Part shown: positions 1-64,000 of the stretch, in pieces
Layout of the letters: each line of letters starts with the position of its first letter
Numbering within the stretch: position 1 is the first letter of the stretch
Source of the DNA: a virus
IMG/VR virus record: IMGVR_UViG_3300048583_000274
Coordinates: 1 to 64,000 of that record
Reading direction: 5' to 3' (one strand)
Length of the DNA: 64,000 nucleotides
Program-made: the position numbers and the translations under genes
The notes under the pieces: model-generated
Seen by the model: only the letters and a program-made list of their open reading frames with translations
Database searches by the model: none
What the model was told of the DNA's origin: nothing

Positions 1-37
1 AAAAAAAAAAAATAAAGTGAGGCTTTGGCTTCACTTT
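1..37 (-). terminator. Rho-independent terminator at the end of the leftward gene array
   Basis: Inverted repeat aaagtgagg (14-22) / cttcacttt (29-37) with one imperfect pair. On the minus strand it is followed by a 12-nt U-tract (poly-A 1-12 on plus). It sits 5 nt past the stop of ORF 42..356. Confidence 0.65.
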
Positions 38-41
38 ATTT

Positions 42-356
42 TTATGGGTAATAGTAATGTAGTTTATTTAAGAAATTAGGGTCTTCTTTTGTCAAGTACT
101 CTTGTAAAGGTAAATGTACAGCCATCTCAGGAGTTAGTATCATGTACTTTGCTAATCTAAAGCACTCCCTTAAATGAGCTTTAATTACTAATTCTAGTTC
201 TGCTTTAGTCTTAGCCACATATAAACTTTCAATAGGATAAGAGTACACCTTAACCTTATCTTCTAGGTCTAAATGCAGATAGATAGAGCTGTTGATAGAA
301 TAATAATCCCCTTCTCTTGTAATCTCATACTGTGGGAATATTACATATTCATTCAT
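42..356 (-). CDS. hypothetical protein
   Basis: 104-aa ORF, co-directional and 1 nt from the next ORF in the leftward array. No recognisable motif. Confidence 0.5.
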   Translation of the reverse strand: MNEYVIFPQYEITREGDYYSINSSIYLHLDLEDKVKVYSYPIESLYVAKTKAELELVIKAHLRECFRLAKYMILTPEMAVHLPLQEYLTKEDPNFLNKLHYYYP

Positions 357-357
357 G

Positions 358-561
358 TTATTTTTGTTGGCTTTTAATGTACTCTAAAACTGCTTTAATT
401 TTTTGTTCTTCATCTAAGTCATCATAAGTGAGAAGATTTTGAATATGGTTTAAATGAAGTCTAACAAATTCTTCAAAATACTCTGTAATTTGCAATGGAA
501 CTTGATACGAATAATTTATTCTATTCCACTTCTTTACTATAATTTCTGCTGTTGGTATCAT
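358..561 (-). CDS. hypothetical protein with LLTYDDLDEE C-terminal motif
   Basis: 67-aa ORF. Its C-terminus HIQNLLTYDDLDEEQKIKAVLEYI is paralogous to the C-terminus of ORF 23282..23602 (HLRNLLTYDDLDEEEKINAAVEYI). Confidence 0.55.
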   Translation of the reverse strand: MIPTAEIIVKKWNRINYSYQVPLQITEYFEEFVRLHLNHIQNLLTYDDLDEEQKIKAVLEYIKSQQK

Positions 562-563
562 AA

Positions 564-875
564 CTACTGTTTTTTAAATTGTTCAAACCATTGTTCTAAT
601 TGTATTCTTCCATTTCTTAAATCAAAATTTCTCAAAGCATCGTACACAAATCTTTTGACTTCTTCCTCACTATACATTCTTTCAGCTTGCCATTTAGCAC
701 CATTTATAAAACCTAGTATCTCCCTATATTTTGTTGTATTATTTAATCCAAATTCTTCTTCCAGTAAATAGTCATTTTGAGAGCATTTACTCATTTTAAA
801 AAACAATTCTTTAGGAAAAAGAAATTGCTTCAATGCCAAATTTTCAGCAGTTTCTTCAAGTGTTTTTTGTTTCAT
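564..875 (-). CDS. hypothetical protein
   Basis: 103-aa ORF packed tightly in the leftward array. Confidence 0.5.
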   Translation of the reverse strand: MKQKTLEETAENLALKQFLFPKELFFKMSKCSQNDYLLEEEFGLNNTTKYREILGFINGAKWQAERMYSEEEVKRFVYDALRNFDLRNGRIQLEQWFEQFKKQ

Positions 876-1473
876 AAATTTGTTTTTTTTTTAATACATC
901 CATAACTTTACTTGTAGCTAATGCTTGGTTAATTATACCTTGTTCATTAGCTGCCAATCCTATTGCTTGATATATTGAATCTTCAAGTGTTTCTTGTTTA
1001 GATTCTTCTTGTGGGATGATTTTGTATTCTAATTTATCTTTTGATATTGGCTCATTTGATTTTACAAAACCGTTCATTCCTAAATAGCCTCTTTCGACCT
1101 CAATAAACTCACAACTTGGATTCTTCACAAACCATTCTAAAAACTCATCATCAATAGTTTGTACACCATCTTTAATTAAGTCTTGGTCTGTTGTTAGGAT
1201 AATTTTTCTCCAAAACTTCATATCTTTATCAACTTCTTCTATTTTACCTGAATTGTAATATTCATTGTTTTTTAAATGAAAATAGTACTCATCTGTTCCA
1301 ATTTCTTCATTATTAGTAATGTAGATGTTTTGAAATTTCATTATCTCGCTTGGAAATTTAGTAGTTGTGGTTAAGAATAAATTATTATTAATAGTTTCTA
1401 AAACTAATCTACTTGATTTTTCTGTTGGTAATATATGTATATTTTTCATACTTAAAATCTTATTATATTCCAA
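856..1473 (-). CDS. hypothetical protein
   Basis: 205-aa ORF with short overlaps to both neighbours, typical of phage operons. Confidence 0.5.
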   Translation of the reverse strand: MEYNKILSMKNIHILPTEKSSRLVLETINNNLFLTTTTKFPSEIMKFQNIYITNNEEIGTDEYYFHLKNNEYYNSGKIEEVDKDMKFWRKIILTTDQDLIKDGVQTIDDEFLEWFVKNPSCEFIEVERGYLGMNGFVKSNEPISKDKLEYKIIPQEESKQETLEDSIYQAIGLAANEQGIINQALATSKVMDVLKKKQIYETKNT

Positions 1474-2216
1474 TTAATACCTACTCCTACAAATACTTGA
1501 GAAGTAAATCCAGAACCAATACCATAAGATAGAGTAGGCCCTACACCAAATCTTTTAGGAGTAGGAGGAGTTATTTGAAAAGTTCGCATACTTTCTACTT
1601 CACTATAAGGATTGTTTAACCTGACTTCTGCAAATGATTTTCTTTTACCTAGTCCTAAAAATCCTGTTTTTTCTTCTCCTAAAACAAAAGTTAAATCTTC
1701 TTTATATTTTACTGAGATTCCTATGCTGTCTTTATTGGCTACTACAGTTCCCCATACCCAATCATTAAAATTATAGTCAGCTTTGTAAGTTGGATTAGCA
1801 TCCGGGCAATTCTTGTCTACATAAATAGTGTCAGTTTTGAATGTATCAGCAACTTTTCCTTCAGTAGTTATGACAGTCACAGAACTTCCAGGAGTAAGTT
1901 TTTTTTTGTATCTCTTTACTTCTTCTTTAAGTCTAATAATTTCTGCTTCTGAGGTCTCTAATTGAGTAAAAGCTCCTATGTTATCAGCTTGAAGTATAGC
2001 TATTTTAGCATTACTAAGGCTATCTTTGTCTTTCCAAGTAATTAATTTAGCATTTGCAGCTTCATATAATGAAGTAGTCTGAGCCAATTGAGCTTGAGAG
2101 TCACAAGCTTTAAATGTTGCAAGAATGGCAATAACTGCAAGTATTACAAGAATAACATTTTTAATTTTACCTCTTAATTCTTGTAAGTGTTTTTTATCTT
2201 CTTCTGAAATGTTCAT
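1452..2216 (-). CDS. membrane-anchored protein, function unknown
   Basis: N-terminal TM helix (VILVILAVIAILATF), then a coiled-coil-like segment. The C-terminal tail is rich in Gly and aromatic residues, beta-like, and ends in F. Confidence 0.5.
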   Translation of the reverse strand: MNISEEDKKHLQELRGKIKNVILVILAVIAILATFKACDSQAQLAQTTSLYEAANAKLITWKDKDSLSNAKIAILQADNIGAFTQLETSEAEIIRLKEEVKRYKKKLTPGSSVTVITTEGKVADTFKTDTIYVDKNCPDANPTYKADYNFNDWVWGTVVANKDSIGISVKYKEDLTFVLGEEKTGFLGLGKRKSFAEVRLNNPYSEVESMRTFQITPPTPKRFGVGPTLSYGIGSGFTSQVFVGVGINWNIIRF

Positions 2217-2226
2217 AGGTAATAGG

Positions 2227-2253
2227 ATAAAAATGGGAGATTACTCTCCCATT
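2227..2253 (-). terminator. Rho-independent terminator
   Basis: Stem aatgggag (2232-2239) / ctcccatt (2246-2253). On the minus strand it is followed by UUUUUAUCC. It lies between the stop of the MazG gene and the next start. Confidence 0.5.
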
Positions 2254-2262
2254 GATTAATAA

Positions 2263-2853
2263 TTATTTTTCAAGTTCTTTTCTTTCAGCATCTAGATTTC
2301 TATTTAGAGCTGCTTCTGTAGTGAATTTTTCAGGATATCTTACTTGAAGCTTAGCAATGTTATTTGTCAAAGCTTGCCAGAAATCAATCTCTAAAAGTTC
2401 ACAAATAGCTACACAAATTCCAGCTAATGCTAGAAAGTTTCCTCTTTTAGCATCTGTTACTTGTTTGTTAGCTAAAATGAAAGCAAGAGTAGCAGTTTCT
2501 AAATCTGTCTCTCCTTCTACAATAGTTTGTTTGATTTTAAGAGTAGCACTTTCTCTTTGAGCTTCTATGGCTTTTAAGACTTGTGGGTCTCCTAAACCAG
2601 ATCCATCTACACTTCCAATAGTTTCAGCTCCTGCTATGTACCACATAGTATCAGCCAACTCTTCAGCTAAATGTACCTTATCTATTTCTTTGTTGTAAGC
2701 AACTTTCTTTTTAAGAATATCTACAACTTCTCCAAGAAATTCTCCGGTAGCTCCGGCTTCCATGTGAAGGATATTTTTTTGCAAACTACCTAAATCAGGT
2801 AATGTTCTTGCAGCTAAAAGTTGGTACTCCTGTAATGTTTCAATTTTTTTCAT
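2263..2853 (-). CDS. MazG-like nucleoside triphosphate pyrophosphohydrolase
   Basis: All-alpha MazG signature: EAGATGEFLGEVVDILKK ... LAEELADTMWYIAG (ExxE...EExxD acidic metal-binding pattern). Confidence 0.7.
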   Translation of the reverse strand: MKKIETLQEYQLLAARTLPDLGSLQKNILHMEAGATGEFLGEVVDILKKKVAYNKEIDKVHLAEELADTMWYIAGAETIGSVDGSGLGDPQVLKAIEAQRESATLKIKQTIVEGETDLETATLAFILANKQVTDAKRGNFLALAGICVAICELLEIDFWQALTNNIAKLQVRYPEKFTTEAALNRNLDAERKELEK

Positions 2854-3061
2854 TGTGTTTTTTGTTAAAATATCTTCTTAAAAAATAACCTCTCAAAAAA
2901 GAAGCTACAAAAAAGATAAAAGTTAAAGTTAAGTTCTGCTTAAAAGTAACAGGAATACCCATTATTGGATAAACTATAATTTGAATAAGAAGACTCACTA
3001 AAAGGCCTACTACTACATTAACAATTGACTCTATAGTAGATTGTTTCTTAGTTTGCCCCAT
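2840..3061 (-). CDS. small membrane protein
   Basis: 73 aa with two hydrophobic helices. Its ATG overlaps the TAA of the ligase-remnant frame (TAATG). Confidence 0.5.
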   Translation of the reverse strand: MGQTKKQSTIESIVNVVVGLLVSLLIQIIVYPIMGIPVTFKQNLTLTFIFFVASFLRGYFLRRYFNKKHNEKN

Positions 3062-3093
3062 TACTTGTCAAATCTAAAACCAACACACACAGA
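3061..3093 (-). pseudogene. remnant of a DNA ligase 3' end (SVCVGFRFDK-stop)
   Basis: The minus-strand frame reads tct gtg tgt gtt ggt ttt aga ttt gac aag taa. It duplicates the ligase C-terminus PVCVGFRID-stop (3906-3935), with 14/15 nt identical over gtN tgt gtt ggt ttt followed by synonymous divergence (aga vs cgc for Arg). Confidence 0.55.
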
Positions 3094-3094
3094 A

Positions 3095-3847
3095 TCATTC
3101 TTTCCACCAATTAAGTACTTCTTTTGAGTACTGTCTAAATTCTTCATATTTTTCAATGTATTTAATTAAAGTTTGACATTTTTCTTTTTTTTCTATTAAA
3201 AAAGGCTCTACACTTTTTAAAAAAGGTAGTATAGATGCTGTAGTATTTTGCCAAGAATAGGTTTGTACATGAGATTGATAGTCATATACTTTACAGGTGT
3301 GGGTTTGGCTTCCTTCAAACCTATTCATATAGTCAATTAAAGGTTTGTATCTTTGTTGTAATCCTATTGAGTATTTGTTGTAAAAAGAAACCCCTTTACC
3401 TGCATTAAACATACTTAACCAACCATCTCCATCAATAATACCTGCTAGATATTGAAAAGAAAGTTCTCCATTAATAGAGTGTTCAAAATTTGTTTTAGCT
3501 ATTAGATACTTTCTATAACAAATCTCTTTATCTTCTCCTTCAATTAAACCTTTAATAGTTTCAAGTTGTAATCTTTTTTCATTTAAAAAAGGGAGCATAT
3601 CAGGAATAAAAGAACTTTCTCTTAACTGCTTACCATTAAGTGTAGCATAGTAAGCTGTTTGTCTATTTATCCCTCTTTCAGAAATTTTAATTTCAAGATT
3701 ATATTGAGAGGCAAATAATTTAACTATTTTAAAACTACACATATAAAGCCTACATTCATAAGTATAAGAATAGTTATTGCCACTCATTGTTTTTCTTATT
3801 CTGATGTATCCTTCAGAGTCAAAAATTCCTGCTAAATATTGTATCAT
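3095..3847 (-). CDS. LAGLIDADG homing endonuclease (double-motif)
   Basis: Two LAGLIDADG motifs: YLAGIFDSEGYI near the N-terminus and YLAGIIDGDGWL at about residue 133. It is free-standing between the ligase gene and the ligase remnant. Confidence 0.85.
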   Translation of the reverse strand: MIQYLAGIFDSEGYIRIRKTMSGNNYSYTYECRLYMCSFKIVKLFASQYNLEIKISERGINRQTAYYATLNGKQLRESSFIPDMLPFLNEKRLQLETIKGLIEGEDKEICYRKYLIAKTNFEHSINGELSFQYLAGIIDGDGWLSMFNAGKGVSFYNKYSIGLQQRYKPLIDYMNRFEGSQTHTCKVYDYQSHVQTYSWQNTTASILPFLKSVEPFLIEKKEKCQTLIKYIEKYEEFRQYSKEVLNWWKE

Positions 3848-3905
3848 AGTTTTTAATTTGATACAAATATAGCAAGAATCTTTTAATTTACCAAACCTCC
3901 CTCTT

Positions 3906-4964
3906 TTAATCTATGCGAAAACCAACACATACTGGAAAGCGAGGTAAGCCTCCATCAGTGTACTCAAAGAATCTTACTTCAGCAGTTTGCCCAATAAAGT
4001 TTTCTTTGTCTCTAAGAATTACTTCTCTAGATTCATGACTGAATTTCATTCCACAATTAAATCTAGTTCCGGCTCTTACAGAATAGCAAACTACAACTCC
4101 TTGTTCAGGTCTACTTTCAGAAGGAATTACATCAACTATTTCATAAGTTTCATCAATGAAATCTTTGTATTTCAACAATTGAGAGCTTCTCTTATTTACA
4201 GCATACCCTTCTTCAGAGTGTCTAATCATGGTACCTTCATAACCTTGAGCAAGGTATTGTTGATGAACTTCAATAAGCTCAGCTTCATTATGAATTCTCT
4301 GAGTATGTACTAATTCAACATGATTTAAACCTTGGATTAAGTTTGCTACTGTCAAGTATCTTTCAGCAAAAGGAGCATCCATAACCATATCATAAACATG
4401 GTATTTTACTTTTTCAGTCTCTCCTGTTCTGTATTTTTTGATAAGTTTCATATTCTCTTGGAAGGATATTCCATGTGCATATAATTCTCCATCTAAAACA
4501 CAGCCATCAAGGTCTCCAAGATTAATATGATTAAGAGTATCTATAACCTTACCGGTTCTAGAAATAAGGTGTTCCTCAGTCCCTAATGACCTCATACCAT
4601 CTAGCTTAGGTTGTACATAACAAGGAAACTTAACTTTTTTAGCTTCTTTTTTGTAATCCTTAGCTAGCATAGGAAGTAAGAAATCTACTCCTCCTTTTTC
4701 CTGAGCTTCTTCAATAGTATAAAAATACCCTAATCTTCTCTTTTCATCAAGCTTAGCTCTTGCTTCTAACATAGCTTGATGTTCAGGAGTAGTAGCATTG
4801 CTTTTACCTACATTCTTGGCTTCACAAGCACTCCTATTGATTACAGGATTATTTGTACCTACTACACCTGACTCTTGGACTACAAAATTACCTTCATGTG
4901 AAATATGAAGATATCTGATTTTACCACTTGAGTCTTTTTTATAAATTCTTTGATCTATAATCAT
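3906..4964 (-). CDS. ATP-dependent DNA ligase
   Basis: Nucleotidyltransferase motif I PKLDGMRS (KxDG), plus LDGELY, EGTMIR and LLKYK motifs. The 352-aa size is typical of minimal phage/viral ligases. Confidence 0.85.
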   Translation of the reverse strand: MIIDQRIYKKDSSGKIRYLHISHEGNFVVQESGVVGTNNPVINRSACEAKNVGKSNATTPEHQAMLEARAKLDEKRRLGYFYTIEEAQEKGGVDFLLPMLAKDYKKEAKKVKFPCYVQPKLDGMRSLGTEEHLISRTGKVIDTLNHINLGDLDGCVLDGELYAHGISFQENMKLIKKYRTGETEKVKYHVYDMVMDAPFAERYLTVANLIQGLNHVELVHTQRIHNEAELIEVHQQYLAQGYEGTMIRHSEEGYAVNKRSSQLLKYKDFIDETYEIVDVIPSESRPEQGVVVCYSVRAGTRFNCGMKFSHESREVILRDKENFIGQTAEVRFFEYTDGGLPRFPVCVGFRID

Positions 4965-4994
4965 TTATTAACTTTTTAAATTTGTTTTTAATAA

Positions 4995-5345
4995 TTATTC
5001 TATAGAATGTTTTTTACAAGTAAAAATTGTCCCTAAGCTTCCATTTTCAAAAGCTTCTGTCCCTTCTTTTCCACAAAGATAACATCTATTTTCAGGCACT
5101 TTTAATCCTAGTTGTCTGCTAGTTTCATCAATAGAATTTAAGAGAACTAATCTAGCTTCCATGATATTATCCCAAAGTTTTATTTCAGTAGGAGTAAGGC
5201 TTCTTTTTTGAATAGGCTTAGGAAGTCCTACAAGCACAAATTTAAAATAAGCCCTATCTTTTTGAAGTTGTTGTTTCTCTGTCATAATTAATGAATATAA
5301 ATTGGTAAAGGTTCTTCTCCAATAGTTACAATCATCCATTGGCAA
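4995..5345 (-). CDS. hypothetical protein with CxxC...CxxH cluster
   Basis: The probable real start is the internal Met (MTEKQQ, ATG at 5285), directly after the upstream stop. The C-terminus carries CYLCGKEG...FTCKKH. Confidence 0.45.
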   Translation of the reverse strand: MPMDDCNYWRRTFTNLYSLIMTEKQQLQKDRAYFKFVLVGLPKPIQKRSLTPTEIKLWDNIMEARLVLLNSIDETSRQLGLKVPENRCYLCGKEGTEAFENGSLGTIFTCKKHSIE

Positions 5346-5488
5346 TTCTGCTCTTTAAAAGTAGTTCCTTGCTCTGAAAAATGTTCAGTTAAAAAGTGTT
5401 CTCCATTTTCCCAAACATTAGGGTCATAAGAAAAAATATGGACTTCTCCAACAGAGAAGTCCATAATTATAATTTTCTGCATTTTCAT
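5288..5488 (-). CDS. hypothetical protein
   Basis: 66-aa ORF; its start abuts the stop of the GroES-like ORF. Confidence 0.45.
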   Translation of the reverse strand: MKMQKIIIMDFSVGEVHIFSYDPNVWENGEHFLTEHFSEQGTTFKEQNCQWMIVTIGEEPLPIYIH

Positions 5489-5775
5489 TAGTCAAGACTA
5501 ATAATATCTGCATAGTGTACTACCACTAGAGCAGTTTTAAAATTTGCTTGATTAGGAGGAGTAGTTACTTTCAAAGCTAAGAAAGTTACATTCTGAGAAA
5601 AGACAGGAGTTTTTTCTACTTCTAATCCCCATTCTACAGGCACTGTAGGCCCTATTTGTTTAATCTTAAAAGAAGAAACATATCCTTCTTTTTCTTTATT
5701 TCCGGTCAAGATAATTTTACTATCTTTCTTAGTATCAGTCTGTTCTACTAATACAAATTCCCCTGTTACTTTCAT
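5488..5775 (-). CDS. GroES/gp31-like co-chaperonin (putative)
   Basis: 95 aa. FVLVEQTDTKKDSKIILTGNKEKE parallels GroES [25 protein letters not shown], and the C-terminus VVVHYADIISLD parallels LIMSESDILAIVE. Confidence 0.5.
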   Translation of the reverse strand: MKVTGEFVLVEQTDTKKDSKIILTGNKEKEGYVSSFKIKQIGPTVPVEWGLEVEKTPVFSQNVTFLALKVTTPPNQANFKTALVVVHYADIISLD

Positions 5776-5826
5776 ACTGAATATTTTTAAATTAATTTAT
5801 TTACAAAGATAAAGAATTATCTTTAA

Positions 5827-6666
5827 TTAGAAGATGTATCTCACTGTTTCTAAAGGAAAATATTGAACATAAAGATTTAGAAAATCCTTAATCAAATCAT
5901 TCTTGAAGTGAGATTTATACCTGATGTTATCTGCGGCATACTCAGAATTTTTAGCTTCTTGAATAAAAGGTTTCCAAAGTAATGAGTTTACTAAATCAGA
6001 GTTTCTTTCATGTTGAATATTATTGTAAGTAAGAAAAATACACTCTGATTTAAAAGTCAATCCTTTAAGTTGTTCAAATAAATCTCTGTAGTCTTGTAAC
6101 CAATGCTCATAATAAACAATAGGACTAAAATTGATATGAACTTCCATGTGTCTTTGTAAAACTCCTATCATCTGAATTCTAGAATAAATTAGATCAGTTT
6201 TAGGCTCTAAAATATCTGAAATTCTTTGAGGCATTAAAGAAATCCTGATTCTGTGTTTTTCAGGCTTCAGGTTGTATTTTCTAAAAGATAAAGGATATTT
6301 AGTAGCAAAAGTACTTTTAAGCTTAGGATGGTCATTAAAATAATCAAAAACTACTTGCCAATCATAATGTTTACCATGTAAAGGAACATCTGTACTACAA
6401 CCTATATCAATGCAATAGTAAGTATCATCAACTTGATTAGGAACTTTAGGCCAAGGTTGTTTTTCTACCCATTCAGAAATAGATTTTAGAATGTCAGAAG
6501 TATTTTCATTGATATAAAGTTTATCATGGTTATACCTTCCTACATAACAATAAGAATTCATACATCCTCCAAGACAACCATAAATAAAATTAGGAGCAAT
6601 GGCATCACTGCTCCTAGAATTATCTCTTGTTTTAAGGGTTTTAGTTTTTTGCTTCTTGATTTCCAT
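5827..6666 (-). CDS. SplB/COG1533-like (radical-SAM-like) protein, putative
   Basis: The N-terminal Cys cluster YGCLGGCMNSYCYVGR resembles GCxHGCxYCYAR of spore-photoproduct-lyase-like proteins. The spacing is Cx3Cx4C rather than Cx3Cx2C. Confidence 0.35.
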   Translation of the reverse strand: MEIKKQKTKTLKTRDNSRSSDAIAPNFIYGCLGGCMNSYCYVGRYNHDKLYINENTSDILKSISEWVEKQPWPKVPNQVDDTYYCIDIGCSTDVPLHGKHYDWQVVFDYFNDHPKLKSTFATKYPLSFRKYNLKPEKHRIRISLMPQRISDILEPKTDLIYSRIQMIGVLQRHMEVHINFSPIVYYEHWLQDYRDLFEQLKGLTFKSECIFLTYNNIQHERNSDLVNSLLWKPFIQEAKNSEYAADNIRYKSHFKNDLIKDFLNLYVQYFPLETVRYIF

Positions 6667-6706
6667 TTTTATAAATTTTAGCTTTTAAAGCTAAAAAAAT
6701 CTTAAA

Positions 6707-7804
6707 TTAAATAGTTTTTTCATTATCTATTAAATACCTATAAGGAATAAAACCTTTAAAATTATTACACCATCCTTTACTTTTTTTATTAATGTAAACT
6801 TTATCATCTAAAGTTTGACCTTTAATAAAAGTATAATATTCCTCATGATTCATAGTCCTAGCACAATGCTCTAAAGGACTTGAATGTAGAGGAGTTTGAG
6901 CAAGAAGTCTATCATGTAAACCAATCATAGCCTCATAATTAACAGCTTTTTCTTCTCCTACAACAGTGTAAGAAGTTCTAGCTGCCATAGCTACTGAAAC
7001 TTTAACTAAAGTCTCTTCTTCAAATTTAGTAATACTTCCTTCAGGAGGAATACTTAAAGTGTTGTAATAATCATGTAATAATCCTAGATCCATTTTACTT
7101 CTAAAAGGAATATGCCACTCTCCTGCTTCTAATTTCTTAGGAGTACTTTCATTGTAAGCATCCCATATACATTCAGCTAAGGCCATCATATGAATTTCAG
7201 CTTGACCTGAATTAACTTTTAGCCAATCTAAGTCAGACATTCTTGCCACATTATTAGCTTCTTCTTTACCTAGAATACTTTCTACATGCTTTATATAATC
7301 TATTTTACTCTTAAATGTAGAGGTTTCTACAGGACTAATTAATCCATAACTAGGGCATCTTAAATGAAAGAAATTATCCCAACCTGATTTAGGCCCTGTA
7401 ATTAACATTGTAGTCCACATAAAAGGTTCTAAGAGTCTATTACAAAGTTGCTTAGTAACATAAGTAGAACTATTCATTTGTCCTGCAATAGATAAAGCAT
7501 AGTCTCTAGCAATTAACCATTCTTGTTCTGCTTGTCTAGCAAAAGCTCCCTCTAAATATTTAGTTCCTTGCATACCTTTGTGGTCTTCTTGCCAAGCAAT
7601 AGGAATAAAAGGGTCATTCTGAATAGTTTCTACCATTTTATTGAATGGAATAGCTCTTGAACTAGAGGTGTTCTTAGAAAGCATCCTATGAGTATTTACT
7701 TCAGCAAGGATAATTCTAGGAAATGTAGCAAGGACTGAAATAAGTTCATCTCCTTGTTCATTTACAGAGTGTGCAACAATAGTTGCATTAATTTTTGTTT
7801 TCAT
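6707..7804 (-). CDS. thyX: ThyX-like flavin-dependent thymidylate synthase
   Basis: ThyX signature (R)HRxxSxxxxSxR is present as NTHRMLSKNTSSSRA. At 365 aa it is longer than minimal ThyX. Confidence 0.6.
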   Translation of the reverse strand: MKTKINATIVAHSVNEQGDELISVLATFPRIILAEVNTHRMLSKNTSSSRAIPFNKMVETIQNDPFIPIAWQEDHKGMQGTKYLEGAFARQAEQEWLIARDYALSIAGQMNSSTYVTKQLCNRLLEPFMWTTMLITGPKSGWDNFFHLRCPSYGLISPVETSTFKSKIDYIKHVESILGKEEANNVARMSDLDWLKVNSGQAEIHMMALAECIWDAYNESTPKKLEAGEWHIPFRSKMDLGLLHDYYNTLSIPPEGSITKFEEETLVKVSVAMAARTSYTVVGEEKAVNYEAMIGLHDRLLAQTPLHSSPLEHCARTMNHEEYYTFIKGQTLDDKVYINKKSKGWCNNFKGFIPYRYLIDNEKTI

Positions 7805-7806
7805 AT

Positions 7807-8070
7807 TTACTTAATATTTTCTAAGAGGTAAGCATTTAAAATTGATTTTTCATCAATATACCAATCATCTCCATACTCTTCCAATCTCATTTTTGCTTTT
7901 TCTGATGCTTCTTTTAATGCTTTTTCTACATGAAGTTTAGCAAATTCAATCATTGCTTCTAAAGCATCATATTTTGAAACCGTAGAACATTCTGAATCAT
8001 AGGTTTCTTTACCTGTTAATATTAATTTTGCTGTTGGTATTTTACTCATTTTCTTTAAAATTAGATTCAA
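7807..8070 (-). CDS. hypothetical protein
   Basis: 87-aa ORF in the array. Confidence 0.45.
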   Translation of the reverse strand: MNLILKKMSKIPTAKLILTGKETYDSECSTVSKYDALEAMIEFAKLHVEKALKEASEKAKMRLEEYGDDWYIDEKSILNAYLLENIK

Positions 8071-8281
8071 CTACTTGAAAACAACCTGTAATTTTGATGT
8101 CTTCATTTTCAAATTGATAAAACTCTCCAAAATCAGTATCATCTAATCCATTGTTTATAGCTACTCTATCTTGAACAGTAAGAGGATGTCCCGGAATTTG
8201 AATTTGTTTTTTAGAGTTTTTGTCATACTGATTGAAAAAAGCTTCAACAGTTAGATTTCCTATTTTTAATCTCTGTGTCAT
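8042..8281 (-). CDS. hypothetical protein
   Basis: 79-aa ORF in the array. Confidence 0.45.
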   Translation of the reverse strand: MTQRLKIGNLTVEAFFNQYDKNSKKQIQIPGHPLTVQDRVAINNGLDDTDFGEFYQFENEDIKITGCFQVVESNFKENE

Positions 8282-8284
8282 ACT

Positions 8285-8938
8285 TTAAAGTTTAGGAGGA
8301 AATAATTCACTAATATGAAGATCTAAAGCTTCTGCCATAGCTTCTAAAGTAGATAGAGTAGGATTTCCTTCTCCTTTTTCAATCATGCTAATAGAACTAG
8401 AAACTAATTTATTATTACTTAAACTAACCATGTCACAGTTTCTCAATCTTTTTTTCAATCTAGTCTGTTGTATAACAACTCCTATGTATTGAATTAGATT
8501 AATAGGAACATCCTCATAAGTAGTAGTAATTACCGGAGTTCGCATAATATACCCTTTTTCTGTCCTAATAATTTTAGGTTCTCCGGATACCTCTGTCTCT
8601 AGAGGAATTTCTTTTTCTTCAGAAAAATCCTTAATAGGAACTTCTTCTTCAAGTGTTTCTTCTAATAACTTAGGTTGAGGGATGGGACTACTTTCCCATC
8701 TGTACATAAAAAGATTGTAAGTCTCTTCAGGATTTACAGAATATTTGTTGTCATAAGGCCCTGCAGTGTATACAGGTCTTATTAAATCTTCAGGAGAAAG
8801 AATAAGAGTTTCTCTGGGATAATCTTTACAAGTAACTTTAATAGGTACCTGAGCTTGAAGAGCTTTTTTTACAAGAGTGTCTGAAAGAGCAATAATACCT
8901 TCTCTAGAGGTTGAACAATGTTTTTCTAAGTAATGCAT
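8285..8938 (-). CDS. protein with C-terminal XRE-type helix-turn-helix
   Basis: The C-terminus NKLVSSSISMIEKGEGNPTLSTLEAMAEALDLHISELF matches the Cro/C1 (XRE) HTH pattern. Confidence 0.55.
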   Translation of the reverse strand: MHYLEKHCSTSREGIIALSDTLVKKALQAQVPIKVTCKDYPRETLILSPEDLIRPVYTAGPYDNKYSVNPEETYNLFMYRWESSPIPQPKLLEETLEEEVPIKDFSEEKEIPLETEVSGEPKIIRTEKGYIMRTPVITTTYEDVPINLIQYIGVVIQQTRLKKRLRNCDMVSLSNNKLVSSSISMIEKGEGNPTLSTLEAMAEALDLHISELFPPKL

Positions 8939-8964
8939 GTTATGAATAATTTTTAGTTTATAGT

Positions 8965-9150
8965 TTATTTATCATCAGTTTTGATAACCTTACATTTTAG
9001 TAAGGTTCTTCTCTTAGAAGGAGCTTGTCCTTTACCTGATGGAGTATCTTTATGTAGTTGAAAGACTAATTCTTTGTCTTCATCTTGAATGATAAGTTCA
9101 TCTCCAATCCAAAATTGGTAGATATCTTTAGGTGCATCAATGTTTGCCAT
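8965..9150 (-). CDS. hypothetical protein
   Basis: 61-aa ORF abutting the dNMP kinase stop. Confidence 0.4.
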   Translation of the reverse strand: MANIDAPKDIYQFWIGDELIIQDEDKELVFQLHKDTPSGKGQAPSKRRTLLKCKVIKTDDK

Positions 9151-10016
9151 TAGATTATTTTTTCTTCAATTAATACTTGTCTTACATTCTCAATTAAATC
9201 TTCAATAGTATCATTGTTATAGATAGTATGCTTACAATCATAATTATCCAAAGCTGTTTCAGATTCATGTTGATTAGCTAATTCTACCATACTCATACTT
9301 CCTCTGATTACTTTGATAGTAATTCCTCCTTTTTTCCTTACAGCTTCTAATTCATTAGGAAATCTCATATCAGTGATTATCCAGTTAGACTTTTTAACAT
9401 AATGATTAGATAATCTATCTTCTAACTCTTTTGTAGAAATCTCTGTCCAATCATTATTTAAAACTTCATAACCTTTTTCTCCTGCAAGAGAAATCAATTC
9501 TTCTCTAGATAATTCTTTGTTTATATATTTACTAAATAAAGCATTTACCCAAATATTAGGATGAAGAATTTCTCTCCCACACTCAGTCCCTAAGAGTTGG
9601 AGTAATAATCTAGGAGTCAGTGTTTCTTTTACATACCTTTTAGTTTGAGGATACTTAAAACAAATGTTAGCAGCTTCTTCTTGTGTAGATACATAATAAG
9701 GATAGTCTCCTTTTGTAATTATCCTATACTTAATCCATTCTTCTCCTAAAGGAGTTTCTTTAAACTCTTGGCTTTCTAATTGTTCTCTAGTACACCCTAA
9801 AAGAATACAAACCATGTCTTTAAGACTATCTGCAAATTTTCTGATTTTAAAAGAAGAAGATAATACTTCTCTATTTAAAAAATCTGCAACAGCTTTATTT
9901 GTAAAATGAGGAGAGCTTACAATTATTTGTATAATCTTTCCAATTGTATCTTTTCCGGATCCAATTTTTCCACTAATTCCTATTAAAGCCATACCACCAA
10001 TTTTGAAGTTTAACAA
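9150..10016 (-). CDS. deoxynucleoside monophosphate kinase
   Basis: P-loop GISGKIGSGKDT and ITDMRFPNELEAVRKKGG, the pattern of phage dNMP kinases. Confidence 0.65.
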   Translation of the reverse strand: MLNFKIGGMALIGISGKIGSGKDTIGKIIQIIVSSPHFTNKAVADFLNREVLSSSFKIRKFADSLKDMVCILLGCTREQLESQEFKETPLGEEWIKYRIITKGDYPYYVSTQEEAANICFKYPQTKRYVKETLTPRLLLQLLGTECGREILHPNIWVNALFSKYINKELSREELISLAGEKGYEVLNNDWTEISTKELEDRLSNHYVKKSNWIITDMRFPNELEAVRKKGGITIKVIRGSMSMVELANQHESETALDNYDCKHTIYNNDTIEDLIENVRQVLIEEKII

Positions 10017-10281
10017 TAAGATTTTGAAACCAATTTAATTTTACTCTAGTTTTTTGAATCCTTCTAGTCTTTTGAACAGGTTTTCCTGTAGGGACATACT
10101 CTGTACAATATTTATCATTTACCCATCTATTAAAAAGATGAGGATGATTAGTCCATGATAACAATAAGTAAATTTTTTTACCTCTCTTCTCTACTGCCTT
10201 TATTCTAGCAGGAGGAAAGTTTTTATAGATAGCATAGACAGGTTCTTTTTCTAGCATATCTTTTTGAACACTTGTTGGCAT
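9973..10281 (-). CDS. hypothetical protein
   Basis: 102-aa basic ORF overlapping the kinase start. Confidence 0.45.
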   Translation of the reverse strand: MPTSVQKDMLEKEPVYAIYKNFPPARIKAVEKRGKKIYLLLSWTNHPHLFNRWVNDKYCTEYVPTGKPVQKTRRIQKTRVKLNWFQNLIVKLQNWWYGFNRN

Positions 10282-10305
10282 AATATGTATTTAAAAAATT
10301 AAAAA

Positions 10306-10333
10306 ATCAGAGGAAGATTGCTCTCCCTCTGAT
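10306..10333 (-). terminator. Rho-independent terminator
   Basis: Stem atcagagg (10306-10313) / cctctgat (10326-10333). The minus-strand RNA is followed by UUUUUUAAUUUUUU. It lies 3 nt past the stop of ORF 10336..10950. Confidence 0.65.
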
Positions 10334-10335
10334 AA

Positions 10336-10950
10336 TTACATAAAAATTTCCTCTTGATTTATAGGAGGTATATCAAATTCCGGATTTTCTTGTCTAATAT
10401 CATAGTCTGTGATAGTTGTATCATAAGTTTCTTTGATTAAATTGACAAAAAATTGTTTTCCGGCAAGTGATTTAGTAAGAACTGCTTTTGTAGTAACTTT
10501 AGAATTATCTGAAAAGTAAGATTCAATCTCTTTCTTAGTGTACATTTTACTGTATTTACCTTCAAGAAATTTATCATATACATCTTCCATGATTAAAGGA
10601 AAGGCAATAACTACCATGTGTCTTCTACTTTCATTCCCTAGTACAGAGTCTGCTACATAATCAGTTACATAATAATCTTGGTGCCTAACCCAGTCTAAAA
10701 AATTAAAAAACAAATCAGCTCTTACAGCCATATCAATTAGCATATAAATATTCTTTTGACCTTCTAAGTGCGAACCTACTAAGTTCATGTCAAAGAGGCC
10801 AAAAGCTAACTTTTGTACTGTATTTAATTTGGCTTTAAAAGTGTCTCCATAATAGAGTAAAGCAGGGACAAGATATTTTAGGGTTTTATTAACATAGAGT
10901 TCTCCTATCCTAATCTGCATCCCCTCAACATTTTGTTTAATCAATACCAT
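10336..10950 (-). CDS. hypothetical protein
   Basis: 204-aa ORF followed by a terminator. Confidence 0.5.
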   Translation of the reverse strand: MVLIKQNVEGMQIRIGELYVNKTLKYLVPALLYYGDTFKAKLNTVQKLAFGLFDMNLVGSHLEGQKNIYMLIDMAVRADLFFNFLDWVRHQDYYVTDYVADSVLGNESRRHMVVIAFPLIMEDVYDKFLEGKYSKMYTKKEIESYFSDNSKVTTKAVLTKSLAGKQFFVNLIKETYDTTITDYDIRQENPEFDIPPINQEEIFM

Positions 10951-12118
10951 CCCAAGTCAAAGTTAAAGGGTTAATACCTGCCTCTTGGATCTTTCTTTCT
11001 TCACTGAAACCATTTTCAGAATGAAAAAGATATAAATCTAAAAGTTGCTCATACCCTAAAACTTCATACTGAAGAGTAATATTTTCTGTTTCTTTTCCTT
11101 CAGGAGCAAAGATATTCATATCTATTAAAGATACTCTTTTTCTACCATTTTCTCCCATATTAAGTAAACTATTATCACATACAAACCTTAGAGGTTTTCC
11201 TTGATAAGAAGTTGACTCTACAATGAATTGAAAAGGCATAATGTTAGCTCCTTCAGTAATAGCTTCTGCAAAATGATGCATCAAGGCCAATGTGTACCAT
11301 GCGGCTTGAATATCATATCTTCTAGTTCTAACACTACTTGGAAAATAATAAGTATTCCCATTCATAGTCTTTAAATCTATAGGAGTAATTTTCAAGAGCT
11401 TTCTAGTATCAGAATCAAATTCTAAAATTACTATGTCAAGTAAAGCTTTACAGCTTACTCCTCTGTAAGTAAAATAGATTGGAAACTGATAGAATACCTG
11501 TACATCATTTAAACCTTCTAGAAGCTCTCTATTGAAGTAAGAGGAGGTTCTATAATGAGTTCTTAAGGAAGCTACAATAGAATGTATTGTATTTGCCTGA
11601 GTTTGACTTAAAATAGTCTTACCAAAAGATTTGATAAGGTCATTAAAATAAGCTGCTCCGGGGCCTACAATATTATTCAATTTGGCTTCTGCTCCCCATC
11701 TAGGTTGCCACCCTGTTTTTTCACAAGCATCTAAAATGTATTGAGAATGGTTTGCTAATTCTCCTGCAAATTCTTCAAAAGTACCTGTGGTAGAAGGAGT
11801 TCCATCAGAAGGAACTACTTCTAGTGATTCTGCATAATCCTCTAATAAATCCTGTTGAACAAGCTTTATGATATCTATTACTGCTTCTGAAGGAAGTTTT
11901 TCAACTTCAGAAATATAATATTCTTCTTTAAACTTTTCTTCAGAATCAGTTAGAATAGTATCTACTGCAGAACCTATAATAAAATGTTCTTGTTTAAAAT
12001 CATCTTCTTTGTTAAAGGAGCTAACATCTCCTAATAACTTTTTCAACTTAGACTGACCTAATGCATCAGACTGATAGTACTCTTGTACTTGTTCCTTTGT
12101 GGCTAATATTACTGACAT
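10937..12118 (-). CDS. PD-(D/E)XK (RecB/Cas4-like) exonuclease
   Basis: LLDIVILEF ... ITPIDLKT (D ... DxK), followed by DIQAAWYTLAL (QxxxY). Confidence 0.5.
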   Translation of the reverse strand: MSVILATKEQVQEYYQSDALGQSKLKKLLGDVSSFNKEDDFKQEHFIIGSAVDTILTDSEEKFKEEYYISEVEKLPSEAVIDIIKLVQQDLLEDYAESLEVVPSDGTPSTTGTFEEFAGELANHSQYILDACEKTGWQPRWGAEAKLNNIVGPGAAYFNDLIKSFGKTILSQTQANTIHSIVASLRTHYRTSSYFNRELLEGLNDVQVFYQFPIYFTYRGVSCKALLDIVILEFDSDTRKLLKITPIDLKTMNGNTYYFPSSVRTRRYDIQAAWYTLALMHHFAEAITEGANIMPFQFIVESTSYQGKPLRFVCDNSLLNMGENGRKRVSLIDMNIFAPEGKETENITLQYEVLGYEQLLDLYLFHSENGFSEERKIQEAGINPLTLTWDGID

Positions 12119-12624
12119 GTTACATACTGTTTTAAGATTACTTCACTTTTAAAATGGTCAAGTGGCATGCCTATGATATATTTATAAGGAGAATCAAGGT
12201 CAAACTTAAATTCTTTAGCATAACTAATTTCTAAAGTAGTTTCAGGATAACTATTAAATTCTTCAAATTGTATCATAGACATATACACCATTTCCATACC
12301 CGGAGTTCTTTTACTTCCGGGCTTACCTTGTTTGTAGTGTATTAGCAAACAAGGTTTATTATGAACTTCATCTTCAAGGGGGAACATACTAGCAATAGAG
12401 GATGCCATCATAAACAACTCTTTGCCGGGATTCATATTCTTTTGAATACCGGCTTTAATTTGTAAATTAAAAGGAATGTACATCAAATCTATCTTAGCAT
12501 TGTCATGCTTTTTGCTTACAAATCTAGAGGTCTCACAGAAATTAAAGCCTAATTCTCTAAAGAATTTAGCATAATGTCTTTCTGCATTACTCCCTTTTCT
12601 TTTGTTTGTGGCTCCAACTCCCAT
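12109..12624 (-). CDS. Holliday-junction-resolvase-like PD-(D/E)XK nuclease (putative)
   Basis: GSNAERHYAKFFRELGF ... KIDLMYIPFNLQIK resembles the Hjc/RecU-type pattern G..ER...L...G ... D ... (E/Q)xK. Confidence 0.4.
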   Translation of the reverse strand: MGVGATNKRKGSNAERHYAKFFRELGFNFCETSRFVSKKHDNAKIDLMYIPFNLQIKAGIQKNMNPGKELFMMASSIASMFPLEDEVHNKPCLLIHYKQGKPGSKRTPGMEMVYMSMIQFEEFNSYPETTLEISYAKEFKFDLDSPYKYIIGMPLDHFKSEVILKQYVTCQ

Positions 12625-12664
12625 ATAAGATTTTTAAAATTAATAATATAAAAACTTACATACC

Positions 12665-13636
12665 TTATTCATCTAACAGTTCTATAACTACTCCTCTTAT
12701 TCTTCTTGAACTTCTCCAAATAACAACAGGAGAGTTTACTTCATGGGCATCTGCTGCCAATATGTGGTCTAAGTCAATTTCAAGAGTTTCTTCCTCTTCA
12801 TCCCAAATATCATAATCATAGTCTATATGGGTAGACTCTTCTTCTTCATCTGAGTAAAATAAAGCTTCCTCTTCAATACTTAATTCTTCTGTAGGTGGTA
12901 CAAAAGAAGGCACAGGAGGGGCAATAGGGTAGGGAATTTCTGTTACTATTTTTCTAACATTTAATTTTTCTTCAAAAGTGTCCTCTTCTTCTGAGCAAAA
13001 TATATTAGGTAAAACAGTATTTAAGTAGTCATGTAGACCTGTTAGAGTTGTGGTTTTCTTGATTTCAAAAACTCTTGCGAAGGTATTTTTTTCTATTTGA
13101 GCAGAGGGCATTAATTTGACCTCTATACCTTTTATAAAGCAAGTGTTAACAAGTAATTCGGGTTGAAGCTTTCTGCTTAATGGGCTATGTTTTTTCTCTG
13201 TGAGTAGTTCACTAGCATACAAAAGAACTAATTTAGAGTAGTCTATAGTATGAAGACTTCTTAACTCTCTAATTAAATCTTGGTCTAAAAAATCTTTTTG
13301 TCTAAGAGTAATAATAGCTAAAGGCTCTCCTTTGTCAGTAAAGATAGCATTAAACATAATAAAATAAGTCTGAGAACCTATTTTTATAGTTCTTGGATTA
13401 GATTCCATACCACTAAACAAAGAGATTATATTTTTTATTGTATTACTCCTTGTTCTTAACTCCGAAGAATTAAAAAGAGGTTTAGTATAATAAAAAAGAT
13501 CAGGATGTTTAGAAAAACGTCTTATATTAGAAACAACATAAGTAGGGACATATTTATTAAGTATAGCTGAAGTTACTGTATAAGGGTCTTCTTCAGGATA
13601 ATAATGATTAAACTGATAAGAATAAAAAAGTTCCAT
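12665..13636 (-). CDS. hypothetical protein with highly acidic C-terminal region
   Basis: 323-aa ORF immediately downstream of, and abutting, the ThiF-like gene. It contains DEEEESTHIDYDYDIWDEEEE. Confidence 0.5.
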   Translation of the reverse strand: MELFYSYQFNHYYPEEDPYTVTSAILNKYVPTYVVSNIRRFSKHPDLFYYTKPLFNSSELRTRSNTIKNIISLFSGMESNPRTIKIGSQTYFIMFNAIFTDKGEPLAIITLRQKDFLDQDLIRELRSLHTIDYSKLVLLYASELLTEKKHSPLSRKLQPELLVNTCFIKGIEVKLMPSAQIEKNTFARVFEIKKTTTLTGLHDYLNTVLPNIFCSEEEDTFEEKLNVRKIVTEIPYPIAPPVPSFVPPTEELSIEEEALFYSDEEEESTHIDYDYDIWDEEEETLEIDLDHILAADAHEVNSPVVIWRSSRRIRGVVIELLDE

Positions 13637-14325
13637 TATAACTCAAGATTAGTTAAACACATAGGTACCATAAACTCATAGTAAAAAGGAACATCTCTTA
13701 CAACTTCTCCCATATATTCATTAGTCAAATGATTAGTGAAGAAAGAAGCCATTAAAGAACCTATCATAGCAGCAGTATGAGAAGTTTGTTTCATAGTACA
13801 AGGAGCATCAGGAACATTACTATCTGCAAATAAGTGTTCTATTTGGTACTTGTTAGCAGTAGCAGGAGTAACACAAAATACTTGAAGTTGTTCCATTTCT
13901 AATCTACCATCTATAAAAATAGGAGTGATATGGCTAGGAGTATGAGGCCAAGACTTTTTCCATAAATGGAAAAGAGTGTGTCTAGCTTCCATATTATCAA
14001 AAGCTGAAAAAGCATAATAATGAGTAGTAGTATCAAAAGTAAGAGCTTCATTGATAGGAGCTATCTCTACATCACAAAACTCAGCAAGAATCTCAGCTAC
14101 AGCACTTACTTTAGGAGTTCCTATACTTTTTTGAAAAAATAATTGTCCTCCTAAATTATGATCTTCAACTGTATCAAAATCATATAAGTACACTTTAATT
14201 CCTATTTTAGCAAGGAAATAAGTTAACCATGAACCTATTCCTCCTGCTCCTCCCACTAAAGCTAGCTCCCCTTCTTTAGGAAGCCATGGAGCATCTTTAA
14301 ACCTCTGTCTTTGTTCTGTATTCAT
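13636..14325 (-). CDS. ThiF/MoeB/E1-like adenylyltransferase-fold protein
   Basis: Rossmann signature LALVGGAGGIGSWLTYFLAKIGIKVYLYDFDTVEDHNLGGQLF (GxGxxG ... DxDxV...NLxxQ). Confidence 0.75.
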   Translation of the reverse strand: MNTEQRQRFKDAPWLPKEGELALVGGAGGIGSWLTYFLAKIGIKVYLYDFDTVEDHNLGGQLFFQKSIGTPKVSAVAEILAEFCDVEIAPINEALTFDTTTHYYAFSAFDNMEARHTLFHLWKKSWPHTPSHITPIFIDGRLEMEQLQVFCVTPATANKYQIEHLFADSNVPDAPCTMKQTSHTAAMIGSLMASFFTNHLTNEYMGEVVRDVPFYYEFMVPMCLTNLEL

Positions 14326-15556
14326 CTTTAATAAATTTATCTAAGGTTTCTCCTAATACTTCTTTAGTCTTTAAAATTTCCGGGTAACTTTGAGCCTCTT
14401 CTTCTAAAACATCTAAAATCCATTCTGTAAAAAGAATAAAATGGTCTTTATCTCCATCAGGATAGAAATCATTGTAAAGAGTCATGTAATTTGAAATAAC
14501 TTTTTGAGCTATATCAAAAGGACTTAACCCTGCTAAAGCATTAAGCATGCTATAATAATTAGAAGCTTGGTCTCCTATTAAAGCAACATTCTTAAAGTTA
14601 AACAGATTAGTTACAAAAACATCAATTTCTAATTGTTGTTCTTGTGCTTCTAAATCTTCTATTTCTTCTTCTTCTAGAACTTGATGTAAAGGAATATCAG
14701 GATCTATTTTCCAACTGTCTTCATCAAAAACATTTTTAGGGTCAAAAGAAGCATTCCAAGATTCCATTTCTCTTTGCTCTTGAGTTTTTTTGAACTTATT
14801 GTATCCTAATTGTTTAGGATTTCCTTTAGTAGGAATTTGTAAATTAGTTCTAACAGGAAAAACATTGTGAACAGCTTTTACAGGCTTAGGTTCCATAATT
14901 TTAGCAACTCTTTCTGCAAAGATATCTTCCACTACAATTTCTGTTTTAGGAGAGATGATTTCACAATCATAAGTAAACAATTTTTGAGTCTTTACTTCAA
15001 AATTTTGTTTCTGAATTACATACTTTTTACCTGAAGAGTCCATAGCAAAATAAGATACATTAGGAATCTCTTTGTAAGCTTCTCCAATGAAAGCTACTTT
15101 AGCCATAAAATCCATGTAATTGTTTACAATTAAAGAAAGGTAAAAGTTATGAGAAGGAGCATTATCATTCAATTCTCCCATATCTACTCCTGAAAAGAAT
15201 ACTCTCATAACATTATGAGAATGAATGTGACCTAATTTCCAAGTACATCTTTCTTCAAAATCTTCTTCAATAAAATCAATAAATCTTTCATCTAAGTTAT
15301 ACTCAGTATAACCTGCAGTCCCCATATCTAAAGGGAGAATTGTTTTTAAGATTATCTTGAAAGTTTCCGGTTTGTCAATACTACCCTCTGTAGTATAAAA
15401 TAAAGCTCCGGACCACTCTACTTTAGGTATATTTTTACAAAGATATTGTATTTGATGAAATACTGTTTGATTCATTTCTATTGGAATTATAGGCTTTAAC
15501 TCTATAATTTTCAATTGTTTCTTTGTATATTTGATATTCGAGTTCTCTAATGACAT
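14297..15556 (-). CDS. JAB/MPN (JAMM) metallopeptidase-domain protein
   Basis: Exact JAMM motif HSHNVMRVFFSGVD (HxHx7Sx2D) with an upstream Glu (EWSGALFY). A ~250-aa acidic C-terminal extension follows. The N-terminus overlaps the upstream ORF by 41-122 nt, depending on which start is used. Confidence 0.75.
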   Translation of the reverse strand: MSLENSNIKYTKKQLKIIELKPIIPIEMNQTVFHQIQYLCKNIPKVEWSGALFYTTEGSIDKPETFKIILKTILPLDMGTAGYTEYNLDERFIDFIEEDFEERCTWKLGHIHSHNVMRVFFSGVDMGELNDNAPSHNFYLSLIVNNYMDFMAKVAFIGEAYKEIPNVSYFAMDSSGKKYVIQKQNFEVKTQKLFTYDCEIISPKTEIVVEDIFAERVAKIMEPKPVKAVHNVFPVRTNLQIPTKGNPKQLGYNKFKKTQEQREMESWNASFDPKNVFDEDSWKIDPDIPLHQVLEEEEIEDLEAQEQQLEIDVFVTNLFNFKNVALIGDQASNYYSMLNALAGLSPFDIAQKVISNYMTLYNDFYPDGDKDHFILFTEWILDVLEEEAQSYPEILKTKEVLGETLDKFIKDEYRTKTEV

Positions 15557-16670
15557 TTTCTATGAATTTAGGGTGTAATACAAGGTCTTGACTTTTTAAA
15601 TCAATAGTAGTATTAGGATTATTTTTTAAAACTTTAGGGTACACTTTTTTTCCTTTAAAAATAATGTAATCTGTAAAGGGATAGTGTTTTGGATCAGCTA
15701 GGGTTTTTTTAACATCTCCTCTTACATAACTATTACTATTAGGAACTCTGTAGACAACAATGTTTGAAGTAAAAGTAATATTGTTAGAAGTTGAAGTAGC
15801 TAATCTATACATAGAAAGAAAAAAAGTTTTTGCCTTATCATCATTGTAAATTTTATAATGATGATTTGAACAATAAAAATTCAAGTCAAGTTTTACTTTC
15901 TGATTTATTAGAAAAATAACAAAATCTTTTGCTTTTTCTTGAAAAAAACTATTTTGTAAATCATCAACAGGAGTATACTGACTTAAATGTACCCTAGACA
16001 TTCTATTGTAAGGAACTCCTTCTAAAGATTCCCATTTAAGCATACTATCTACAAGAAAAAAGAAAGCTTCATATTTTTCTAAGGAAAAGTTACTTGTTAA
16101 GTCAAATTCACAATTTCTTATATCTGTATCCGAACCTAAACAAAAGATATTTGGAACATTACACTCTGATAAAAAGTTACGAGAAGGTAAGTGGCTATGT
16201 AAATGCTGAGCTTGAAGTTCAGCTTGAGTTACACAAAATCTAAGTCCTTTCATACTTTCTAGTAAAAGATTAGCACGAGACTGTTTTACTTTAAAAGTAT
16301 ACACTACCAATAAATCCTTAATAGTATGTTTTTTACCTAGACTATTTACAACTTCTAATTTTGGGTATAGAACAGTAATAACAGGAATAAAAACTGCCTC
16401 TTCTTTGATAAAATTTACATCTACATTTTCTTTATGTTGAAGTCTTAAAATATCTAGTACTTGTAGAAACTGCTCTAAAACTTGTTTATCAACTTTTTCT
16501 GCATAAAATACAAACCCTGTTGAAGAAGGCTTAAAAGGAAAATTTATCAAGCCTAAATCAAAAGCTTTTGTAAGGAAATTAGAAGTAGAATGGAGATTAG
16601 TAAGTTGAGCATTATGAATAAGTTTTTCTGCAGGATAGGGAAACTCATTAAGATTATTTGTTAGTTTCAT
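15435..16670 (-). CDS. hypothetical protein (candidate E2-like component)
   Basis: 411-aa ORF directly upstream of the JAB/E1 pair. The segment HSHLPSRNFLSECNVPNIFCLGS faintly resembles the E2 HPN...C(L) region. This is inference only. Confidence 0.5.
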   Translation of the reverse strand: MKLTNNLNEFPYPAEKLIHNAQLTNLHSTSNFLTKAFDLGLINFPFKPSSTGFVFYAEKVDKQVLEQFLQVLDILRLQHKENVDVNFIKEEAVFIPVITVLYPKLEVVNSLGKKHTIKDLLVVYTFKVKQSRANLLLESMKGLRFCVTQAELQAQHLHSHLPSRNFLSECNVPNIFCLGSDTDIRNCEFDLTSNFSLEKYEAFFFLVDSMLKWESLEGVPYNRMSRVHLSQYTPVDDLQNSFFQEKAKDFVIFLINQKVKLDLNFYCSNHHYKIYNDDKAKTFFLSMYRLATSTSNNITFTSNIVVYRVPNSNSYVRGDVKKTLADPKHYPFTDYIIFKGKKVYPKVLKNNPNTTIDLKSQDLVLHPKFIENVIRELEYQIYKETIENYRVKAYNSNRNESNSISSNTISL

Positions 16671-16689
16671 TTTATAAGATTAAAAATTA

Positions 16690-16719
16690 AAACCCTTACC
16701 TAAGTTAAGATAAGGGTTT
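16690..16719 (-). terminator. Rho-independent terminator (possibly partial)
   Basis: Stem aaaccctta (16690-16698) / taagggttt (16711-16719). The minus-strand RNA is followed by UAAUUUUUAAUC. It sits between ORF 16730..17512 and ORF 15435..16670. Confidence 0.5.
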
Positions 16720-16729
16720 ATAAAAAATA

Positions 16730-17512
16730 TTATCTGTAACCTTGCATCATTTCTCTAGCTTCTCTCTCAACAATTTCTTGTTCAGTTTCTTCTTTTACTT
16801 CCGGAGCTTTGTTTTCCTCTTCAAAGTCTGTACAAGTCTCAAGGATAAAATCTTTTTGTTCTGAAGCAGGAAGAGTCTCAGCAATGCTTTTGATTAACTT
16901 GAATTTTTCTTCCTCTGACATATCAGAAACAACTTGAGTAGGCCCTACAGGAGAAGTAGCTTTAGGCTCTTTAGCTACAACAGCTTTAGGCTCTTTCTTT
17001 TCAGCTACTTTTTTCACTACCTCAACTACTTCAGCCACAGCAGGTTTAGAAGCTTTAAGAGTACCATTACTTGAAGTATTTCCTGAGTAAGAATTCCATA
17101 AGGTTCTTAACTCTTCTGTTCCTTTAGTAGTGTAGTTTTTTCCTTGATTAAAGTGAGCTTTTGCTTCATCCGGGTTAGAATTAACAGCTTCCTGAATGTT
17201 AGCTCTCAATTCTTTGTAACTTAACTCTGCTCCGGACTTAGTTTGTTTAGGTCTAAGGAATAATCTGAAGTTTCCTTCAGGTAACTTAGCTAAATCATTA
17301 ACAAGGTCAGCTCTATTGATGTTTTCAGCAGCAAGTAAGCTATTCAAATCAAAACCTTGTCTTTGAACTAGGGGTTTTAATTCTCCCCAAGTTGAGACAG
17401 CAGTTGTAATTTTTTTCATTTCACCACCTCTAGTGGCATAGATTGTTATCTCTCTTTCAAGAGTAACAGGAGTTTGTACTTCACTCATTGTTTTTGTTAT
17501 TAAGATTACCAA
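16730..17512 (-). CDS. hypothetical protein with beta-grasp/ubiquitin-like N-terminal pattern and charged low-complexity tail
   Basis: The probable start is MSEVQT (ATG at 17488). Residues ~20-95, ITIYATRGGEMKKITTAVSTWGELKPLVQRQGFDL...GNFRLFLRPKQTKSG, mimic the ubiquitin strand/helix pattern (compare LHLVLRLRGG). A K/E/P/A/V-rich region follows. Confidence 0.5.
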   Translation of the reverse strand: MVILITKTMSEVQTPVTLEREITIYATRGGEMKKITTAVSTWGELKPLVQRQGFDLNSLLAAENINRADLVNDLAKLPEGNFRLFLRPKQTKSGAELSYKELRANIQEAVNSNPDEAKAHFNQGKNYTTKGTEELRTLWNSYSGNTSSNGTLKASKPAVAEVVEVVKKVAEKKEPKAVVAKEPKATSPVGPTQVVSDMSEEEKFKLIKSIAETLPASEQKDFILETCTDFEEENKAPEVKEETEQEIVEREAREMMQGYR

Positions 17513-18048
17513 TTGATTGTTTTTTGTCCTTTCTTTTTCAGAATGACATTTACATATTCTAAGTTGTTAACATAAATTCCTCTGAATATGTAATTATAAT
17601 CTTCATTTAAAGGGATAAGTTGAATAGTTTCATCTGTATACCTTTGCACATTAAAAATAGATTTTCTAGGAAGATTAGCAATAAATCTTTGTGCTTCATG
17701 ACTAGGAAATAGCCAAATGCAAGGATTACTCCTAGCAATAAAATATAATACTGTCTTTAAGAAAGATTCCCAATATGGGGCATGATCTATAGTAACTCCA
17801 CTAGTTAGAGACAGAGGTAGCCAAAATAGGCCTTGTTCCTCTTTTTCCCTTATGTTGGGAAGCTTTGCAGATCCTACTAATACAACTTTAATTGAAGATA
17901 CCGGCATAGAAAAAACCCTGAAAACTTTATCAGCTTCAGGGTAATATTTTTCTTTAGGCAAGATTTCATATTTAAAGAAGAGGAATTCATCAGTATTTAA
18001 TTCTTTAAGGATAGGAGTCCAAGAATGATGAATTATGCTTTTATTCAT
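17506..18048 (-). CDS. uracil-DNA-glycosylase-fold protein with degenerate active site
   Basis: It aligns by eye to family 1 UDG: YYPEADKVFRVF (YPPxxDVFxAF), IKVVLVGSAKLP in place of VKVVILGQDPYH, GLFWLP (GLAFSV), and YWESF...WLFPSHEAQ (GWExF...LLWGSHAQ). Confidence 0.55.
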   Translation of the reverse strand: MNKSIIHHSWTPILKELNTDEFLFFKYEILPKEKYYPEADKVFRVFSMPVSSIKVVLVGSAKLPNIREKEEQGLFWLPLSLTSGVTIDHAPYWESFLKTVLYFIARSNPCIWLFPSHEAQRFIANLPRKSIFNVQRYTDETIQLIPLNEDYNYIFRGIYVNNLEYVNVILKKKGQKTINW

Positions 18049-19070
18049 AAAGTAAACTGCTTTATAAAATGTTGAAAGTACTGTGGCTCTTTAGCTCTAC
18101 AGTCTGAAGGGTCTTTTACTCCAAACTCTAAGCCCCTCTCAGGTAGCCATAGATTCTTAGCTTTCCCCGGAAACATGCTATTTATCTTTTGTTTGATTTT
18201 TTCTGAGGCTATTATCCCGGCTTGATCATTATCAAACCATACAATGACATTAACAAAATGTCTAACCAAAGAATAAAGGATTAAGTCATTGGGAATCATT
18301 CCCTCATTTTGAAACCAAACAACATTTTTACCCATGTTTTTAAGTACTCTGTAATCCTTGTAACCTTTAGTAATAATAAGTTCTTGCCCATACATAGGTA
18401 AAAGATGTATACCACCTATATCATCTTTTGTACAATTAGTTAGGAACCTTTTACTGCCGGTTTTTTTAGGAAAATAAACCTTCTTTCTACTATCAGCAAA
18501 CTCAGTATAAGTATAAGTGAAGGGATCACAATTTATTACATGACTTCCTGTTTTAGTATTGAGAAGGTATAATTTAGAGGTAGGGAAAACTTTGTCTTCT
18601 ATAAGATTTGGTTTTGTTATTCCATAAGGAGTGTAAAATCCTTTATCTAAGAGGTTAAAAGCTCTTGCTTCTATAATTAGCTTCACTCTCTTCTTTTCTG
18701 TTCTTACAGTGTCTTCTTTGACCACTATAGAAGGTAATCTGTCTTTACCTTGTATTAAGGTTGCATAGATATACTCTAGAGTCAAATAGAAGTTAGGAAT
18801 TTTGAAGTAGTCTTGGACTAAGTTAAAGCAATCACTATGAGTTCTAGTATGCCCAAAGTCTATAAAATAAAGAATACCATTTGTGTGATAACTAAACCAA
18901 CATCCCGGACTCTTATCTATTCTTAAAGGGGAAACTACATAATCAAACTCTTTTGGAATGTAATTAAGAACAAGAGAAAAGATTTCCTCTTGTGATACCA
19001 ACTGTAATATAGCTTCTTTACTAATAAAACCTCTTCTATGTATAACATCAGATGTATAGTTAAAAGTCAT
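18045..19070 (-). CDS. DNA primase (TOPRIM domain)
   Basis: TOPRIM pattern: ELIITKGYKDYRVL (conserved Glu) and VIVWFDNDQAGIIASEKI (DxD). It lies adjacent to other replication genes. Confidence 0.6.
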   Translation of the reverse strand: MTFNYTSDVIHRRGFISKEAILQLVSQEEIFSLVLNYIPKEFDYVVSPLRIDKSPGCWFSYHTNGILYFIDFGHTRTHSDCFNLVQDYFKIPNFYLTLEYIYATLIQGKDRLPSIVVKEDTVRTEKKRVKLIIEARAFNLLDKGFYTPYGITKPNLIEDKVFPTSKLYLLNTKTGSHVINCDPFTYTYTEFADSRKKVYFPKKTGSKRFLTNCTKDDIGGIHLLPMYGQELIITKGYKDYRVLKNMGKNVVWFQNEGMIPNDLILYSLVRHFVNVIVWFDNDQAGIIASEKIKQKINSMFPGKAKNLWLPERGLEFGVKDPSDCRAKEPQYFQHFIKQFTL

Positions 19071-19104
19071 AGAAGAGGTATTTTAAATATTAAAGATTAG
19101 CTAA

Positions 19105-19902
19105 TTAAGGAGTTGGAGCTGCAGCCCAAGGATTATTTGGATTTCCTGCTACTGCCGGAGCCATTGCAGTTGCTGCTGAAGTTCCTCCCATTTGGCCTAG
19201 AACTTGTTGCTTTCCTTTGTTTCCTGACATAAAGTTAACATCTCTGAAGAAAGGATGCTTTTGCCCATTTGAATTTTCATAAGACAAAGAACCATCTTCA
19301 GCAATTTTCTCTACCCAAATTCCGGGTTGAGCTTGAACAATGAAATAACCACCTTTCATGTTTTTAGGCAATGTAGGGAAAGTTTTATCATTCAAAGTTC
19401 CATCTTGTTTTTTACTGAAGTTCCATTGGTACTCAAGGAATAAATCCAAAGGTCTTTTCTCAAATCCAATAGGAAGTAAGCTAACTACTCTAGAAGCATA
19501 TTCACCAAAACCTCCTGTAATAGGGGTAGCAAATACAGCTTTCAAACTGTCTTCAGAAACTCCTACAGCTTTCAAATAATGAGTTACTGTAGCATTTTGT
19601 TGGGTCATTAAAGCATTGTATCCATCTTTATAAGCTTGAGAAGTCTTATCAGTGATTTCAACATTGTTTTTATCCACTACTTTAGTAACTGGATTGATCC
19701 ATTCATTGTACTTTCTTTCTCCAACTTGCACAATTATCTCAATAGCTTCTCTTGCAGGCTCTCCTACTTTAGCTACATTAGGGTTGTAAGCAAATTTAGT
19801 CAAAACAGCTACTCCAAAGTTTCCTCCAAATTTAGCTCCTGACTTTGTTTTTAAAGATTCATCTGAATCTGATACATATCCGTATCCTACTAATCCATCC
19901 AT
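19105..19902 (-). CDS. hypothetical protein (possible ssDNA-binding protein)
   Basis: 265-aa ORF between the primase and the recombination ATPase. The SSB assignment rests on position only. Confidence 0.45.
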   Translation of the reverse strand: MDGLVGYGYVSDSDESLKTKSGAKFGGNFGVAVLTKFAYNPNVAKVGEPAREAIEIIVQVGERKYNEWINPVTKVVDKNNVEITDKTSQAYKDGYNALMTQQNATVTHYLKAVGVSEDSLKAVFATPITGGFGEYASRVVSLLPIGFEKRPLDLFLEYQWNFSKKQDGTLNDKTFPTLPKNMKGGYFIVQAQPGIWVEKIAEDGSLSYENSNGQKHPFFRDVNFMSGNKGKQQVLGQMGGTSAATAMAPAVAGNPNNPWAAAPTP

Positions 19903-19965
19903 GTGTATAAAATTAAAAAATTTAAAATAAGTAATTTAGTTGTGTTGTCCTATTCTAAGAAAGAA

Positions 19966-20322
19966 TTATGGCCAAACAGTGTCAGTAGCTTCTGAAGTTA
20001 CAGCAGAAGCTTCTTCTCTTTCTTCTTGAGTAGGAGCAGCCTCAGCTAAAGCTTCTACAGTAGTAGAAGTTTCTACTACTTCTGCCACTTCTTCCACAAC
20101 ATCATCAATTAATTCAAATGCCGGCACATGGAATTTTCTGATTTTAAGTCCTGCAGCTTGCAAAACTTTAGTCATTTGAGCAGCATTTAACCCATAATGA
20201 GCCATTAAATCCTCTTTTTTCAATCCATCCTCTACTTGTTTAGCAAGGACACTTTTACTAATTTGCACTTTTTTTGGTGCTTCTTTTGTTGCAACTGCAA
20301 CTTCACTGGTTGTCTCAGACAT
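19966..20322 (-). CDS. hypothetical protein, acidic C-terminus
   Basis: 118-aa ORF in the array. Confidence 0.5.
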   Translation of the reverse strand: MSETTSEVAVATKEAPKKVQISKSVLAKQVEDGLKKEDLMAHYGLNAAQMTKVLQAAGLKIRKFHVPAFELIDDVVEEVAEVVETSTTVEALAEAAPTQEEREEASAVTSEATDTVWP

Positions 20323-20333
20323 ATTTAAAAAAT

Positions 20334-20516
20334 TTAATTGTTTTTATAACCTTTTTGTTGTTCTTTCCATTCTTCCTGAAGCCTTTGTTTTTCTAATTCT
20401 TCAGGAGAAGGTTCTTTTTTCTTCTTTTTCATTGCAGGATAAACTGCAACATATCCTAATAAAATTAAGACACTAAAACCAATAAGTAGAGCAAAGAAAT
20501 TACCCATAATACTCAT
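20334..20516 (-). CDS. small membrane protein
   Basis: 60 aa: one TM helix (FFALLIGFSVLILLGYVAVY), then a K/E-rich tail. Confidence 0.45.
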   Translation of the reverse strand: MSIMGNFFALLIGFSVLILLGYVAVYPAMKKKKKEPSPEELEKQRLQEEWKEQQKGYKNN

Positions 20517-21210
20517 TGATTTTATCTACAACTACTCCTAAATCATTAGGAATAAAGAGACTTGGAAACATTCCAATAGGAGATTTAGCAGAAGAAAACT
20601 GTTCATTTTCATTAGTCAAATACTCTTTTACTGCTTTTTTAGCAGTAGCATCATATCTACTAATTCCAATTAAAGTAATATCTACCTTACCCTCTACAGT
20701 CAAGTACTCATCTACCATTTTACCTGTAGCTTTATACTTCATGTAAGTTCTTCCATCAGCTCCCGGAATACTTTCTCCATGAGCTAAAATAAATATGTTC
20801 TTACCTGCAGAATCAAGTTTCTCAATAGCATCAAAGATTTTACCCATGAAGAAACCAATTTGTTTAGGAGCATCCCAACCTTTAGCAAGAGCATTGGCCA
20901 TAAACCAATTCTGCATTACATAGTTAGAATCATCCCAAACAATGTTCTTAAAAGGACTTCCTACAAGTTGAAGTAAAATAGTTTCAATATCTTTTGCATT
21001 ATCTGTCACAATTCTTCTTCCTGAAGCTAAGTCAGTTATAGAAGTAATAGGATAAGCAGTACCACTTCCTTTAAAAGGTAAAGGTTTGGAGGTTACAGAT
21101 ATTAAATAGGTTTCTTCAGGAACTAATCCTTTTATACCTAATTCCGGAATTTGACCTATACTTGTGGACTTACCAAAGCCACTTGGGGCTAATACTAATA
21201 TTTTTGGCAT
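20500..21210 (-). CDS. P-loop ATPase, Sak4/AAA_24-like recombination protein (putative)
   Basis: Walker A VLAPSGFGKST. Its 236-aa size and position next to the replicative helicase fit this family. Confidence 0.5.
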   Translation of the reverse strand: MPKILVLAPSGFGKSTSIGQIPELGIKGLVPEETYLISVTSKPLPFKGSGTAYPITSITDLASGRRIVTDNAKDIETILLQLVGSPFKNIVWDDSNYVMQNWFMANALAKGWDAPKQIGFFMGKIFDAIEKLDSAGKNIFILAHGESIPGADGRTYMKYKATGKMVDEYLTVEGKVDITLIGISRYDATAKKAVKEYLTNENEQFSSAKSPIGMFPSLFIPNDLGVVVDKINEYYG

Positions 21211-21217
21211 TTGTATT

Positions 21218-22480
21218 TTAAATTATTAAAGGTTCAAATTTCTTAATGTCTCCATACATGTTGACCCTAAAGTGCTGAGGACAAGCACAATGCCTTGATT
21301 CAACTAAATGAATAGTTCTCATATTTGGGTAGATCAAAGATTGATTTTGAGGTCTTCTTATCACTGTCCCAAAGTGTTTAGTCAAGGCAAATTTATCATC
21401 ATTTGGATTAAACATAGTGAAGATATAATTGCTGTCTTCACTAAGATTCCCTGTCTCTTTGATATCATCAGACTGAGGGAATATTCTATCATCATCAAGC
21501 TTTCTTCTTGCTACATCTCCAATTGCTCTATTAAGGTGGATAATATGAACAAAAGTAAAACCACAAGTATTTCTAAACTCTACAGCATATTCAGAGAACT
21601 TATCTACAATATCCTTTGTTTTAAAACCTCTTTCAGGAAGTAGCTTTCTTAAATGGTCAGTGATTATAATAGTGTACTTTTTAGGATTGTTTGGTTTATA
21701 CCCTATCATTCTAGTATAGGTTTGGCCATCTTTTATAGTACTTTTATAAAGGAACTCTCCATGTTCTTTAGCATACTCTACTAGATAGTTTCTTACTCCG
21801 GTAGGATTGTCTTTGTTTTCAAGAAATTTAATAAGTCCTTTGGATAGTTTATTGCCTTTTTCATCATACTCTCCAAACAAAGGAATAATCCTGTTTTTAT
21901 AAGTTTCAACAATAAGGTTAACCATATTCTCAGGAACTTTAATTATTTCTTTTGGCTCTCCTTCTTTACTGTCATAATGAATTTCTCCTCTCAAAAAAGA
22001 GGAAGACAAAGTTACAACATTTTTATCTTTATACAATTTTCCGGGAGGTAAAAGTATCTCATAAATACCATAATCTTTGTTAAGAAAATGAGCCATGAAA
22101 TCAAACTCTTTAGTGACTCTATCTATCTCATAGGAGTTATAGATAAATTCCACATCAAGAAGTTCATTTTGCAGAGCCTCAAATTCTTTATTAAGAGTTA
22201 ACCTCAAGGAAGCATCTGTAGTTACAGCTAATTTAGTTGTTATCTCTGTCAAAGAAGCATTGATCTGTTTATTGTGATTTAACACATAAAAAGCAGGTTC
22301 AATACAAAAACCAACATCTACTAATGTGGATTTTCCTCCTTTTGGAGCTGCAGCCACAGTATAGATTCTTGCTCTTTGAATATCATTAATAACTTGAGAT
22401 ATAGCTTTAAGGCCTTCCCCCATAGGAAGACCTTTATTTAAACCTTTTTGTCCTGCTAGAAATGCTTCTTTAAAATTCAT
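21218..22480 (-). CDS. DnaB/gp4-like replicative helicase (RecA-fold ATPase)
   Basis: Walker A AAAPKGGKSTLV, Walker B-like IIITDHLRKL, and VHIIHLNRA. 420 aa. Confidence 0.55.
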   Translation of the reverse strand: MNFKEAFLAGQKGLNKGLPMGEGLKAISQVINDIQRARIYTVAAAPKGGKSTLVDVGFCIEPAFYVLNHNKQINASLTEITTKLAVTTDASLRLTLNKEFEALQNELLDVEFIYNSYEIDRVTKEFDFMAHFLNKDYGIYEILLPPGKLYKDKNVVTLSSSFLRGEIHYDSKEGEPKEIIKVPENMVNLIVETYKNRIIPLFGEYDEKGNKLSKGLIKFLENKDNPTGVRNYLVEYAKEHGEFLYKSTIKDGQTYTRMIGYKPNNPKKYTIIITDHLRKLLPERGFKTKDIVDKFSEYAVEFRNTCGFTFVHIIHLNRAIGDVARRKLDDDRIFPQSDDIKETGNLSEDSNYIFTMFNPNDDKFALTKHFGTVIRRPQNQSLIYPNMRTIHLVESRHCACPQHFRVNMYGDIKKFEPLII

Positions 22481-22483
22481 AGT

Positions 22484-23053
22484 TTACTGCATTACTGATG
22501 TTATATCTGTCTCTTCCCCTAAAGAGGTATTAGACATGATTTCTTTATACCGGTTAACCCATAATTCTAGGTTAGAAACTCTGTCTCTACCTACTCCTTT
22601 TGAAATAAAATAATGAGAACTAGTCAAATACTCAGCACTATTTAAAGAGCTGAAATATAATTTAGTACCTCCTATTACTTCTTCTTTCCTTACATCAGGG
22701 TTATCTGCAAAGAAAGCTTTCATTCTCTTAATGACATCCTTATCAGGGGCTGTCCTTTTGCTATTCAAGTCCTTAAAACTCTTATTCCAAGCAATTACCC
22801 AATGCCATTTTTCATCTGCATTTTCATCAGCAAATAAAGGAACATTCCATAGAAGTTCTTTTTTACTTGAAATACCTAAGATATTAGTAACATTGATTCT
22901 TTGAATTAGATTAGGAGGAGTATAACTTGGCCGGCAATCAAAATGAATGGAAAGCAAGTAAGCTACTCCATCATTGACAGGTATTCCAAACTCTGTGAGT
23001 ACCTGATTAATTTGTGGATTTATTCTCATCTTCAAGTTTTTTAATTTGTTCAT
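22484..23053 (-). CDS. hypothetical protein
   Basis: 189-aa ORF in the array. Confidence 0.5.
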   Translation of the reverse strand: MNKLKNLKMRINPQINQVLTEFGIPVNDGVAYLLSIHFDCRPSYTPPNLIQRINVTNILGISSKKELLWNVPLFADENADEKWHWVIAWNKSFKDLNSKRTAPDKDVIKRMKAFFADNPDVRKEEVIGGTKLYFSSLNSAEYLTSSHYFISKGVGRDRVSNLELWVNRYKEIMSNTSLGEETDITSVMQ

Positions 23054-23279
23054 TAATCCATTCTATTCTAAAAGCTATATCTCCTCTAGGCCAACAATAA
23101 ATATCTGAAGGATGATTTTTAGGAGGAAGATGGCCATTTAAAAATCTAATTAAATTTATAGATTCCTCTAATGTAATAATATCATGATGCCATAGGACAC
23201 TTCTCCACCAACAAAGACCTGTTTCAAATAATCCCTTATGTTGAAGCATTAGTTCAAGTAATTCTTTTATTGTTCTCAT
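23007..23279 (-). CDS. hypothetical protein
   Basis: 90-aa ORF in the array. Confidence 0.45.
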   Translation of the reverse strand: MRTIKELLELMLQHKGLFETGLCWWRSVLWHHDIITLEESINLIRFLNGHLPPKNHPSDIYCWPRGDIAFRIEWINEQIKKLEDENKSTN

Positions 23280-23281
23280 AC

Positions 23282-23602
23282 TTAAAAGATTATATCATCA
23301 ATATATTCAACAGCAGCATTAATTTTTTCTTCTTCATCTAAATCATCATAGGTCAAAAGATTTCTAAGATGCCTAATATGCTCATGCATAGGTTTAATTT
23401 TAATGGCTAGAATTGGTTCAAGAAATTTTTCAATTTCTTTAACTTGAGCAATAGTAAAAGTTTTATCTGAAGTTTGATAAATCATGTGTCTACTCTTACT
23501 ATACATAGCTCCTGGATTAGTGAGAGGTTTGATAGCTGAACCTAAACCGAGAATTATTTTCCCGGTTTTGGTATATTCATAATAAGCTACAATATTATTC
23601 AT
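23282..23602 (-). CDS. hypothetical protein with LLTYDDLDEE C-terminal motif
   Basis: 106 aa. The C-terminal 25 aa are paralogous to ORF 358..561, and the similarity is also visible at the nucleotide level. Confidence 0.55.
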   Translation of the reverse strand: MNNIVAYYEYTKTGKIILGLGSAIKPLTNPGAMYSKSRHMIYQTSDKTFTIAQVKEIEKFLEPILAIKIKPMHEHIRHLRNLLTYDDLDEEEKINAAVEYIDDIIF

Positions 23603-24102
23603 TACAAGATATCTTTTAGTTTACTCAAAGTGTTGAATAGCTTGTCTTCATTAGAAAGAAATCCATACAACTCTTCTTTTGCTTTTTGTAAAGTAAGAAT
23701 TGTAGTTTGATTAGCTACAATTTTAATTTGAATCTCTAAATCATGTATCCAATCTTCTGCAGGAAGATTACACCAAATACAAGGAGTATACTCTAACTCT
23801 AACTTTTCTAAAGTAGCCTTATATGAAGTATTAAGTGCAGATAACATAGCATGAGCTTTTAATAGGTAATTTAGATTGGCTGCATTATGAATATTAACTG
23901 TATTAGAGTCTAATTCATTATACTTAAAACTTCCGGGATTCCCTATTTTATAAGGTCTTGCTTCTCCCGGAGAGGATACTCCTAATTTTTTAAGCTTTCT
24001 GTCAATAGTTGCAATAGCATTTTTAAGCTTTTTATTCAACTCTACATTAGTAGGAGGAGCTTCCATAAGAAGGCTAGTCCTAGTTGTTACTTTTTTTGTC
24101 AT
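23602..24102 (-). CDS. hypothetical protein
   Basis: 166-aa ORF in the array. Confidence 0.5.
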   Translation of the reverse strand: MTKKVTTRTSLLMEAPPTNVELNKKLKNAIATIDRKLKKLGVSSPGEARPYKIGNPGSFKYNELDSNTVNIHNAANLNYLLKAHAMLSALNTSYKATLEKLELEYTPCIWCNLPAEDWIHDLEIQIKIVANQTTILTLQKAKEELYGFLSNEDKLFNTLSKLKDIL

Positions 24103-24112
24103 TATTCCTAAA

Positions 24113-25486
24113 TTAAATTTTATAGTTTCTACTACCTGCTTGAATAACTTCTACTCCATTTTCTCTAAAAACACTAAGATTTTCTTGATGGTTAGGCATA
24201 TCTGCAAAAGAACCTTCAATCTGAGCTTTAAAGTTAGTAAATCTAATATGCTCTACTTTGCTTTGATCAAAGTTTTCAATAGCATTGTCAAGCCATACAG
24301 TGTCTTGAGTTCCTTCAGATACAATAATGTATAAATGAGCTTCATGTCCTGCTCTGTATCTGATAAGCCTACCAATTCTCTGAACTAAATCTTTCTCTTT
24401 AGAGTTAAGTTGTCCAATAATACCTGAATCTACTCCGGGAAAATTATGCCCTTCATTGACAGCTTTTACACAAGATAATCTATTGATACTTTCATTCTTA
24501 AAAGCTTTGTAAGCAACATCACTAGACTTAGAATGATACCAAGTAGGACAAACTTCTTCAGCTTGTTCTATATTACCACAAAAGATAAGAGTTCTATCAT
24601 TAGGAGGAATTACTTTATCAAGTAAGAATTTGATAGCTACAGTCTTAGAGGGAAGCTTATAAATAAACTGCATTCTTCCAAGTATAGCAAATTTCATTTT
24701 AGCCTTACCTTGAGGAGTAGTATTTCCAAAACATTGTTGTACTCTTCTATTCCAATAAGAATAAGTTGCAGCTTCAGTAGTCATAAAAGGCTTAGTTTTA
24801 GTTCCTCCGGGGATATTCTTAGTTACATTATCCAAAGGAACATATAATACAGTTATCTTATAAGGAGCCACAAAACCTAATCTTACTGCTTGATCCAATG
24901 TAAGTTGATAAACAAGTTTTATCTCCAACTGATTCAAAATATCTGTTTTCTCTTTCCCATCAGGAGGAGTAGCAGTCAATAAAACAGTTCTTTTAATTTC
25001 ATTGTTAATAAAGAACTCAGAAGCAAGGTCTGTAATATTATGCCCTTCATCAAGAATAAGAAGGTCAAATTCTCCTCCATGAATTTTAGAAGCAGAAGCA
25101 TAACAAAGGCTTTTAGTTCTTTTCCACAAAGATTCTGCTCCCCATTTAGAAAACTCTTCTTTCCAATTTTCATCTCTTAACTTTTCAGTAGGGACTATCA
25201 AAGAAAAACATTCATTTTCTAACATATCAGCATAATGTTTAGCCAATTCAACAGCTACTCTAGACTTTCCGGAACCTGTAGCCATAGCTATCATTCCTCC
25301 ATTATTGTCTATAACAGCTTGTATGGCTTCATGCTGTACCTTTTCCCGAACTTTATTTACAAATTCCTCTATTGCTAAAGGTTCAGTAATTTTCTCTCTT
25401 AGAGCCTCTATTTTGTCAATATAGGTTAAGATTGAATTTGGATTTTGTTGAAAGAGAGTTTCCAACTCTCTAAAATACTTTCTCAT
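24113..25486 (-). CDS. SF2 DExH-box DNA helicase
   Basis: Motif I MATGSGKS, motif II LILDEGHN, motif III LLTATP, motif VI QRIGRLIR. Confidence 0.8.
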   Translation of the reverse strand: MRKYFRELETLFQQNPNSILTYIDKIEALREKITEPLAIEEFVNKVREKVQHEAIQAVIDNNGGMIAMATGSGKSRVAVELAKHYADMLENECFSLIVPTEKLRDENWKEEFSKWGAESLWKRTKSLCYASASKIHGGEFDLLILDEGHNITDLASEFFINNEIKRTVLLTATPPDGKEKTDILNQLEIKLVYQLTLDQAVRLGFVAPYKITVLYVPLDNVTKNIPGGTKTKPFMTTEAATYSYWNRRVQQCFGNTTPQGKAKMKFAILGRMQFIYKLPSKTVAIKFLLDKVIPPNDRTLIFCGNIEQAEEVCPTWYHSKSSDVAYKAFKNESINRLSCVKAVNEGHNFPGVDSGIIGQLNSKEKDLVQRIGRLIRYRAGHEAHLYIIVSEGTQDTVWLDNAIENFDQSKVEHIRFTNFKAQIEGSFADMPNHQENLSVFRENGVEVIQAGSRNYKI

Positions 25487-25749
25487 GATAAATACGTGTT
25501 AGGTTTATAGTAGACAGATAAGACAATTACCTCAACTTCTATAGTAATGTTATGTTTTTTAAACTCTTTAAGAGTATTTTTAAAGATAATGTTCTCTTTG
25601 TCTGTGATATAGACTAAAGGAATATGGAATTGACTGTACATTTCTTCTTCTATTGCAGTTTGAGGGACTCCTTTTTCAAAAGCAAGAGGAATGCCTAAAC
25701 TAAATTGGAAAAAATCTCTGTAGTCATAAGGTTTAGTGAGCTTCGGCAT
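25483..25749 (-). CDS. hypothetical protein
   Basis: 88-aa ORF overlapping both neighbours by a few nt. Confidence 0.45.
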   Translation of the reverse strand: MPKLTKPYDYRDFFQFSLGIPLAFEKGVPQTAIEEEMYSQFHIPLVYITDKENIIFKNTLKEFKKHNITIEVEVIVLSVYYKPNTYLS

Positions 25750-26518
25750 AATCTATTGTGCTTATAAAATCTAAAGTTCTACATTCAGTAGATCCATTAA
25801 ATTCAATTAAAGGTTTATATTTTAAATTTTTAGAATTCTTAAGCATAATATTTTCAAGATCAAAGATATAACTAGGATTATCAGAAGAGATTACTTTTAA
25901 AACTTCATATTGATAAGGCATTCTATTAATTGTAGTGTATCTTCTTTTTAAACTTTTAGAAGTAATACCAATTTTAATAAACTCTTCAGTTTCACTCCAA
26001 CATCTAATAATATAAAGAATAGCAATTTTATCTTGGCATCTTTTTATCCAATTGGTTTTATTCCAACCAAGATTATTATTTAAAGATAATTTTCTTTTTC
26101 CTGTAATACTACTGCATTTCTTACAATTAGCTTTTTTAGATAGATGAGAGTTAGGAGAGATTAAAAACTCTCCGTGTATTCTACAATTGATTTTAACTTT
26201 ATCATGAGCAGAATTCCCATAATTTGTAACAGAATAATCATATCTATTTTTATGAATTTTTTTAGCTTTTTCAATAAAATTTTCTGTAGTATCTTTTTGT
26301 CTTTGTTGTTGTCTTTCAAAGGCACATTTAGAACATCCTTGTTTTCTAGTAATATGCATATGAGGACTAACCTGAAAATCTCCATGTTTATCACAAATTA
26401 CAATCACTTTAGTATGCATAGCTTTATAAGCTACTTTCTCATAATGATACAAATTTTCATGTATTTCTAGAAATAAAAGTATAATTGTTTCTGTAGTATA
26501 TCTTTTTCTTTTCATCAT
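25733..26518 (-). CDS. GIY-YIG-superfamily (T5orf172-like) endonuclease with duplicated zinc-ribbon modules
   Basis: Two repeats, CDKHGDFQVSPHMHITRKQGCSKC and CRIHGEFLISPNSHLSKKANCKKC, followed by ILYIIRCWSETEEFIKIGITSKSLKRRY. Confidence 0.6.
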   Translation of the reverse strand: MMKRKRYTTETIILLFLEIHENLYHYEKVAYKAMHTKVIVICDKHGDFQVSPHMHITRKQGCSKCAFERQQQRQKDTTENFIEKAKKIHKNRYDYSVTNYGNSAHDKVKINCRIHGEFLISPNSHLSKKANCKKCSSITGKRKLSLNNNLGWNKTNWIKRCQDKIAILYIIRCWSETEEFIKIGITSKSLKRRYTTINRMPYQYEVLKVISSDNPSYIFDLENIMLKNSKNLKYKPLIEFNGSTECRTLDFISTIDYAEAH

Positions 26519-26569
26519 TAGTGTTCTTTAGAATAATTTGTAAAATTACAAAAACTATTCTAATACTCA

Positions 26570-28477
26570 CTAATGACAATCAGCATAATTACTACCAAAA
26601 TCAATACTTATACCTAAAGGAATATTTAGTTTAAGTGTTTGGTTAGTTAATTGAATAGCTAAATTAAGCTTATTTTTAATAGCCTCTATATCAGATTTAA
26701 GAAAACTAAAGCCAATTTCATCATGGTATTGAAGATTAATTTTAATACCTTGTTTTCTTACATTAGAAATATGCATATCAAAGCAGTAAACTCCTGTTCC
26801 TTGATTAAGAGTTGAAAATTTATCTTTAGCTTGTCTAAGAGAATACCAAAACTTACTTACAGGGTTATACAACCACATTTGCCCTCTGACTACCTTTGAT
26901 ACAGTATCATTGGCAATTTGCTTTACAGCTTTATTTCTTTCCCAATAAATTGTATGCAGTAGAGTAGATTCTTGTAGAGACATACCTGTAGTTAAGGCTA
27001 TCTTAGGTGGCCCAGCACCATAGATTCCACTAAAATTCACAACTTTAGCTTTACTCCTAATCTTCTTAAGTCTAGCATGTTCTGCCTTTTCTTCAGCAGA
27101 CAAGGATTCAGATTTATCCAATTTCTTAAACAAATCCGCTTCTTCTTTAGACATCATGTTGGCTAAAATACCAATATCAATGTGAGGATCAAATCCCGGA
27201 ACTCTCATAGCTTGTACATACTCAGGGTCATAAAACATCATATAATGTTGTTTAGTTGTATCCTCTAAAGAAGACATATCAGAACCACAAAATAAATGAT
27301 TTTCATCAGGGGCTATAATGGCACCTCTAATTTCTTTTCCATAAGGTTTATCTACTCCGGGAAGATTAGCAATAGGCTTTTTATGTCTAAATCTAAGGGT
27401 ATTAGTAAATCCTGCTATTTCAGCTTTCATTCTACCTTTTTCATCAGAACACTCTAAGAAGCCTGTAAATACTCCTATTCTATGTTGAAGCATAAATAGT
27501 CCCTTTAATTCATTAAGAACAGGGTATGTATCAGCAAGAACAGTAATATTTCTACATAGCTTTTTATCTTTATCTTGAAGTTGAGGTATAGCTTTCACTT
27601 CTCCTGCTACATTCTTTTTGTAATCAAAAATAGTAGGTTGCCATCCTAAAGTAAATAGCCAAGCTTTTATTTGAGGAATTGAAGTAGGATTAGGCTCTTC
27701 TTTACTTTTGATAATACTAACTTCTCCTTCAAAATCTGCCTCTAGATCATTATCAGCCAACAGATTCAACCAACTTTCTCCGGCTTTAGTTAAGTCTCCT
27801 TTGACAGTAAACATTTTAGCCGGCTTTCTTTTAACAGTGTATTTGAGTATTGCCGGCATAGCTCCTTTAAGGATACTTTTTCTAAGCTCAACCTGTTCTT
27901 CTAAAGAAGTTAGGACAGTTTGACAATGCTCTCTATTGATAGTTAAAGGATTAGCTTCTTGTTCATAAGCACAATCTAGCTTCCAAGTAAGATAGGCCAT
28001 GACAGTATAATAATTTTCATAGCCATAAATATCCCTAAGATAAGCTACAAAATCTCCAAAAATAATGCTATTGATGATAACATCTTCTTCACATCTATGA
28101 AGATATTCTTGTAAGGTAAGATTTTGCCAATCTTTAATCTCAGGTTTAGCTACTCCTACAGTTACTCCCCATGATTCTAAACCATGTTCTGCTCTTTCAG
28201 GGTATAAGTACCAAGAGAGGGCTAAAGTATCTATTACAGGGCCTGTATGAATGTATCCTGTTAAAGCATAAATAGCAGGTAAATCAAATCTTTTGATATT
28301 ATGCCCTACTAAATAATCTGTCTGTCCTCTTAAAAATACTACTAAATCTTCTAGTGTAGTAATATGAATTTTGTGCATGAGCATATTATCTTGATAGATA
28401 TGAGCTACAAGACAATGTAATTTGGTCAAGGTGTCTAATAACCCATCTGTTTCTATATCAAAAATAGTATATCTCAT
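26570..28477 (-). CDS. family A DNA polymerase with 3'-5' exonuclease domain
   Basis: Exo I FDIETDGL; motif A SDMSSLED; motif B RSKAKVVNFSGIYGAG; motif C LQYHDEIGF. Confidence 0.9.
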   Translation of the reverse strand: MRYTIFDIETDGLLDTLTKLHCLVAHIYQDNMLMHKIHITTLEDLVVFLRGQTDYLVGHNIKRFDLPAIYALTGYIHTGPVIDTLALSWYLYPERAEHGLESWGVTVGVAKPEIKDWQNLTLQEYLHRCEEDVIINSIIFGDFVAYLRDIYGYENYYTVMAYLTWKLDCAYEQEANPLTINREHCQTVLTSLEEQVELRKSILKGAMPAILKYTVKRKPAKMFTVKGDLTKAGESWLNLLADNDLEADFEGEVSIIKSKEEPNPTSIPQIKAWLFTLGWQPTIFDYKKNVAGEVKAIPQLQDKDKKLCRNITVLADTYPVLNELKGLFMLQHRIGVFTGFLECSDEKGRMKAEIAGFTNTLRFRHKKPIANLPGVDKPYGKEIRGAIIAPDENHLFCGSDMSSLEDTTKQHYMMFYDPEYVQAMRVPGFDPHIDIGILANMMSKEEADLFKKLDKSESLSAEEKAEHARLKKIRSKAKVVNFSGIYGAGPPKIALTTGMSLQESTLLHTIYWERNKAVKQIANDTVSKVVRGQMWLYNPVSKFWYSLRQAKDKFSTLNQGTGVYCFDMHISNVRKQGIKINLQYHDEIGFSFLKSDIEAIKNKLNLAIQLTNQTLKLNIPLGISIDFGSNYADCH

Positions 28478-28480
28478 CTT

Positions 28481-28876
28481 TTAAAAATTAAATAGGTTAG
28501 CATCTTCCATCTCCTCTAAAGCTTTTTCTACCATAGGAGCAATCATGTTTTTACTTAAGATAGCTCTAGCCCTTTCTCTTCTTTCATCTACTGTTAAGAT
28601 GTATTGATTTCTTAAGGCTAATTCTACTCTTTCTTGCATTACAAGGAGTTTATTTGTACTATGAAGACTATCATTACCTTCTACACTTCCTTGATATTTA
28701 AAGACTTTTCCAATAAAATCTTCATACTTTACTTTACTATTTTTAAGGAAAGCCTTAATAGAACCAAAAACATATCCATGTTGTTCTAAAAATTCTATCC
28801 TCTCAATAACCAAAGTAAGAAGAACAATAAATTGTAAATTGTAATCATCTTTTTTAGTTTTATCTTCCGGAGACAT
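28481..28876 (-). CDS. hypothetical protein
   Basis: 131-aa ORF between the polymerase and the helicase. Confidence 0.5.
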   Translation of the reverse strand: MSPEDKTKKDDYNLQFIVLLTLVIERIEFLEQHGYVFGSIKAFLKNSKVKYEDFIGKVFKYQGSVEGNDSLHSTNKLLVMQERVELALRNQYILTVDERRERARAILSKNMIAPMVEKALEEMEDANLFNF

Positions 28877-29156
28877 AATCTATATCATTTATGAATAGGT
28901 TATTATAAGTTCTTCCATTCTTACTAGAGCCTATAAAAACAAAGCCTACTGAAACTTCATCTCCGGGCTGTATTCCTAGTTTCTCTATTTTAGCTATCAT
29001 TGCATCTCTAATTTCAAAGTAAGCTGTTTGTTCATCTTCTGTAGTAATAGTTACAATACTAGCTTTTTTAGTAGGTTTCCCGGGTACACAAAGTAACTCA
29101 GGTTTTTTCATTCCTTCAAACATACCTACAAATGTGGTCAGTCTTTTTCTTGACAT
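28860..29156 (-). CDS. hypothetical protein
   Basis: 98-aa ORF in the array. Confidence 0.45.
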   Translation of the reverse strand: MSRKRLTTFVGMFEGMKKPELLCVPGKPTKKASIVTITTEDEQTAYFEIRDAMIAKIEKLGIQPGDEVSVGFVFIGSSKNGRTYNNLFINDIDYVSGR

Positions 29157-29159
29157 GGT

Positions 29160-30479
29160 TTAAACGTTATATAAAATTAATAATTCACTTGATCTTGTCA
29201 CACCTGTATACAACAACCTTTCTTTTTCTTTAGGATTTTGATTCATAGCAATATTCCTAACATTTAAAACAGTAGTTTTATAAGTAGAACCTTGACTTTT
29301 ATGAACTGTAAGTGCATGATTGTATTTAAAATCAGCAAATAAATCATAGAAAGCATTTCTACATACAAAACTAAGTTTTCCTTCTTTAGCATTCTTATTC
29401 AAAAGATAAGTCATTTGTTTAAAAGCATACATAGAAGATTCTGCTACAACTACAATTTCATCAGCATTGATAAGGTATACTTCTAACTCTAAATCTTGAG
29501 ATACATACTTGTGAAAAGCATCTTCAACTAATACAGGAAATATTTTCTTAGTTTTTACTAAAGTTTCCACATAGACTTCTTCATTAGTATTATATTCTCC
29601 TGATCTATAAGGAGAATTCATAACCAAAGTTTCATCTAGCTCTATTTTAGCAGGATTATCTCCATAAAGTCTGTGTCTCACTAAAGAATTGACTTTATCT
29701 ACCTCTTCATTAGTCCAAGCAAGATACTTGAAATCATCTGTACCATTAACCTTAGCTAATTCTTCAATGATTTTAGCCATATTATCAGAGTACAGGTATC
29801 CGGTTAGATTTTCGGATTCTGTACCAAATAATTGATTTTCTTTAGACCAAATACTAGGAAGATTTCTACTAAGAGTAATTATAGGATTTCCTTCTCCTTG
29901 TCTGATAATTTCTGTAAGCTCTACTTCAGGAAAACCTTGTAAAAATACAGGACTATCATCTTCTCCAACAGGATTAATTTGTTTTTCATCCCCTACAAAT
30001 ATGACTGTTACTCTTTGAATTTTTGAATGATAAAGGATATTTTCTAACATGACAGTATCAATCATAGAAGCTTCATCTATAATCCAATATTTCATATACT
30101 TTAAAGGAGGATTTTTTTCATTAGGCATAGAAATAAATTCTTTACTTCCATCTCTCCTATTGGTAATAGCTTTATAATGTAAAGCTGAGTGAAGAGTATT
30201 GAATTTAATGTCTGAAGCTTTAACTTTAGTTCTAATAACAGATAAAGCTTTATGAGTAGGAGCAGAACATAAAATTGAAAAAGGCTTTACTATATTGCAA
30301 AGTTCTCTAATAATAGTGTCTACAAGCCAAGTTTTACCAACTCCGGCACTTCCTTTTAAGAGAATAAGATTCTCTCCTTGATTAATGAGTTCAAATATCT
30401 CATTAAATTTTTCTTCTTGATGTAATGTTAAATCTGTCATATTGTTATTAAAGTTAAAAAAAAGAGAAGAGTGAGGCAT
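29160..30479 (-). CDS. SF1 RecD/Dda-like DNA helicase
   Basis: Walker A LLKGSAGVGKTW, WIIDEASM, and C-terminal TVHKSQGSTY. The probable start is MTDLTL (ATG at 30440), because the annotated N-terminus runs into the upstream terminator. Confidence 0.8.
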   Translation of the reverse strand: MPHSSLFFNFNNNMTDLTLHQEEKFNEIFELINQGENLILLKGSAGVGKTWLVDTIIRELCNIVKPFSILCSAPTHKALSVIRTKVKASDIKFNTLHSALHYKAITNRRDGSKEFISMPNEKNPPLKYMKYWIIDEASMIDTVMLENILYHSKIQRVTVIFVGDEKQINPVGEDDSPVFLQGFPEVELTEIIRQGEGNPIITLSRNLPSIWSKENQLFGTESENLTGYLYSDNMAKIIEELAKVNGTDDFKYLAWTNEEVDKVNSLVRHRLYGDNPAKIELDETLVMNSPYRSGEYNTNEEVYVETLVKTKKIFPVLVEDAFHKYVSQDLELEVYLINADEIVVVAESSMYAFKQMTYLLNKNAKEGKLSFVCRNAFYDLFADFKYNHALTVHKSQGSTYKTTVLNVRNIAMNQNPKEKERLLYTGVTRSSELLILYNV

Positions 30480-30497
30480 AATACCTTACTCTTCTCT
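30455..30497 (-). terminator. Rho-independent terminator
   Basis: 10-bp stem agagaagagt (30463-30472) / actcttctct (30488-30497). The minus-strand RNA is followed by an 8-nt U-tract (30455-30462). Confidence 0.7.
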
Positions 30498-30503
30498 ATA
30501 ATG

Positions 30504-31214
30504 TTAAAGGACTTCTTGAGCCACTGTATGGCTAGTTTGCACTAAACCTAATTCAGCAGCAATAGTCGGTGTTGCAAAGAAATCAGAAGCATCTTCTGTT
30601 CTCATGTCTTGGTCAGCAGTAGCTACATTTTTGTAGAAAGTAGCTTTGTACTGAGGTTTACCATTGGCATCTGTAATCAGTTTACCGGCCATTTCATGTC
30701 CTACAGGATATCTTACAACTTGACTATCTGCAATGATAGCTTGAGTAGTAAGACCTTGCTCAATAGCATAAACTTGATCATTTGACAAAATTGGTTTGTT
30801 ACCAAGAATTCTGTAAATACAAGCATCTTTCAAGCTACTAATTTTAGCTTGAACACTTTCTGCTGTACTACCTGCTGGAACCGGAATCCATGCTACTCTA
30901 GTTTCTTGAGAAACATACTCTTGTTCTTTAAAATCAAATTCACTAGTCCCAAAAGGATTGTCCTTAAGATTGTTGCTTACAGATTTTGATGGATAAAAAC
31001 TCTTAGTTTCTATAATCTGTTTTACTTCAGCAGTTAAAGTACCTTCTTTTTGGTAATTAGCAGTGTACACTCTTGAAACTGCTAATGGGCTCTTTTGAAC
31101 TTCTTTTCTTACTCTTGGAGCTGTTGGTGTTGAAACTTGTGTTTCCATAATGTGTAATAAATAAATGATTGAATGCCTTAAGTAATTGATAGGAAGGTAA
31201 TAACCTATTATCAC
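30504..31214 (-). CDS. hypothetical protein (monocistronic unit)
   Basis: The probable start is METQVST (ATG at 31148, 214 aa). It is followed by a strong terminator and is the first gene of the leftward module. Confidence 0.55.
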   Translation of the reverse strand: MIIGYYLPINYLRHSIIYLLHIMETQVSTPTAPRVRKEVQKSPLAVSRVYTANYQKEGTLTAEVKQIIETKSFYPSKSVSNNLKDNPFGTSEFDFKEQEYVSQETRVAWIPVPAGSTAESVQAKISSLKDACIYRILGNKPILSNDQVYAIEQGLTTQAIIADSQVVRYPVGHEMAGKLITDANGKPQYKATFYKNVATADQDMRTEDASDFFATPTIAAELGLVQTSHTVAQEVL

Positions 31215-31415
31215 TTAAAGCTTTGATTTGAATTTTTGATTTACCTTTTTGTTTAAAAAAACTATAGAGGTTTTGATAAGACTGCTACGAGTTAACTTAC
31301 TTACTATAGCCCAAAATAAGGGAGCTTTACAGGGCTTTGCTGTCGGGCTCTAAAGTATTAAAATACTTTTTTGGCACTGCAGAGGTTACCTCCTAAGTAT
31401 TGCTTATTTTTGTAG

Positions 31416-31883
31416 TGGAGTAGCGGAGAGTTGAACTCCGGTCCAAACTACTTCCTTCTTAAGAATTTATACAGCTTTTTGTTTCCAAAGTAATTTTAGC
31501 TCTGATGGAAACACTGAAGAGCACTCTTGTATCTTTTAATTCTGCTAGAATAGTGCAAGAATGTGTCTAGTAAACTAGTCACTGAGGGTCAACTGTGTTA
31601 CGAGTTAACTTCCACCACCATAGTTTTTTACCCTAAGCTATGGAAAAAGGGAGTATTAATCATGCTTATCTAGGACTAAGCTGCCTCAGCTAACTCTACT
31701 TCTTGTGAAGCAGAAACTAAATCATCTTCTCCATTAAGGATATTATGAACTACAGTCATATTAGCTTGTACTTGGGAATTCTCTAAAATGTTGTCATTTA
31801 TTAAGTTCACCTTAGTTTTTAAGGGTTATCTCTCCCTGCTGATTCTTAAAAATTCACATAACCTGTCAAAACCTGTCTACCCC
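31416..31883 (-). ncRNA. ssrA: tmRNA (transfer-messenger RNA)
   Basis: The minus-strand 5' end is GGGGUAGACAGGUUUUGACAGG. The 3' end is UUUGGAC-CGGAG-UUCAACU-CUCCG-CUACUCC-A. The acceptor stem GGGGUAG/CUACUCC has a G3:U70 wobble and the T-loop is canonical. P2 pairing joins nt 32-42 with 31456-31466. The internal tag frame ends VELAEAA-UAG (stop at 31676-31678). CCA is not encoded. Confidence 0.85.
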
Positions 31884-32465
31884 AAAAATGCTTGTCTTTC
31901 CAAGCTGTCAAGCTACTTAGCTAATGATTTCACCCTGTTATGGAAATTTGTTTTCCCGCCATAAACCTTCAGGGCTTGGTGTGTGTCCTATCTGATTACT
32001 CCACACATTCACACTAGTCAGATGAATAATAAGATAAAGTTTTAATCTTGTTTATACACTACTTAGGGTATCAGTTTAGAAGGCTGAGCCAATTCAGTGA
32101 TCAGGAATAGTGATTGCAAGATTTCCTGAAGCTTTTTCTTGCTGATTAAAACTTTAAAAGGTAACCTTTAGAAATGTGGTAGCATAGCTCTCTTGTCAAA
32201 TAAGGATTAAGCCTTATAAGATGTAACAGCAATCTGCATCCACTCCTTCCATATCTAATAAGGTCTAAAGGTTAAAAGGTAAAACAATTCATATCCGGCT
32301 TTTATTACCTAGTGTATCACATGGCTTTCACATAGTCGGTTTTATTAGCTATTGGCTTCAATGAATTGTTTAAATTATTATGATATGGATTAATATAAGT
32401 ACCAAAGGGATGCTGTTAATTACAGTCTGACTCCCTTGGGATACTTACGTTTAATTTAATCCAAC

Positions 32466-32708
32466 TTAAATTCCTAGTCTATTCTTCAAGATTTTATAAT
32501 TTAATTTTAAATCTAAAAGTTCTTGTTCTTTTTGTTCAATATCATTTTTTCTCATTTCAGTGAGTTTAATTTCCACTTGGAGTAAGATATTGTTTTGTTC
32601 CTCTACTGTAAAACTTCTTCTTAGAAGATGTGCTACATGATCAACATACTCCTCCTGAACTTGAGGTTCAGGAGAAAGATATGCTAATACCTTTTGTTTA
32701 ATTGTCAT
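32466..32708 (-). CDS. hypothetical protein (coiled-coil)
   Basis: 80-aa ORF downstream of a small overlapping ORF and promoter-like motif copy 1. Confidence 0.45.
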   Translation of the reverse strand: MTIKQKVLAYLSPEPQVQEEYVDHVAHLLRRSFTVEEQNNILLQVEIKLTEMRKNDIEQKEQELLDLKLNYKILKNRLGI

Positions 32709-32868
32709 AGCGATTCTTTTTAATGCCTATAGGGTTAATTGATAAACATTGATTAGGAAATCCTAACTTATATCTCACTTGCATAATCAGCCTTTTAGCA
32801 CATATATTTTTTAGAGAATTGCTTGATGCTTCAAGAGTTCCGATTTTTATTCTTTTTCTTTGAGCCAT
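32698..32868 (-). CDS. small basic hypothetical protein
   Basis: 56-aa ORF (MAQRKRIKIGTLEASSNSLKN...), below the track cutoff. It overlaps the next ORF by 11 nt and starts ~65 nt downstream of motif copy 1. Confidence 0.35.
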   Translation of the reverse strand: MAQRKRIKIGTLEASSNSLKNICAKRLIMQVRYKLGFPNQCLSINPIGIKKNRYDN

Positions 32869-32933
32869 AATCTTTAAATTGGATTTGTTAAACTTACAAT
32901 AAAAACTGTAGTAAATGGAATTACTACTTCAAA

Positions 32934-32951
32934 TTAGTGAGGGTGTTGCGA
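32934..32951 (-). promoter_or_regulatory. conserved promoter-like motif, copy 1
   Basis: TTAGTGAGGGTGTTGCGA is identical over 18 nt to 39219-39236. The minus strand reads TCGCAACACCCTCACTAATTTGAAGTAGTAA. Confidence 0.55.
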
Positions 32952-33225
32952 TGAGGTTCTATAATAAAAAGAAGTAACTGATGTCCCTATAACAAAGGGG
33001 TTGTAGATTTTAACTAAAACTTTAACAGTGAAATATGTTAAAAAGTATTGACTATCTCAAAAAAAACAACTAACTTTGACGCAAAGAGTTTGCTCTTAAT
33101 CTATTGCATAGATAAAAAACAAAAGCCTCAGACAGTGTGTCTGCCGTAACTAAGTGTAGAGTTTTCTTTTTTTGGTACTTTTTTTCTTTGTAGGTACTTG
33201 AGTGATTGATTATAAACAACAGATA

Positions 33226-33250
33226 GGGAAGTCCACTCACAGGGCTTCCC
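33226..33250. terminator. hairpin, candidate bidirectional terminator
   Basis: gggaag(t)cc...gg(g)cttccc, followed by tttcttattgtt on plus. On minus it lies ~70 nt past the stop of ORF 33317..33739. Confidence 0.4.
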
Positions 33251-33316
33251 TTTCTTATTGTTCCTTCCGAGTTAATTAAGCCACTCTTGGAGCTAATTTT
33301 TAAAATGAATAAATGT

Positions 33317-33739
33317 TTATGATTCTGTTGGTTGTATTGGTTGGTAGTGTCTGTTAAAATCTCTTATTACAGAGTCTCTTTCAGATCTACTGAGTTTGGA
33401 CTTCTTTTCTAGAATAAGTTTATACTCATCTATTAGGCTTGAATAATTAGGAGTAATTACACTCTGTTGTTTTTTAGTAACAACAGAGCTTAGTCCTCCA
33501 AACATCATGGCCATAGCCATTAATCTTCCTATAGGTTTACTCACAGTAGGCCCGGTATTTCTTGGTCTTTCCTGATAGGTAACACCATTAAGTTCAAAAG
33601 TATTTTTCATAATCTTGTTTTTTAAGTTGGATAAAAAAATCTGCTTTTTACAGAAGCTGATAAGTATAACTGTCATAATTCCTACTGGAATATAAACTAT
33701 GAATGAAACATTGATTGTTAGCACCCTCTTTTTTAGCAC
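33317..33739 (-). CDS. hypothetical protein
   Basis: The probable start is MKNTFELNG (ATG at 33610, ~97 aa). The annotated N-terminal extension is hydrophobic read-through of intergenic sequence. Confidence 0.45.
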   Translation of the reverse strand: MLKKRVLTINVSFIVYIPVGIMTVILISFCKKQIFLSNLKNKIMKNTFELNGVTYQERPRNTGPTVSKPIGRLMAMAMMFGGLSSVVTKKQQSVITPNYSSLIDEYKLILEKKSKLSRSERDSVIRDFNRHYQPIQPTES

Positions 33740-34019
33740 ACCTAGGTATTAGAAGACCTTAGACAATAAAAAAGTAGGGTCGGATAGTCGATTAGAGTTA
33801 GCTACCAATTCTGACTACTTTGCTGAGAACTCATTTGTGTTTTGTAAAGTATTCATTTACATTTTAGTTCGGTCTTAAAATATCTCTATTCTAAATAACT
33901 AGCTTACTTTCCTTTCTCAAGGGAACAACACATTCAGACTCACATCTGACATTCTTATTTATACTTGAGTCAATGTTTTTCAAGTCTTACTCAAAAGAGT
34001 AAAGTTTTTATTTGTTTCT

Positions 34020-34547
34020 TTGAGAAACATTTATTATATTTGTTACATGAACAAAGATGTACTAATAGGATACATTAATCAAGGATTAAGTACCTGGAAA
34101 ATTGCTGAAGAGTTAAATACTACTCAACCTAACATTAGATATTGGTTAAAGAAATATAATCTTCAAACTTTAAGAAAAACTAATGATGACAATAATTTAA
34201 AATTATGTCCTAAATGTAAAACATCTAGACCTAAAGATGATTTTTATAAATCAATTAAATCTAGTTCTTACTGCAAGTCTTGTATTATTATTTCTAATAA
34301 AGAGAGACAAAGAAATACTAAACAACTAGCTGTAGAATATAAAGGCGGTAAATGTTCTAAATGTGGATACAATAAATGTATAGCAGTATTAGAGTTTCAT
34401 CATGTTGATCCAAACACTAAAGATAAAGATTACTTTAACTCAAGAGGTGGACTAACAGATAATCTTAAAACTGAGTTAGACAAGTGTGTCCTTCTGTGTG
34501 CAAATTGCCATAGAGAAGAACATCACTCATCAACTACTGACATTTAA
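34020..34547 (+). CDS. HNH homing endonuclease with N-terminal HTH
   Basis: The ATG is at 34047. HTH: LSTWKIAEELNTTQPNIRYWLKKYNL. Zinc-binding pairs: CPKC...CKSC. HNH core: KCSKCGY...LEFHHVDPNTKD...LLCANCHREEHH. It is the only plus-strand gene in the accessory region. Confidence 0.8.
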   Translation: MRNIYYICYMNKDVLIGYINQGLSTWKIAEELNTTQPNIRYWLKKYNLQTLRKTNDDNNLKLCPKCKTSRPKDDFYKSIKSSSYCKSCIIISNKERQRNTKQLAVEYKGGKCSKCGYNKCIAVLEFHHVDPNTKDKDYFNSRGGLTDNLKTELDKCVLLCANCHREEHHSSTTDI

Positions 34548-34833
34548 CTAGAATTACTCCGTTTAATACTTGGGTGAACCTACGTCACCAATTAAGAACA
34601 GTGTACCTATGACCAAAGAAACTTAGTAGGTATTTAGTCGCAACTTCATTATCTTTATTGCCACTTTGTAATGTTCAAATATAAATACCCTGTTAATTCA
34701 GGATTAGTATCTTTATGTGAATTATGCTGACTACTTACCTCGTTTCACTATTGTTAAGTCTAGCAGATTAATATCCTTTACGAGATTCTCTTTTTTATAA
34801 TTCACAAAGGTTCAATGTTTAGCCTTTTTGTTT

Positions 34834-35187
34834 TTACTTGTCTAAATTAGCAGATTGCTCTTCTAAGAAAGCCAAAGTTTTTTTGTGATTGACCAAATTT
34901 TCTTCAGCTTCAATCAAATTGTTTTGAGCAGCTACAAGGTTAGAAACATAAGCATTTCTGTCTTCAATTTGCTTCCCATTGTTTAATCTTGAAAGTTTTA
35001 GATTTTCTTTGGCACTTTCTACACGGTCTTCTAAGGAAATAGTATCTCCTGTCATTGAAGCAATACTTGTTTTCAAAGCTGAATCAGCTTGTCTTAAAAT
35101 CTTTTGCCCTGTGGCTTCTGCATCATCCCCTTTAAGGATTGCAACTACTTCTTTTACGAAACTACATGCTTTTTTTGCTGTGTCCAT
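34834..35187 (-). CDS. hypothetical coiled-coil protein
   Basis: 117-aa ORF, helical and heptad-like, abutting the upstream ORF. Confidence 0.5.
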   Translation of the reverse strand: MDTAKKACSFVKEVVAILKGDDAEATGQKILRQADSALKTSIASMTGDTISLEDRVESAKENLKLSRLNNGKQIEDRNAYVSNLVAAQNNLIEAEENLVNHKKTLAFLEEQSANLDK

Positions 35188-35189
35188 TT

Positions 35190-36359
35190 TTAAAGGTATT
35201 TAGAGTTATTGATAATTTTTAATTTAACCGGAGAAACTTCTACGGGAGTAAAAGTAAGGCTTTTATGATTAGATTTACCTAGTCTAGGAATAGCAGGAAC
35301 AGGAACACTAGTATTTTTTTTAAGAGATATTTCTCCGGACTCTGTTTTAAATGCTTCTTGTACAGTAACAGGATGCTCTGAAGTTTTAAGAGGAACCCAT
35401 CCTTCATGCATTAATTGCCAGTGAGAACTTGTAATATTATCTATAGTGTAAGTCCAATTTTTCTCAAGTTCATAAGTATTTTTACTTCTTAATCTTAAGA
35501 TTTTAACACAAGCTCCTTTTTTTAAAAGAGTTGATTGAGGATTATCTTTTAAAGCTATTAAGTATCTTCCCTCAAGGTTATTTCCATACTTATCAAGTTC
35601 AGTTAGTTTTTTTAAGGCTTCTTCTGATAGGATTTCCCAATCATCAGAATTAAAAGTATTTGGAAAATAATATCCTCCTTTAGTTAATTTACAAGAATTT
35701 GCATCTTGAGATAAAATTCTAACAATCTCTCCTTTTCTCACTGCTGATCCTTGAGGATTAGTTACTAAAGCTTTGAGATAAACTCCTACTAAATCAGGAA
35801 AAGAAGGATTAAATCCTACAGGCATTAGTTCATATTTATCTTTCTTCCTAGGAGATAAAGCTGCAGAACAAAGATAGTGGGGATCACTAGGAAATTCAAC
35901 TACTCCTCTATCTAGAATAAGACCATATTCTCCTGCTTTAACTGCTCCTCCATGAGGATAATCTACCAAAGCTTTAAGGTATCTCCCTTTGTATTTAGAA
36001 AGATCAGAAAAAGTGTTTGTAGAACATTCAGGATATGCTGAGGTTAAGTCAGGATGATAGCTAGGCAAATACAAATATAGTTCAGAAATAGACACTTCTC
36101 TAAAAGTATCCCATCTTTGACAATCTGTTCCTGTAGTTCCTATATATTCTCTTTTTTCCCATTTTTCTTTTATCATTTCATTAAAAGAGAATAGACCACC
36201 TGCAGAATCAATACCTTTACCTTGAAAACCTGCAAATTTTGCAGCTTTAATAGAATGCCATAAACTACTTACATACCACTTACCTATTATAAAATCTTCT
36301 TTTTTCATAATTAATTGTTTTAAAAACACACAATCCATCAAGATTGGGATAAACGTCAA
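35190..36359 (-). CDS. hypothetical protein with three internal repeats
   Basis: The probable start is MKKEDF (ATG at 36308). Repeats: GRYLKALVDYPHGGAVKAGEYGLILD, GVYLKALVTNPQGSAVRKGEIVRILS and GRYLIALKDNPQSTLLKKGACVKILR. Confidence 0.55.
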   Translation of the reverse strand: MTFIPILMDCVFLKQLIMKKEDFIIGKWYVSSLWHSIKAAKFAGFQGKGIDSAGGLFSFNEMIKEKWEKREYIGTTGTDCQRWDTFREVSISELYLYLPSYHPDLTSAYPECSTNTFSDLSKYKGRYLKALVDYPHGGAVKAGEYGLILDRGVVEFPSDPHYLCSAALSPRKKDKYELMPVGFNPSFPDLVGVYLKALVTNPQGSAVRKGEIVRILSQDANSCKLTKGGYYFPNTFNSDDWEILSEEALKKLTELDKYGNNLEGRYLIALKDNPQSTLLKKGACVKILRLRSKNTYELEKNWTYTIDNITSSHWQLMHEGWVPLKTSEHPVTVQEAFKTESGEISLKKNTSVPVPAIPRLGKSNHKSLTFTPVEVSPVKLKIINNSKYL

Positions 36360-36567
36360 CAGTTTTCATAAGTAGACTTACTATTTCCATTAAATAGGAA
36401 ATACCCTCATACAAATTACCTAATTTCCTAGTCTATCATACTCAACAAACATAACACTTCTTGATAGTATTTACAATACACTAAAATGAATCCTTGATAC
36501 TTGGTTCTCCCTTTAGTTTCGAGTATCCTATATTGTATTGTTTGTTTTTCTATTGTGTGTTTAATTT

Positions 36568-36771
36568 TTACTGATGAATAATATGTTTTATAGAGCTAGG
36601 ATATAATTCTAGAGTTGAATCTACCATGGGTCTTTTTATTAGAACACTTCCAAAAGAAGTTTGTTCAAATTTACAAGAATACACTGTTGTCTTTGTCTCA
36701 GAAGGTTGATTGAATTTTGGTTCAGAGGCAACAGTGTATTTAATGTTTTCTGTATGTACACAAAGTATCAT
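36568..36771 (-). CDS. hypothetical protein
   Basis: 67-aa ORF, 2 nt from the upstream lipoprotein gene. Confidence 0.4.
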   Translation of the reverse strand: MILCVHTENIKYTVASEPKFNQPSETKTTVYSCKFEQTSFGSVLIKRPMVDSTLELYPSSIKHIIHQ

Positions 36772-36773
36772 AG

Positions 36774-37112
36774 CTATTGTTTATAAAACATACCATAGTT
36801 AAGGTCTGTATCTGTCTGCACATTTATCACATCAGCTTGAGTAGTTTTACTTATTTTGTAGACTATTCCATTATGAGGAACATAAATAGAAGTTTCATCA
36901 ATGTCATAATCTGTGGCACTAAATAGCTGATATTCTATGTAGAGAGTAACTGTGCCATCATAATCAAATGTGACCCAATTATAGTCTGCATACAAAGAAA
37001 TGTAATTTCCCGGATTAAACTCTACATTGTTAGAGTTATTAGTTTTCTGTTCATCCTCTGCTGAGCAAGAGAATAATAAAGGGAGTAATAAGAGTAAAAG
37101 TAATTTTTTCAT
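36774..37112 (-). CDS. putative lipoprotein
   Basis: Signal peptide plus lipobox: MKKLLLLLLLPLLFSC. Confidence 0.6.
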   Translation of the reverse strand: MKKLLLLLLLPLLFSCSAEDEQKTNNSNNVEFNPGNYISLYADYNWVTFDYDGTVTLYIEYQLFSATDYDIDETSIYVPHNGIVYKISKTTQADVINVQTDTDLNYGMFYKQ

Positions 37113-37354
37113 TTTTTAAAGTTGTTTTTAGGTTTGTCAAAGAATTTGTTTTTTGGAGTATCTATAATCTTTGTTTCAGGGAGCTGTACAGTTCTCATCT
37201 CAAAGATAATTGGTTCAGGTTTAAATTGTGAATTCACAATATTTTTAGCTTCTAGGTTATTTACAACAACAACAGCTTGATCTATATTGTTATGGATTGC
37301 TTTAGCAACTGTTGAACCTAGGTCAATACTTCCTATTATGATTATATGTTTCAT
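37109..37354 (-). CDS. hypothetical protein
   Basis: 81-aa ORF overlapping the lipoprotein start by 4 nt. Confidence 0.45.
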   Translation of the reverse strand: MKHIIIIGSIDLGSTVAKAIHNNIDQAVVVVNNLEAKNIVNSQFKPEPIIFEMRTVQLPETKIIDTPKNKFFDKPKNNFKK

Positions 37355-37689
37355 AATGTCAGTTTTATTGATTAGTTAAAAATAAACTTCTAATAGCTGT
37401 AGTTTCTTCCACTCTTTACTAGGGCTGTGTAGACCTATATTAGAAGATTAAATGAGTGTCTATCTCAAGATTTATTAAGTTGAAGCATCTCACTTCTTTA
37501 CACTACTACTTGCTAGGAGCTACCTGCTTCATAAGTGTGGCTGTTCATAAACTAGGCTTAAGTAGTATTTTAAATAAACTCTACAAGGTTGCACCTTATT
37601 AACTAAATCAACAATATTGCTAAAAAGCTTCATCTTATAAAGATATATATTGTTCCAAGTAATTATCCTGTAATTGGATAGAGTTTATA

Positions 37690-38073
37690 TTATTTTAAAA
37701 TATGAGTTTTAAGCCAATTAAGGCCTGATGGATTCCAATCATTATCTTTTCTGATTAGAAGCTTATTAGCTTTAGGAAAATAATCTACAATACCAAATTT
37801 CTCAGTATTAATAGTTACTTTTCCTTGTCCTGCATTATAATCTAAAGATATGACATTTGAGCTATTCTCAAGCTCCTCATACCATTTACCAAAGTTATGT
37901 AGTCTTTGCTCTCTGAAAACCTTTTTATTGGCCCCCATGTAAGCTAAGTCATTGTCTTTGGAATTAGCCTCTTGTTTAAGAGCTAATACTTGATCTGTTT
38001 CACAACTAGTGCAAATACCTGTTAATTTGTTAGCAATGTAAATATTGCATTTAGGACAAATATTATGTTCCAT
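37690..38073 (-). CDS. hypothetical protein with N-terminal zinc ribbon
   Basis: CPKC...CTSC within the first 25 residues. 127 aa. Confidence 0.5.
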   Translation of the reverse strand: MEHNICPKCNIYIANKLTGICTSCETDQVLALKQEANSKDNDLAYMGANKKVFREQRLHNFGKWYEELENSSNVISLDYNAGQGKVTINTEKFGIVDYFPKANKLLIRKDNDWNPSGLNWLKTHILK

Positions 38074-38161
38074 GATTAAAATTGATTAATAATATGATAA
38101 AGAGAGTTATTTAGATTGCTCTTGAGTTCCCACCCTAACTCTCTTTATCAAAATTAAAGTC

Positions 38162-38665
38162 CTATTTAGATGCAGCCTTTCTCCCTGCCAAAAAACCTCT
38201 GTTATGTCCATCTTGGTAAGTGGATTGGTTAATTTTAGGTAAAGGAGCTATTGGAGCAATAGGACAAATAGCCAAATTACCTTTGATGTCTTTCCAACCT
38301 GCACAATAACCATCTTCCCATCCCTGAGAATAAGAGTTATTGATTACAGGAGAGTTATTTAAAGATACTGGTAAAATGGTAGAAGTTGATGTAGATGTTG
38401 TTTGTAGATACTTTTTGGAATAGTTTCCTTTGATATTTTTATATACAATAAACATCTTACCTTTTTCTGAAATGTAAACAGGATATTTGATTGTTTTGTA
38501 AATAGCAAAGTCTGAGGTCTTAGTGGCTTTGCCTATTAATTGGGCCTCTGTCTTTGGAGCATCAAGGTTATAGGTTTTTTGACTATAACTTACTGTAATA
38601 CACAATAAAAGGAGAGCTAGAATCAATATTCTAGTGAATACAAATGTTTTAAAAGCTGGTTTCAT
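38162..38665 (-). CDS. putative secreted protein
   Basis: N-terminal hydrophobic signal-like segment FVFTRILILALLLLCITVS, plus a TSTSTST linker. Confidence 0.5.
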   Translation of the reverse strand: MKPAFKTFVFTRILILALLLLCITVSYSQKTYNLDAPKTEAQLIGKATKTSDFAIYKTIKYPVYISEKGKMFIVYKNIKGNYSKKYLQTTSTSTSTILPVSLNNSPVINNSYSQGWEDGYCAGWKDIKGNLAICPIAPIAPLPKINQSTYQDGHNRGFLAGRKAASK

Positions 38666-38682
38666 AATGAATGAATTAAGAG

Positions 38683-38877
38683 TTATTTTTTATCTTTTGG
38701 TACTTTGACACCTATGTAAATACAGATTAATACATTGACTATAGAAGCTATTGCTGCTATTGGCCAATTAGGAAAAAAGTCTTTACTTCCATGAAATGTA
38801 CCTATAATCATAATGATTATAAAGAGAGTGCTTGAGGCTACTAGCCAAGCTTCCCAAAGGGTTTGATTTATTTTCAT
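38683..38877 (-). CDS. small membrane protein
   Basis: 64 aa with two TM helices. Confidence 0.5.
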   Translation of the reverse strand: MKINQTLWEAWLVASSTLFIIIMIIGTFHGSKDFFPNWPIAAIASIVNVLICIYIGVKVPKDKK

Positions 38878-39218
38878 TGGTTATATTATTAGAGTAAGAA
38901 AATGCTATTTAATAGCTTGAGATGCTCCCGGTGTTAAAAAAGGATATCATGGCCAAATGAAGAGATTTGGGAGCATCTGTGGGCTATTATAGTAGTCTAA
39001 TTGAGTATTTAAGTTCATTGGGACTTAGTTGCAACAATTACCAAATATGCTTATTTACTTAAAAGGCTATTATAGTATATGTGTGGTATTTAGTATTTTT
39101 TGGATATTGATGAAAATGGTGGTGTTTGACTTAGCACACACTCAACATTCACACTATCAACAAGTTAAGCCAACTTATTTAATAAATTTGTTTAACCTAA
39201 AGATATAAATACTATAAC

Positions 39219-39236
39219 TTAGTGAGGGTGTTGCGA
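39219..39236 (-). promoter_or_regulatory. conserved promoter-like motif, copy 2
   Basis: TTAGTGAGGGTGTTGCGA. The minus strand reads TCGCAACACCCTCACTAAGTTATAGTATTTA. Confidence 0.55.
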
Positions 39237-39273
39237 AAAGGTATCATAGATAAAAATAAGGAGAACCATGAGC

Positions 39274-39363
39274 TTATAGCCCATAGTCCTCAAGCAATTC
39301 ATTAGCTGTTTCTAGATCACATAAGATTGCATCTTGATATTGATCACAAAGTATATCACACAT
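39274..39363 (-). CDS. very small hypothetical ORF
   Basis: 29-aa ORF (MCDILCDQYQDAILCDLETANELLEDYGL) starting ~18 nt downstream of motif copy 3. The coding status is uncertain. Confidence 0.25.
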   Translation of the reverse strand: MCDILCDQYQDAILCDLETANELLEDYGL

Positions 39364-39380
39364 AGTTTAAAAGGTTAGAA

Positions 39381-39409
39381 GATTAATACTCTAACTAAGT
39401 GAGGGTGTA
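39381..39409 (-). promoter_or_regulatory. conserved promoter-like motif, copy 3
   Basis: GATTAATACTCTAACTAAGTGAGGGTGTA matches copy 4 at 27 of 29 positions. Confidence 0.55.
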
Positions 39410-39433
39410 TGAAGAGATGGGTTATTTATAATA

Positions 39434-39468
39434 TGCAGTTACTATCCCATATTATAGGGACAGCAACT
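39434..39468 (-). terminator. hairpin, candidate terminator
   Basis: gcagtt...aactgc outer stem with an inner tatccc/gggaca stem. It lies 10 nt past the stop of ORF 39478..39750. The tail is A/U-rich rather than a pure U-tract. Confidence 0.35.
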
Positions 39469-39477
39469 GCGGTATTA

Positions 39478-39750
39478 TTACAGTACTACATCAGGAGCTT
39501 GGCTGTATAGAACTATGGTCTTAGCTGTGTACAGTCCTTTAGGCCCTGTTTTCTCAGCTACAGAGATACCCAATGTGGTTGGGTTCTTAGTTTTAACAGC
39601 CTCTAATGTATCCTTGTGGATAAGTATTGCAGTTCGGGTATTATTGTCCCAATCTTTATACCACTCTGTTTTTTCATTTGTTTCAGTAACAACTTGATTA
39701 AGATTGATAGTTTCAACTCCTAATGTTTTTTTGATTTCTGCTAAGTTCAT
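39478..39750 (-). CDS. hypothetical protein
   Basis: 90-aa ORF whose start is 19 nt downstream of motif copy 4. Confidence 0.55.
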   Translation of the reverse strand: MNLAEIKKTLGVETINLNQVVTETNEKTEWYKDWDNNTRTAILIHKDTLEAVKTKNPTTLGISVAEKTGPKGLYTAKTIVLYSQAPDVVL

Positions 39751-39768
39751 AATGTTTATAAATTAAAT

Positions 39769-39797
39769 GATTAATACTCTAAATCAGTGAGGGTGTA
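39769..39797 (-). promoter_or_regulatory. conserved promoter-like motif, copy 4
   Basis: GATTAATACTCTAAATCAGTGAGGGTGTA. The minus strand reads TACACCCTCACTGATTTAGAGTATTAATC. Confidence 0.55.
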
Positions 39798-39870
39798 GTG
39801 ATATGTTATACATCCTGCAGGATTACCTTTGTTCCCAAAATCAAGGGGAGGGGTATTGTAATCCTAATAA

Positions 39871-39905
39871 TAAGTGGGGGTGTTGTCGCTAAGCACCCTC
39901 ACACT
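39871..39905. promoter_or_regulatory. inverted pair of motif cores at the divergent switch region
   Basis: TAAGTGGGGGTGTTG (a minus-oriented variant) is followed 8 nt later by CACCCTCACACT (plus-oriented). The pair lies between the leftward and rightward modules. Confidence 0.45.
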
Positions 39906-39989
39906 CTAAAAAATATCCAAAAAATTTATTTTGAACATGACCAAAAAATTTTTAGTAAAAAATTTTAGACCTATGTTAAATATTCTTCT

Positions 39990-39997
39990 TAACTTTG
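39990..39997 (+). promoter_or_regulatory. candidate Bacteroidota-type -7 box (TAnnTTTG)
   Basis: TAACTTTG lies 28 nt upstream of the first ATG (40025) of the rightward module. No clear -33 TTTG partner was seen. Confidence 0.3.
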
Positions 39998-40018
39998 TTT
40001 CAGATTAATCTTTAACAT

Positions 40019-40378
40019 TTGTATATGATATCCTCTAATGTATTTCCTACCAACCTAATTAATCAACAGTTACAGAAGATTAAACAAGCCTCTCCAAAAG
40101 AGCTTAAAGCTCAGTTTCCTTTATATCCTACTATTAAAAAGCAAGAGATTGGAGATGGTTTTAGTTTCATCACTTTGGTTAGAAAGTTCTACCAAGGCCG
40201 GTACTATTTATATGTGAAGCAAAGTTTTCATATATCAGAATCGAGAGCCATTCATGAATTGCATAAAGAAGTACATACTTTTCTTATGATAGGAGTTTGT
40301 CACTTTACAGATAAAGAAGATGATAATCAGATTTCAGAATTTAAAAGATTAGAAGAATTATCTAACCCTAAAAAATAA
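40019..40378 (+). CDS. hypothetical protein
   Basis: First ORF of the rightward module. The first ATG is at 40025. Confidence 0.5.
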   Translation: MYMISSNVFPTNLINQQLQKIKQASPKELKAQFPLYPTIKKQEIGDGFSFITLVRKFYQGRYYLYVKQSFHISESRAIHELHKEVHTFLMIGVCHFTDKEDDNQISEFKRLEELSNPKK

Positions 40379-40382
40379 AGTA

Positions 40383-40928
40383 ATGGCAGAAGAGCAAGGA
40401 GCTAGTTTCAACCCTGAAGAATTGGAACCGGCAAGAGAAATGATACAGACAGGAAAAGAGCTTAGGAAAACTTATGTTCTTAGAAAAACAGCTACTGAAA
40501 TAGGGCTTAGAGAAATAGCAGCCCTTCCTCCTTATACTGAGGCTGAGCTAGCTTCTCTTAGAGCTGATTGGAAACTAGAAGCTAATAGTCTCTATCCGGA
40601 TCAAGGAGATTATAAAGTGACTGTAAGAAATGAACTTGGAGACCCTATTCCTATAGGGAGTGAAGTAGTTTTTATAGGGGGCCCAATCAGAGAGAATGAA
40701 GGCTTTCCTAATTATCCTGAAGGATGTGAACAGTACAGTTGGAATGTTACTGCTATTCCTGATGCTACTGTGGTTAATTTATCTTATAGAGATTGTGATT
40801 TAATAGTGGTTAATGTATCCGGCCCTGCTAGTACTTATAAACCTTTGTTTCAGTTCTGTAGTATAGAGTTTGCCTCTATTGTAACTGCAGATGGAGTAGT
40901 AACACTTGTTGGACCTTGTAGCCTTTAA
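40383..40928 (+). CDS. hypothetical protein
   Basis: 181-aa ORF in the array. Confidence 0.5.
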   Translation: MAEEQGASFNPEELEPAREMIQTGKELRKTYVLRKTATEIGLREIAALPPYTEAELASLRADWKLEANSLYPDQGDYKVTVRNELGDPIPIGSEVVFIGGPIRENEGFPNYPEGCEQYSWNVTAIPDATVVNLSYRDCDLIVVNVSGPASTYKPLFQFCSIEFASIVTADGVVTLVGPCSL

Positions 40929-41289
40929 AATTATGAAGATAATACAGAAAAGTTTACTTGAGCTAAAAGAAGCTCAGTATTACATTTATCATTTGAATAT
41001 TATTAATTGTTTCCTACCTGTTGAGCTTACTCCTAAAGAAAGAGAAGTATTAGGAACTTTTATGAGTTTCAAAGGAGAGATTGCAGAAAAAGATAGATTT
41101 GGTACTTATTTCAGAAAGGAAGTAAAGAAAGCTCTTAATCTTTCTAGTGGAGGATTAGGTAATTATTTGAGACAACTCTCTGATAAGAAAGCTATCAAAG
41201 AGAATTTAGATGGTACTTATACTGTGGAAGAATTCCTTTTTCCTGAAGAGAAGCAACAATTTTATCAATTTAAAATAGTAAAAGCATGA
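40906..41289 (+). CDS. putative winged-helix DNA-binding protein
   Basis: The probable start is MKIIQK (40933). LSSGGLGNYLRQLSDKKAIKE is wHTH-like. Confidence 0.4.
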   Translation: MLDLVAFKIMKIIQKSLLELKEAQYYIYHLNIINCFLPVELTPKEREVLGTFMSFKGEIAEKDRFGTYFRKEVKKALNLSSGGLGNYLRQLSDKKAIKENLDGTYTVEEFLFPEEKQQFYQFKIVKA

Positions 41290-41606
41290 AGATTCTCCAT
41301 CAAGATTTAATTAGAGAGTATTATGCATCTATAAAGGAGAAATATCCTCATCTAACACAGGAGCAAGTTAATGAAATATGTTCTGCTCCTTTTAAGCAAG
41401 CAAGGAAAGGAATAGAATCAGGAGATTTTCCTACCATTAGATTAAAATATTTTGGTACTTTTGTTGTGTACAATAAAAAAGTAGAAGCTCTTCTTAAGAC
41501 TTATATTAATATGTTTGCTCAGCACAGGATAACTCCTAGTAATTTTTTTAAGAAAAAAGAACAACTTGAAAAATTTTTAAAAACAAGAAATAATGAGATC
41601 ACTTAG
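41286..41606 (+). CDS. hypothetical protein
   Basis: 106-aa ORF with a 4-nt overlap to the upstream gene. Confidence 0.5.
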   Translation: MKILHQDLIREYYASIKEKYPHLTQEQVNEICSAPFKQARKGIESGDFPTIRLKYFGTFVVYNKKVEALLKTYINMFAQHRITPSNFFKKKEQLEKFLKTRNNEIT

Positions 41607-41952
41607 ACAAAAAGCTACAGCCTTTATTGAAGGGAAATTTAGAAAGAAATTGTTTTACAGTAAATGGTTTGGAAGATTTCTTCCTCTTCATATTTTTGAG
41701 CAAATCAATTACAGAATTTTTGTGATGAACAGAGAGTGTTTATCTAAAGGAGCTTGTATAGAGTGTGGATGCCCTACTCCTGACCTGCAGATGGCTAATG
41801 GAGCTTGTGAAGGCAAGTGTTATCCGGATATGATGGATGCTACTGATTGGCATATCTACAAACAAAAAAGACAAATTGAATTCAGGTATTGGGACACTTC
41901 TAAACCTAGAGAGTTTGAACTTAGAATAACTCATAAACCTATTATATTATGA
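41593..41952 (+). CDS. hypothetical Cys-rich protein
   Basis: CLSKGACIECGCPTPDLQMANGACEGKC cluster. Confidence 0.5.
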   Translation: MRSLRQKATAFIEGKFRKKLFYSKWFGRFLPLHIFEQINYRIFVMNRECLSKGACIECGCPTPDLQMANGACEGKCYPDMMDATDWHIYKQKRQIEFRYWDTSKPREFELRITHKPIIL

Positions 41953-42242
41953 GTTATTGGTACAGCACTGAAGCAAGTTTTGGAACTATTCTTCAAGGAG
42001 GTTCTACAACTGTTAGGTTTAAAGCTAAAGTTGACATCCCTCCTATACTTGAAATAAAAGCAGGGTGTGGATGCACTCAGCCTCAATATAATCCTATCAC
42101 AAGAATATTGACAGTGAAATATCAAGCAGGACTTATTCCTGATCAACACATAGGAAATGAGCTTGTGAGTAGAAAATTAACTGTGCATTATGCAGATGGA
42201 AGTACAGAAAAATTAGTAATAACCGGAGTAAAAGTTAGATAA
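41949..42242 (+). CDS. DUF1573-like protein (putative)
   Basis: It contains the GCGCT motif characteristic of DUF1573 beta-sandwich proteins, which are common in Bacteroidota. Confidence 0.4.
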   Translation: MSYWYSTEASFGTILQGGSTTVRFKAKVDIPPILEIKAGCGCTQPQYNPITRILTVKYQAGLIPDQHIGNELVSRKLTVHYADGSTEKLVITGVKVR

Positions 42243-42244
42243 TT

Positions 42245-42817
42245 ATGGCTACAAAAGTAGAAGATTATGTTAGATTAGCTAAGGCCAATCCAACTACAGC
42301 AAAAGAATTTGAAGTGTTTAAAGAACATTTCTTTAATAAGACATTGATTTGGGAAGGAGTTCCAAATCCTAAGACAGGAGGAAATCTCCATAATGTTGCA
42401 GGAGACTCCGGAGGCTACACACTTTGGGGTATTGCTTACAATCATAATAAAGAGATGTTTAAAGACTTTGCTGATTTTAAGTATACAACTTATGAAGAAG
42501 CTGCAGCCATTGCTTACATTAGATATTACAAAGCCATCAATGCTTTTATTTTACCTCATGAGGCTAGATTGATGTATTTTGATATGGCTTATAATATGGG
42601 GAATTCCCGAGCTATTAAGATTATGCAAGAATGTGCAGGAGTTAGTGCTGATGGAGTAATTGGCCCGGTAACTAGAGAGAAGATGCAGTATGTAACTGAA
42701 GATTGTCTTTTTCAAAAAAGAAATACTTTTTACAATACCTTGGTTAGAAAAAATATCAAGCTACAAAAGTTCTTAAGAGGTTGGTTAAATAGAAGTAAAG
42801 CAATTTTTAAATATTAA
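42245..42817 (+). CDS. endolysin, GH108 N-acetylmuramidase with PG_binding_3-like domain
   Basis: WEGVPNPKTGGNLHNVAGDSGGYTLWGIAYNHN matches the GH108 EGG...D.GG.T..GI pattern. The C-terminal GVSADGVIGPVTREKM is a peptidoglycan-binding motif. Confidence 0.75.
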   Translation: MATKVEDYVRLAKANPTTAKEFEVFKEHFFNKTLIWEGVPNPKTGGNLHNVAGDSGGYTLWGIAYNHNKEMFKDFADFKYTTYEEAAAIAYIRYYKAINAFILPHEARLMYFDMAYNMGNSRAIKIMQECAGVSADGVIGPVTREKMQYVTEDCLFQKRNTFYNTLVRKNIKLQKFLRGWLNRSKAIFKY

Positions 42818-42818
42818 T

Positions 42819-43226
42819 ATGGTAATCTATAAAAATACAGAGGTACCTATTTATTGTGGAAGATTGCATATAGCTATCTCTACAGATTTTAAAGAAGATA
42901 TTCCTAAATTGAATAAACTCTTTAAAGAAAATTTTACTATGGAAAATGATGTATTAGGAATGTCTCAAAAAAGAGGACATCATAATTTGGTCATTATCAA
43001 TGTAGACAAACATATTAGAGCTTTTAAAAGTTCTAAACTATTAGAGACAGAAGTTATAGCTACTATTTCACATGAAGCTATTCATACTTGTAACACTATT
43101 TTTAGAGATAAAGGAATAAAACTAGATGTAGATAATGATGAACCTCAAGCTTATTTAGTAGATTGGTTAGTAAAACAAATTTATTGGGAATACTTAAAAA
43201 CAAAAGAAAATGGCAAAGTTATTTAG
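42819..43226 (+). CDS. putative HExxH zinc metallopeptidase-like protein
   Basis: A single HExxH motif (ISHEAIHTCN) in a 135-aa protein. Confidence 0.35.
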   Translation: MVIYKNTEVPIYCGRLHIAISTDFKEDIPKLNKLFKENFTMENDVLGMSQKRGHHNLVIINVDKHIRAFKSSKLLETEVIATISHEAIHTCNTIFRDKGIKLDVDNDEPQAYLVDWLVKQIYWEYLKTKENGKVI

Positions 43227-43358
43227 AATGTACATAGGACACTTATATATTAATTTTCAGATAGGAGTTAATATTATTGGACTACCTGAGTTTCATACTC
43301 ATGGTATCATTATTTCTAAACAGATAAAAGAAACTGATTTACACAAATACCAATAATT

Positions 43359-43928
43359 ATGAGTTTACTATTTACAATAGAGAATAAAGTAGTAAAGCCT
43401 TATACTGAGACCTTACTAATTTCTCCTTTTAAAGAGATATGGGAGAGAGACACAAATCCGGGAAAGTTTATTGCAATTGATGAGTTTACTTATATTGAGT
43501 TTATGACTTCAGTAAAGAAAAGTAATCCTTATAAAGGGTATCAAGAAGAGGAAAGGGCCCGGAGACTTGCTCTAGACATTATGAAGCATGAAGGATATAT
43601 TCCTGATGATCTAGTTAAAAAAGGCATGCAAGTTCTTGTAGACTTTCAAGCTTCTGCTTCAGTGACTTATAATTACTATATGTCAGTAAAGAATGCCATC
43701 TACAAAGTACAGACTTTCTTTAATACTTTTGACTTAAATGAGAAGAATGAAAAGACAGGGCTTCCTATTTATAAACCAAAAGATATTACTATGTCTGCTA
43801 CTGACACTGAAAAAGTTCTTCAAAACTTAGCTACTCTTCAAGAAAAAGTAGATAATGAACTTTTTGAAAGTGTAAAAATTAAAGGTCAAAAATCTGTTAG
43901 TATGTTTGCTAACCCTGATACTATGTAA
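43359..43928 (+). CDS. terminase small subunit (positional candidate)
   Basis: 189-aa ORF immediately upstream of the large terminase. No motif support. Confidence 0.35.
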   Translation: MSLLFTIENKVVKPYTETLLISPFKEIWERDTNPGKFIAIDEFTYIEFMTSVKKSNPYKGYQEEERARRLALDIMKHEGYIPDDLVKKGMQVLVDFQASASVTYNYYMSVKNAIYKVQTFFNTFDLNEKNEKTGLPIYKPKDITMSATDTEKVLQNLATLQEKVDNELFESVKIKGQKSVSMFANPDTM

Positions 43929-46158
43929 CATGGGAGATATTTATGATGATGGAAAGTTAGGAGCTATTAGAAATCCTCAAGGTATTTGGATTAATTCTCA
44001 AGTATTTAAAGAGGAGGCTACTAACTTTAAAAAATATGGGAAGTACTGTGCTGATCCTGAAGGCAGCCCTGATTGGGAAGCCTATTGGAAGCTTCAAAGA
44101 AGAAGATGCCGGGATGGTTATTCTGTTGGGGGAGTCAGAATTACAGGAGACCACTATACCTACTTAAATTTTTGTCCTATTCTTAAAGTTGATGAAAAAG
44201 ATGGCCCTAAAGCTAGAGGCCGGCAGGTAAGAAAAGGAGCTAAAGAGACTGACTTTCCTGACTTTTGGGATGGAGATTATAACTTTTATTGGGCTAGAGA
44301 AATAGCTAGAAATGGAGTTATTGAAAGTGGTTTGCTACCCGAAGAGGAGGCTTATGAAGTCTACAATCTTCCTGATGCAGAACAACTTTTAAAAGCTCAA
44401 CAACTTTTTGAAAGTCTTGGATTAGCTTTTACTATTGAACCTGATTACCTTTTTGGAGGATATAATCTTATTGTAGGTAAATCAAGACAGAGAGGATACT
44501 CTTATAAGAATGCTTCTGTAGGAGTAGGGAACTATTTGACTAGACCTAATTTATCTACTATTTTTGGAGCAGAAGATAAGAAATACCTTTATCCAAAGGG
44601 TATTTTTACCATGGCCAATAACATGTTGAACTTTATAGGACAGCATACTCCTTGGGTCTATCCCCGAGATGTAATTAACCAAGCATCAAAAGGCCACTAC
44701 AAAGCATCTACTTTAGAAACTAGGAGTGGAGTTCAAGTAGAGGTAGGTTTTATGTCTGAAATTATCTCTTTGACTTTCTCTGATAACCCTGATGCTGCAA
44801 GGGGTAAAAATGCCCATGACCTTATATTTGAAGAATCCGGTTCCTTTGGTACTCCGGGATTATTGAAAGATTCTTACAAAGCTTCTGAAGACTGTGTTAT
44901 GTCAGGAGATATGAAAACAGGATTGATTACAATCTTTGGTACTTCAGGGGATATGGAAGGAGGAACTGCAGATTATGCTGAGATGCACTCTGAGCCTTTG
45001 AGATTTGGACTTTTACCATTTCAGAACATTTGGGATAAAGACTCCTCTGATATGAAATGTGGATTCTTCCACCCTGTAAATTGGAATATGCAGGGATATT
45101 ATGATGCTCAAGGAAATTCTGATATAGAAGGAGCTAAACAAGCTGAACTTAATATTAGAAAGGTAAGGCTTGACCATGGTGCTACCTCAGCAGATATTCA
45201 AGCTAGGATGCAAGAGAAACCTCTTGGCCCCTTTGAAGCTTTTGGAATGGTATCTGTAAATAACTTTCCTGTACTTGAATTAAAAAGACAACTTGAGATA
45301 GTAAAAGCTAAAAATCTTCACATGATTATGGGAACTCCTGTAAAAATGTGGTATGATTTTGAGAAGAAAAAAGTATGTGTAGACCCTATTTTAGATGGTA
45401 CAGCTAATGTAATTTATAGACAAAAACCTGATAATACTTCCTTAGAAGGATGCCCTGTAATTTATGAATATCCTGCTGATACTTATCCTAGAGGAGCTTA
45501 CAAGATTGGATATGACCCTTACAGACAAGATAAAGGAACTTCCTTATCTGCTGTATATGTGTATAAATCTGTTATTGCCGGAGAAAGAACTAAGAGAGTA
45601 ATTGTTGCTGAATATGTTGGTAGACCTAATGAAGCTGATGATGTAAATTACATAGCTAGATTATTTGCAGAATTGTATAATACTACAATCATGCATGAAA
45701 ATGAGGTTACTCATGTTAAGGATTATTTTAGAAGAAGAAAACAATTGCATTTCTTGGCTTATCAACCTGATGAAGTTATTAAAAAGAATGTAAAGAACTC
45801 TAAGGTAAATAGGATTTGGGGATGTCACATGATTGACCAACTTAAAGATGCCGGAGAAAAATACCTTAAATCTTGGTTATTAGAAGTACTAGATTTTGAT
45901 GAAAATGGAGATCCAATAAGAGGGTTAGACCAAATTTATTCTATTGGATTACTTGAAGAGTTAATCAGTTACAATAGAAAAGGAAACTTTGATAGGGTTA
46001 TGGCTATGATGCAAGTTATGTTCCAAGACCAAGAGGACTTACATGAAAAAGTTTATGATAAAAATAAGCAAAATAAAAATGCTAAAGCTTTGCTAGATAT
46101 GATGGATGGTATGTATTCAAAAAATAATCAATCAAACCTAAGAAAAGCATTAAATTAA
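43906..46158 (+). CDS. terminase large subunit
   Basis: The first ATG is at 43930, right after the upstream stop. Walker-B-like HDLIFEESGSFG and nuclease-type YKIGYDPYRQDKG are present. The size and the position upstream of the portal fit. Confidence 0.65.
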   Translation: MLTLILCNMGDIYDDGKLGAIRNPQGIWINSQVFKEEATNFKKYGKYCADPEGSPDWEAYWKLQRRRCRDGYSVGGVRITGDHYTYLNFCPILKVDEKDGPKARGRQVRKGAKETDFPDFWDGDYNFYWAREIARNGVIESGLLPEEEAYEVYNLPDAEQLLKAQQLFESLGLAFTIEPDYLFGGYNLIVGKSRQRGYSYKNASVGVGNYLTRPNLSTIFGAEDKKYLYPKGIFTMANNMLNFIGQHTPWVYPRDVINQASKGHYKASTLETRSGVQVEVGFMSEIISLTFSDNPDAARGKNAHDLIFEESGSFGTPGLLKDSYKASEDCVMSGDMKTGLITIFGTSGDMEGGTADYAEMHSEPLRFGLLPFQNIWDKDSSDMKCGFFHPVNWNMQGYYDAQGNSDIEGAKQAELNIRKVRLDHGATSADIQARMQEKPLGPFEAFGMVSVNNFPVLELKRQLEIVKAKNLHMIMGTPVKMWYDFEKKKVCVDPILDGTANVIYRQKPDNTSLEGCPVIYEYPADTYPRGAYKIGYDPYRQDKGTSLSAVYVYKSVIAGERTKRVIVAEYVGRPNEADDVNYIARLFAELYNTTIMHENEVTHVKDYFRRRKQLHFLAYQPDEVIKKNVKNSKVNRIWGCHMIDQLKDAGEKYLKSWLLEVLDFDENGDPIRGLDQIYSIGLLEELISYNRKGNFDRVMAMMQVMFQDQEDLHEKVYDKNKQNKNAKALLDMMDGMYSKNNQSNLRKALN

Positions 46159-46192
46159 TTATTACTTTTGTGGATACTTATATTTAACTACT

Positions 46193-48607
46193 ATGAACAG
46201 ACCTAAGAAGATTGGCAACTACTCTACAGAAAGATTGAGTAGAAAGGAAAAAGAAGATCAGGACTTTCTTTGGTATAGAGAAAAGATAGATTCTTATGAT
46301 ACAGAGTCAAATTTATCTTCTATAGGTTATGGAGGAGTAGATGAGCATAAGAGAATGAAGGTTAACTATGACCTTTTTAATGATGTAGTTGACTTAGCTG
46401 AATTTGATTATGTTACTAAACCTTATGGTGAAGGACTTGGAGAGATGCCAGCTAACATTTCCAATAAAGATATTTCTTCTTATAGAATTAAAGCTATGAT
46501 GGGAATGGAAATGAGAAGACCTTTTGGTCACAGGTTAGTAGCTGTTAATAAAGAAGCCTCTAATAGAAGAATAGAAGAAGAGACTAACAAAGTCAAACAA
46601 TATGTTCTAGATTTTATCATGGCTCCTATTAAGGAGGAAATTGAAGCTAAGTACTTAGAACAAAATAAAGGTAAAAAACTTACTCAACAAGAAAGAGAGC
46701 AAATTCAAGCTCAAATAGCAGAAGAAATTGAAGCTAAAACTCCTGAGAAAGTAAGAATGTACATGAGAAGAGACCACAGAGATCCTTCTGAAGTACAGGG
46801 CCAACAGATTTTAAACTCCCTTGTCAAAAAACTAGATATCAGAAAGAAATTCAACTTAGGTTGGAAACATGCTTTACTTTCTGCTTATGAAGTATATTGG
46901 TTAGGGATTGTGAATGGAGAGCCAATAATGAAAGTGGTAAACCCATTAAGATTTTCTTGTGATAAGAGTTCTGACTTAGATTACATAGAAGATGGGGAAT
47001 GGGCAAAAGCTGAGTACAGAATGCATCCTTCTCAAGTGGTTCAAACTTTTGACCTTACTAATGATGAGATTGATAGAGTATGGGCTAACCATGAATACAC
47101 TGTTACTCAAAAAGTAGAAAATAGCCTGTTCAATTTTGAGTCTATTAACAATCCGGAAGATGATAATTGTGTTAGAGTTATCCATGTTGTTTTTAAAGGC
47201 CTTAGAAAAATAGGTTGGTTAGATTATATTGACCAAGAAGGAATTCTTCAAACTAAGTTTATGGTAGATGAAAATTATAAACTAAATAAAGAAAATGGGG
47301 ATGTAAAATTGACTTGGGAATGGATTCCGGAAGTTTATGAAGGATGGAAAATTGGAGCTGATATCTATAAAGATATGAGACCTGTTGCAGGACAATTCAA
47401 AGATAAAGACAAAATTTATACTTGTAAATTACCTTATTATGGAATTATCTATGATAACTTAAACTCTCAACCTACATCTATAATGGATAGAATGAAAGTA
47501 TGTCAATATCTTCATAATATCATTTGGTATAGAATTGAGCTTTTAATGGCTTCTGATAAAGGTAAAAAAATTATGATGAATATTAATGCTATTCCAACTG
47601 ATTCCGGAATAGACATTAAGAAATGGCAATACTTCTTTGAGAGTACTCCTTTTATGTGGTATAACCCTGATGAAGAAGGAATGACTCAAAGTGATGTAAA
47701 CACTATTGCCAAAACTTTAGACCTTTCTTTAATATCTGATATTCAAAAATACATTATGCTAGCTGAAAAGCTTGATCAAATGTGTGGTAAAATAGTAGGT
47801 ATTACAGACCCTGTTTTAGGACAAACTGCAGTTTCTGAGAGAGTTACCAACAATCAACAAAATCTAGTGCAGACTTCCCACATGTTGGAGCCTTATTTTG
47901 ATGCTCATGCCTCAGTGAAAAGGAATGTTCTTCAAGGATTAATTGATTTAGCTAAGATAGCTTATGTTAGCTCAGATAAAGAGTTTATTGTAAATACTCT
48001 AGATGATATGTCTTTAGAGCTTTTAAAACTTGATTTGAACCTATTAGAGAACTCTACTCTTGCTTTATTTATTGAAGACTCTTCTATGTCAGAAGAAATC
48101 AAACAAACCATACAGAGCCTTACTCAGGCTGCTATGCAAAATCAAAAAATTGAATTATCCGATGTATTGAAAGTTCTTAAACAAGATAGTATTCAAGAAG
48201 CTGAAGAAGCTTTATTGGTATCTGAAGAAATCAGAGAGAAAAAATTACAAGCTCAAGCTAAACAAGAGCAACAAGCTGAAGCTGAGGAAGCTCAAAAAGC
48301 TAGAGACTTTAAAGAAAGAGAACATGAAATGGCAATTGAAATAATCAATGTCAAAGAAGATAGACAAATGGAAAGAGAGATTGCTAAGCAAACTATCCTT
48401 TCATTAGGTTTTAATGAAGATAAAGATATGGACTCTGATGGAGTTCCTGATGTGTTAGAAGTAGCTAGAGATGGAGTAGATGCTGAAATTAAAAGAAAGC
48501 AGATAGCTAATGAAGCTAGAGCCCTTACACATAAAATTTTAGATGATAGAGCTAAGAATAAATTAAAAGAAAAAGAAATAGCTCAAAAGAATAAGAAAAC
48601 AAAATAA
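46193..48607 (+). CDS. portal protein
   Basis: 804 aa, immediately after the large terminase, with a charged coiled C-terminus. The call rests on position and size. Confidence 0.6.
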   Translation: MNRPKKIGNYSTERLSRKEKEDQDFLWYREKIDSYDTESNLSSIGYGGVDEHKRMKVNYDLFNDVVDLAEFDYVTKPYGEGLGEMPANISNKDISSYRIKAMMGMEMRRPFGHRLVAVNKEASNRRIEEETNKVKQYVLDFIMAPIKEEIEAKYLEQNKGKKLTQQEREQIQAQIAEEIEAKTPEKVRMYMRRDHRDPSEVQGQQILNSLVKKLDIRKKFNLGWKHALLSAYEVYWLGIVNGEPIMKVVNPLRFSCDKSSDLDYIEDGEWAKAEYRMHPSQVVQTFDLTNDEIDRVWANHEYTVTQKVENSLFNFESINNPEDDNCVRVIHVVFKGLRKIGWLDYIDQEGILQTKFMVDENYKLNKENGDVKLTWEWIPEVYEGWKIGADIYKDMRPVAGQFKDKDKIYTCKLPYYGIIYDNLNSQPTSIMDRMKVCQYLHNIIWYRIELLMASDKGKKIMMNINAIPTDSGIDIKKWQYFFESTPFMWYNPDEEGMTQSDVNTIAKTLDLSLISDIQKYIMLAEKLDQMCGKIVGITDPVLGQTAVSERVTNNQQNLVQTSHMLEPYFDAHASVKRNVLQGLIDLAKIAYVSSDKEFIVNTLDDMSLELLKLDLNLLENSTLALFIEDSSMSEEIKQTIQSLTQAAMQNQKIELSDVLKVLKQDSIQEAEEALLVSEEIREKKLQAQAKQEQQAEAEEAQKARDFKEREHEMAIEIINVKEDRQMEREIAKQTILSLGFNEDKDMDSDGVPDVLEVARDGVDAEIKRKQIANEARALTHKILDDRAKNKLKEKEIAQKNKKTK

Positions 48608-48681
48608 AGCTATTACATTTAATAGTAGGTAGCTTAAGATTAAACTGTAATTTATTAAATATTTAAACTTAACTTTGAACC

Positions 48682-49845
48682 ATGGGACAAGAGAAAGACA
48701 CCATTGACCAATTTGCAGGATGGGAAGAACCAAAAGATGTGGACTTCTTTGCAGAAAAAGATGTAACAAAACAAGTAGTAGAGACAGTTCTTGAAGATGA
48801 TGTGACAGCTACTCCTACAGTTTCTGAAGCTGATAAGCTATCAGCAGCAGAAAAAAAGATTGAAGAAGATTTATTCAAAGCTTTTTCTAATCCTGAAGTA
48901 GAAGAGGATGAAGATGAAGGAGAGGATAACACTACAGGCCCTAATGATACAGATAAAAATACTCCGGTAAAAATTAATTCTAAATCTACTTTAGAGTTCT
49001 TAAAAGAAAAAGGACTTGTAGAATATGAATTAGCTGAAGGAGAAGAATTAACTGAAACTTTAGCTGAAGAATTGCTTGAAGATTCTTGGGATAAAGCATT
49101 AGAACAAGAGGTAGAGGCTACTATCAAAGAGTTACCAAATGAAATTAAAGACCTTATTAAATATGCTGCTAAGGGAGGTAATGTAGGAGAGCTTTTAGGA
49201 AAGATGATACAAAATGTAACATCTCCTATTACTAAGACAAGTGATATTACTCAAGAAAGTACTCAAGTATTAGCAGTAACAGCAGACCTTAAAGCTCAAG
49301 GATATGATCAAGAGTACATTGATACTCAGATTGAATTCTTAAAAGAAAAAGGAAAGCTAGAGGATATGGGTAAAAAAGCTTATGATAAAATTATTGCTAA
49401 GCAAGAACAAGATATCAAAGCTCAAGTGGAAGCTCAAACTTCTTCCATAGAAGAGAAGAAGAAAAAAGCAAGAACTTATAAAGCTAATATTACTACTCAT
49501 ATTGATACTCTTACTGAAGTAAAAGGATTGCCGGTAAGTAAGCAAGATAAATTAGTTTTACCTTCTTACATTTCAGATCCTACAGTAGAATTAGAAGATG
49601 GTAGATTTGTAAGTGGCCTTCAAGCTGACCTTTTTGAGGTTATGGGAGATAAAGACAATATTATATTGTTAGCCAAATTGCTAAAATCCAAGTTTGATTT
49701 TAGTGCAATTGAAAGAAAAAAAGAAACTCAAGCTTCTCGAGGCATTAAAAATGAAATTCAGAGAGCTGAAAAAGATAAAACAGATAGAACTACAGGAGGA
49801 AGGTCTACTTCTAAAAAGAAAGCTATTTGGGATATGCTAGATTAA
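48682..49845 (+). CDS. scaffolding-like protein
   Basis: 387 aa, very acidic, helical/coiled, located between the portal and the capsid candidate. Confidence 0.45.
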   Translation: MGQEKDTIDQFAGWEEPKDVDFFAEKDVTKQVVETVLEDDVTATPTVSEADKLSAAEKKIEEDLFKAFSNPEVEEDEDEGEDNTTGPNDTDKNTPVKINSKSTLEFLKEKGLVEYELAEGEELTETLAEELLEDSWDKALEQEVEATIKELPNEIKDLIKYAAKGGNVGELLGKMIQNVTSPITKTSDITQESTQVLAVTADLKAQGYDQEYIDTQIEFLKEKGKLEDMGKKAYDKIIAKQEQDIKAQVEAQTSSIEEKKKKARTYKANITTHIDTLTEVKGLPVSKQDKLVLPSYISDPTVELEDGRFVSGLQADLFEVMGDKDNIILLAKLLKSKFDFSAIERKKETQASRGIKNEIQRAEKDKTDRTTGGRSTSKKKAIWDMLD

Positions 49846-49878
49846 AAACAATTATTAACAACTTAAATTAAATTAAAC

Positions 49879-51336
49879 ATGGCTACACTAGGAAGTAAGC
49901 TTATCGTAAAAGAGATGGAATGGAATGCTAACATGACAGAACAATCTCATTTAGGTGCTGCTTTAATTGCTAAACCATTTAGAATGGTAGGAGAAATGGA
50001 CAAGCTTTTCTCTAGTCAGAATTATTATTCTGACAACCCAATTTCAGCTATGCTGATGGGTATGCCTCACACTGAGGAAACTGTTGGGAATACTGAATGG
50101 GAATGGGAATTAAAAGGAGCAAACACAAGACCATTGGTTGTTGTGGAAAACATGGAAGTTTCAGGAAATTTAACTCCGGGAAAATTCAAGAAAACTTTCA
50201 AAATTAAACTTGATGAAAATTGGTATTTACCGGGAGATGTTATTAGTCCGGGTACATCTAATAAAAAATATCAAGTTCGTATTCAAAATCAAAGCATTAA
50301 GCATGGAGATGGATATGTGTATGTTGTAAGGTTAAATTCAGATGATCCTCAAGCATTTATGCCTGTGAAATATTTGAAACCGGGACAACAATGGGGTAAA
50401 TTATTTTCTCAGTATGAAGAAGCTGCAGAGCAATCAGGTTCAACTGTATTCAGTATGCCTCTTGCTTTTAGAAACAGAATGTCTAAATACAGAAAAGAAT
50501 ACCGAATCACTGACTATGCTTCAACTGAAGTATTAGCTGTAGCAATTCCTGACTCTAAAGGTAAATATCATAATTCATGGATGCGTTATGCTGAAGTAGA
50601 ATATTGGCAACAATGGTACAGAGAAGTAGAAAGAGGATACTGGTATTCTAGATCTGCAGACACTGTATTAGGAGCTAATGGAAGACCTGTAAGAATGGGC
50701 CCCGGAATCCAAGAGCAATTAGAAGATTCTCATGTACACCGTTATACACATTTAACTGCTAAATTGATTGAAGAGTATCTACAAGATATTTTCTATAGCC
50801 GAGTTAAACCGGGTAAAGGAAGACAAATCAAAGGATTTACAGGAGAGTATGGTATGTTACAGTTCCACAGAGCTATTCAAGATTGGCAAAATAAATCAGG
50901 GTTTATCAAAAACATTGAGATTTACACTGACAAAATCAAATCTGAAGTTCATACTAATGCCTTAGAAGCAGGGTATCAGTTTGTGAAATACAACATGGCT
51001 AATGGAGCTTCCTTAGAGTTAGTTCATAATCCATTGTATGATGATAGAGAAATCAACTTTGAAATTGATGAAGTTACAGGATTCCCTCTTGAATCTCAAA
51101 GAATCACTTTCTTAGATTTCTCAGGAGAAGCTAAAGCCTCTAACTTGAAAATTATGAATAAGAAAGATGGATTTGCCTTCACTTATGTAAATGGTATGTA
51201 TGGCCCTTATGGCCCTTCTAATGGAGGTAGCTCAGCTCATGCCGGTTCATACTATGAAATGCATGTTGAGAAATCTACAGGTATTCATATCCATGACATT
51301 ACAAAATGTGGAGAGTTGATTCTTTCTAGAAACTAA
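49879..51336 (+). CDS. major capsid protein candidate
   Basis: 485 aa, after the scaffold-like gene, followed by a strong terminator. Confidence 0.5.
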   Translation: MATLGSKLIVKEMEWNANMTEQSHLGAALIAKPFRMVGEMDKLFSSQNYYSDNPISAMLMGMPHTEETVGNTEWEWELKGANTRPLVVVENMEVSGNLTPGKFKKTFKIKLDENWYLPGDVISPGTSNKKYQVRIQNQSIKHGDGYVYVVRLNSDDPQAFMPVKYLKPGQQWGKLFSQYEEAAEQSGSTVFSMPLAFRNRMSKYRKEYRITDYASTEVLAVAIPDSKGKYHNSWMRYAEVEYWQQWYREVERGYWYSRSADTVLGANGRPVRMGPGIQEQLEDSHVHRYTHLTAKLIEEYLQDIFYSRVKPGKGRQIKGFTGEYGMLQFHRAIQDWQNKSGFIKNIEIYTDKIKSEVHTNALEAGYQFVKYNMANGASLELVHNPLYDDREINFEIDEVTGFPLESQRITFLDFSGEAKASNLKIMNKKDGFAFTYVNGMYGPYGPSNGGSSAHAGSYYEMHVEKSTGIHIHDITKCGELILSRN

Positions 51337-51356
51337 TAAAGTTTATAAAAACTCCT

Positions 51357-51395
51357 CTCTTTTACTAGAGAGGAGTTTTATTATAAAGATTTTTT
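51357..51395 (+). terminator. Rho-independent terminator
   Basis: actcctctc (51361-51369) / gagaggagt (51378-51386), followed by ttttatt. Confidence 0.7.
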
Positions 51396-51476
51396 GTATT
51401 TTTACAGAGGTTTTTAAAAGTTAAAAGCTCATTGAAATATTTAAGTTGAATCTAATAATTTTAAAAAGAAAAAATT

Positions 51477-52274
51477 ATGACAGTAGAAGTTAGACCACTT
51501 GAGTCAAAGAAATGGCACAGTAAAGTGGGACAAGAGTCTTTCACAAGACCTAAAAAAATTCAAGCATTAGTAAATGGGGAAACCATGAGATATGCTACAG
51601 GACTATCAGCAGAAGATATTAAATCCTTAAAAGCAAAAGGAGTAAAATATGATCTTTCTGATAATTATGATGATACCACACCACATCCTTTTTGGGATTC
51701 TAGTATGGCTGTTATTAAATTAGAAAACAATACTATGTTCTTTGATTTAACCAATAACTTAGATTTTATCAAAGTTAAGGTAATGAAGGAAAGTAAATAT
51801 GTAGCTAATTCAATGGCTGAGTATGATGAAGGGTTATGGCCGGAAGCAACTCATGTAATCCATGATGAAGCTCAACAAGCAGAGTTGATTGCTAGTAAAG
51901 TAGAGATGAAAAATCAAGCTATTCTTGAAGCAAGTAAACTATCTCCGGATAAAAAGATTCAATTGATTATGGTTTTAGAAGGTAAAAATTTGAAAAACCA
52001 ATCTCCTAGTTTTATTACAGTAGCACTAGATAAAACTATTAATAAAGATCCGGAAGCTTTCTTAAGACACTTAAGATTAGACTCTAATCAAATTGCAGCT
52101 CATGCTATGGTTATAGAAGGATTGCAAAAATCAATCTTAAGAAGAGAAGGACAAAGAATTTATCACATGGATTCTCCTCTAGGGGTAGATGAAATAGAAG
52201 TAGCTGAATATCTAGCTAAAGATGAAAATCAAGATATTAAGCTAATGATTCTTAATAAAATTAATAATACATAA
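51477..52274 (+). CDS. hypothetical virion-module protein
   Basis: 265-aa ORF in the structural array. Confidence 0.5.
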   Translation: MTVEVRPLESKKWHSKVGQESFTRPKKIQALVNGETMRYATGLSAEDIKSLKAKGVKYDLSDNYDDTTPHPFWDSSMAVIKLENNTMFFDLTNNLDFIKVKVMKESKYVANSMAEYDEGLWPEATHVIHDEAQQAELIASKVEMKNQAILEASKLSPDKKIQLIMVLEGKNLKNQSPSFITVALDKTINKDPEAFLRHLRLDSNQIAAHAMVIEGLQKSILRREGQRIYHMDSPLGVDEIEVAEYLAKDENQDIKLMILNKINNT

Positions 52275-52280
52275 TAGCTC

Positions 52281-52982
52281 ATGACAACTAGGGAAATGCA
52301 TCTTGATTTCAAGAGAAAGTTTAATAAAATAGACAGTCAAAAAAACAGAAACATTCTTGTTCCTGAGATTGACTTATATTTGAATGAAGCTGCTGAACTC
52401 TTTGTTAAAAAAGTTGCACAACCTAAAAAGTCAGTAGGGCTAGGATTTGAGCAAACTCAAAGAATGACAGAAGATATTAAGTCTATTGTAGTTCCCGGAG
52501 TTTGGCTTCCTGTAACAAATAATATTATAACTCTTCCTCTTAATTATTTATACTATGGTAGAGGAAGAGTTAGAATATCAAAAGGGACTTGCTTAAATCA
52601 AGAAGCAGTCCTTAATGTAGAAGAACATAGAGATTTATTTGAAGAGAGTTCTTTATATAGTAGTAATTTTGAGTGGAGAACTGTAAATGGAGTTTTTAGT
52701 CAAGAAGGAATTAATGTCTTTACAGATGGCACCTTTACAATTACAGAAGCAAAATTAACCTATATTAGAAAACAAAATTATTTTCATAATGCACAAGATT
52801 TTGGAGCCGGCTCATATAATCATCCTTCAGGAGTCACTTTAAGTGGTACTGTACAATGCGAATTACCTGAGCATACTCACAGAGAGATAGTAGATATAGC
52901 AGTAATGCTAGCAGCAAGTGAAGTGCAAACTTCAGATTTACAAGTGAAAGCTAGTAAATTAGGTTTTAATCAGATTGTTTAA
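52281..52982 (+). CDS. hypothetical virion-module protein
   Basis: 233-aa ORF in the structural array. Confidence 0.5.
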   Translation: MTTREMHLDFKRKFNKIDSQKNRNILVPEIDLYLNEAAELFVKKVAQPKKSVGLGFEQTQRMTEDIKSIVVPGVWLPVTNNIITLPLNYLYYGRGRVRISKGTCLNQEAVLNVEEHRDLFEESSLYSSNFEWRTVNGVFSQEGINVFTDGTFTITEAKLTYIRKQNYFHNAQDFGAGSYNHPSGVTLSGTVQCELPEHTHREIVDIAVMLAASEVQTSDLQVKASKLGFNQIV

Positions 52983-52998
52983 TTAAATAACAAAAACC

Positions 52999-54210
52999 AT
53001 GAATCGTAACAATGATGTGTACTCTGTACTAGTTACAAAAGGAAATGCTGCACTAGCAACTTCAGGGACTGCCCCTGATGCCTTAGCAGTAGGGCAATTA
53101 GGCTTTTTTAATCCTGATACCCATTTAGCTTTTGGAGCAACTGCTCCTGCTGATACTAAAGCTTTTTATATTGCTTTAGGTATTGATCCAAATGGAGTGG
53201 GTTCACTTCAAGACATTAGAACTTCTGCAGGTCAGTTTGTTCAAGTTAAGGGAGTTACAGGACTTTCTTATCAACCTCACACAGCAGGTAGACCTATGAT
53301 TGTAAGTGTAGGTAACTTTACTCCTGATTGTGATACTGAGTATGGAATTAGAGTTGAGTTCCGTAATTCTAGAATTAGTAGAATTCAAGGCTTTAACCAA
53401 TTCAGTAAAGCTTTTATTGTAAAAACTCCTTGTTGTGTAGCAGATGCTACAACTACAGATGCTAGTGAGTTGTCTAAATTATTTGTAAATGCTATTAATG
53501 CTGATGAGTCAGGATTAGTAATTGCTAAGTACATTGCTAGACAAGCAGTAACCACTGCCACTCACTTAACTTCTACTAACTATGCTCAAGGAGCTGTTAT
53601 GACAGAAGCTGATGTAAATGCATTAATTGCTTTCAACAAAACTGCCGGTACTCCTAAAGTTTATGCAGATTTCTCTTTGACTTCTGTTCCTGTAGCAATT
53701 GGCTCTTTCTGTCAAGTGAACTTAGCTTACCACAAATTACTTGAAACAGTTTTAGTTGTTTCTTTAATTGAAGGATTTAACTGTTCAGGTGCAGTAACTG
53801 TTAATCAATACCCAGCTTTTGAAGAAGGCTCAGGTACTAATGTACTACAAAAAGAATACCATGCATCAGGATGGGCAGGTTCAGGCCCTTACAAATTATC
53901 TGAAGTAACCGGTACTGCAAAAGGAGACATTGTATATCTTGCTGATAAAGCAATTAAGTATGATCAATTCATTTTGCAAAATGCCTTTACTTCTGAATCA
54001 GGGTGGTTAAACTATGAAAGTGTACTTTCTACAGTTATTGCTATCCCGGGCCCTGATACAGTAACAAGAAATGCTGTAGCTACTATGTTTAACTCTCTTT
54101 TAGCTAACTTTGGCTTTGAGACTTTAGTAGATGATGCTGCTGCTGCCAATGTTAACCCTGCTGTTGTAGAAGTTGATGTTGCAGATCCTTTACTTGATGG
54201 ATTAGCATAA
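52999..54210 (+). CDS. abundant structural protein candidate (second capsid or tail-tube-type protein)
   Basis: 403 aa, rich in Ala/Gly/Thr/Val, followed by a strong terminator. Confidence 0.45.
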   Translation: MNRNNDVYSVLVTKGNAALATSGTAPDALAVGQLGFFNPDTHLAFGATAPADTKAFYIALGIDPNGVGSLQDIRTSAGQFVQVKGVTGLSYQPHTAGRPMIVSVGNFTPDCDTEYGIRVEFRNSRISRIQGFNQFSKAFIVKTPCCVADATTTDASELSKLFVNAINADESGLVIAKYIARQAVTTATHLTSTNYAQGAVMTEADVNALIAFNKTAGTPKVYADFSLTSVPVAIGSFCQVNLAYHKLLETVLVVSLIEGFNCSGAVTVNQYPAFEEGSGTNVLQKEYHASGWAGSGPYKLSEVTGTAKGDIVYLADKAIKYDQFILQNAFTSESGWLNYESVLSTVIAIPGPDTVTRNAVATMFNSLLANFGFETLVDDAAAANVNPAVVEVDVADPLLDGLA

Positions 54211-54231
54211 GCTATTTACTGATAGATAAAT

Positions 54232-54268
54232 AAAAACACTCTTATTTTTTAAGAGTGTTTTTTTAATT
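54232..54268 (+). terminator. Rho-independent terminator
   Basis: aaaaacactctt (54232-54243) / aagagtgttttt (54251-54262) plus a T-tract. Confidence 0.75.
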
Positions 54269-54275
54269 TGTATAT

Positions 54276-55370
54276 TTGAACTTTGTAAATCCTATTACTA
54301 TGCTAAACTTTTTATATAATAAGTACAAAGATATTCATACTATAACCAACAACTCTGATATTCCTTTAGGATATACCATTAGTAAAGTTGTGTGTGAAAA
54401 TCTAATAGAAGTCCAAACTTCTAATTTAGCTCCGGGAGCTACAGTTACTCTTAATTTTAAAGTTGATGGGGATTATTCAATATTTCCTTATGATGCTGAT
54501 GAAAATGGAACTCCTTTTATAATTAAGTACTATGAATATCTTTTAGCTTCTTTTCTTACTAGTGCAGAAGCTCTTTTATGTAATTGTAAATCTTGTAGTG
54601 ATTGTGAAGAGTGTGATTCTTGTCAAGATTACTTAGATGCTTTTATGAAAGCTACTTCTTATAATGTAGTTCAAGGCTCTATTTATTCAGATTATATTAA
54701 GAAAGTAAGCATTGCTACTCAATGTGAATACACACATGCAATAGGATGTGAAATACTTACAGAAAGAGTAATGGGAAGCACTAATCTTCAAACTACTCTT
54801 AAAAAAGTCTTAGAGGTTTTCTATGCTTCTTTTTATTATAAAGATAAACTTGCTGCTACAGACTTAGAGGAACTCAACTACATTACTGCTAAATACAAAT
54901 GTATTTTAAAACTTAAAATTAAATTTGAAGATTTAGTACAGATATTTGAAGAAAGTCCTTATGTATACTTTTGGCAACTCCTTAATGAAGAATCTGATAT
55001 TTCTGATGTACAGCTAAGTATAGCTGCATCAGGACAATATTATTTAGATACTAAGAGTAAATTACCTTATGTAAATTTTGATTCTACAGTTGGGGGAGTA
55101 GTTACTTTATACTTTGGTCTTGCCGGCCCAATTTGTTTTGCTATCCAAGCTATTCCTAATAGTGTGTATAACATACTAAATTCAGCAAATACAAACTTGA
55201 ATATTTATTTTGATTCTTATTATGAACCAAACTTAAATGCTCTTGTTTTTGTTTCTAAACCTTCTTTAACTATTTTACCGGAAATGGAGTTTAAATTTTT
55301 AAAAGTGTCTAGTGAGCAGATACTTTATCCTTCTGCTTTCACAGACCCTTATAACCCTATATACAGTTAA
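54276..55370 (+). CDS. hypothetical virion-module protein with Cys cluster
   Basis: The first ATG is at 54300. It carries the cluster CNCKSCSDCEECDSCQD. Confidence 0.5.
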   Translation: MNFVNPITMLNFLYNKYKDIHTITNNSDIPLGYTISKVVCENLIEVQTSNLAPGATVTLNFKVDGDYSIFPYDADENGTPFIIKYYEYLLASFLTSAEALLCNCKSCSDCEECDSCQDYLDAFMKATSYNVVQGSIYSDYIKKVSIATQCEYTHAIGCEILTERVMGSTNLQTTLKKVLEVFYASFYYKDKLAATDLEELNYITAKYKCILKLKIKFEDLVQIFEESPYVYFWQLLNEESDISDVQLSIAASGQYYLDTKSKLPYVNFDSTVGGVVTLYFGLAGPICFAIQAIPNSVYNILNSANTNLNIYFDSYYEPNLNALVFVSKPSLTILPEMEFKFLKVSSEQILYPSAFTDPYNPIYS

Positions 55371-55373
55371 GCC

Positions 55374-55823
55374 ATGACTAGACCTGAAATTAATACTATT
55401 ATTGATAGTGCTATCACTAACAAAGTAACAAAAAACAGTATCACTCCTCAAATTGATGGAGCCAACAGAAAGAAAATGTTGGACTATGTAGATGAAAAAA
55501 GACCTTATAGTTCTTATTGTGTTTTTTTAACTCAATCAGGTACAAGTGCTCCTGTAGAAGCTTTAAAATTTGAAAACTCTATTGGAAACATAATATGGAC
55601 TAGAAGTTCTGTAGGTAATTATGTAGGGACTCTTGTAGGGGCTTTCCCTACAGGAAAAGTATTTTTTCCAAACTCTAAGTATTGTATTTTTGCTTCCGGA
55701 TCAGACCAAAGAAATATTTCTTTAGCTAGTCCTACTGAAAACACTATAACATTAGTACATGATGATGGTACTGTAGGTATTGATGTATTTGAAATTTATT
55801 TAGAAGTTAGAGTATATAATTAA
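55374..55823 (+). CDS. hypothetical virion-module protein
   Basis: 149-aa ORF in the array. Confidence 0.5.
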   Translation: MTRPEINTIIDSAITNKVTKNSITPQIDGANRKKMLDYVDEKRPYSSYCVFLTQSGTSAPVEALKFENSIGNIIWTRSSVGNYVGTLVGAFPTGKVFFPNSKYCIFASGSDQRNISLASPTENTITLVHDDGTVGIDVFEIYLEVRVYN

Positions 55824-55833
55824 AAGATAACTA

Positions 55834-56490
55834 ATGGTAGATTTAACAAAAATCAAAAAAGACATAAGTTGGCTTATAGAACAAGTCGAGTGTATTTTAT
55901 CTTTTGCTTTATCTGCTACTAAGTGGAGTCCTGCTCATGAATCTGCAACAGGAAACAAGTACTTAGAAGGTACTTTAGTTTATAATGAAGGTAAGATTTA
56001 TAAGTGTAGATTAGAGAATAATGGAGTCCCTACTTCAAATAGTTTATATTGGAAGTGTATTGGTTTAGGATGGCTATTGAGTCAAGAACAAGCTGATTGG
56101 AATTCTACAGGAGGAGATAATTTCATTAGAAATAAACCTACCAAGCTTTCTGATTTTATAAATGATATTACTATCAATAGTACAGAAAATTGGTTAGTAA
56201 TAACAGAAAACCAAACTTTAGCTTTAAATGTTTCTTATTTAACAAATAATGCTACTAAGCTTGAATTGACTCTTCCAACTATTAATTCTTTAAGTAAAGT
56301 AAGAGTTGCTTCAAAATTAGGGGGATGGAAATTAATTGTTCCTGTAGGTTGGAGTGTTTTACTAGCAGATGAAATAGTCACAGAAAGTATTGAAAGTACT
56401 TTAGACACTGATAGTATAGAACTAGTACCAACTTTAGGAAACAAGTATTTAGTAACAAATCTTTTTGGAAACGTAATCTTTAATAATTAA
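55834..56490 (+). CDS. fibre-associated protein with CBM5/12-like carbohydrate-binding motif (putative)
   Basis: KYLEGTLVYNEGKIYKCRLENNGVPTSNSLYWKCIG resembles the Y..G..V.Y.GK.Y....P....W aromatic pattern. Confidence 0.4.
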   Translation: MVDLTKIKKDISWLIEQVECILSFALSATKWSPAHESATGNKYLEGTLVYNEGKIYKCRLENNGVPTSNSLYWKCIGLGWLLSQEQADWNSTGGDNFIRNKPTKLSDFINDITINSTENWLVITENQTLALNVSYLTNNATKLELTLPTINSLSKVRVASKLGGWKLIVPVGWSVLLADEIVTESIESTLDTDSIELVPTLGNKYLVTNLFGNVIFNN

Positions 56491-56493
56491 AAA

Positions 56494-56991
56494 ATGAACT
56501 TAAAACATAACACAAAAATAGCTCAACATTACTATCTAGAATGTTATGGAGCAGATGGAAAGCTTAAGTGGAAAGATGATTTTGAGAATCTAGTTGTAAC
56601 AGCAGGTAGGAATCAATACTTAGATGCTACTCTTAAAACAGGAGTAACCTCTCCGGTATGGTATGTAGGGCTAAAAAATGCTGTAGCTGAAACTGCTGCA
56701 GATACTATGGCATCAAAAGCTTGGACTGAATTAACAGGATACTCTCAAGCCACAAGACCTCAATGGATTCCCGGAGTAATTGCATCAGGTTCTGTTGACA
56801 ATATAGCTTCTAAAGCAGTGTTTAATGTAAATGCAAATGCAACAATCTCAGGAGCTTTCCTAGTGAATAATAACACTAAAGGAGGAACTACAGGTATTCT
56901 TTTAGGGGCCGGAGCTTTTGCTCCTCCTAGAGATGTAATAATTGGAGATATTTTAAATGTAACAGTAATCTGTTCAGCAACCTCAGCATAA
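56494..56991 (+). CDS. hypothetical virion-module protein
   Basis: 165-aa ORF in the array. Confidence 0.5.
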   Translation: MNLKHNTKIAQHYYLECYGADGKLKWKDDFENLVVTAGRNQYLDATLKTGVTSPVWYVGLKNAVAETAADTMASKAWTELTGYSQATRPQWIPGVIASGSVDNIASKAVFNVNANATISGAFLVNNNTKGGTTGILLGAGAFAPPRDVIIGDILNVTVICSATSA

Positions 56992-57001
56992 TTTTTATAC
57001 T

Positions 57002-57181
57002 ATGATAACTATAGCTCTTAACCAAGAAGTTGCTGTAAACAAGAATTATATCACTTGTGTTGAAGGAGAATATAATCCAATTGATTATATTCCTTGTAAA
57101 CTAAAAGATGAACTAGAAGATAATACAGTAATGTTCCTTGCAATGCAAGTAAATACCACAGAAAATGAAAGTAGCAATTGA
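57002..57181 (+). CDS. small hypothetical protein
   Basis: 59-aa ORF (MITIALNQEV...), just under the track cutoff. It fills the gap and overlaps the next start by 17 nt. Confidence 0.35.
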   Translation: MITIALNQEVAVNKNYITCVEGEYNPIDYIPCKLKDELEDNTVMFLAMQVNTTENESSN

Positions 57182-59303
57182 ACAAATATTTAATGGTTCC
57201 TTAGATCAAGTAGCAGTAGGTGGAGCTTATGATGCTACTAAAATCAATAGAGGGAAACATGGTGGACAATATAATTTAGGCTCAGGGCCTATTGATAAAT
57301 TCATTGGCCCTTGTCCTTTAGGAGTTGCTAATTTTGGAGAAAGTTCTTTAGCAATTCCTTCCCAATTTGTACATCCTGTAAAAATTACTGATGATTTGTT
57401 TTGGATATTTGGTTCTGATGTTGCTACTGCTGCAGCTACTAGAAGAGTTCAATTATGGACGTTTGTGCCTTCAACAAACACATATACCTTTAGGGGAGCA
57501 ATAACTTGTACTTTTCCAACAGCAACAAATCACACAGTAAGAGGATTAAGAGCAATTTTAACCAATTACACAACAGGCACTGTAGCTGTAAGCGGAACAG
57601 GAGTTACCGGAACCGGAACAGCTTTTACAACTGGATTGTCAATAGGAAGTAGAATTGGTTTTGGCTCAACAGATCCAAACGAAATTGTAACATGGTATCA
57701 AATTTCTGCCATTGGTTCAGCAACAGGAATAACTTTGACAAGTTCTGCAGGAACTATTACTGCTGGAACTCCTTACGTAATTCAAGATTTAATGGTTGTT
57801 CAAGCTACAACCAACGCAACAGCAACAAATGGAGGTTTATTTATTACCAAAGGATTAAGATTTGAGGACTTTAATAATCCTGCAACGGCTATTCCTGCGG
57901 CTACAACAGTTGATAAAATTAAAGCTACTTATTGGTTGAGAGACGCTGCTACAATTACCAATGACGCAATTGGAGGATGTGCATTAGGAAATCTTGATTC
58001 TTTAACTCAACAGTATATCTATTGTACAGAAGGAGCTGCTTCTTCCTTACAAATGTATAGATATAATATAAGAACTCCTTTGACCTTAACAGCAGGTGCT
58101 CACACTTTAACTGGTAGTGATATTGTTATAACAGGGACTCAAGCAGTAACCGGTAATATTTCTCAAGCAAACAATGGTAGAGAAGCAATTCTTAATCATG
58201 GCCCGGGAGCAGGAGTTTCTTGTATCTATGCTTTTACAACTACAAGGATTTTAAGAATACCTATTGCTTCTATTACAGCAGGGAGTACTACCTTTGTTGC
58301 AGATTCTATGTCAGAAGTACCTGCAGGAGGAGCAAACACAAGTATATTAACAGGAGGATTTGTAGCTATGGATATTTCTCAAGCACTTGATAAATTAATC
58401 ATTGTTGGTAATACTTCTACAGGAACAATTTATATTACAGATTATTATACCGGGGGCCAACAAATAGACAGAAGAAGTGGATGTTTGACAGCACAGTTAC
58501 CTTCAGCAAATAGAGATACAGATAGTCCTATTTTTGTACATAGTGTTACAAATAACATTCCTTTTGTTTGGGCAGAAGATGGTTGGTTGTTTTATGTATT
58601 TGCACAAGCTGTAACAACAACTATTAACTCAATGGTAGCTTATCCTTTAGCAGCAGATTTAGAATTTGAAGCAGAAGTAACAAATAGAATTATTTGTCCT
58701 AAGATTCCTCTTGGAGCTGTTCCGGGAAGATTATATAGAGCTTTAGTAAATGCAGTAACAAATATTGGGGACAATACAATGGGAGTTTCTCCTGATATGT
58801 ATTTACTTGAAGTAAGAAGCTCAGGTATTGATGATAATACAGGTTCTTGGACACCTGTTCCTCAAAATGGGGATTTATCAGGTTTAGGAGTTCCTTTAAA
58901 TATACAATTTGCTTTTAGATTTAGAACTGCAGGAGTAGTAATGCTTCCAAGTAGAATCCTTTCATTAGCACTATTATATGAACTTGCAGATGCTCTTCCT
59001 TTCATGTATAGATGGAACTATGTAGATTTTAATACTACTAATGGAACATTTGGTTGGGTTCAATCTCAGTTATATGGAGGTGCTTTGCCTGTTCACACTA
59101 TAACTATTTACAGAGCAGATACAAATATTGGAGTATTAACTCAAGCAAGTTCAGGAAGTACAAATGGAACTTTTGAAAATTGGAATGGATCAGCTTGGGT
59201 AGCAGGGATTGGAGCTGACACAGTAGGCAGAAGAAGAAGATTTGTTCCTACTGCTTCATTACCGGCAAGTGTTGATTTATATGCATTCATAACTTTAAGC
59301 TAA
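57165..59303 (+). CDS. tail fibre/spike-like protein
   Basis: 712 aa, rich in Thr/Gly/Ala/Ser beta-type sequence, within the distal structural block. Confidence 0.45.
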   Translation: MKVAIEQIFNGSLDQVAVGGAYDATKINRGKHGGQYNLGSGPIDKFIGPCPLGVANFGESSLAIPSQFVHPVKITDDLFWIFGSDVATAAATRRVQLWTFVPSTNTYTFRGAITCTFPTATNHTVRGLRAILTNYTTGTVAVSGTGVTGTGTAFTTGLSIGSRIGFGSTDPNEIVTWYQISAIGSATGITLTSSAGTITAGTPYVIQDLMVVQATTNATATNGGLFITKGLRFEDFNNPATAIPAATTVDKIKATYWLRDAATITNDAIGGCALGNLDSLTQQYIYCTEGAASSLQMYRYNIRTPLTLTAGAHTLTGSDIVITGTQAVTGNISQANNGREAILNHGPGAGVSCIYAFTTTRILRIPIASITAGSTTFVADSMSEVPAGGANTSILTGGFVAMDISQALDKLIIVGNTSTGTIYITDYYTGGQQIDRRSGCLTAQLPSANRDTDSPIFVHSVTNNIPFVWAEDGWLFYVFAQAVTTTINSMVAYPLAADLEFEAEVTNRIICPKIPLGAVPGRLYRALVNAVTNIGDNTMGVSPDMYLLEVRSSGIDDNTGSWTPVPQNGDLSGLGVPLNIQFAFRFRTAGVVMLPSRILSLALLYELADALPFMYRWNYVDFNTTNGTFGWVQSQLYGGALPVHTITIYRADTNIGVLTQASSGSTNGTFENWNGSAWVAGIGADTVGRRRRFVPTASLPASVDLYAFITLS

Positions 59304-59304
59304 A

Positions 59305-59976
59305 ATGGCAAACAACTTAAACTTTGGAGGGGCAGAAGCTATACTTGTAAGAGATACAGGTATAGCTAATGCTGTACAAGGTTTTGTTACAAAAGAAATA
59401 ACTCAAGGAGCTAATGTTGTAGGATTACCTACAACAATTTTTTTTACTCTTGATAAAAGAGTTGTTACTCCTCAAGAAGTAGCTTTTACAGTTTATGAAG
59501 CAATTTTAAATCTATCAATAGAGACAGGTATTACAAGCTCTTTAAATTTAGAAATGAATCCTCTTCTTTCTTTGATTTCAGATACTTCTTTAGGAGAGAT
59601 AGGAAATCTAGATTTATTGACACAGATAAATTTATCTGCAATTAAGAACATAGCTTTGACTACAGAGATGATTATAGAGCTTACTAACCTCTTAGCAGTT
59701 AATCAAATAATATCTACTCAGATAGCCTTAGAAATCATTTCAACAATGTCTCTAAGTACAGATAATCAGATAAACACTGAAGCTTTTTTAGATATTATGA
59801 GTTCTGTTAATTTAGAGATGGATACTCAAATAAGTTTTGATAGTGATTTAACTGTTCCAATTGAAGTATTGTTAGAACTAAATATTGATGTAACTTTGTT
59901 CTCTGAGAGTTCTTATGGATTGCTTAGGTTAATAAACTTTTTGTACATGAAAAACTTTCATAAAATTATAGGGTAA
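59305..59976 (+). CDS. hypothetical virion-module protein with internal duplication
   Basis: ITSSLNLEMNPLLSL and IMSSVNLEMDTQISF segments lie ~90 aa apart. Leu/Ile/Thr/Ser-rich periodicity. Confidence 0.45.
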   Translation: MANNLNFGGAEAILVRDTGIANAVQGFVTKEITQGANVVGLPTTIFFTLDKRVVTPQEVAFTVYEAILNLSIETGITSSLNLEMNPLLSLISDTSLGEIGNLDLLTQINLSAIKNIALTTEMIIELTNLLAVNQIISTQIALEIISTMSLSTDNQINTEAFLDIMSSVNLEMDTQISFDSDLTVPIEVLLELNIDVTLFSESSYGLLRLINFLYMKNFHKIIG

Positions 59977-61784
59977 TGGGAAGAATAAATTCATTTGGAG
60001 CATGGTTTGAAAAAATAACAGAAGGTTGGGTTTTTGGGACTCAACTACATAAACTTATTTTCAAAGGAAATGCTGAAATACAAGGAAGAACTTCAGGCCC
60101 TCAATACATACATTTACTTCAAAACAAAAATGGCACTCTTGCTCATTTAGATGATTTAAGTGCTGCCGGAATTTCAGATGCTCCTATTGATGGAAGCTTA
60201 TATGGCAGAAAAAATGCTGATTGGGAAGTAATACCTTTTTTTGAGCCTGCTGATTATGATTTAGAACAATTTAATAATGGAGGATTAGATCCTTTTGCTT
60301 ATCAAAGTCAAATACCTTATGTGCCAACTGAACTAGATGAATTTGGAAATAGTGGAGGAGATCCTTATGTTAGAGTTAGTGGAATACCTTATGTCCCTAC
60401 TGACTTGAGTGAATTTACAAACTTAGACCTAAATAACCCTTATTTAAGACTGTATGACAGACCACATCCTTTGTTTAAGCTCTATGCAACTGATACAGAT
60501 GTTGACCCACTAGATTTATCTTTGATTGGTAAAAATTTAGTTTATACACAAACAACTACTTCTTTTAATACAGGTTTAATAGCTCCTAGTAGTAGTTTTA
60601 TTTTACCTTCTTTATCTATAAAAAGCCCTTTTACTCAAGGGCATGGACAAATTTGGGGGCAGATTAATGTCAATGTTTTTTCAACTATTGCTTTAAGTAA
60701 TATTCAAATAAATTATTACATTGAAAAAATAGATCCTTTAGGAAATGTTACTTCAATTAGCGGAGGCAGTGGAACAATAGATGTAGGTTTTATAGGGATT
60801 GCCTCCCCTATATACAATCTAAAATCTTTATTTATTTTACCCCCCAATACTTTTTTACCAACAGAAGGATTATTGTTTACATTTATAGTTTCAGCAGTAG
60901 GTATAAATTCTAATGTAAACATTCAAATTGGAGACACTAATTTAGGAGGTATTAATTTTTACATGCCTTTTAATGATTGGAAGTATAAAAAAATAATTGA
61001 TGATGCTCCGGTTCAAGCAGATATTGATGATTTACAAGTTCAAATAGATGCTCTTGATTTTAATCTAGGAGATATTGTTTCAAGAGAAATGATTGAAAAC
61101 GGATTAGCTTGGTTTTTACCTGCTTTAAATGGTATAGCTAGTGATGCAAGAAATAGTGCAAGAGTTAACACAAATCCAATTTATTTTGGAACAGTAAGTG
61201 TGGGAGCTTTACAGTTTAGTATTACTGCTCATAGTATTAATGGAGCAGGTCAAATTTCAGGAGTTAGGGCACACACAGGATTTAGTTTATCTCCTAGAAA
61301 TGGAATTGATACAGTAAGAGATTTCTATCCACCACCATTACCCGCAAGTTCTGATGCTAGATATACTGTTGGGTGGTCACAACAATTCAATGCTGCAGAC
61401 CCAACTAACACTGATCAGTTAACTCATATTAACTGCATGTATCTTTGTAAATTAGCTACATCTGACAATTTACATATAGTACATAATGACAATACAGGAA
61501 CAGCTACTTCTATTAATTTAGGTACTGATTTTCCTGCAAACTCAGCTTTATATAAATATAGGTTTTTTGTTAGAAAAACAACAAACTCAAACTATACTGT
61601 ACAAGCTATAAGAACAACCTTGTCAACAGGAGCTATTTTAGCTTCAACAGTTTATAATATTACTACAGACTTACCAAATCTTGCAGCAGATTTGAATCAG
61701 ATATTTTATATATCTTCAAATACACAAACAGGTTTCTATGTTTTTGGAGACTATGGTTTAATGGTTAAAAGAACACCAATATGA
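59976..61784 (+). CDS. tail fibre-like protein
   Basis: 602 aa. Short repeats IPYVPTELDEFGN and IPYVPTDLSEFTN are present. Its start overlaps the upstream stop. Confidence 0.45.
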   Translation: MGRINSFGAWFEKITEGWVFGTQLHKLIFKGNAEIQGRTSGPQYIHLLQNKNGTLAHLDDLSAAGISDAPIDGSLYGRKNADWEVIPFFEPADYDLEQFNNGGLDPFAYQSQIPYVPTELDEFGNSGGDPYVRVSGIPYVPTDLSEFTNLDLNNPYLRLYDRPHPLFKLYATDTDVDPLDLSLIGKNLVYTQTTTSFNTGLIAPSSSFILPSLSIKSPFTQGHGQIWGQINVNVFSTIALSNIQINYYIEKIDPLGNVTSISGGSGTIDVGFIGIASPIYNLKSLFILPPNTFLPTEGLLFTFIVSAVGINSNVNIQIGDTNLGGINFYMPFNDWKYKKIIDDAPVQADIDDLQVQIDALDFNLGDIVSREMIENGLAWFLPALNGIASDARNSARVNTNPIYFGTVSVGALQFSITAHSINGAGQISGVRAHTGFSLSPRNGIDTVRDFYPPPLPASSDARYTVGWSQQFNAADPTNTDQLTHINCMYLCKLATSDNLHIVHNDNTGTATSINLGTDFPANSALYKYRFFVRKTTNSNYTVQAIRTTLSTGAILASTVYNITTDLPNLAADLNQIFYISSNTQTGFYVFGDYGLMVKRTPI

Positions 61785-62542
61785 TATATGTAACAAAATA
61801 TAATCAGTACATTGATGAAAACAATCAACTTGTATCTGAAGCTGATTTACTTGCTTATTTAGAAGCTAGTGGAACTGTATTGCCTACAGATTTTGTGTTT
61901 CCAAATGAACCTTTACTAGTAGCAGAGCTAAAAGAACAGGCTATAAAAGACCAAATAGCTCTTGCTCAACAACTAGCTTTAGAAAGTGTAATAACACAAG
62001 CACAAACCTTGCCTGACACTGATGCTGTGGCTGTTCAAGCTGTCTATCCTTTATGGGATAGTTTTGCAGATAAAACTCCTCCTCATTGGTTTACTCCTAA
62101 TTTTAAAGTAAATGATTTTGAAGGTACTGAATTATGCTTATACAGAATTATTACTCCTCATGCTTGGCAACTAGATAGAAAGCCTAGTGAAACTCCTGCT
62201 CTTTGGAGTAAAATCATTATTGGAGGGGATGGCATTGAAGTATGGACACAACCTATTGGAGGAGATGGAAAATATCCTTTAATAGATCCACTCACTTCTT
62301 TACCCTATGAAGTAAAACACAACACTATTACTTGGAGAAATAGAAGAACTTTAAATACATCTGAACCGGGAACTGCAAGTTCAGGATGGTTACAAGTTTC
62401 AAATTTACCTGCCCCATGGTACTTTTTAGGGAATGAAGGTTATCCTTTAGATTGGGAAGTTACACATAATGGAAATACTTGGAAAAACAATAATGCTAAT
62501 AACACTTGGGAACCGGGTGTATTTGGTTGGAGTATAATTTAA
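61781..62542 (+). CDS. protein with repeated CBM5/12-like aromatic motifs
   Basis: VKHNTITWRNRRTLNTSEPGTASSGW and VTHNGNTWKNNNANNTWEPGVFGW repeats. Confidence 0.45.
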   Translation: MIYVTKYNQYIDENNQLVSEADLLAYLEASGTVLPTDFVFPNEPLLVAELKEQAIKDQIALAQQLALESVITQAQTLPDTDAVAVQAVYPLWDSFADKTPPHWFTPNFKVNDFEGTELCLYRIITPHAWQLDRKPSETPALWSKIIIGGDGIEVWTQPIGGDGKYPLIDPLTSLPYEVKHNTITWRNRRTLNTSEPGTASSGWLQVSNLPAPWYFLGNEGYPLDWEVTHNGNTWKNNNANNTWEPGVFGWSII

Positions 62543-62554
62543 AAACTAGAAACT

Positions 62555-62860
62555 ATGAAAAGATTAATTAAAATTTTGGATTTATTTAAGCTTGTTCCTG
62601 ACAAGCAATTACATTTTTCTTGGGGAGATAACATAGCTTTTATTGTTATGTGTGTATTGATGCTTGTACCAACAACTTTAAGGCTTTGGGAGATATGTCT
62701 TTTAGGAGTTATTGCTGCTGTGTTTGCCGGAATTGCAAAAGAAATTAAAGATGCTTGGGAAAAAGATAATAAGCCTGACTACAAGGATGCCATTGCTACT
62801 TCATTAGGAGGAGTATGGGCTGTAATAAAAATATTATTTTTATGTTTTTTATTACAATAA
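62555..62860 (+). CDS. small membrane protein (holin candidate)
   Basis: 101 aa with three hydrophobic helices. Confidence 0.35.
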   Translation: MKRLIKILDLFKLVPDKQLHFSWGDNIAFIVMCVLMLVPTTLRLWEICLLGVIAAVFAGIAKEIKDAWEKDNKPDYKDAIATSLGGVWAVIKILFLCFLLQ

Positions 62861-62904
62861 GATAGTGCTACATATTTTTAATAATCTTAAATTTACACAC
62901 TAAA

Positions 62905-63501
62905 ATGTTACTAATGTTTATCAAAGACCTCTTTTATAGTACTATCTTAGTAGGGTATGAGAATACTTCTGTACAAGATAAAGTTCTATATGCTAGTAAA
63001 GTAGTTATAACCTTTTCTCCTTTAGCCTATCTTTTAAGTGGCTTTGATACTTGGTTTGCAGATAACTCTCAATTTTTTGTAGGTATCATATATGCTCTTA
63101 TTGCTAATGTTATAATAGGAGGATGGTATCATTACAAAGCCGGCTCTTTTAAATGGAAACTTTTTTTCTATAAGAATATAGAAATGTGGATAATTATTCT
63201 TTTGACTTACCCTTTATTAGAAGTAATGAACTACATAGTAAAAGAATATGCCATAGGAGAATTGTTTAAAATTGTCATTCAATTAGCCACTTTACTTTAT
63301 CCTATTTCAAAAATTTTGAAAAATATTTATATCCTTTCTAATAGACAATTTCCTCCGGCTTTTATCATGGAAAGAATTTATAACTTTAAGAAAACAGGAG
63401 ACTTAGAATTCTTAATTAATGGAAGAAGAGATAATGATCAACATGATATTCCTAGAGCAGAAGACTATTCTAAAGCACCTGATATAAAGGATTTAGAATA
63501 A
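62905..63501 (+). CDS. polytopic membrane protein
   Basis: 198 aa with at least four hydrophobic helices and a charged C-terminal tail. Confidence 0.4.
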   Translation: MLLMFIKDLFYSTILVGYENTSVQDKVLYASKVVITFSPLAYLLSGFDTWFADNSQFFVGIIYALIANVIIGGWYHYKAGSFKWKLFFYKNIEMWIIILLTYPLLEVMNYIVKEYAIGELFKIVIQLATLLYPISKILKNIYILSNRQFPPAFIMERIYNFKKTGDLEFLINGRRDNDQHDIPRAEDYSKAPDIKDLE

Positions 63502-63540
63502 TTTAATTTTTCATAAAATATTTTCCATACATTTGTAGTA

Positions 63541-64000
63541 TGGAAATAGCTCAAAAAATACAAGTTCCCTTTAATGACCTTGCTTTTGAAGAAAAAGAGC
63601 ATAAATATTTTGTTAAGGGAACTCCTCTAAAAACTTCTGTATCAGGATTAATATCTAAATACTATTCTAAATTTGATGCAGAAGCTATTGCTCCTTACTC
63701 AGCTAAAAAACTAGGTATCTCTACTGAAGAAGTTCTTCAACAATGGAAAGATATAAATCAGGAATCTAGAGATAGAGGGCATAGAGTTCATACCTTTGGG
63801 GAAAGATATCCTTATGATAGGAGTTTAAAGCCATCTTGTCTTCAGGAAGAGGCTATTGTAAAATTTTGGCAAGAGCTTCCTTCTCATATAATTCTAGTAA
63901 GTGTAGAGCTTAGAATGTATCATTTTTTACATTTATTTGCCGGTACTGCTGATATTATTCTTTTTGATACTATAAAACAAGAATATATTATTGCTGATTA
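63541..64000 (+). CDS. PD-(D/E)XK exonuclease-like protein (3'-truncated by the window end)
   Basis: The open frame runs from ATG 63541 to the window edge (MEIAQKIQVPFNDL...). GTADIILFD...EYIIAD is the D...(D/E)xK core just before truncation. It is absent from the ORF track because there is no stop in the window. Confidence 0.5.

Follow-up and report, generated by a model that had tools for sequence, protein, structure and literature searches.

A conserved four-gene cassette encoding an E1-like protein, a JAMM peptidase, and a predicted ubiquitin-like precursor in the replication module of crAss-like phages

Organization of the cassette and its surroundings

This study analyzed a 64,000-nucleotide stretch of viral DNA (the window; positions 1 to 64,000 of IMG/VR record IMGVR_UViG_3300048583_000274). 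The virus is crAss-like and is a relative of Flavobacterium phage FpV4. Four tightly packed genes, here called P4, P3, P2, and P1 in reading order, lie on the minus strand at 13636-17512 within the replication block, and all four open reading frames (ORFs) listed in a preliminary description of this DNA were present (Table 1). The longest ORF of P4 begins with a TTG at 17512. A 59-nt gap separates P4 from P3, P3 and the JAB gene P2 overlap by 122 nt, P2 and the ThiF-like gene P1 overlap by 29 nt, and P1 overlaps the following ORF, ORF X, by 1 nt. A positional orthologue of ORF X was present at nearly all related loci, and jackhmmer matches were obtained in Flavobacterium-type loci; family searches with ORF X returned no match, and its alignment with the same-position ORFs of Crassvirales is doubtful. 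ORF X is named here as a possible fifth member of the cassette.

The replication-module setting noted earlier was borne out by the neighbors, among them the primase, the UDG-like gene, a PD-(D/E)XK exonuclease, and a resolvase of the RusA-like type. The primase invariably precedes the cassette, whereas the position of the UDG-like gene is movable.

Table 1. Positions of the genes, domains, and motifs of the cassette and its neighbors in the window
Feature	Position	Strand	Basis or remark
ORF X	12665-13636	-	fast-evolving; translationally coupled to ThiF
P1 (ThiF/E1-like)	13636-14325	-	229 aa; ORF
P2 (JAB/JAMM)	14297-15556	-	419 aa; ORF
P2 JAMM zinc-site motif, H112-S-H114-x7-S122-x2-D125	15182-15223	-	invariant in homologues
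P2 catalytic Glu, E47	15416-15418	-	invariant in homologues
P3	15435-16670	-	411 aa; ORF
P3 candidate active-site loop, H158-S159-H160 to F176-C177	16140-16199	-	invariant residues; AF2
P4 (predicted Ubl precursor)	16730-17488	-	252 aa from ATG at 17488
P4 K84-S85-G86 tail, predicted processing/adenylation site (after Gly86)	17231-17239	-	conservation
P4 predicted ubiquitin-like beta-grasp domain, residues 1-86	17231-17488	-	AF2 + Foldseek
UDG-like gene	17506-18048	-	upstream of cassette
DnaG-type primase	18045-19070	-	upstream of cassette; PHROG 12622, 4e-82

A minimal E1-like protein and a JAB/JAMM peptidase

P1 contains VGGAGGIGSW and DFDTVEDHNLGGQ, the ThiF/MoeB/E1 signature that had been read from the sequence, and it matched Pfam ThiF well above the gathering score (2.9e-16, 59.8 bits against 28.1). 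The hhalign comparison with MoeB gave 96% (E 4.8e-9), the best PDB matches were UBA3 and MoeB, and the closest curated relatives were ThiF PRK08644 (53 bits), thiF_fam2, and MoeB. The protein retains GxGGxG (G26/G28/G29) and D49/D51; K72 corresponds to MoeB K86, and D110-N-M-E-A-R115 corresponds to MoeB D130/R135. At the NRQ motif, P1 has G60 instead of the arginine (MoeB R73) that almost all active adenylation domains possess. This glycine was invariant in 26 ThiF homologues, in agreement with the earlier observation of a minimal E1 with an altered NRQ motif, and because the replacement is family-wide, ATP-dependent adenylation by P1 is not assured. Cys176, within P-C-T-M-K-Q-T, was also invariant; the sequence pattern suggests that it may be the counterpart of the E1 crossover-loop cysteine, in a region beyond residue 145, at which the hhalign alignment ends. 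Collectively, the sequence solidly identifies P1 as a minimal E1-like (ThiF/MoeB-type) enzyme with predicted adenylating activity, which is probably a homodimer.

GenBank records of FpV4, Fpv1, cr111_1, and crAss001 carry the product name "thiamine biosynthesis protein ThiF," and the best NCBIfam match of P1 was the ThiF model. A role in thiamine biosynthesis is nevertheless highly improbable. The equivalog cut-off is 159 bits, and P1 reached only 53; ThiG, ThiH, ThiC, ThiE, and ThiS-family matches were absent from the cassette and its flanks, and P1 is accompanied by a JAB peptidase and by two proteins that are phage-specific.

P2 carries a JAMM motif consisting of EWSG (E47) and HSHNVMRVFFSGVD (H112-D125), as previously reported. 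The JAMM residues were invariant in 22 close and 28 divergent homologues; such invariance indicates that the JAMM and ThiF motif matches are not due to chance. A total of 1,704 P2 homologues were found, and Prok-JAB PF14464 was the top Pfam match in 8 of 10 divergent ones. The PADLOC JAB model matched P2 with an E-value of 0.012, and hhalign aligned the P2 core to the HxH..S..D of Rpn11. The core spans approximately residues 28-225, and the C-terminal domain behind it is helical and conserved; the JGI call is a 392-aa form that starts at M28. The non-JAB part, previously described as an acidic extension of approximately 250 aa, measures about 195-250 aa, according to the residue chosen as the end of the core, but it is acidic in part only. 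P2 is therefore solidly assigned by sequence to the JAB/JAMM (MPN+) metallopeptidases, with predicted cleavage activity.

A predicted ubiquitin-like precursor

P4 has 648 homologues (PHROG 15560). Its predicted N-terminal beta-grasp is followed by a helical domain and a disordered linker rich in K/E/P/A, and the protein closes with an acidic C-terminal helix that is conserved and whose last residues are Gly-Tyr-(Arg). In the AF2 model, the N-domain consists of strands 12-18 and 25-29, helix 34-43, strand 46-55, a short helix 59-63, and strand 74-80. The pLDDT was 72-86 over the N-domain and 65.6 overall, a medium-confidence model. Almost all compact Foldseek matches were ubiquitin, SUMO, MoaD, or UBX structures (TM to target 0.5-0.62), including the FAF1 UBX domain 3r3m_C (probability 0.94, TM 0.62, rmsd 3.3), MoaD 6jbz_B (probability 0.92, TM to target 0.52), and ubiquitin (TM about 0.53), with every E-value above 0.06. 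The Pfam search returned no Ubl match, and hhalign gave no signal against Ub, NEDD8, ThiS, or MoaD. Structure prediction thus supports a ubiquitin-like beta-grasp fold in the P4 N-domain, and AF2 and Foldseek agree on the beta-grasp that had been suspected in this protein.

The predicted domain ends in a Lys-Ser-Gly tail, in which Gly, Ser, and Lys were conserved in 100%, 97%, and 97% of 35 divergent homologues, respectively. One lineage (L040) has K-G-G, and nearly all members have Ser-Gly, not Gly-Gly. The residue directly after the tail glycine is variable, an indel hotspot lies immediately behind it, and the pLDDT minimum (62) of the ordered N-terminal half falls at the tail. The combination of K-[S/G]-G with an indel-rich linker looks like a processing site.

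The large protein P3

P3 belongs to a very large family (3,250 representative clusters at 50% identity), and its AF2 model reached a pLDDT of 82.8 and a pTM of 0.75. Residues N109, S159, H160, C177, G179, E214, S215, G218, and P220 are invariant, as is the signature SH...C...ES; the candidate active-site loop lies between a four-stranded meander and the next helices. The 68 members analyzed showed no match to Prok-E2, UBC, or any other Pfam family, PDB sequence and fold searches returned no match, and the matches in BFVD were limited to uncharacterized crAss-like and podovirus proteins. The suggestion that this protein is E2-like was not upheld by Pfam, hhalign, or Foldseek: the hhalign comparison with UBE2D2 gave 1%, and no E2 was among the top 50 Foldseek PDB matches. 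P3 is an enzyme-like protein that occupies the gene position expected for an E2, and its fold class has no known match.

Conservation of the gene set

Among the 41 related loci fetched, the gene order was always Ubl, P3, JAB, and E1, with one locus truncated. All 36 viral and GenBank loci had this order, as did four of five loci from metagenome-assembled genomes (MAGs); the fifth, truncated locus shows JAB-ThiF alone. In the cultured gut phage crAss001, the cassette corresponds to gp79-gp76 in the same order. ThiF and JAB are carried by the same 74 phage records, as judged by count and genus breakdown. The strict four-gene synteny extends across highly diverged phages that infect hosts of different groups, and the cassette belongs to the conserved core and is not a variable accessory region. 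Our literature search found no prior description of this cassette.

This conservation bears on the possibility that the phage Ubl/E1/JAB set blocks Ubl-based host immunity (type II CBASS Cap2/Cap3, Bil, or Bub), with the JAB deconjugating host Ubl or CD-NTase conjugates or with decoy conjugation. A virome preprint has speculated that a phage UBA5-like family may be connected with antiphage ubiquitination-like systems (doi 10.64898/2026.03.05.709809). Searches with defense models revealed weak similarity to a Cap2-type E1-E2 (approximately 29 bits), BilD (E 0.0012), a Cap3-type JAB (E 0.012), and the 6A-MBL cap2_3 model; however, each of these similarities is far below family level. Anti-defense genes are usually variable accessory genes, whereas this cassette is a fixed and syntenic part of the replication-module core. 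Moreover, a deconjugase alone would be sufficient for this purpose, yet the Ubl, E1, and P3 are conserved along with it. We consider this explanation quite improbable, and of the two roles raised in the preliminary description, counter-defense or a replication-linked function, the conserved core block argues against the former as the primary function.

Comparison with known systems

The cassette is not a PRTRC, Bil, CBASS, or Bub system. Similar to PRTRC (TIGR03734-03741), it is a multigene cassette of a mobile element in which a ThiF-family protein has JAB-like and Ubl-like partners, and a resemblance in gene order had been suggested. However, the PRTRC_ThiF score of P1 was 30.1 bits, with the cut-off at 144.75, and the PRTRC A-E and ParB models matched no cassette neighbor; membership in PRTRC is therefore rejected. 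The four components of Bil (BilA-D) are likewise a Ubl, a JAB, an E1, and a fourth enzyme, and its Ubl has a C-terminal Gly. In contrast to the 229-aa P1, BilD is a large IAD-AAD-CYS E1, and BilB, unlike P3, is a recognizable E2; the BilA, BilB, and BilC models found no match, and Bil defends the host against phage, whereas the cassette is the phage's own. Type II CBASS shares an E1-like adenylation protein and a JAB isopeptidase, but Cap2 is an E2-E1 fusion with no equivalent in the cassette, and the substrate in CBASS is the CD-NTase C-terminus, whereas a dedicated Ubl is predicted here.

Type I Bub (6E.1) comprises BubAB (a Ubl-E2 fusion), BubCD (a JAB-E1 fusion), and BubE (PMC11601596). 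The BubCD JAB domain cuts the BubAB fusion after a conserved Gly, and a comparable release of an N-terminal Ubl by the JAB of the same operon may occur in the cassette; the E1 of Bub is also of the minimal, homodimeric ThiF/UBA5-like type (PMC11601596). The region downstream of the Ubl is an E2 in Bub and a helical charged region in P4, and the JAB and E1 are coupled in both, being fused in Bub and encoded as separate proteins by overlapping genes in the cassette. BubCD has no E1 Cys and uses oxyesters, whereas the Cys of P1 is invariant (PMC11601596). Bub includes DUF6527/BubE, for which the cassette had no Pfam match, P3 was unrelated in every test run, and Bub lies in a bacterial defense island rather than in a phage replication module.

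Phage TAPI of lambda and T1 consists of a Ubl whose beta-grasp ends in a conserved Gly, a low-complexity linker, and a C-terminal domain, and the JAB of the adjacent TAPK, a JAB + NlpC/P60 protein, is predicted to release the Ubl (PMC1779556). TAPI/TAPK lacks an E1 and belongs to the tail-morphogenesis module, and no sequence relationship to the cassette was detectable. A pro-domain has been proposed for lambda TAPI, and the JAB could similarly strip a chaperone or regulatory beta-grasp pro-domain from P4, freeing its C-terminal part as the product, such as a replisome-associated hub; the Ubl would then never be conjugated, and P1 and P3 would be structural or regulatory. The folded N-domain, basic/acidic linker, and aromatic-ended acidic helix of P4 resemble hub proteins with C-terminal docking tails, the primase always adjoins the cassette, and the missing arginine of P1 is compatible with noncatalytic Ubl binding. 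Nevertheless, in highly diverged phages P1 has kept GxGGxG, the Asp residues for ribose and Mg binding, the Lys, and the Cys, which is difficult to reconcile with a nonenzyme; the polar and nucleophilic invariant residues of P3 point to catalysis, and the strict linkage of the four genes suggests a single pathway. Such maturation is rather unlikely in our assessment.

The closest sequence relatives of P1 belong to the ThiF-ThiS and MoeB-MoaD sulfur-carrier pairs (and CysO/Mec+); as in these systems, the E1 of the cassette is minimal and is probably a homodimer. In a sulfur-carrier pathway, the Gly of the processed and adenylated Ubl would be converted to a thiocarboxylate with host sulfur (IscS/rhodanese), and P3, as a new sulfurtransferase, would thiolate a nucleotide, DNA, tRNA, or small molecule for replication. 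This possibility agrees with the ThiS/MoaD adenylyltransferases as the closest curated relatives of P1 (MoeB by hhalign), MoaD among the best fold matches of P4, the invariant Cys of P3, the surrounding DNA-metabolism genes, and JAB/Ubl/E1 trios known in sulfur incorporation, such as CysO/Mec+ and the gene neighborhoods described in PMC1779556. By contrast, P1 lies under every equivalog threshold, far so for NCBIfam ThiF and MoeB (53 vs 159 and 32 vs 266), and lacks the NRQ arginine, and P4 has Ser-Gly, inside a precursor, instead of the Gly-Gly typical of sulfur carriers. The cassette also contains no rhodanese, cysteine desulfurase, PP-loop ATPase, or cofactor-synthesis partner, and P3 had no family match. 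We know of no report of thio-modification in crAss-like phages of this type, and we regard the sulfur-carrier pathway as unlikely.

Proposed pathway and implications

We propose, with about an even chance of being correct, that the JAB cleaves the precursor after Gly, the E1 activates this Gly, and P3 acts downstream. P4 would be synthesized as a precursor comprising the beta-grasp domain up to Lys-Ser-Gly, the variable linker, and the helical charged C-terminal region. P2 would cut directly behind Gly86 and yield two products, a Ubl of approximately 86 residues whose C-terminal Gly is free and a C-terminal fragment. With ATP, P1 would adenylate the Gly, and the Ubl would then probably be transferred to Cys176. 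The Ubl would be handed to or used by P3, a crAss-group-specific protein with a Ser-His...Cys...Glu-Ser constellation, which may serve as a noncanonical E2, a ligase, or an acceptor. The JAB may have a second role in reversing conjugates.

Because the Ubl/JAMM/E1/P3 set has been kept together, crAss-like phages appear to encode, next to the DNA primase, a ubiquitin-like activation system of their own. Since this fixed core block adjoins the primase, a factor in replication or host takeover would be a more likely target than a defense protein that is strain-specific.

A conserved four-gene cassette in the replication module

The window is phage sequence of low GC content (~31%), and a 94.7-kb JGI contig encodes proteins identical to those of the window. 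Its closest cultured relatives are the Flavobacterium psychrophilum phages FpV4/Fpv1 (Fipvunavirus), with ~69% DNA identity over part of the region and 58% identity in the ThiF protein. Four consecutive genes encode a putative ubiquitin-like (Ubl) precursor (P4), a 411-aa protein (P3), a JAB protein, and a ThiF-like E1 protein; the reading frames overlap by 122 nt at P3/JAB, by 29 nt at JAB/ThiF, and by 1 nt where ThiF adjoins ORF X. Every motif quoted in the preliminary description was found in the window, and its placement of the cassette among replication genes was borne out by primase, UDG-like, RusA-like, and PD-(D/E)XK exonuclease neighbors.

Features of the window and of related loci (handles beginning with L denote loci fetched for comparison)
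Feature	Position	Strand	Basis
Primase	18045-19070	-	flank family assignment
UDG-like gene	17506-18048	-	flank family assignment
P4 (putative Ubl precursor)	16730-17488	-	ORF
P4 C-terminus	16730-16800
P3	15435-16670	-	ORF
P3 3' end / JAB 5' end	15435-15556
JAB-like gene	14297-15556	-	ORF
ThiF-like gene	13636-14325	-	ORF
X, 323-aa ORF without assigned family	12665-13636	-	ORF
RusA-like gene, then PD-(D/E)XK exonuclease	beyond X in the same tight run	-	flank family assignment
E1-like gene with acidic N-terminal extension	L004:7701-8711
E1-like gene with acidic N-terminal extension	L042:5754-6905
E1-like gene with acidic N-terminal extension	L038:8182-9234
E1-like gene with acidic N-terminal extension	L037:8091-8975
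P3 gene, 709-aa product	L040:4678-6807
Interruption of a cassette gene (ThiF)	L005:8396-9202
Interruption of a cassette gene	L002:4652-5401
CRISPR-like array	L038:72-5250

Gene linkage was mapped by running HMMs, built from the alignments of this analysis, over every fetched locus. The results revealed that P4, P3, JAB, and ThiF are contiguous and in one order in 36 of 36 loci (4 GenBank phage and 32 IMG/VR), and crAss001 keeps this order as gp79-gp78-gp77-gp76. The primase always directly precedes the cassette, the UDG gene aside, which is mobile or missing among the loci. A tblastn search with ThiF returned 74 phage records, and a Crassvirales JAB query also returned 74 with an identical genus breakdown. 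The Crassvirales matches in this collection were crAss001-like phages (Steigviridae); prototypical crAssphage gave no tblastn match to the ThiF or JAB queries at the sensitivity used. Among 185,579 species genomes scanned, the cassette matched 5 MAG contigs only; four kept the P4-P3-JAB-ThiF order, and the fifth, which is truncated, shows JAB-ThiF alone. A cellular origin was rejected because the contigs with enough flanking sequence have phage-type neighbors.

The E1-like protein

The 229-aa ThiF-like protein matched Pfam ThiF (PF00899) over residues 23-203 with 59.8 bits (gathering score 28.1; E 2.9e-16). Its best solved relatives were UBA3 and MoeB, and hhalign aligned it with E. coli MoeB at 96% probability; the Pfam and MoeB matches uphold the E1-like (ThiF/MoeB) identity first proposed. 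Across 26 divergent homologues, GxGGxG (G26/G28/G29), D49/D51, K72, and D110-N-x-x-x-R115 were invariant, with K72 aligned to MoeB K86 and D110/R115 to MoeB D130/R135. The glycine motif serves nucleotide binding in this superfamily, in which an Asp binds the ribose and the Asp equivalent to MoeB D130 binds Mg. The arginine of the N-x-x-R-Q motif (MoeB R73) contacts the ATP phosphates and is near-universal in active adenylation domains. This arginine is replaced in the window protein (N57-L-G-G60-Q61), and the Crassvirales homologues read N-[LM]-S-G-Q where MoeB has N-L-Q-R-Q. The glycine already reported at this position is thus present in the window and, as G60, invariant across homologues.

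Cys176 is also invariant, within P-C-T-M-K-Q-T (I-C-S-Y-K-Q-T in crAss001). The catalytic-Cys motif of eukaryotic E1s is P-x-C-T-[IL]-[KR]; the Cys176 segment resembles it, which makes this residue a candidate catalytic cysteine of the crossover loop, as an E1~Ubl thioester would require. Because the profile alignment with MoeB ends at residue 145, the equivalence is at the level of pattern.

GenBank labels the protein 'thiamine biosynthesis protein', and a cassette devoted to thiamine synthesis would agree with that name. The scores against the ThiF equivalogs NF006395, TIGR02354, and TIGR02356 were 53, 40.6, and 31.6, respectively, against cut-offs of 159, 152, and 275, and every score against the NCBIfam ThiF, MoeB, and PRTRC_ThiF models was far under its cut-off. 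The label is therefore unsupported, and we consider a role in thiamine synthesis extremely improbable.

The E1-like proteins of crAss001, DAC15, and some MAG loci carry an acidic N-terminal extension of ~65 to 150 aa, from which the 229-aa Flavobacterium-type form is free.

The JAB protein

The JAMM motif that had been noted in the second protein is complete (E47, H112-x-H114-x7-S122-x2-D125) and does not vary among the 22 close or the 28 divergent homologues. The window protein itself had no Pfam match, and a profile search against PDB sequences returned nothing useful; the PADLOC JAB model matched residues 24-138 (E 0.012). Prok-JAB (PF14464) was the top Pfam match in 8 of 10 divergent homologues (E 6.5e-5 to 0.08), the best score of 23.2 bits lying just under the gathering score of 25. 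When the core was aligned with Rpn11 by hhalign, the motifs lined up at a probability of only 1.7%, which is negligible because both profiles are shallow. The crAss001 counterpart, gp77, is annotated in GenBank as 'metalloprotease domain containing protein'. We regard the identification as a JAB protein as secure at the level of the sequence signature.

The putative Ubl precursor

P4 opens with ~135 strongly conserved residues, after which come a low-complexity K/E/P/A linker and an acidic C-terminal helix that is likewise conserved. The AF2 model had an overall pLDDT of 65.6 (medium), with 72-86 in the N-domain. It placed strands at residues 12-18 and 25-29, a helix at 34-43, a strand at 46-55, a short helix at 59-63, and a strand at 74-80, so that residues 12-80 have the beta-beta-alpha-beta-(alpha)-beta order of the beta-grasp fold; a dip in confidence and a helical domain come thereafter. 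When the model was compared with the PDB by using Foldseek, the compact matches were nearly all beta-grasp proteins (Ub, SUMO, MoaD, UBX, ISG15, and Hub1), with probabilities up to 0.95, TM to target of 0.5-0.62, and no E-value under 0.06. Examples are MoaD (probability 0.92), FAF1 UBX (probability 0.94; TM to target 0.62; rmsd 3.3 A), and ubiquitin (TM ~0.53). The element order and the matches agree with the N-terminal beta-grasp region first described, and the N-domain is predicted to adopt a ubiquitin-like beta-grasp fold. In sequence searches, profiles run against PDB sequences returned nothing useful, the Pfam Ubl families ThiS, MoaD, Prok_Ub, and ubiquitin had no match in 10 divergent members, and hhalign against Ub, NEDD8, ThiS, and MoaD gave probabilities of <=0.2%. 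An SSB-like, OB-fold reading of P4, prompted by the disordered linker and acidic tail, was rejected because the N-domain matches the beta-grasp fold and not the OB fold.

An alignment of 35 homologues from Flavobacterium phages, Crassvirales, and MAG contigs gives K-[S/G]-G as the predicted Ubl tail, with the Gly conserved in 100%, the Ser in 97%, and the Lys in 97%. In L040, a related locus, the tail is a classical Gly-Gly. The residue after the Gly varies, and directly beyond it lies a hotspot for indels of 0-7 residues. Judged from the alignment, this combination marks a Ubl C-terminus that is embedded within a precursor; because the Gly is internal, cleavage would be needed. A scheme in which the E1 acts on the extreme C-terminus of P4, similar to MccB, was rejected because the end residues vary by lineage (GY(R), FVD, FVGR) and the internal Gly is invariant.

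The P4 C-terminus is an acidic amphipathic helix, which is conserved and has an aromatic residue close to its end (...EAREMMQGYR), located after a disordered lysine-rich linker; the crAss001 and DAC15 proteins end in ...INKMFDFVD and ...IDDMFSFVGR, respectively. This helix resembles the docking tails of SSB-type hub proteins. An alternative centered on this region is that the cassette serves pro-domain maturation only, namely that of the C-terminal part of P4. The hub-like layout of P4 can be set on one side of this proposal, and the conserved active-site residues of the E1-like protein and the strict linkage of the four genes on the other; we find it distinctly improbable.

P3, an enzyme-like protein in the position of an E2

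The AF2 model of P3 had a pLDDT of 82.8 and a pTM of 0.75. In order, it comprises a long helix, a four-stranded antiparallel meander, a loop with H158-S159-H160 and F176-C177, three helices of which the last two are separated by W-E-S-L-E-G-x-P, a second alpha/beta domain, and a long C-terminal helix. The family is very large, with 3,250 representative clusters when grouped at 50% identity. In 68 members with a mean column identity of 18%, S159, H160, C177, G179, E214, S215, and P220 were invariant; a second, divergent alignment confirmed these residues and added N109 and G218.

The preliminary description had put this protein forward as a candidate E2. None of the 68 diverse members matched any Pfam family, with Prok-E2/UQ_con absent at E <= 0.05, and P3 had no PHROG annotation and no PDB sequence match in a profile search. 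Foldseek returned nothing from the PDB at E <= 0.001 and no E2 in the top 50, and its BFVD matches were uncharacterised crAss-like and podovirus proteins only. The hhalign comparison with the verified UBE2D2 sequence gave 1% probability over 13 columns, and PADLOC found no Cap2 E2 or BilB match. With no profile match and no UBC fold match, the E2 assignment was rejected as unsupported.

Weak fold matches were obtained to the RWD proteins Ctf19/Mcm21 (E 0.03-0.3) and to the GCN2 RWD (probability 0.25; TM to target 0.44). RWD domains are members of the UBC-like superfold. In P3, S159-H160 and C177 are 17 residues apart, in the loop after the meander, compared with ~8-10 for the HPN...C of E2 enzymes. 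As modeled, the succession of elements and the placement of a His...Cys loop beyond the meander are consistent with an E2-like core and are not diagnostic of one. We treat this resemblance as a lead and not as a result, and P3 is therefore called an enzyme-like protein of unknown class in the position of the E2.

We also considered a sulfur-carrier pathway that runs through a thiocarboxylate and uses P3 as its sulfurtransferase. MoeB and MoaD appear among the matches of the E1-like protein and of the P4 model, respectively; the former protein scored far under the MoeB family cut-off, and P3 matched no Pfam family. We judge such a pathway unlikely.

The P3 of L040 has 709 aa, with an N-terminal extension of ~300 aa; this locus, the one with the Gly-Gly tail, belongs to a divergent and apparently higher-GC lineage.

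Variation within and around the cassette

The P3 3' end and JAB 5' end are read in different frames, and most related loci share an overlap of ~120 nt. Homologues with the long JAB start conserve its N-terminal 27 residues; JGI called a shorter M28 start. The overlap possibly reflects real dual coding or translational coupling.

X has an acidic C-terminus and is translationally coupled to ThiF by the 1-nt overlap. Nearly every locus has a fast-evolving ORF at this position, for example gp75 in crAss001, and X matched no family. It may be a fifth cassette component; it is a positional orthologue, with alignment-based homology established as far as the Flavobacterium-type group.

Several loci have interrupted cassette genes. 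A LAGLIDADG-type ORF of 268 aa interrupts ThiF in L005, ~280 nt split it in L035 and L036, and P3 is split in L023. In Fpv1, Fpv2, and Fpv20, JAB is split at approximately residue 110-117, just before HxH, by an opposite-strand 'endonuclease' gene. These repeated breaks look like homing endonuclease or intron invasion of highly conserved genes.

L038, from a Bacilli MAG (JBMNLZ010000002.1, a 640-kb contig), carries a complete P4-P3-JAB-ThiF cassette and a CRISPR-like array in which a ~37-nt repeat, GTTTCAATCCTTGTTTTAATGGATCTTGCTCTCGAAT, occurs at least 70 times with a period of ~73 nt. The array reaches the P4-like ORF and intrudes on the called 5' end of this ORF. The arrangement may be a chimera, joined where a spacer matched a protospacer, or it may come from a very large phage or element that carries such an array.

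The UDG-like gene, whose position relative to the cassette differs among lineages, encodes a short protein (180 aa) with V-G-S-A-K-L-P at the family-1 UDG catalytic G-Q-D-P-Y-H loop, and the DAC15 homologue retains G-Q-D-P-Y-P. The protein of the window lineage is probably catalytically dead.

Comparison with known systems

The cassette would work most like type I Bub, with a looser likeness to Bil. Type I Bub comprises a JAB-E1 fusion without a crossover-loop Cys, a Ubl-E2 fusion, and the DUF6527 protein BubE. In the cassette, however, JAB and E1 are separate genes, the E1 has an invariant Cys, the region after the Ubl is modeled as helical and charged rather than as a UBC fold, and no Pfam match to DUF6527 was found. 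Among the Bil profiles, BilD matched the ThiF protein (E 0.0012; 15.6 bits), and BilA, BilB, and BilC had no match in the cassette. The gene order had been likened to PRTRC; PRTRC_ThiF scored 30.1 bits against a cut-off of 144.75, and neither PRTRC proteins A-E nor the PRTRC ParB-related protein had a match in the neighbors, so this likeness does not extend to membership. Membership in PRTRC, Bil, Bub, CBASS Cap2/Cap3, or thiamine-ThiF was rejected on these and the corresponding thresholds. A counter-defence role against Bil, Bub, or CBASS was also considered; the cassette is a fixed block among replication genes, and we consider this explanation quite improbable.

Proposed pathway

The most economical reading, to which we give an even chance, is that the cassette serves to process and activate a Ubl. 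JAB would cut P4 after the invariant Gly, the E1-like enzyme would adenylate the freed Gly, probably with a thioester at Cys176, and P3, downstream of both, would be either the acceptor or a transfer enzyme of a non-canonical type. Two precedents speak for this reading. In type I Bub, the BubAB Ubl fusion is cut by the JAB domain of BubCD immediately behind a conserved Gly (PMC11601596). In lambda and T1, TAPI is a Ubl-linker-domain protein whose release by the TAPK JAB is predicted (PMC1779556). On the other side, the E1-like protein lacks the near-universal arginine, the Ubl fold is a prediction, and P3 is without a class assignment.

A more far-reaching proposal, which we offer tentatively and think rather doubtful as a whole, is that crAss-like phages encode a complete autonomous Ubl conjugation pathway as a core of the replication module. 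P3 (SH...C...ES) would represent a new family of transfer enzymes with no relation, or at most a very remote one, to E2 enzymes, and the target would be a replisome or host protein, through which phage DNA replication is controlled. Such a pathway would be carried by the Flavobacterium FpV4 group, by Steigviridae (crAss001 among them), and by uncultured relatives numbering in the thousands.

No description of the cassette was found in the open-access literature. The nearest trace is a passing mention of a UBA5-like gut-phage protein family in a 2026 virome preprint, and GenBank already carries separate 'ThiF' and 'metalloprotease' annotations. The finding corrects the misleading annotation 'thiamine biosynthesis protein ThiF', now widespread in crassvirus records. 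Both crAss001 (gp76-gp79) and phages of the FpV4 group are in culture, which makes the cassette directly testable. It belongs to the replication-module core of a phage group that is among the most abundant in the human gut, and its P3 represents a very large, unassigned enzyme-like family with neither a Pfam model nor a recognizable fold. CBASS Cap2/Cap3, Bil, and Bub have so far been characterized as bacterial anti-phage weapons; the cassette would be their converse, owned by the phage.

Follow-up and report, generated by a model that had tools for sequence, protein, structure and literature searches.

A complete tmRNA gene with a long, conserved tag frame in a crAss-like phage of Flavobacteria

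Results

The tmRNA locus and its neighbourhood

The DNA analysed here (the window; 64,000 nucleotides, positions 1 to 64,000 of IMG/VR record IMGVR_UViG_3300048583_000274) belongs to a crAss-like phage of Flavobacteria, whose capsid protein is 82.7% identical to that of Flavobacterium psychrophilum phage FpV4. Positions 31413-31883 on its minus strand hold a tmRNA (ssrA) gene. Rfam model RF00023 matches exactly this interval over its full length (model positions 1-374 of 374; 66.6 bits against a gathering threshold of 47; E = 9e-24), and homologues are present in Cellulophaga phage phi14:2, in FpV4 and in at least 119 viral contigs. An earlier note on this DNA had proposed a complete tmRNA at this position and suggested a covariance-model search and an ARAGORN run as checks; the covariance model agrees with the proposal, and every pairing that the note named is present, whereas ARAGORN called no gene in the window at default or relaxed thresholds. 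This negative result is attributable to the sensitivity of a heuristic tool rather than to the loss of a defining property, since ARAGORN detects 63 of 91 unique family members and misses the other 28, about a third. Neither point changes nor chimeras between the phi14:2 and window RNAs isolated a single cause of the miss.

As the earlier note had also claimed, the gene is full length, with a replication module (DNA polymerase, helicases) on one side, a virion module (terminase, portal, capsid) on the other and no integrase-family protein among the 82 window ORFs scanned; its position is syntenic with that of an unannotated tmRNA in cultured FpV4. An attachment-site fragment would comprise the 3' part of ssrA only, next to an integrase. 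Because both halves of the tRNA-like domain, helix P2 and the tag reading frame are all present, the evidence supports a complete one-piece tmRNA gene residing within a phage genome.

The window contains no tRNA genes, yet has kept the tmRNA. A Pfam search of 62 window ORFs found no SmpB, alanyl-tRNA synthetase, Clp or Lon, and a phmmer search for SmpB in the window, using approximate query sequences, gave a best E value of 0.59; host factors would therefore have to serve the RNA. No gene accompanies the tmRNA consistently: the window protein that recurs most often beside it does so in 21 of 131 loci. The 214-aa protein next to the tmRNA has 255 homologues, all hypothetical, and a good AlphaFold model (pLDDT 81), with no Pfam or PDB sequence match and no recognisable fold in a Foldseek search of the PDB (best E = 0.06). 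A near-identity BLAST of 24 kb of the window against phages returned no match, and relatives were detected only via protein search and pattern scans.

Upstream of the gene on the same strand, an element at 31884-32028 is 88% identical to the sequence immediately upstream of the tmRNA in four other loci (L046, L055, L107 and L169) and ends in a terminator-like hairpin (31890-31905) abutting G1 of the tmRNA. It may act as a leader, contain a promoter or represent a small RNA in its own right. Matches to a sigma-70-type promoter consensus were no more frequent than in shuffled sequence. A Bacteroidota -7-like sequence, CATTTTTG, was rejected as a promoter because it overlaps G1, so that transcription would start inside the RNA.

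The tRNA-like domain and helix P2 covary across the family

Read from 31883 on the minus strand, the RNA begins GGGGUAGACAGGUUUUGACAGG, and before CCA addition the mature molecule probably spans 31416-31883 (468 nt). The 5' strand of the acceptor stem, GGGGUAG (31877-31883), pairs with 31417-31423; the 3' strand CUACUCC and the discriminator A (31416) occupy 31416-31423 and are followed by CUA, so that, as noted earlier, CCA is not encoded. The seven pairs include G3:U70, which is invariant in all 91 unique family copies, while positions 4-6 show five to six Watson-Crick pair types and positions 4-7 carry compensatory changes. The 3' end (31447-31416) reads UUUGGAC-CGGAG-UUCAACU-CUCCG-CUACUCC-A, in agreement with the earlier reading. 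Within it, the T arm CGGAG-UUCAACU-CUCCG (31424-31440) is 99.8% canonical across the family, with five to six pair types at positions 1-2 and a T loop of the form UUC(G/A)AnU in most members. The D-loop analogue GGUUUUGAC (31865-31873), in which UUGA is invariant in alignment A1, carries the same signature as host-type Bacteroidota tmRNAs. The domain combines a tRNA-like T loop with the lack of an anticodon arm.

Helix P2 is formed by 5' strands at 31838-31865 (P2a 31856-31865, P2b 31842-31852 and P2c, CAGC, 31838-31841) and 3' strands at 31443-31475 (GCUG 31472-31475, P2b 31456-31466 and P2a 31443-31452). As predicted from the letters alone, P2b joins nucleotides 32-42 (UUUUUAAGAAU) to AUUCUUAAGAA at 31456-31466 in 11 base pairs with one G-U; across 87 sequences it is 94.5% canonical, compared with 62% in shuffles, and RNAalifold reports many compensatory changes. 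Acceptor stem, T arm and P2 all covary across the 91 unique copies. When the window RNA is folded without constraints, the minimum-free-energy (MFE) structure contains the acceptor stem, T arm and long P2 as well as a hairpin at the tag's stop codon; the energy of the whole molecule is only modestly better than that of shuffles (z = -1.67).

This modest z-score and the silence of ARAGORN on the window are what one would expect if a stretch of AT-rich intergenic DNA, being no tmRNA at all, resembled one by chance. That reading, to which we assign a next to negligible probability, is refuted by the full-length, high-scoring Rfam match, by compensatory changes in three helices among 91 unique homologues and by ARAGORN's own tmRNA calls on most of those homologues.

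A short hairpin at the expected site of pseudoknot 1

Where pseudoknot 1, important in E. coli, would be expected, the RNA has a P3 hairpin, AGGG-AGAGAUAA-CCCU (31822-31837), whose stem covaries in the family (GGG/CCC, CAG/CUG, CCG/CGG and UAG/CUA). Covariation in this region supports only the short hairpin of 3-4 bp; a search for a second pseudoknot 1 stem upstream of the resume codon gave only weak AU/GU helices in AU-rich sequence. Downstream of P3 lies a lineage-specific motif, AACUAAGGUGAA (31806-31817), single-stranded and near-invariant in alignment A1. This motif contains AGGUGA, which is Shine-Dalgarno-like.

The 3' domain (31476-31663), the expected site of PK2-PK4, folds into several hairpins in the MFE structure and keeps blocks of UGGUGG and GACCCU that are conserved in alignment A1. 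In the RF00023 alignment of the window, the pseudoknot helices (PK1-PK4) are non-canonical or deleted. Gene length ranges from 301 to 645 nt across the family, the 3' domain being too variable for a family-wide alignment.

The tag frame encodes a long peptide under selection

The sequence before the tag frame, UUAAUAAAU (31796-31804), fits a family pattern in which (U)UAAA(U/C) precedes the first G-initial codon in 74 of 91 members, and we infer from this context that the resume codon is GAC at 31793-31795; GGC or GGA takes this place in 61 of the 91. From GAC to the stop codon UAG, the frame (31676-31795, minus strand) encodes DNILENSQVQANMTVVHNILNGEDDLVSASQEVELAEAA, a tag of 39 aa. The frame is open family-wide: its 3594 codons in 91 members are free of stops, whereas the two alternative frames contain 528 and 318 over the same span. 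Family tags measure 24-49 aa, and that of the window is about four times the usual size, the commonest tmRNA tag length being 10 aa (PMC11915505).

Within the tag, a peptide core, QVQANMTVVHNIL (31736-31774), follows the near-invariant pattern Q-[VI]-x-A-N-M-x-x-V-x-x-[LI]-[LI]. ANM occurs in 88 of 91 members, accompanied by Q(-3) in 88 of these 88 and by V(+5) in 87, with free synonymous variation. Since searching by the tag core would itself force amino-acid conservation, the homologue set behind these counts was gathered with a tag-independent pattern from the PK1 region. Entropy by codon position (14.8, 12.5 and 21.1) is highest at the third, and pN/pS is 0.42 in the tag frame, with values of 0.94 and 1.25 in the other two, in pairwise comparisons that are non-independent and partly saturated. 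The tag motif is under selection at the peptide level.

Ala-Ala ends 82 of 91 tags. The window tag closes with ...LAEAA-UAG, matching the Ala-Ala-stop ending read by the earlier note; EAA is found in 3 of 91, VAA or LAA being commoner. The most unusual feature of this frame, a 39-aa tag with a lineage-conserved motif, had escaped that note. A hairpin analogous to helix 5 and recovered in the MFE fold, GCUUA-GUCCUAGA-UAAGC (31664-31681), encloses the stop codon of the window tag; in 83 of 91 family members the stop codon lies within a hairpin of at least 4 bp. The window tag is acidic (net charge -8) with only a moderate hydrophobic moment. A search of the tag peptide against 5.8 billion proteins matched nothing but nine very small ORFs wrongly called on this RNA, and thus gave no evidence that it mimics a real protein.

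A conserved Met codon in all 88 motif-bearing members, an AGGUGA upstream of it and the small ORFs repeatedly called over the frame in metagenomes and GenBank could also suggest a dual-function RNA/small-protein gene, in which initiation at the AUG of A-N-M yields a free peptide of about 27 aa and the tRNA-like ends serve stability or processing only. We regard this as very unlikely. The frame is open and conserved before the AUG, at Q(-3), [VI](-2), A and N, the UAAAU|G resume context is no more than a few codons away from its opening, and its end resembles a tmRNA degron. The AGGUGA, for its part, is separated from the AUG by about 45-70 nt, too great a distance for a ribosome-binding site; moreover, Bacteroidota generally do not use Shine-Dalgarno-led initiation.

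A virus-restricted lineage

We define the lineage by a P3 loop AGAGAUAA followed by AACUAAG(G/A)UGAA, together with a tag carrying the 13-residue core pattern given above; the window RNA has both features. The count of at least 119 viral contigs comes from a search anchored on AACUAAGGUGAA. Among isolates, the tmRNA is present in 29 GenBank records of the FpV4 group, where it is 100% conserved and annotated in none, and in Cellulophaga phages phi14:2, phi38:1, phi40:1 and Calle, the last of which has a reported tmRNA (PMC8776804) that belongs to this lineage. RF00023 scores the FpV4 homologue, which occupies KT876724 81947-82361 on the minus strand, at 58.2 bits and that of phi14:2 at 46.0 bits, just below the gathering threshold. 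Most isolate genomes with the gene leave it unannotated or as hypothetical proteins. Across 185,579 bacterial species genomes there was one true lineage match, on a single short contig that is probably mis-binned; the lineage is virus-restricted.

This distribution bears on the idea that the gene is a non-functional passenger, whether a recently captured host ssrA, the remnant of an attachment site or a chimera of assembly. In its favour, ssrA is a frequent integration site for phages and pieces of it are often found in their genomes, host-type tmRNAs were observed at provirus ends and the tRNA-like domain of the window RNA resembles the Bacteroidota type. A passenger nevertheless fits poorly with a full-length gene that has both halves, is flanked on both sides by phage genes in synteny with FpV4 and has no integrase among the 82 ORFs scanned, with a signature found in viral contigs and in just one doubtful bacterial contig, and with covariation and pN/pS values that indicate long-term purifying selection within viruses. 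Completeness, synteny, virus restriction and selection together largely refute this reading, which we now consider barely tenable.

In phi14:2, the tmRNA lies at NC_021806 4031-4500 (+), in one of only two long ORF-poor stretches at the left end of the genome. A transcriptome study of this phage, for which RNA-seq data are in GEO series GSE133609, described two long left-end intergenic regions with rightward transcription that was high and persistent, and called their function unknown. By an indirect argument that rests on reconstructed gene numbering, the phi14:2 tmRNA may be one of these intergenic RNAs.

Discussion

We propose, with a probability of about 80%, that the locus encodes a functional phage one-piece tmRNA that carries out trans-translation in infected Flavobacteriia with host factors. 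The precursor would be trimmed and given its CCA by host enzymes, and host alanyl-tRNA synthetase would charge the RNA through G3:U70 and the A discriminator. Host SmpB and EF-Tu would then carry it to ribosomes stalled on broken or non-stop mRNAs, where translation is predicted to resume at GAC and append the 39-aa tag, so that truncated proteins in infected cells would bear a peptide including ANMTVVHNILNG. Once translation ended at UAG, the ribosome would be released to make phage proteins. Through their C-terminal Ala-Ala, tagged proteins are probably routed to a host protease of the ClpXP type. The internal motif is probably a second element for recognition, for instance by an adaptor or a protease, which might give phage-tagged proteins a fate distinct from that of host-tagged ones; neither gene linkage nor the fold of the adjacent protein yielded a partner for it.

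The same components could be put to another use, with the phage RNA competing with host tmRNA for SmpB and stalled ribosomes. Its tag would replace the 9-aa host degron, altering or blocking the fate of tagged proteins or titrating quality control, and added rescue capacity would be secondary. The tRNA-like domain is close enough to the host type that it should bind the same SmpB, no phage SmpB was found in the window and the tag, with its own conserved motif, is very unlike the host GENNYALAA; a precedent exists in mycobacteriophage DS6A, whose tRNA-like-domain RNA resembles an E. coli tmRNA inhibitor (PMC4131195, PMC11915505). The canonical Ala-Ala degron at the end of most family tags argues against escape from proteolysis, however, and a pure SmpB sponge would need no long frame under peptide-level selection. 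Competition overlaps with rescue, differing only in the effect selected for, and we think it improbable as the main role.

Beyond the proposal of a functional rescue tmRNA, we tentatively advance a broader view, which we rate at somewhat less than even odds: that this lineage is common to crAss-like phages and unrelated podophages infecting Flavobacteriia, that a dedicated factor reads the tag motif so that the phage specifies the fate of rescued products, and that the abundant phi14:2 RNA is the tmRNA. The motif's reader might be an adaptor supplied by host or phage, a protease or even the ribosome.

Phage tmRNAs are already known, and this lineage and its tag motif appear to be undescribed. 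The published accounts of phage tmRNAs that we examined give presence only, leaving the lineage, its virus restriction and the conserved long tag undescribed; no description of the lineage was found in the literature on phage-encoded tmRNA, and a recent Crassvirales review makes no mention of tmRNA. Among phages of Bacteroidota, the crAss-like group and its relatives rank with the most abundant, yet the lineage gene goes mostly unannotated in the isolate genomes that carry it. Pipelines built on ARAGORN miss about a third of the family. A virus-restricted tmRNA with a long, selected tag implies that phages may also specify what becomes of rescued products. The lineage offers an identity for the abundant, unexplained non-coding RNA of the phi14:2 transcriptome, and culturable systems exist in Cellulophaga baltica with phi14:2 and F. 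psychrophilum with FpV4.

Comparison with known tmRNAs

Among known systems, the phage RNA stands closest to bacterial one-piece tmRNA (RF00023), above all to the Bacteroidota type. Host-type Bacteroidota tmRNAs, whose tag is GENNYALAA, also have a 7-bp acceptor stem with G3:U70, an A discriminator and a T arm, and share the GGUUUUGACAG / GUUUGGAC signature in the tRNA-like domain and a long P2; likewise, their tags end in Ala-Ala, their stop codon lies in a hairpin and CCA is not encoded. Translation in the host type resumes at GGC after AAUUAACU, a codon that much of the phage family also has, compared with GAC in the window, a G-initial codon in an A/U-rich context being common to both. The two differ elsewhere: the host tag has 9 aa and lacks the internal motif, against 24-49 aa in the phage lineage; P2c is GCAUG/CAUGU in the host type and CAGC/GCUG in the phage lineage; the classical host pseudoknot 1 (5-6 bp plus 4-7 bp) contrasts with a 3-4-bp hairpin plus AACUAAGGUGAA; and the 3' domain of the phage lineage, unlike that of host-type Bacteroidota tmRNAs, is very variable.

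The earlier note called phage-encoded tmRNAs rare, which is only partly right, as they are documented in mycobacteriophages (the Bxz1 group) and Bacillus phage G (PMC4131195), in huge phages (PMC7162821) and in Calle. Those reported cases resemble the present one in having a complete ssrA in a lytic phage genome, with a presumed role in the rescue of stalled ribosomes during infection; they come from other hosts and phage groups, whereas here the carrier is a crAss-like phage of about 95 kb whose window lacks tRNAs and SmpB. The DS6A mini-tmRNA is also a phage-encoded tmRNA derivative that would meet host SmpB (PMC4131195, PMC11915505). It consists of the tRNA-like domain only, has no tag frame and is thought to inhibit trans-translation, in contrast to the long frame of the window RNA with its peptide-level selection.

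The tag itself can be compared with bipartite ssrA tags. In E. coli and Caulobacter, such tags are read by the SspB adaptor and the ClpXP protease, and the long tags of Mycoplasma (more than about 25 aa) are read by Lon. The window tag has no sequence similarity to the SspB-binding AANDENY or to Mycoplasma tags, and we know of no adaptor in Flavobacteriia or in these phages. As a working analogy, the phage tag may nonetheless share the logic of these systems: a C-terminal degron joined to an upstream segment for a second factor.

Identity and genomic setting of the tmRNA

Comparison of the whole window with Rfam gave a single match above the gathering threshold, the tmRNA model RF00023, at exactly 31413-31883 on the minus strand (66.6 bits against a gathering score of 47, E = 9e-24, model positions 1-374 of 374); the tmRNA observed there is real. 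The features that the earlier note had read by eye are all in place: the minus strand from 31883 starts GGGGUAGACAGGUUUUGACAGG; the 3' end reads UUUGGAC-CGGAG-UUCAACU-CUCCG-CUACUCC-A to 31416 and is followed by CUA, with CCA not encoded; the 7-bp acceptor stem GGGGUAG/CUACUCC includes G3:U70; the T arm is present; and an 11-bp P2b pairs nucleotides 32-42 with window positions 31456-31466. Folding upheld only part of the expected architecture: acceptor stem, P2 and T arm appear in the minimum-free-energy (MFE) fold, and the Rfam alignment backs the tRNA-like domain and P2, with the model's pseudoknot helices non-canonical or deleted in that alignment. The unconstrained MFE fold places the stop codon inside a hairpin, and its energy is modestly below that of shuffled sequences (z = -1.67). 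ARAGORN, which the earlier note had also proposed, called no tmRNA in the window, relaxed thresholds included. Because it likewise missed 28 of 91 unique homologs (detecting 63) and the clear FpV4 homolog, we attribute this negative to a limitation of the tool.

Judged from its gene content, the window is phage. As had been proposed, the tmRNA lies between a replication block (23.6-31.2 kb, minus strand; helicases, endonuclease, DNA polymerase and Dda-like helicase) and a virion block (from 42 kb, plus strand; endolysin, large terminase, portal and major capsid protein). A scan of 82 ORFs revealed neither an integrase nor any SmpB, AlaRS, Clp or Lon family. A match to the crAss tail-ring family came from one ORF, and the capsid protein shares 82.7% identity with its counterparts in FpV4, Fpv1-3 and FPSV, Flavobacterium psychrophilum phages of 88-92 kb; crAss-like Bacteroides phages match it less well. 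The window contains no tRNA genes, and the tmRNA is therefore retained independently of a tRNA set; in some relatives, arrays of 15-24 tRNA genes directly follow the tmRNA (viral contigs L007:7148-10039 and L019:3148-8848). Directly downstream of the window tmRNA lies a gene for a conserved 214-aa protein (30504-31214, minus strand) with 255 homologs, all hypothetical; its AlphaFold model is confident (pLDDT 81), and neither a recognisable family for the protein nor a significant PDB fold match for the model was found. The gene and the tmRNA are syntenic in FpV4 too, and the gene is found in 21 of 131 family loci; across these 131 loci, none of the genes shows consistent linkage to the tmRNA. 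An ORF adjoining the tmRNA has a 100% identical protein on a metagenomic contig.

Homing-type endonuclease genes are interspersed in the replication/early region near the tmRNA (25733-26518, minus strand; 34020-34547, plus strand). The types are HNH and LAGLIDADG-like, the latter a Pfam match at some place in the scanned ORF set, and the corresponding region of FpV4 carries a 'group I intron endonuclease'. Immediately upstream of the tmRNA, about 146 nt (31884-32028, minus strand) are 88% identical to the same place in four other viral contigs (L046, L055, L107 and L169) whose tmRNAs have a different tag subtype. This element ends in a terminator-like hairpin (31890-31905) and a U-tract abutting G1, and two pairs among its few differences look compensatory; it may serve as a leader or a promoter region, or be a small RNA in its own right.

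Distribution of the lineage

A blastn search of the phage collection returned one relative, Cellulophaga phage phi14:2 (Crassvirales, Steigviridae; 73.8% identity), with a match covering the tmRNA 5' domain and reading frame. The phi14:2 tmRNA (KC821624 4031-4500, plus strand) is called by ARAGORN and scores 46 bits in Rfam; its GenBank record has small hypothetical proteins annotated over it. Reached via the gene downstream of the window tmRNA, the syntenic region of FpV4 holds a tmRNA of 58.2 bits in an unannotated 2.3-kb gap (L134:5590-6004, equivalent to KT876724 81947-82361, minus strand), and this FpV4-type tmRNA is 100% conserved in 29 GenBank records and annotated in none of them. Two unrelated Cellulophaga podophages, phi38:1 and phi40:1, have a tmRNA of the same lineage under a hypothetical-protein annotation; a cultured-phage tmRNA at KC821614 26803-27164 falls in this hypothetical-protein group (phi38:1, phi40:1, phi14:2). 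Calle_1-3 also carry it and are the sole records annotating a tmRNA, in Calle_1 at 43002-43361, about 50 nt off the Rfam match at 42950-43311; the Calle tmRNA has been mentioned, without analysis (PMC8776804).

Scanning IMG/VR with a tag-core pattern recovered 25 contigs, which we left out of the selection tests because the pattern forces amino-acid conservation. A tag-independent pattern for the PK1 region, GAGAGATAAC-N(2-9)-ACTAAGRTGAA, matched at least 119 IMG/VR contigs and only three places in prokaryotes (185,579 bacterial and archaeal species, each represented by a single genome). Given these three places against at least 119 viral contigs, the lineage appears essentially restricted to viruses, as seen through one signature that would miss any bacterial relative with a different PK1 region. 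Two of the three places are chance matches with no tmRNA, and the other lies on a 4.9-kb contig that had been placed in the bin of a freshwater Flavobacteriales MAG.

In the phi14:2 transcriptome of Drobysheva et al., two long intergenic regions at the left end (the g004-g005 and g005-g006 junctions) show rightward transcription that exceeds that of most genes already at the earliest time point and does not fall off later; the authors stated that the function of both 'long non-coding RNAs' is unknown. By GenBank features, the phi14:2 left end has only two long ORF-poor plus-strand stretches, 2905-3589 and 3911-4601, and the tmRNA lies inside the second. Matching these stretches to the intergenic regions by position suggests that one of the abundant RNAs is the tmRNA, which would be indirect evidence for its expression. 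The other stretch (about 2905-3589) has no Rfam match.

Constraint on the RNA

Among the tag-independent matches listed, we delimited 111 full-length genes, of which 91 are unique, with lengths of 301-645 nt (median 368). G3:U70, not imposed by the filter, is present in 91 of 91, and CCA is encoded in none. Since canonical pairing in the acceptor stem and T arm was a selection criterion, covariation is the informative result there: each of positions 4-6 in the acceptor stem and 1-2 in the T arm has 5-6 Watson-Crick pair types. P2b, which lay outside the selection criteria, is 94.5% canonical versus 62% with shuffled partners. In an RNAalifold analysis of 16 sequences, T-arm pairs change on both sides in up to 8 of the sequences and P2 pairs in 6-7 of them, and the short P3 stem covaries as well.

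The T loop is unusual (GGCAGUA, UGCAACU) in a few members of the family, namely those at L021:13749-14106 (minus strand), L026 and L014; tRNA-like sequence lies just downstream of the tmRNA in L021 and L026 (Rfam tRNA, 43 bits, at L021:13577-13677). In another relative, a group I intron splits the tmRNA in the T-loop region (L018:10151-10375, plus strand; RF00028, 95.3 bits), and the same interruption, judged by eye, occurs in L008 around 4860-5300. Intron-split tmRNAs are known in bacteria (PMC11915505).

A long tag with a conserved peptide motif

In all family members, a frame that opens at most a few codons away from a conserved (U)UAAA(U/C) context extends to a stop codon, with 0 stops in 3594 codons, compared with 528 and 318 in the other two frames over the same span. 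As first codon beginning with G, 41 sequences have GGC, 20 have GGA and 16, including the window, have GAC. Tags span 24-49 aa (median 35), that of the window being DNILENSQVQANMTVVHNILNGEDDLVSASQEVELAEAA (39 aa); Ala-Ala ends the tag in 82 of 91, and the stop codon sits inside a small hairpin in 83 of 91. A near-universal motif, Q-[VI]-x-A-N-M-x-x-V-x-x-[LI]-[LI], runs through the tags (ANM in 88/91, Q(-3) in 88/88, V(+5) in 87/88), and its codons vary synonymously (GCT/GCA/GCC/GCG, AAC/AAT, GTA/GTT/GTG, and TTA/CTA/TTG/ATC). Entropy at codon positions 1, 2 and 3 is 14.8, 12.5 and 21.1, and pN/pS is 0.42 in frame versus 0.94 and 1.25 in the wrong frames, in a rough Nei-Gojobori estimate with non-independent pairs and partly saturated synonymous sites. 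Motif counts, free synonymous variation, entropy and pN/pS thus indicate that it is the peptide, rather than the RNA sequence, that is conserved. Conservation of the frame also extends 5' of an invariant AUG, which favours translation resuming at the putative tmRNA resume codon over ordinary initiation. Among 5.8 billion searched, no protein other than tmRNA ORFs matched the tag peptide, the only matches being nine tiny mis-called ORFs that overlie this same RNA.

Eleven nucleotides upstream of the putative resume codon, at 31806-31817 (minus strand), lies a near-invariant single-stranded motif of the lineage, AACUAAGGUGAA, within which AGGUGA is complementary to the 3' end of 16S rRNA, like a Shine-Dalgarno (SD) sequence. 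SD pairing is normally not used in Bacteroidota.

Proposed function

The best-supported reading is that the phage supplies ordinary trans-translation run on host factors. Host AlaRS would charge the phage tmRNA, host SmpB and EF-Tu would deliver it, and translation would resume at GAC, add the 39-aa tag and terminate at UAG; the phage would gain because ribosomes that stall on damaged or truncated mRNAs in the infected cell would be recycled. Proteolysis of the tagged products is suggested by the Ala-Ala at their end. The internal motif must act at the peptide level; our tentative idea, held with low confidence, is that it forms a second recognition determinant, by analogy with the logic of SspB-binding segments. 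Neither linkage over 131 loci nor the adjacent 214-aa protein yielded a candidate partner.

Comparison with known tmRNAs

Phage-encoded tmRNAs are already documented (PMC4131195, PMC7162821, PMC8776804) and RefSeq viruses have been processed by the tmRNA database (PMC11915505), so a tmRNA in a phage is unsurprising in itself. In the literature, we found no description of this lineage as such or of its virus restriction, of its presence in crAss-like phages, of a long tag with a conserved peptide motif, or of PK1 replaced by a hairpin and conserved AACUAAGGUGAA.

The Bacteroidota tmRNA tag is GENNYALAA; a pattern for this tag matched IMG/VR at 33 places, of which many are provirus ends. These places supplied our host-type comparison set of 19 unique tmRNAs, one 334 nt long and the others 392-398 nt. 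Host-type and phage-lineage tmRNAs have in common that the tRNA-like domain bears the GGUUUUGACAG / GUUUGGAC signature and that the gene does not encode CCA. In both, the putative resume codon starts with G and follows A/U-rich sequence (AAUUAACU|GGC in host-type tmRNAs, UUAAUUAAAU|GGC in many phage-family members and UUAAUAAAU|GAC in the window). In contrast, the host-type tag is 9 aa rather than 24-49 aa, host-type P2c is GCAUG/CAUGU, unlike that of the phage lineage, and the two-stem host-type PK1 appears to give way in the phage lineage to the hairpin and conserved motif. These features are consistent with a lineage that derives from Bacteroidota ssrA and later diverged in viruses.

Follow-up and report, generated by a model that had tools for sequence, protein, structure and literature searches.

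The canonical tmRNA (SsrA, RF00023), which in E. coli encodes the tag (A)ANDENYALAA, comprises a tRNA-like domain with the G3.U70 pair and without an anticodon arm, a T-arm, a long helix 2, a PK1 hairpin followed by some 10 nt of A/U-rich sequence ahead of the resume codon, and a tag frame with its stop codon in H5 and an Ala-Ala end. All these parts recur in the locus described in the present work, which differs from the canonical gene in being virus-borne, in not encoding the CCA completely, and in its predicted tag of 39 residues (24–49 in the clade to which it belongs) with an invariant internal block; the most frequent tmRNA tag length is 10 residues (PMC11915505). In the host-type tmRNAs of Bacteroidota, the tag has nine residues (GENNYALAA or GEENYALAA, on the IMG/VR contigs L014, L021, and L026). 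The 5′ tRNA-like sequence of L014 and L026 is nearly identical to that of the phage RNA (GGGGUCGACUGGUUUUGACAG), the contexts of the resume codon are similar (UUUAACU before GGC in the host type, UUUAAAC before GGC in the phage), and the phage tags, like the host ones, start with G-x-N and end with a hydrophobic residue followed by Ala-Ala. The PK1 sequence, however, is different, the gene of interest lies in a phage genome, and the phage tag looks like a host tag split by an insertion of 15–40 residues. The original prediction had described the tag as longer than the host type, which agrees with our data: 39 residues against nine, that is, a predicted tag about four times the host-type length.

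In Mycoplasma and Mesoplasma, i.e., in organisms devoid of ClpXP, the long tags carry aromatic and hydrophobic Lon determinants and end in ...YAFA. Their 27-aa ssrA tag is thought to have evolved for Lon recognition, with determinants distributed along the tag thought to matter (PMC8403727). The likeness with the tag of interest, which is unusually long as well, is conceptual only, since the former are cellular, whereas the latter is phage-borne, ends in Ala-Ala, and shares no sequence similarity with them.

As for viruses, tmRNAs have been recorded in mycobacteriophages (the Bxz1 group) and in Bacillus phage G (PMC4131195), and they are present in about 2.3% of phage genomes (PMC9004378). Their roles have only been speculated on (PMC4131195; PMC9004378); genome papers usually count them and guess at their purpose, and the tmRNA of phage Calle was merely counted in a table (PMC8776804). 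The genes of the Bxz1 group and of phage G, as well as the two-piece tmRNAs of pelagiphages and of Melnitz, are likewise virus-borne ssrA genes; they differ from the one described here in belonging to other lineages, with actinobacterial, Bacillus, and alphaproteobacterial hosts, and some of them are permuted. In the literature covered, which includes few subscription journals, no paper was found to analyse the flavobacterial-phage clade or the length and the motif of its tags. Thus, phage tmRNAs as such were already known, while a phage-specific clade with predicted tags of 24–49 residues and a putative conserved internal peptide signal appears to be new.

The stretch of DNA analysed in this work (hereinafter, the window) is 64,000 nt long and corresponds to positions 1 to 64,000 of the IMG/VR virus record IMGVR_UViG_3300048583_000274. 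PHROG matches to the large terminase (TerL), the portal, the major head protein (MCP), a DNA polymerase, and helicases identified it as a phage genome. The MCP shares 82.7% identity with its counterpart in the FpV4 group of Flavobacterium psychrophilum phages, and it matches more weakly crAss-like phages of Bacteroides and the Cellulophaga phage phi14:2; a megablast of the 12-kb neighbourhood of the tmRNA against phages did not retrieve any match. The Rfam covariance search revealed a complete tmRNA gene on the minus strand, scoring 66.6 bits with RF00023 (E 9e-24, gathering score 47), with a match spanning the full model (positions 1–374). The phage-borne tmRNA of the original prediction was, thus, recovered. 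The gene is located in a minus-strand replication module, where it adjoins a Dda-like helicase and the DNA polymerase, and its structural parts are the following:

31413–31883, minus strand: tmRNA (ssrA) gene, 471 nt (RF00023 match and MFE fold).
31877–31883, minus strand: 5′ strand of the acceptor stem, GGGGUAG, which pairs with 31417–31423 (direct reading).
31822–31837, minus strand: PK1 hairpin, made up of AGGG, the loop AGAGAUAA, and CCCU (stem covariation).
31806–31818, minus strand: conserved 3′ element of the PK1 region, AAACUAAGGUGAA, used as a search motif; it holds the GUG of the original prediction.
31664–31681, minus strand: H5-like hairpin around the stop codon, GCUUA-GUCCUAGA-UAAGC (direct reading; MFE and centroid folds).
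31618–31652, minus strand: candidate PK2-like pseudoknot, CCC...CCAUAG...GGG...CUAUGG (direct reading; CCAUAG/CUAUGG helix in the MFE fold).
31417–31440, minus strand: T-arm, CGGAG-UUCAACU-CUCCG, and 3′ strand of the acceptor stem, CUACUCC.

In the MFE fold of the window RNA, the acceptor stem and the T-arm are formed, as are the long helix 2 and the H5 hairpin, in which the stop codon lies; the Rfam alignment is poor 3′ of the tag. The acceptor stem consists of seven base pairs (GGGGUAG/CUACUCC), including the G3.U70 alanine identity pair, and its 3′ strand is followed by the discriminator A and then by CUA, so that the CCA is incompletely encoded. To place these features in a comparative frame, relatives were gathered through the PK1 motif GAGAGAUAAC-N(2-10)-AAACUAAGGUGAA. 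Among the matches listed, all 67 distinct full-length relatives have the G3.U70 pair, a 7-bp acceptor stem, and a T-arm, and nearly all of them have the discriminator A; moreover, the acceptor stems covary, i.e., their sequences vary among the relatives while the pairing is kept. The same holds true for the PK1 stem, which is GGG/CCC in the window and shows compensatory changes across the clade (CAG/CUG, GAG/CUC, UAG/CUA, GUG/CAC, and CGG/CCG) around the invariant loop AGAGAUAA (31826–31833 in the window). A second PK1 helix was sought and not found, the loop and the 3′ element being invariant in the sample and mutually non-complementary. A scan for sigma-70 promoters and terminators, which does not cover Bacteroidota promoters, gave nothing convincing. 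On the whole, these sequence features indicate that the window RNA is a bona fide one-piece tmRNA.

The PK1 motif was retrieved from at least 119 IMG/VR viral contigs, many of which are 90–117 kb long, and it also picks the tmRNAs of the Cellulophaga phages phi38:1, phi40:1, and Calle_1-3. When one genome was scanned for each of 185,579 bacterial and archaeal species, the motif came up only once, in a Flavobacteriales MAG contig of 4.9 kb; the tag encoded there is identical to tags of viral contigs. Since the motif occurs in viral contigs and is nearly absent from species genomes, this large tmRNA clade is apparently phage-only rather than a cellular type. In this analysis, the clade was defined by the presence of AGAGAUAA and AAACUAAGGUGAA together with a tag of 24–49 residues containing the core block described below; the window harbors both elements and a 39-aa tag with the core block. 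In a blastn search, phage phi14:2 (Crassvirales) was matched by the initial 169 nt of the gene, which run from its tRNA-like 5′ end to halfway through the tag frame, and ARAGORN calls a tmRNA in the matched region; the tag block is still alignable between the two, while the 3′ two-thirds of the gene have diverged beyond blastn. FpV4 carries a tmRNA in the syntenic place (Rfam, 58.2 bits), identical across 29 GenBank records of the FpV4 group (F. psychrophilum phages) and unannotated in all of them.

The surroundings of the gene were also checked for possible partners. No tRNA gene was called in the window by ARAGORN, and a tblastn of the window for SmpB retrieved nothing below E = 1, a weak test in that the query was an approximate E. 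coli SmpB sequence. The ORFs within about 4 kb of the tmRNA were clustered in 123 loci, without revealing a conserved partner gene (the commonest cluster embeds 25 loci and excludes the window), and Pfam and PHROG searches on the ORFs flanking the tmRNA retrieved the DNA polymerase, helicases, and unknowns, with no protease, adaptor, or SmpB.

Concerning the tag, the original prediction had reported that the frame ending at the UAG at 31676–31678 stays open for 49 codons, and the frame and its translation (PLKTKVNLINDNILENSQVQANMTVVHNILNGEDDLVSASQEVELAEAA) are exactly as claimed. The accompanying statement that this is unlikely by chance in AT-rich sequence did not hold: when the 471-nt gene was shuffled 5000 times with its dinucleotides preserved, 1788 of the shuffles (36%) had an open run of 49 codons or more closed by a stop, and the longest open run averages 46 codons across the shuffles. 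This, in turn, implies that the length of the frame in a single sequence proves nothing and that a comparison is needed. The elements on which such a comparison bears are the following:

31796–31805, minus strand: single-stranded spacer CUUAAUAAAU, 10 nt, ending in UAAAU.
31793–31795, minus strand: predicted resume codon, GAC (Asp) (Rfam alignment and comparison with the relatives).
31679–31795, minus strand: predicted tag coding sequence, 39 codons, DNILENSQVQANMTVVHNILNGEDDLVSASQEVELAEAA (relatives and Rfam).
31736–31774, minus strand: core peptide block QVQANMTVVHNIL, with the pattern Q-[IV]-x-A-N-M-x-x-V-[FHY]-[SN]-[LI]-[LI].
31685–31687, minus strand: GAG, coding for Glu at position −3 of the tag (clade consensus Val, GUG).
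31676–31678, minus strand: tag stop codon UAG, with a second in-frame UAG two codons further on (31670–31672).

Overall, 88 distinct tag-coding sequences were compared, among the matches listed, and in each of them the frame is open, for 24–49 codons (median 35). Five loci are without a called tag; three of them are cut by contig ends, and the other two are copies of one 5′ fragment. The differences in tag length amount to whole codons, and the other two frames have stops within the core block in every relative. The core block is common to 85 of the 88 distinct tags among the matches listed, and a block of 15 codons, anchored on A-N-M, was used for the codon analysis of these 85 sequences. The entropy of the core block is 0.81, 0.59, and 1.17 at the first, second, and third codon position, respectively, being thus highest at the third one, and its pN/pS is 0.44. 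Q, A, N, and M are invariant in the 85 sequences, with V being present in 84 of them, and synonymous codons are used at these residues (CAA/CAG for Q, GCU/GCA/GCC/GCG for A, AAC/AAU for N, and GUA/GUU/GUG for V); each of the two Leu/Ile positions is encoded by at least five codons. Such synonymous third-position variation points to selection on the peptide and not on an RNA helix. According to these comparative data, the long frame is probably translated and the tag peptide is under purifying selection.

It might still be argued that the frame is a chance one and that the RNA only releases ribosomes, or titrates SmpB as a decoy, the peptide sequence being irrelevant. The shuffles just described would agree with this idea, as would the TLD-only phage tmRNAs inhibiting the host tmRNA that have been described in mycobacteriophage DS6A (PMC4131195). 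However, a frame kept open in 88 out of 88 distinct relatives among the matches listed, with indels of whole codons, codon-periodic substitutions, and invariant residues, and a tag block that outlasts the 3′ two-thirds of the gene in the alignment of the window with phi14:2, make a chance frame very improbable.

The stop codons closing the tag frame are UAA in 69, UAG in 18, and UGA in one of the 88 distinct sequences, among the matches listed. A possible recoding of UAG was considered and rejected, in that translation with table 11 leaves the long ORFs intact, with TAG as the stop of 2 out of 50 of them.

The position of the resume codon was inspected in the Rfam alignment and in the relatives. 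The consensus resume codon of RF00023 aligns to the GAC at 31795–31793 with high posterior probability (and to GGA in FpV4). Accordingly placed, the first codon of the tag is GGC in 41, GGA in 29, and GAC in 18 of the 88 distinct relatives among the matches listed, with no other codon being used. It falls 9–12 nt after the conserved GGUGAA (10–11 nt in 84 out of 88, and 10 nt in the window), and positions −5 to −1 before it read UAAAU in 65, UAAAC in 11, and UAAUU in nine of the 88 sequences, among the matches listed. Most relatives have an in-frame stop 2–5 codons upstream of the tag start, which in phi14:2 and L002 is the UGA inside GGUGAA. In the window, the tag frame starts without a start codon after PK1 and terminates in the helix-5 hairpin. 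The resume codon should, therefore, be GAC 31795–31793, although it could be off by one codon, since conservation alone does not discriminate against a start at the triplet in −1 (AAU, AAC, or AUU). The tag of the window should then consist of the tmRNA-charged Ala followed by DNILENSQVQANMTVVHNILNGEDDLVSASQEVELAEAA, for a length of 39 residues; an alignment making the tag short and canonical, which the original prediction had named as the outcome that would overturn it, is not what Rfam and the relatives gave.

None of the three resume codons originally put forward is retained. The GCU at 31763–31765 (29 aa) would start within the peptide-selected block, and the GGA at 31730–31732 (18 aa) would leave that block upstream; both are discarded because they begin inside or after it. 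The latter deserves a closer look, since it would yield a short host-like tag (GEDDLVSASQEVELAEAA), with the upstream frame representing untranslated RNA. The CUUAAU preceding this GGA resembles the clade context UAAAU before GGA, its GE start is reminiscent of GENNYALAA and GEENYALAA, the tags of the hosts, and many relatives end in a host-like ...GEEVAVAA. Nevertheless, no part of the frame is better conserved than the block 5′ of the GGA, whose variation is synonymous, and the residue at the position of the GGA is not conserved across the clade (N in 46, G in 16, and R in 14). Moreover, this codon lies 74 nt after the PK1 region, while all the relatives have a G or D codon 9–12 nt after it, and in the Rfam alignment the codon facing the consensus resume codon is GAC. 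A start of the tag at the internal GGA is, thus, very unlikely.

The third option, GUG 31808–31810 (44 aa), lies inside AAACUAAGGUGAA. In relatives, this element does not keep the frame and contributes a UGA to it; since phi14:2 and L002 have this UGA in register with the tag, AAACUAAGGUGAA is taken as non-coding. The same codon bears on the idea of an ordinary small gene within a tmRNA lookalike, starting either at this GUG or at the AUG of the invariant A-N-M (27 aa). The list of ORFs does contain a 44-aa GTG ORF at 31676–31810, gene callers yield ORFs across this region, and the Met codon is invariant and preceded by A-rich sequence. On the other hand, the GUG belongs to a non-coding element, out of frame in the relatives; the invariant Q, A, and N upstream of the AUG, encoded by synonymous codons, imply that translation begins upstream of it; and all the features of the tRNA-like domain are conserved. 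This makes a small gene the least probable of the readings considered.

Going back to the 39-aa tag starting at GAC, the comparison of the relatives suggests that the predicted tags are modular, with a host-like start, an invariant block, a variable linker, and a host-like x-A-A end. The start is [GD]-[NK]-x across the clade, like the G-E-N of the hosts, and may be followed by an optional segment, x-S-R-V-V-[SA]-[LQ]-G-[DA]-N-A; after the core block, a linker of 0–20 variable residues leads to an end that is typically E-[LV]-x-[VLIM]-A-A. Probing 5.8 billion sequences with the tag retrieved only six matches, each of which is an ORF wrongly called over a tmRNA gene, and no real protein. The hydrophobic moment of the core block, calculated to look for an amphipathic helix, is about 1 sd above that of shuffled sequences, which is not significant. 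A single-sequence AlphaFold2 model places helices at residues 2–20 and 26–38 (pLDDT 79), which is uninformative for an unaligned peptide.

As for the C-terminus, the triplets found in the 88 tags among the matches listed are VAA (43), LAA (12), IAA (10), MAA (8), and MVA (5), the rarer ones being EAA (3), AAA (3), and four singletons. Ala-Ala closes 79 out of the 88 tags, and in 74 of them it is preceded by a hydrophobic residue at −3, again among the matches listed. The tag of the window ends in ...LAEAA, thus keeping the Ala-Ala with an atypical Glu at −3; AEAA is one base (GAG versus GUG) from AVAA, the commonest ending of the clade. The ELAEAA ending is shared with L051 and with five of the six database ORFs matching the tag, while L080 ends in VEAA. 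These data point to the Glu at −3 as a rare variant inherited within a sub-clade. Moreover, with a net charge of −8, the tag of the window is the most acidic one in the clade.

In E. coli, the terminal Ala-Ala-COO− is the dominant ClpX determinant (PMC7652416; PMC10862746), and upstream residues modulate the strength of Ala-Ala degrons, with Glu not being among the residues depleted at −3 in the screen performed (PMC10862746). Since this dominant determinant is retained, the clade looks degron-like, and its Ala-Ala end has most likely kept the function of a ClpXP-type degron, with the Glu at −3 of the window possibly representing a weaker variant. The claim that AEAA is not the degron was, thus, overstated, the ending being unusual at −3 only. 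Glu at −3, together with the charge of −8, could weaken the recognition by the protease.

The original prediction had also suggested a different fate for the tagged proteins, which amounts to a tag that is not a degron: because of the Glu at −3 and of the acidity, ribosomes would be rescued and the tagged proteins spared, or routed away from ClpXP. The rarity of EAA in the clade (3 out of 88 among the matches listed), its inheritance in the sub-clade (L051, L080, and five of the six database ORFs), and the net charge, the lowest in the clade, are in favour of it, as are the modulation of Ala-Ala degrons by upstream residues in E. coli (PMC10862746) and the switch of protease to Lon attributed to the long Mycoplasma tags (PMC8403727). 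Still, the dominant determinant is kept (PMC7652416), 74 out of 88 relatives among the matches listed end in a hydrophobic residue plus Ala-Ala, and Glu at −3 was not depleted in the E. coli screen (PMC10862746), so that we consider a non-degron tag unlikely.

The whole of these observations is best explained by a functional one-piece tmRNA encoded by a crAss-like phage that infects Flavobacteriia, an explanation that we regard as probable. Processing, CCA addition, charging by AlaRS, and delivery by SmpB and EF-Tu are established steps of trans-translation. In the scenario we propose, host enzymes would process the phage RNA and add the CCA; the host AlaRS would charge it with alanine via G3.U70, the pair itself being present in the sequence; and the host SmpB and EF-Tu would deliver it to stalled ribosomes. 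Translation would resume at GAC 31795–31793, 10 nt past GGUGAA and directly after UAAAU, and the ribosome would append Ala and DNILENSQVQANMTVVHNILNGEDDLVSASQEVELAEAA, terminating at the UAG in the H5 hairpin.

Within this explanation, the degron-like end leaves the core block to be accounted for. Most likely, the tag gains through it a further recognition determinant, addressed to an adaptor, a protease, or some other factor of the host. A more specific version can be put forward only tentatively, as one possibility: the core block would be a virus-specific second signal, on which an adaptor, a protease, or another factor of host or phage origin would dock. If this were the case, phages of Flavobacteriia would, beyond supplementing ribosome rescue, reprogramme the fate of stalled-ribosome products in the course of infection, with faster clearance, a switch of protease, or sequestration as possible outcomes, and the acidic ...AEAA sub-clade, which includes the window, would represent a tuned variant of the signal. 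Whatever the partner, the tag itself, beyond the rescue machinery, appears to be under strong peptide-level selection across more than 100 viral genomes, which implies that the virus has a stake in what stalled products are tagged with. Members of the clade occur in culturable phage–host pairs, namely, Cellulophaga baltica with phi14:2 and phi38:1, Cellulophaga sp. with Calle, and F. psychrophilum with the FpV4 group.

From a practical viewpoint, these genes easily escape annotation: ARAGORN did not call those of the window and of FpV4, and it called the tmRNAs of phi14:2 and L002 with the resume codon misplaced to a position internal to the tag frame. In other genomes of the clade, the tmRNA is overlaid by CDSs annotated as "hypothetical protein".

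The tmRNA of the F. psychrophilum phage FpV4, which carries the tag GNTNNSVVSLEDNAQVEANMNMAFSLIREDVAVAA, lies in a 2.3-kb region devoid of any annotated feature, and its sequence is the same in all 29 phage genomes of the FpV4 group (KT876724.1 and 28 other records). As regards the Cellulophaga phage records, the tmRNA is annotated solely in those of Calle; in the GenBank entries of phi14:2, phi38:1 and phi40:1, CDSs labelled as hypothetical proteins overlie the gene, and one of those overlying the phi14:2 tmRNA has been dropped from the RefSeq version. The genes concerned are as follows:

FpV4 locus (L032), 4090-4504, corresponding to KT876724.1 81947-82361: tmRNA, unannotated.
phi14:2 locus (L001), 3001-3470: tmRNA gene, overlaid by "hypothetical protein" CDSs in GenBank.
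phi38:1 and phi40:1 (KC821614 and KC821612), ~26774-27172: tmRNA genes, overlaid by "hypothetical protein" CDSs in GenBank.

ARAGORN returned no tmRNA call for either the window (31413-31883) or FpV4. For phi14:2 it reported the tag GSSVQKLAMVA, and for the viral locus L002 a tag beginning with ENAQ; in both cases, the resume codon it assigned falls within the conserved tag frame.

An invariant element precedes the resume codon:

Window 31806-31818, minus strand: AAACUAAGGUGAA, which includes AAGGUGA.

A pairing partner for this element was sought inside the tmRNA, and none was found. The AAGGUGA stretch, placed 12 nt upstream of the resume codon, resembles a Shine-Dalgarno core.

The comparison of two loci of the long-tag clade, L002 and L004, revealed complete nucleotide identity over the tag-coding stretch and its flanks, whereas helix 2 and the post-tag region diverge (404 vs. 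426 nt). This pattern suggests either a modular exchange or a very strong constraint acting on the tag segment. At two further loci (L043 and L144), unrelated, GC-richer sequence directly follows the PK1 motif and the tag frame is absent; both represent copies of one and the same 5' tmRNA fragment, possibly the scar of a recombination or integration event.

Concerning the surroundings of the tmRNA in the window, the minus strand carries the replication genes that were identified, and the plus strand the structural ones; both the turn of the coding strand from minus to plus and a change of sign in GC skew fall at ~38000-40000. One ORF stands isolated within the minus-strand module:

Window 34020-34547, plus strand: solitary ORF, weakly similar to HNH endonucleases (E 0.004, below the Pfam cut-off).

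The counterpart region of FpV4 contains a group I intron endonuclease.

Other viral tmRNAs were also observed. Four IMG/VR loci (L016, L019, L024 and L031) represent a second long-tag group, whose PK1 is of another type and whose tags lack the ANM block (example tags: DEISDFTFEDAMSFVSGEVAIAA, DDNTVSTTKYFLNELEAEFNGKLALTA and DETNVTSAQYLESIALAVTSEKAALSA). Among phage tmRNAs sharing this tRNA-like 5' end, the long form of the tag may be general. The 5'-end pattern search also retrieved permuted (two-piece) tmRNAs on four viral contigs (L010, L011, L012 and L030) and, on another (L023), a tmRNA following an array of ~20 tRNA genes.
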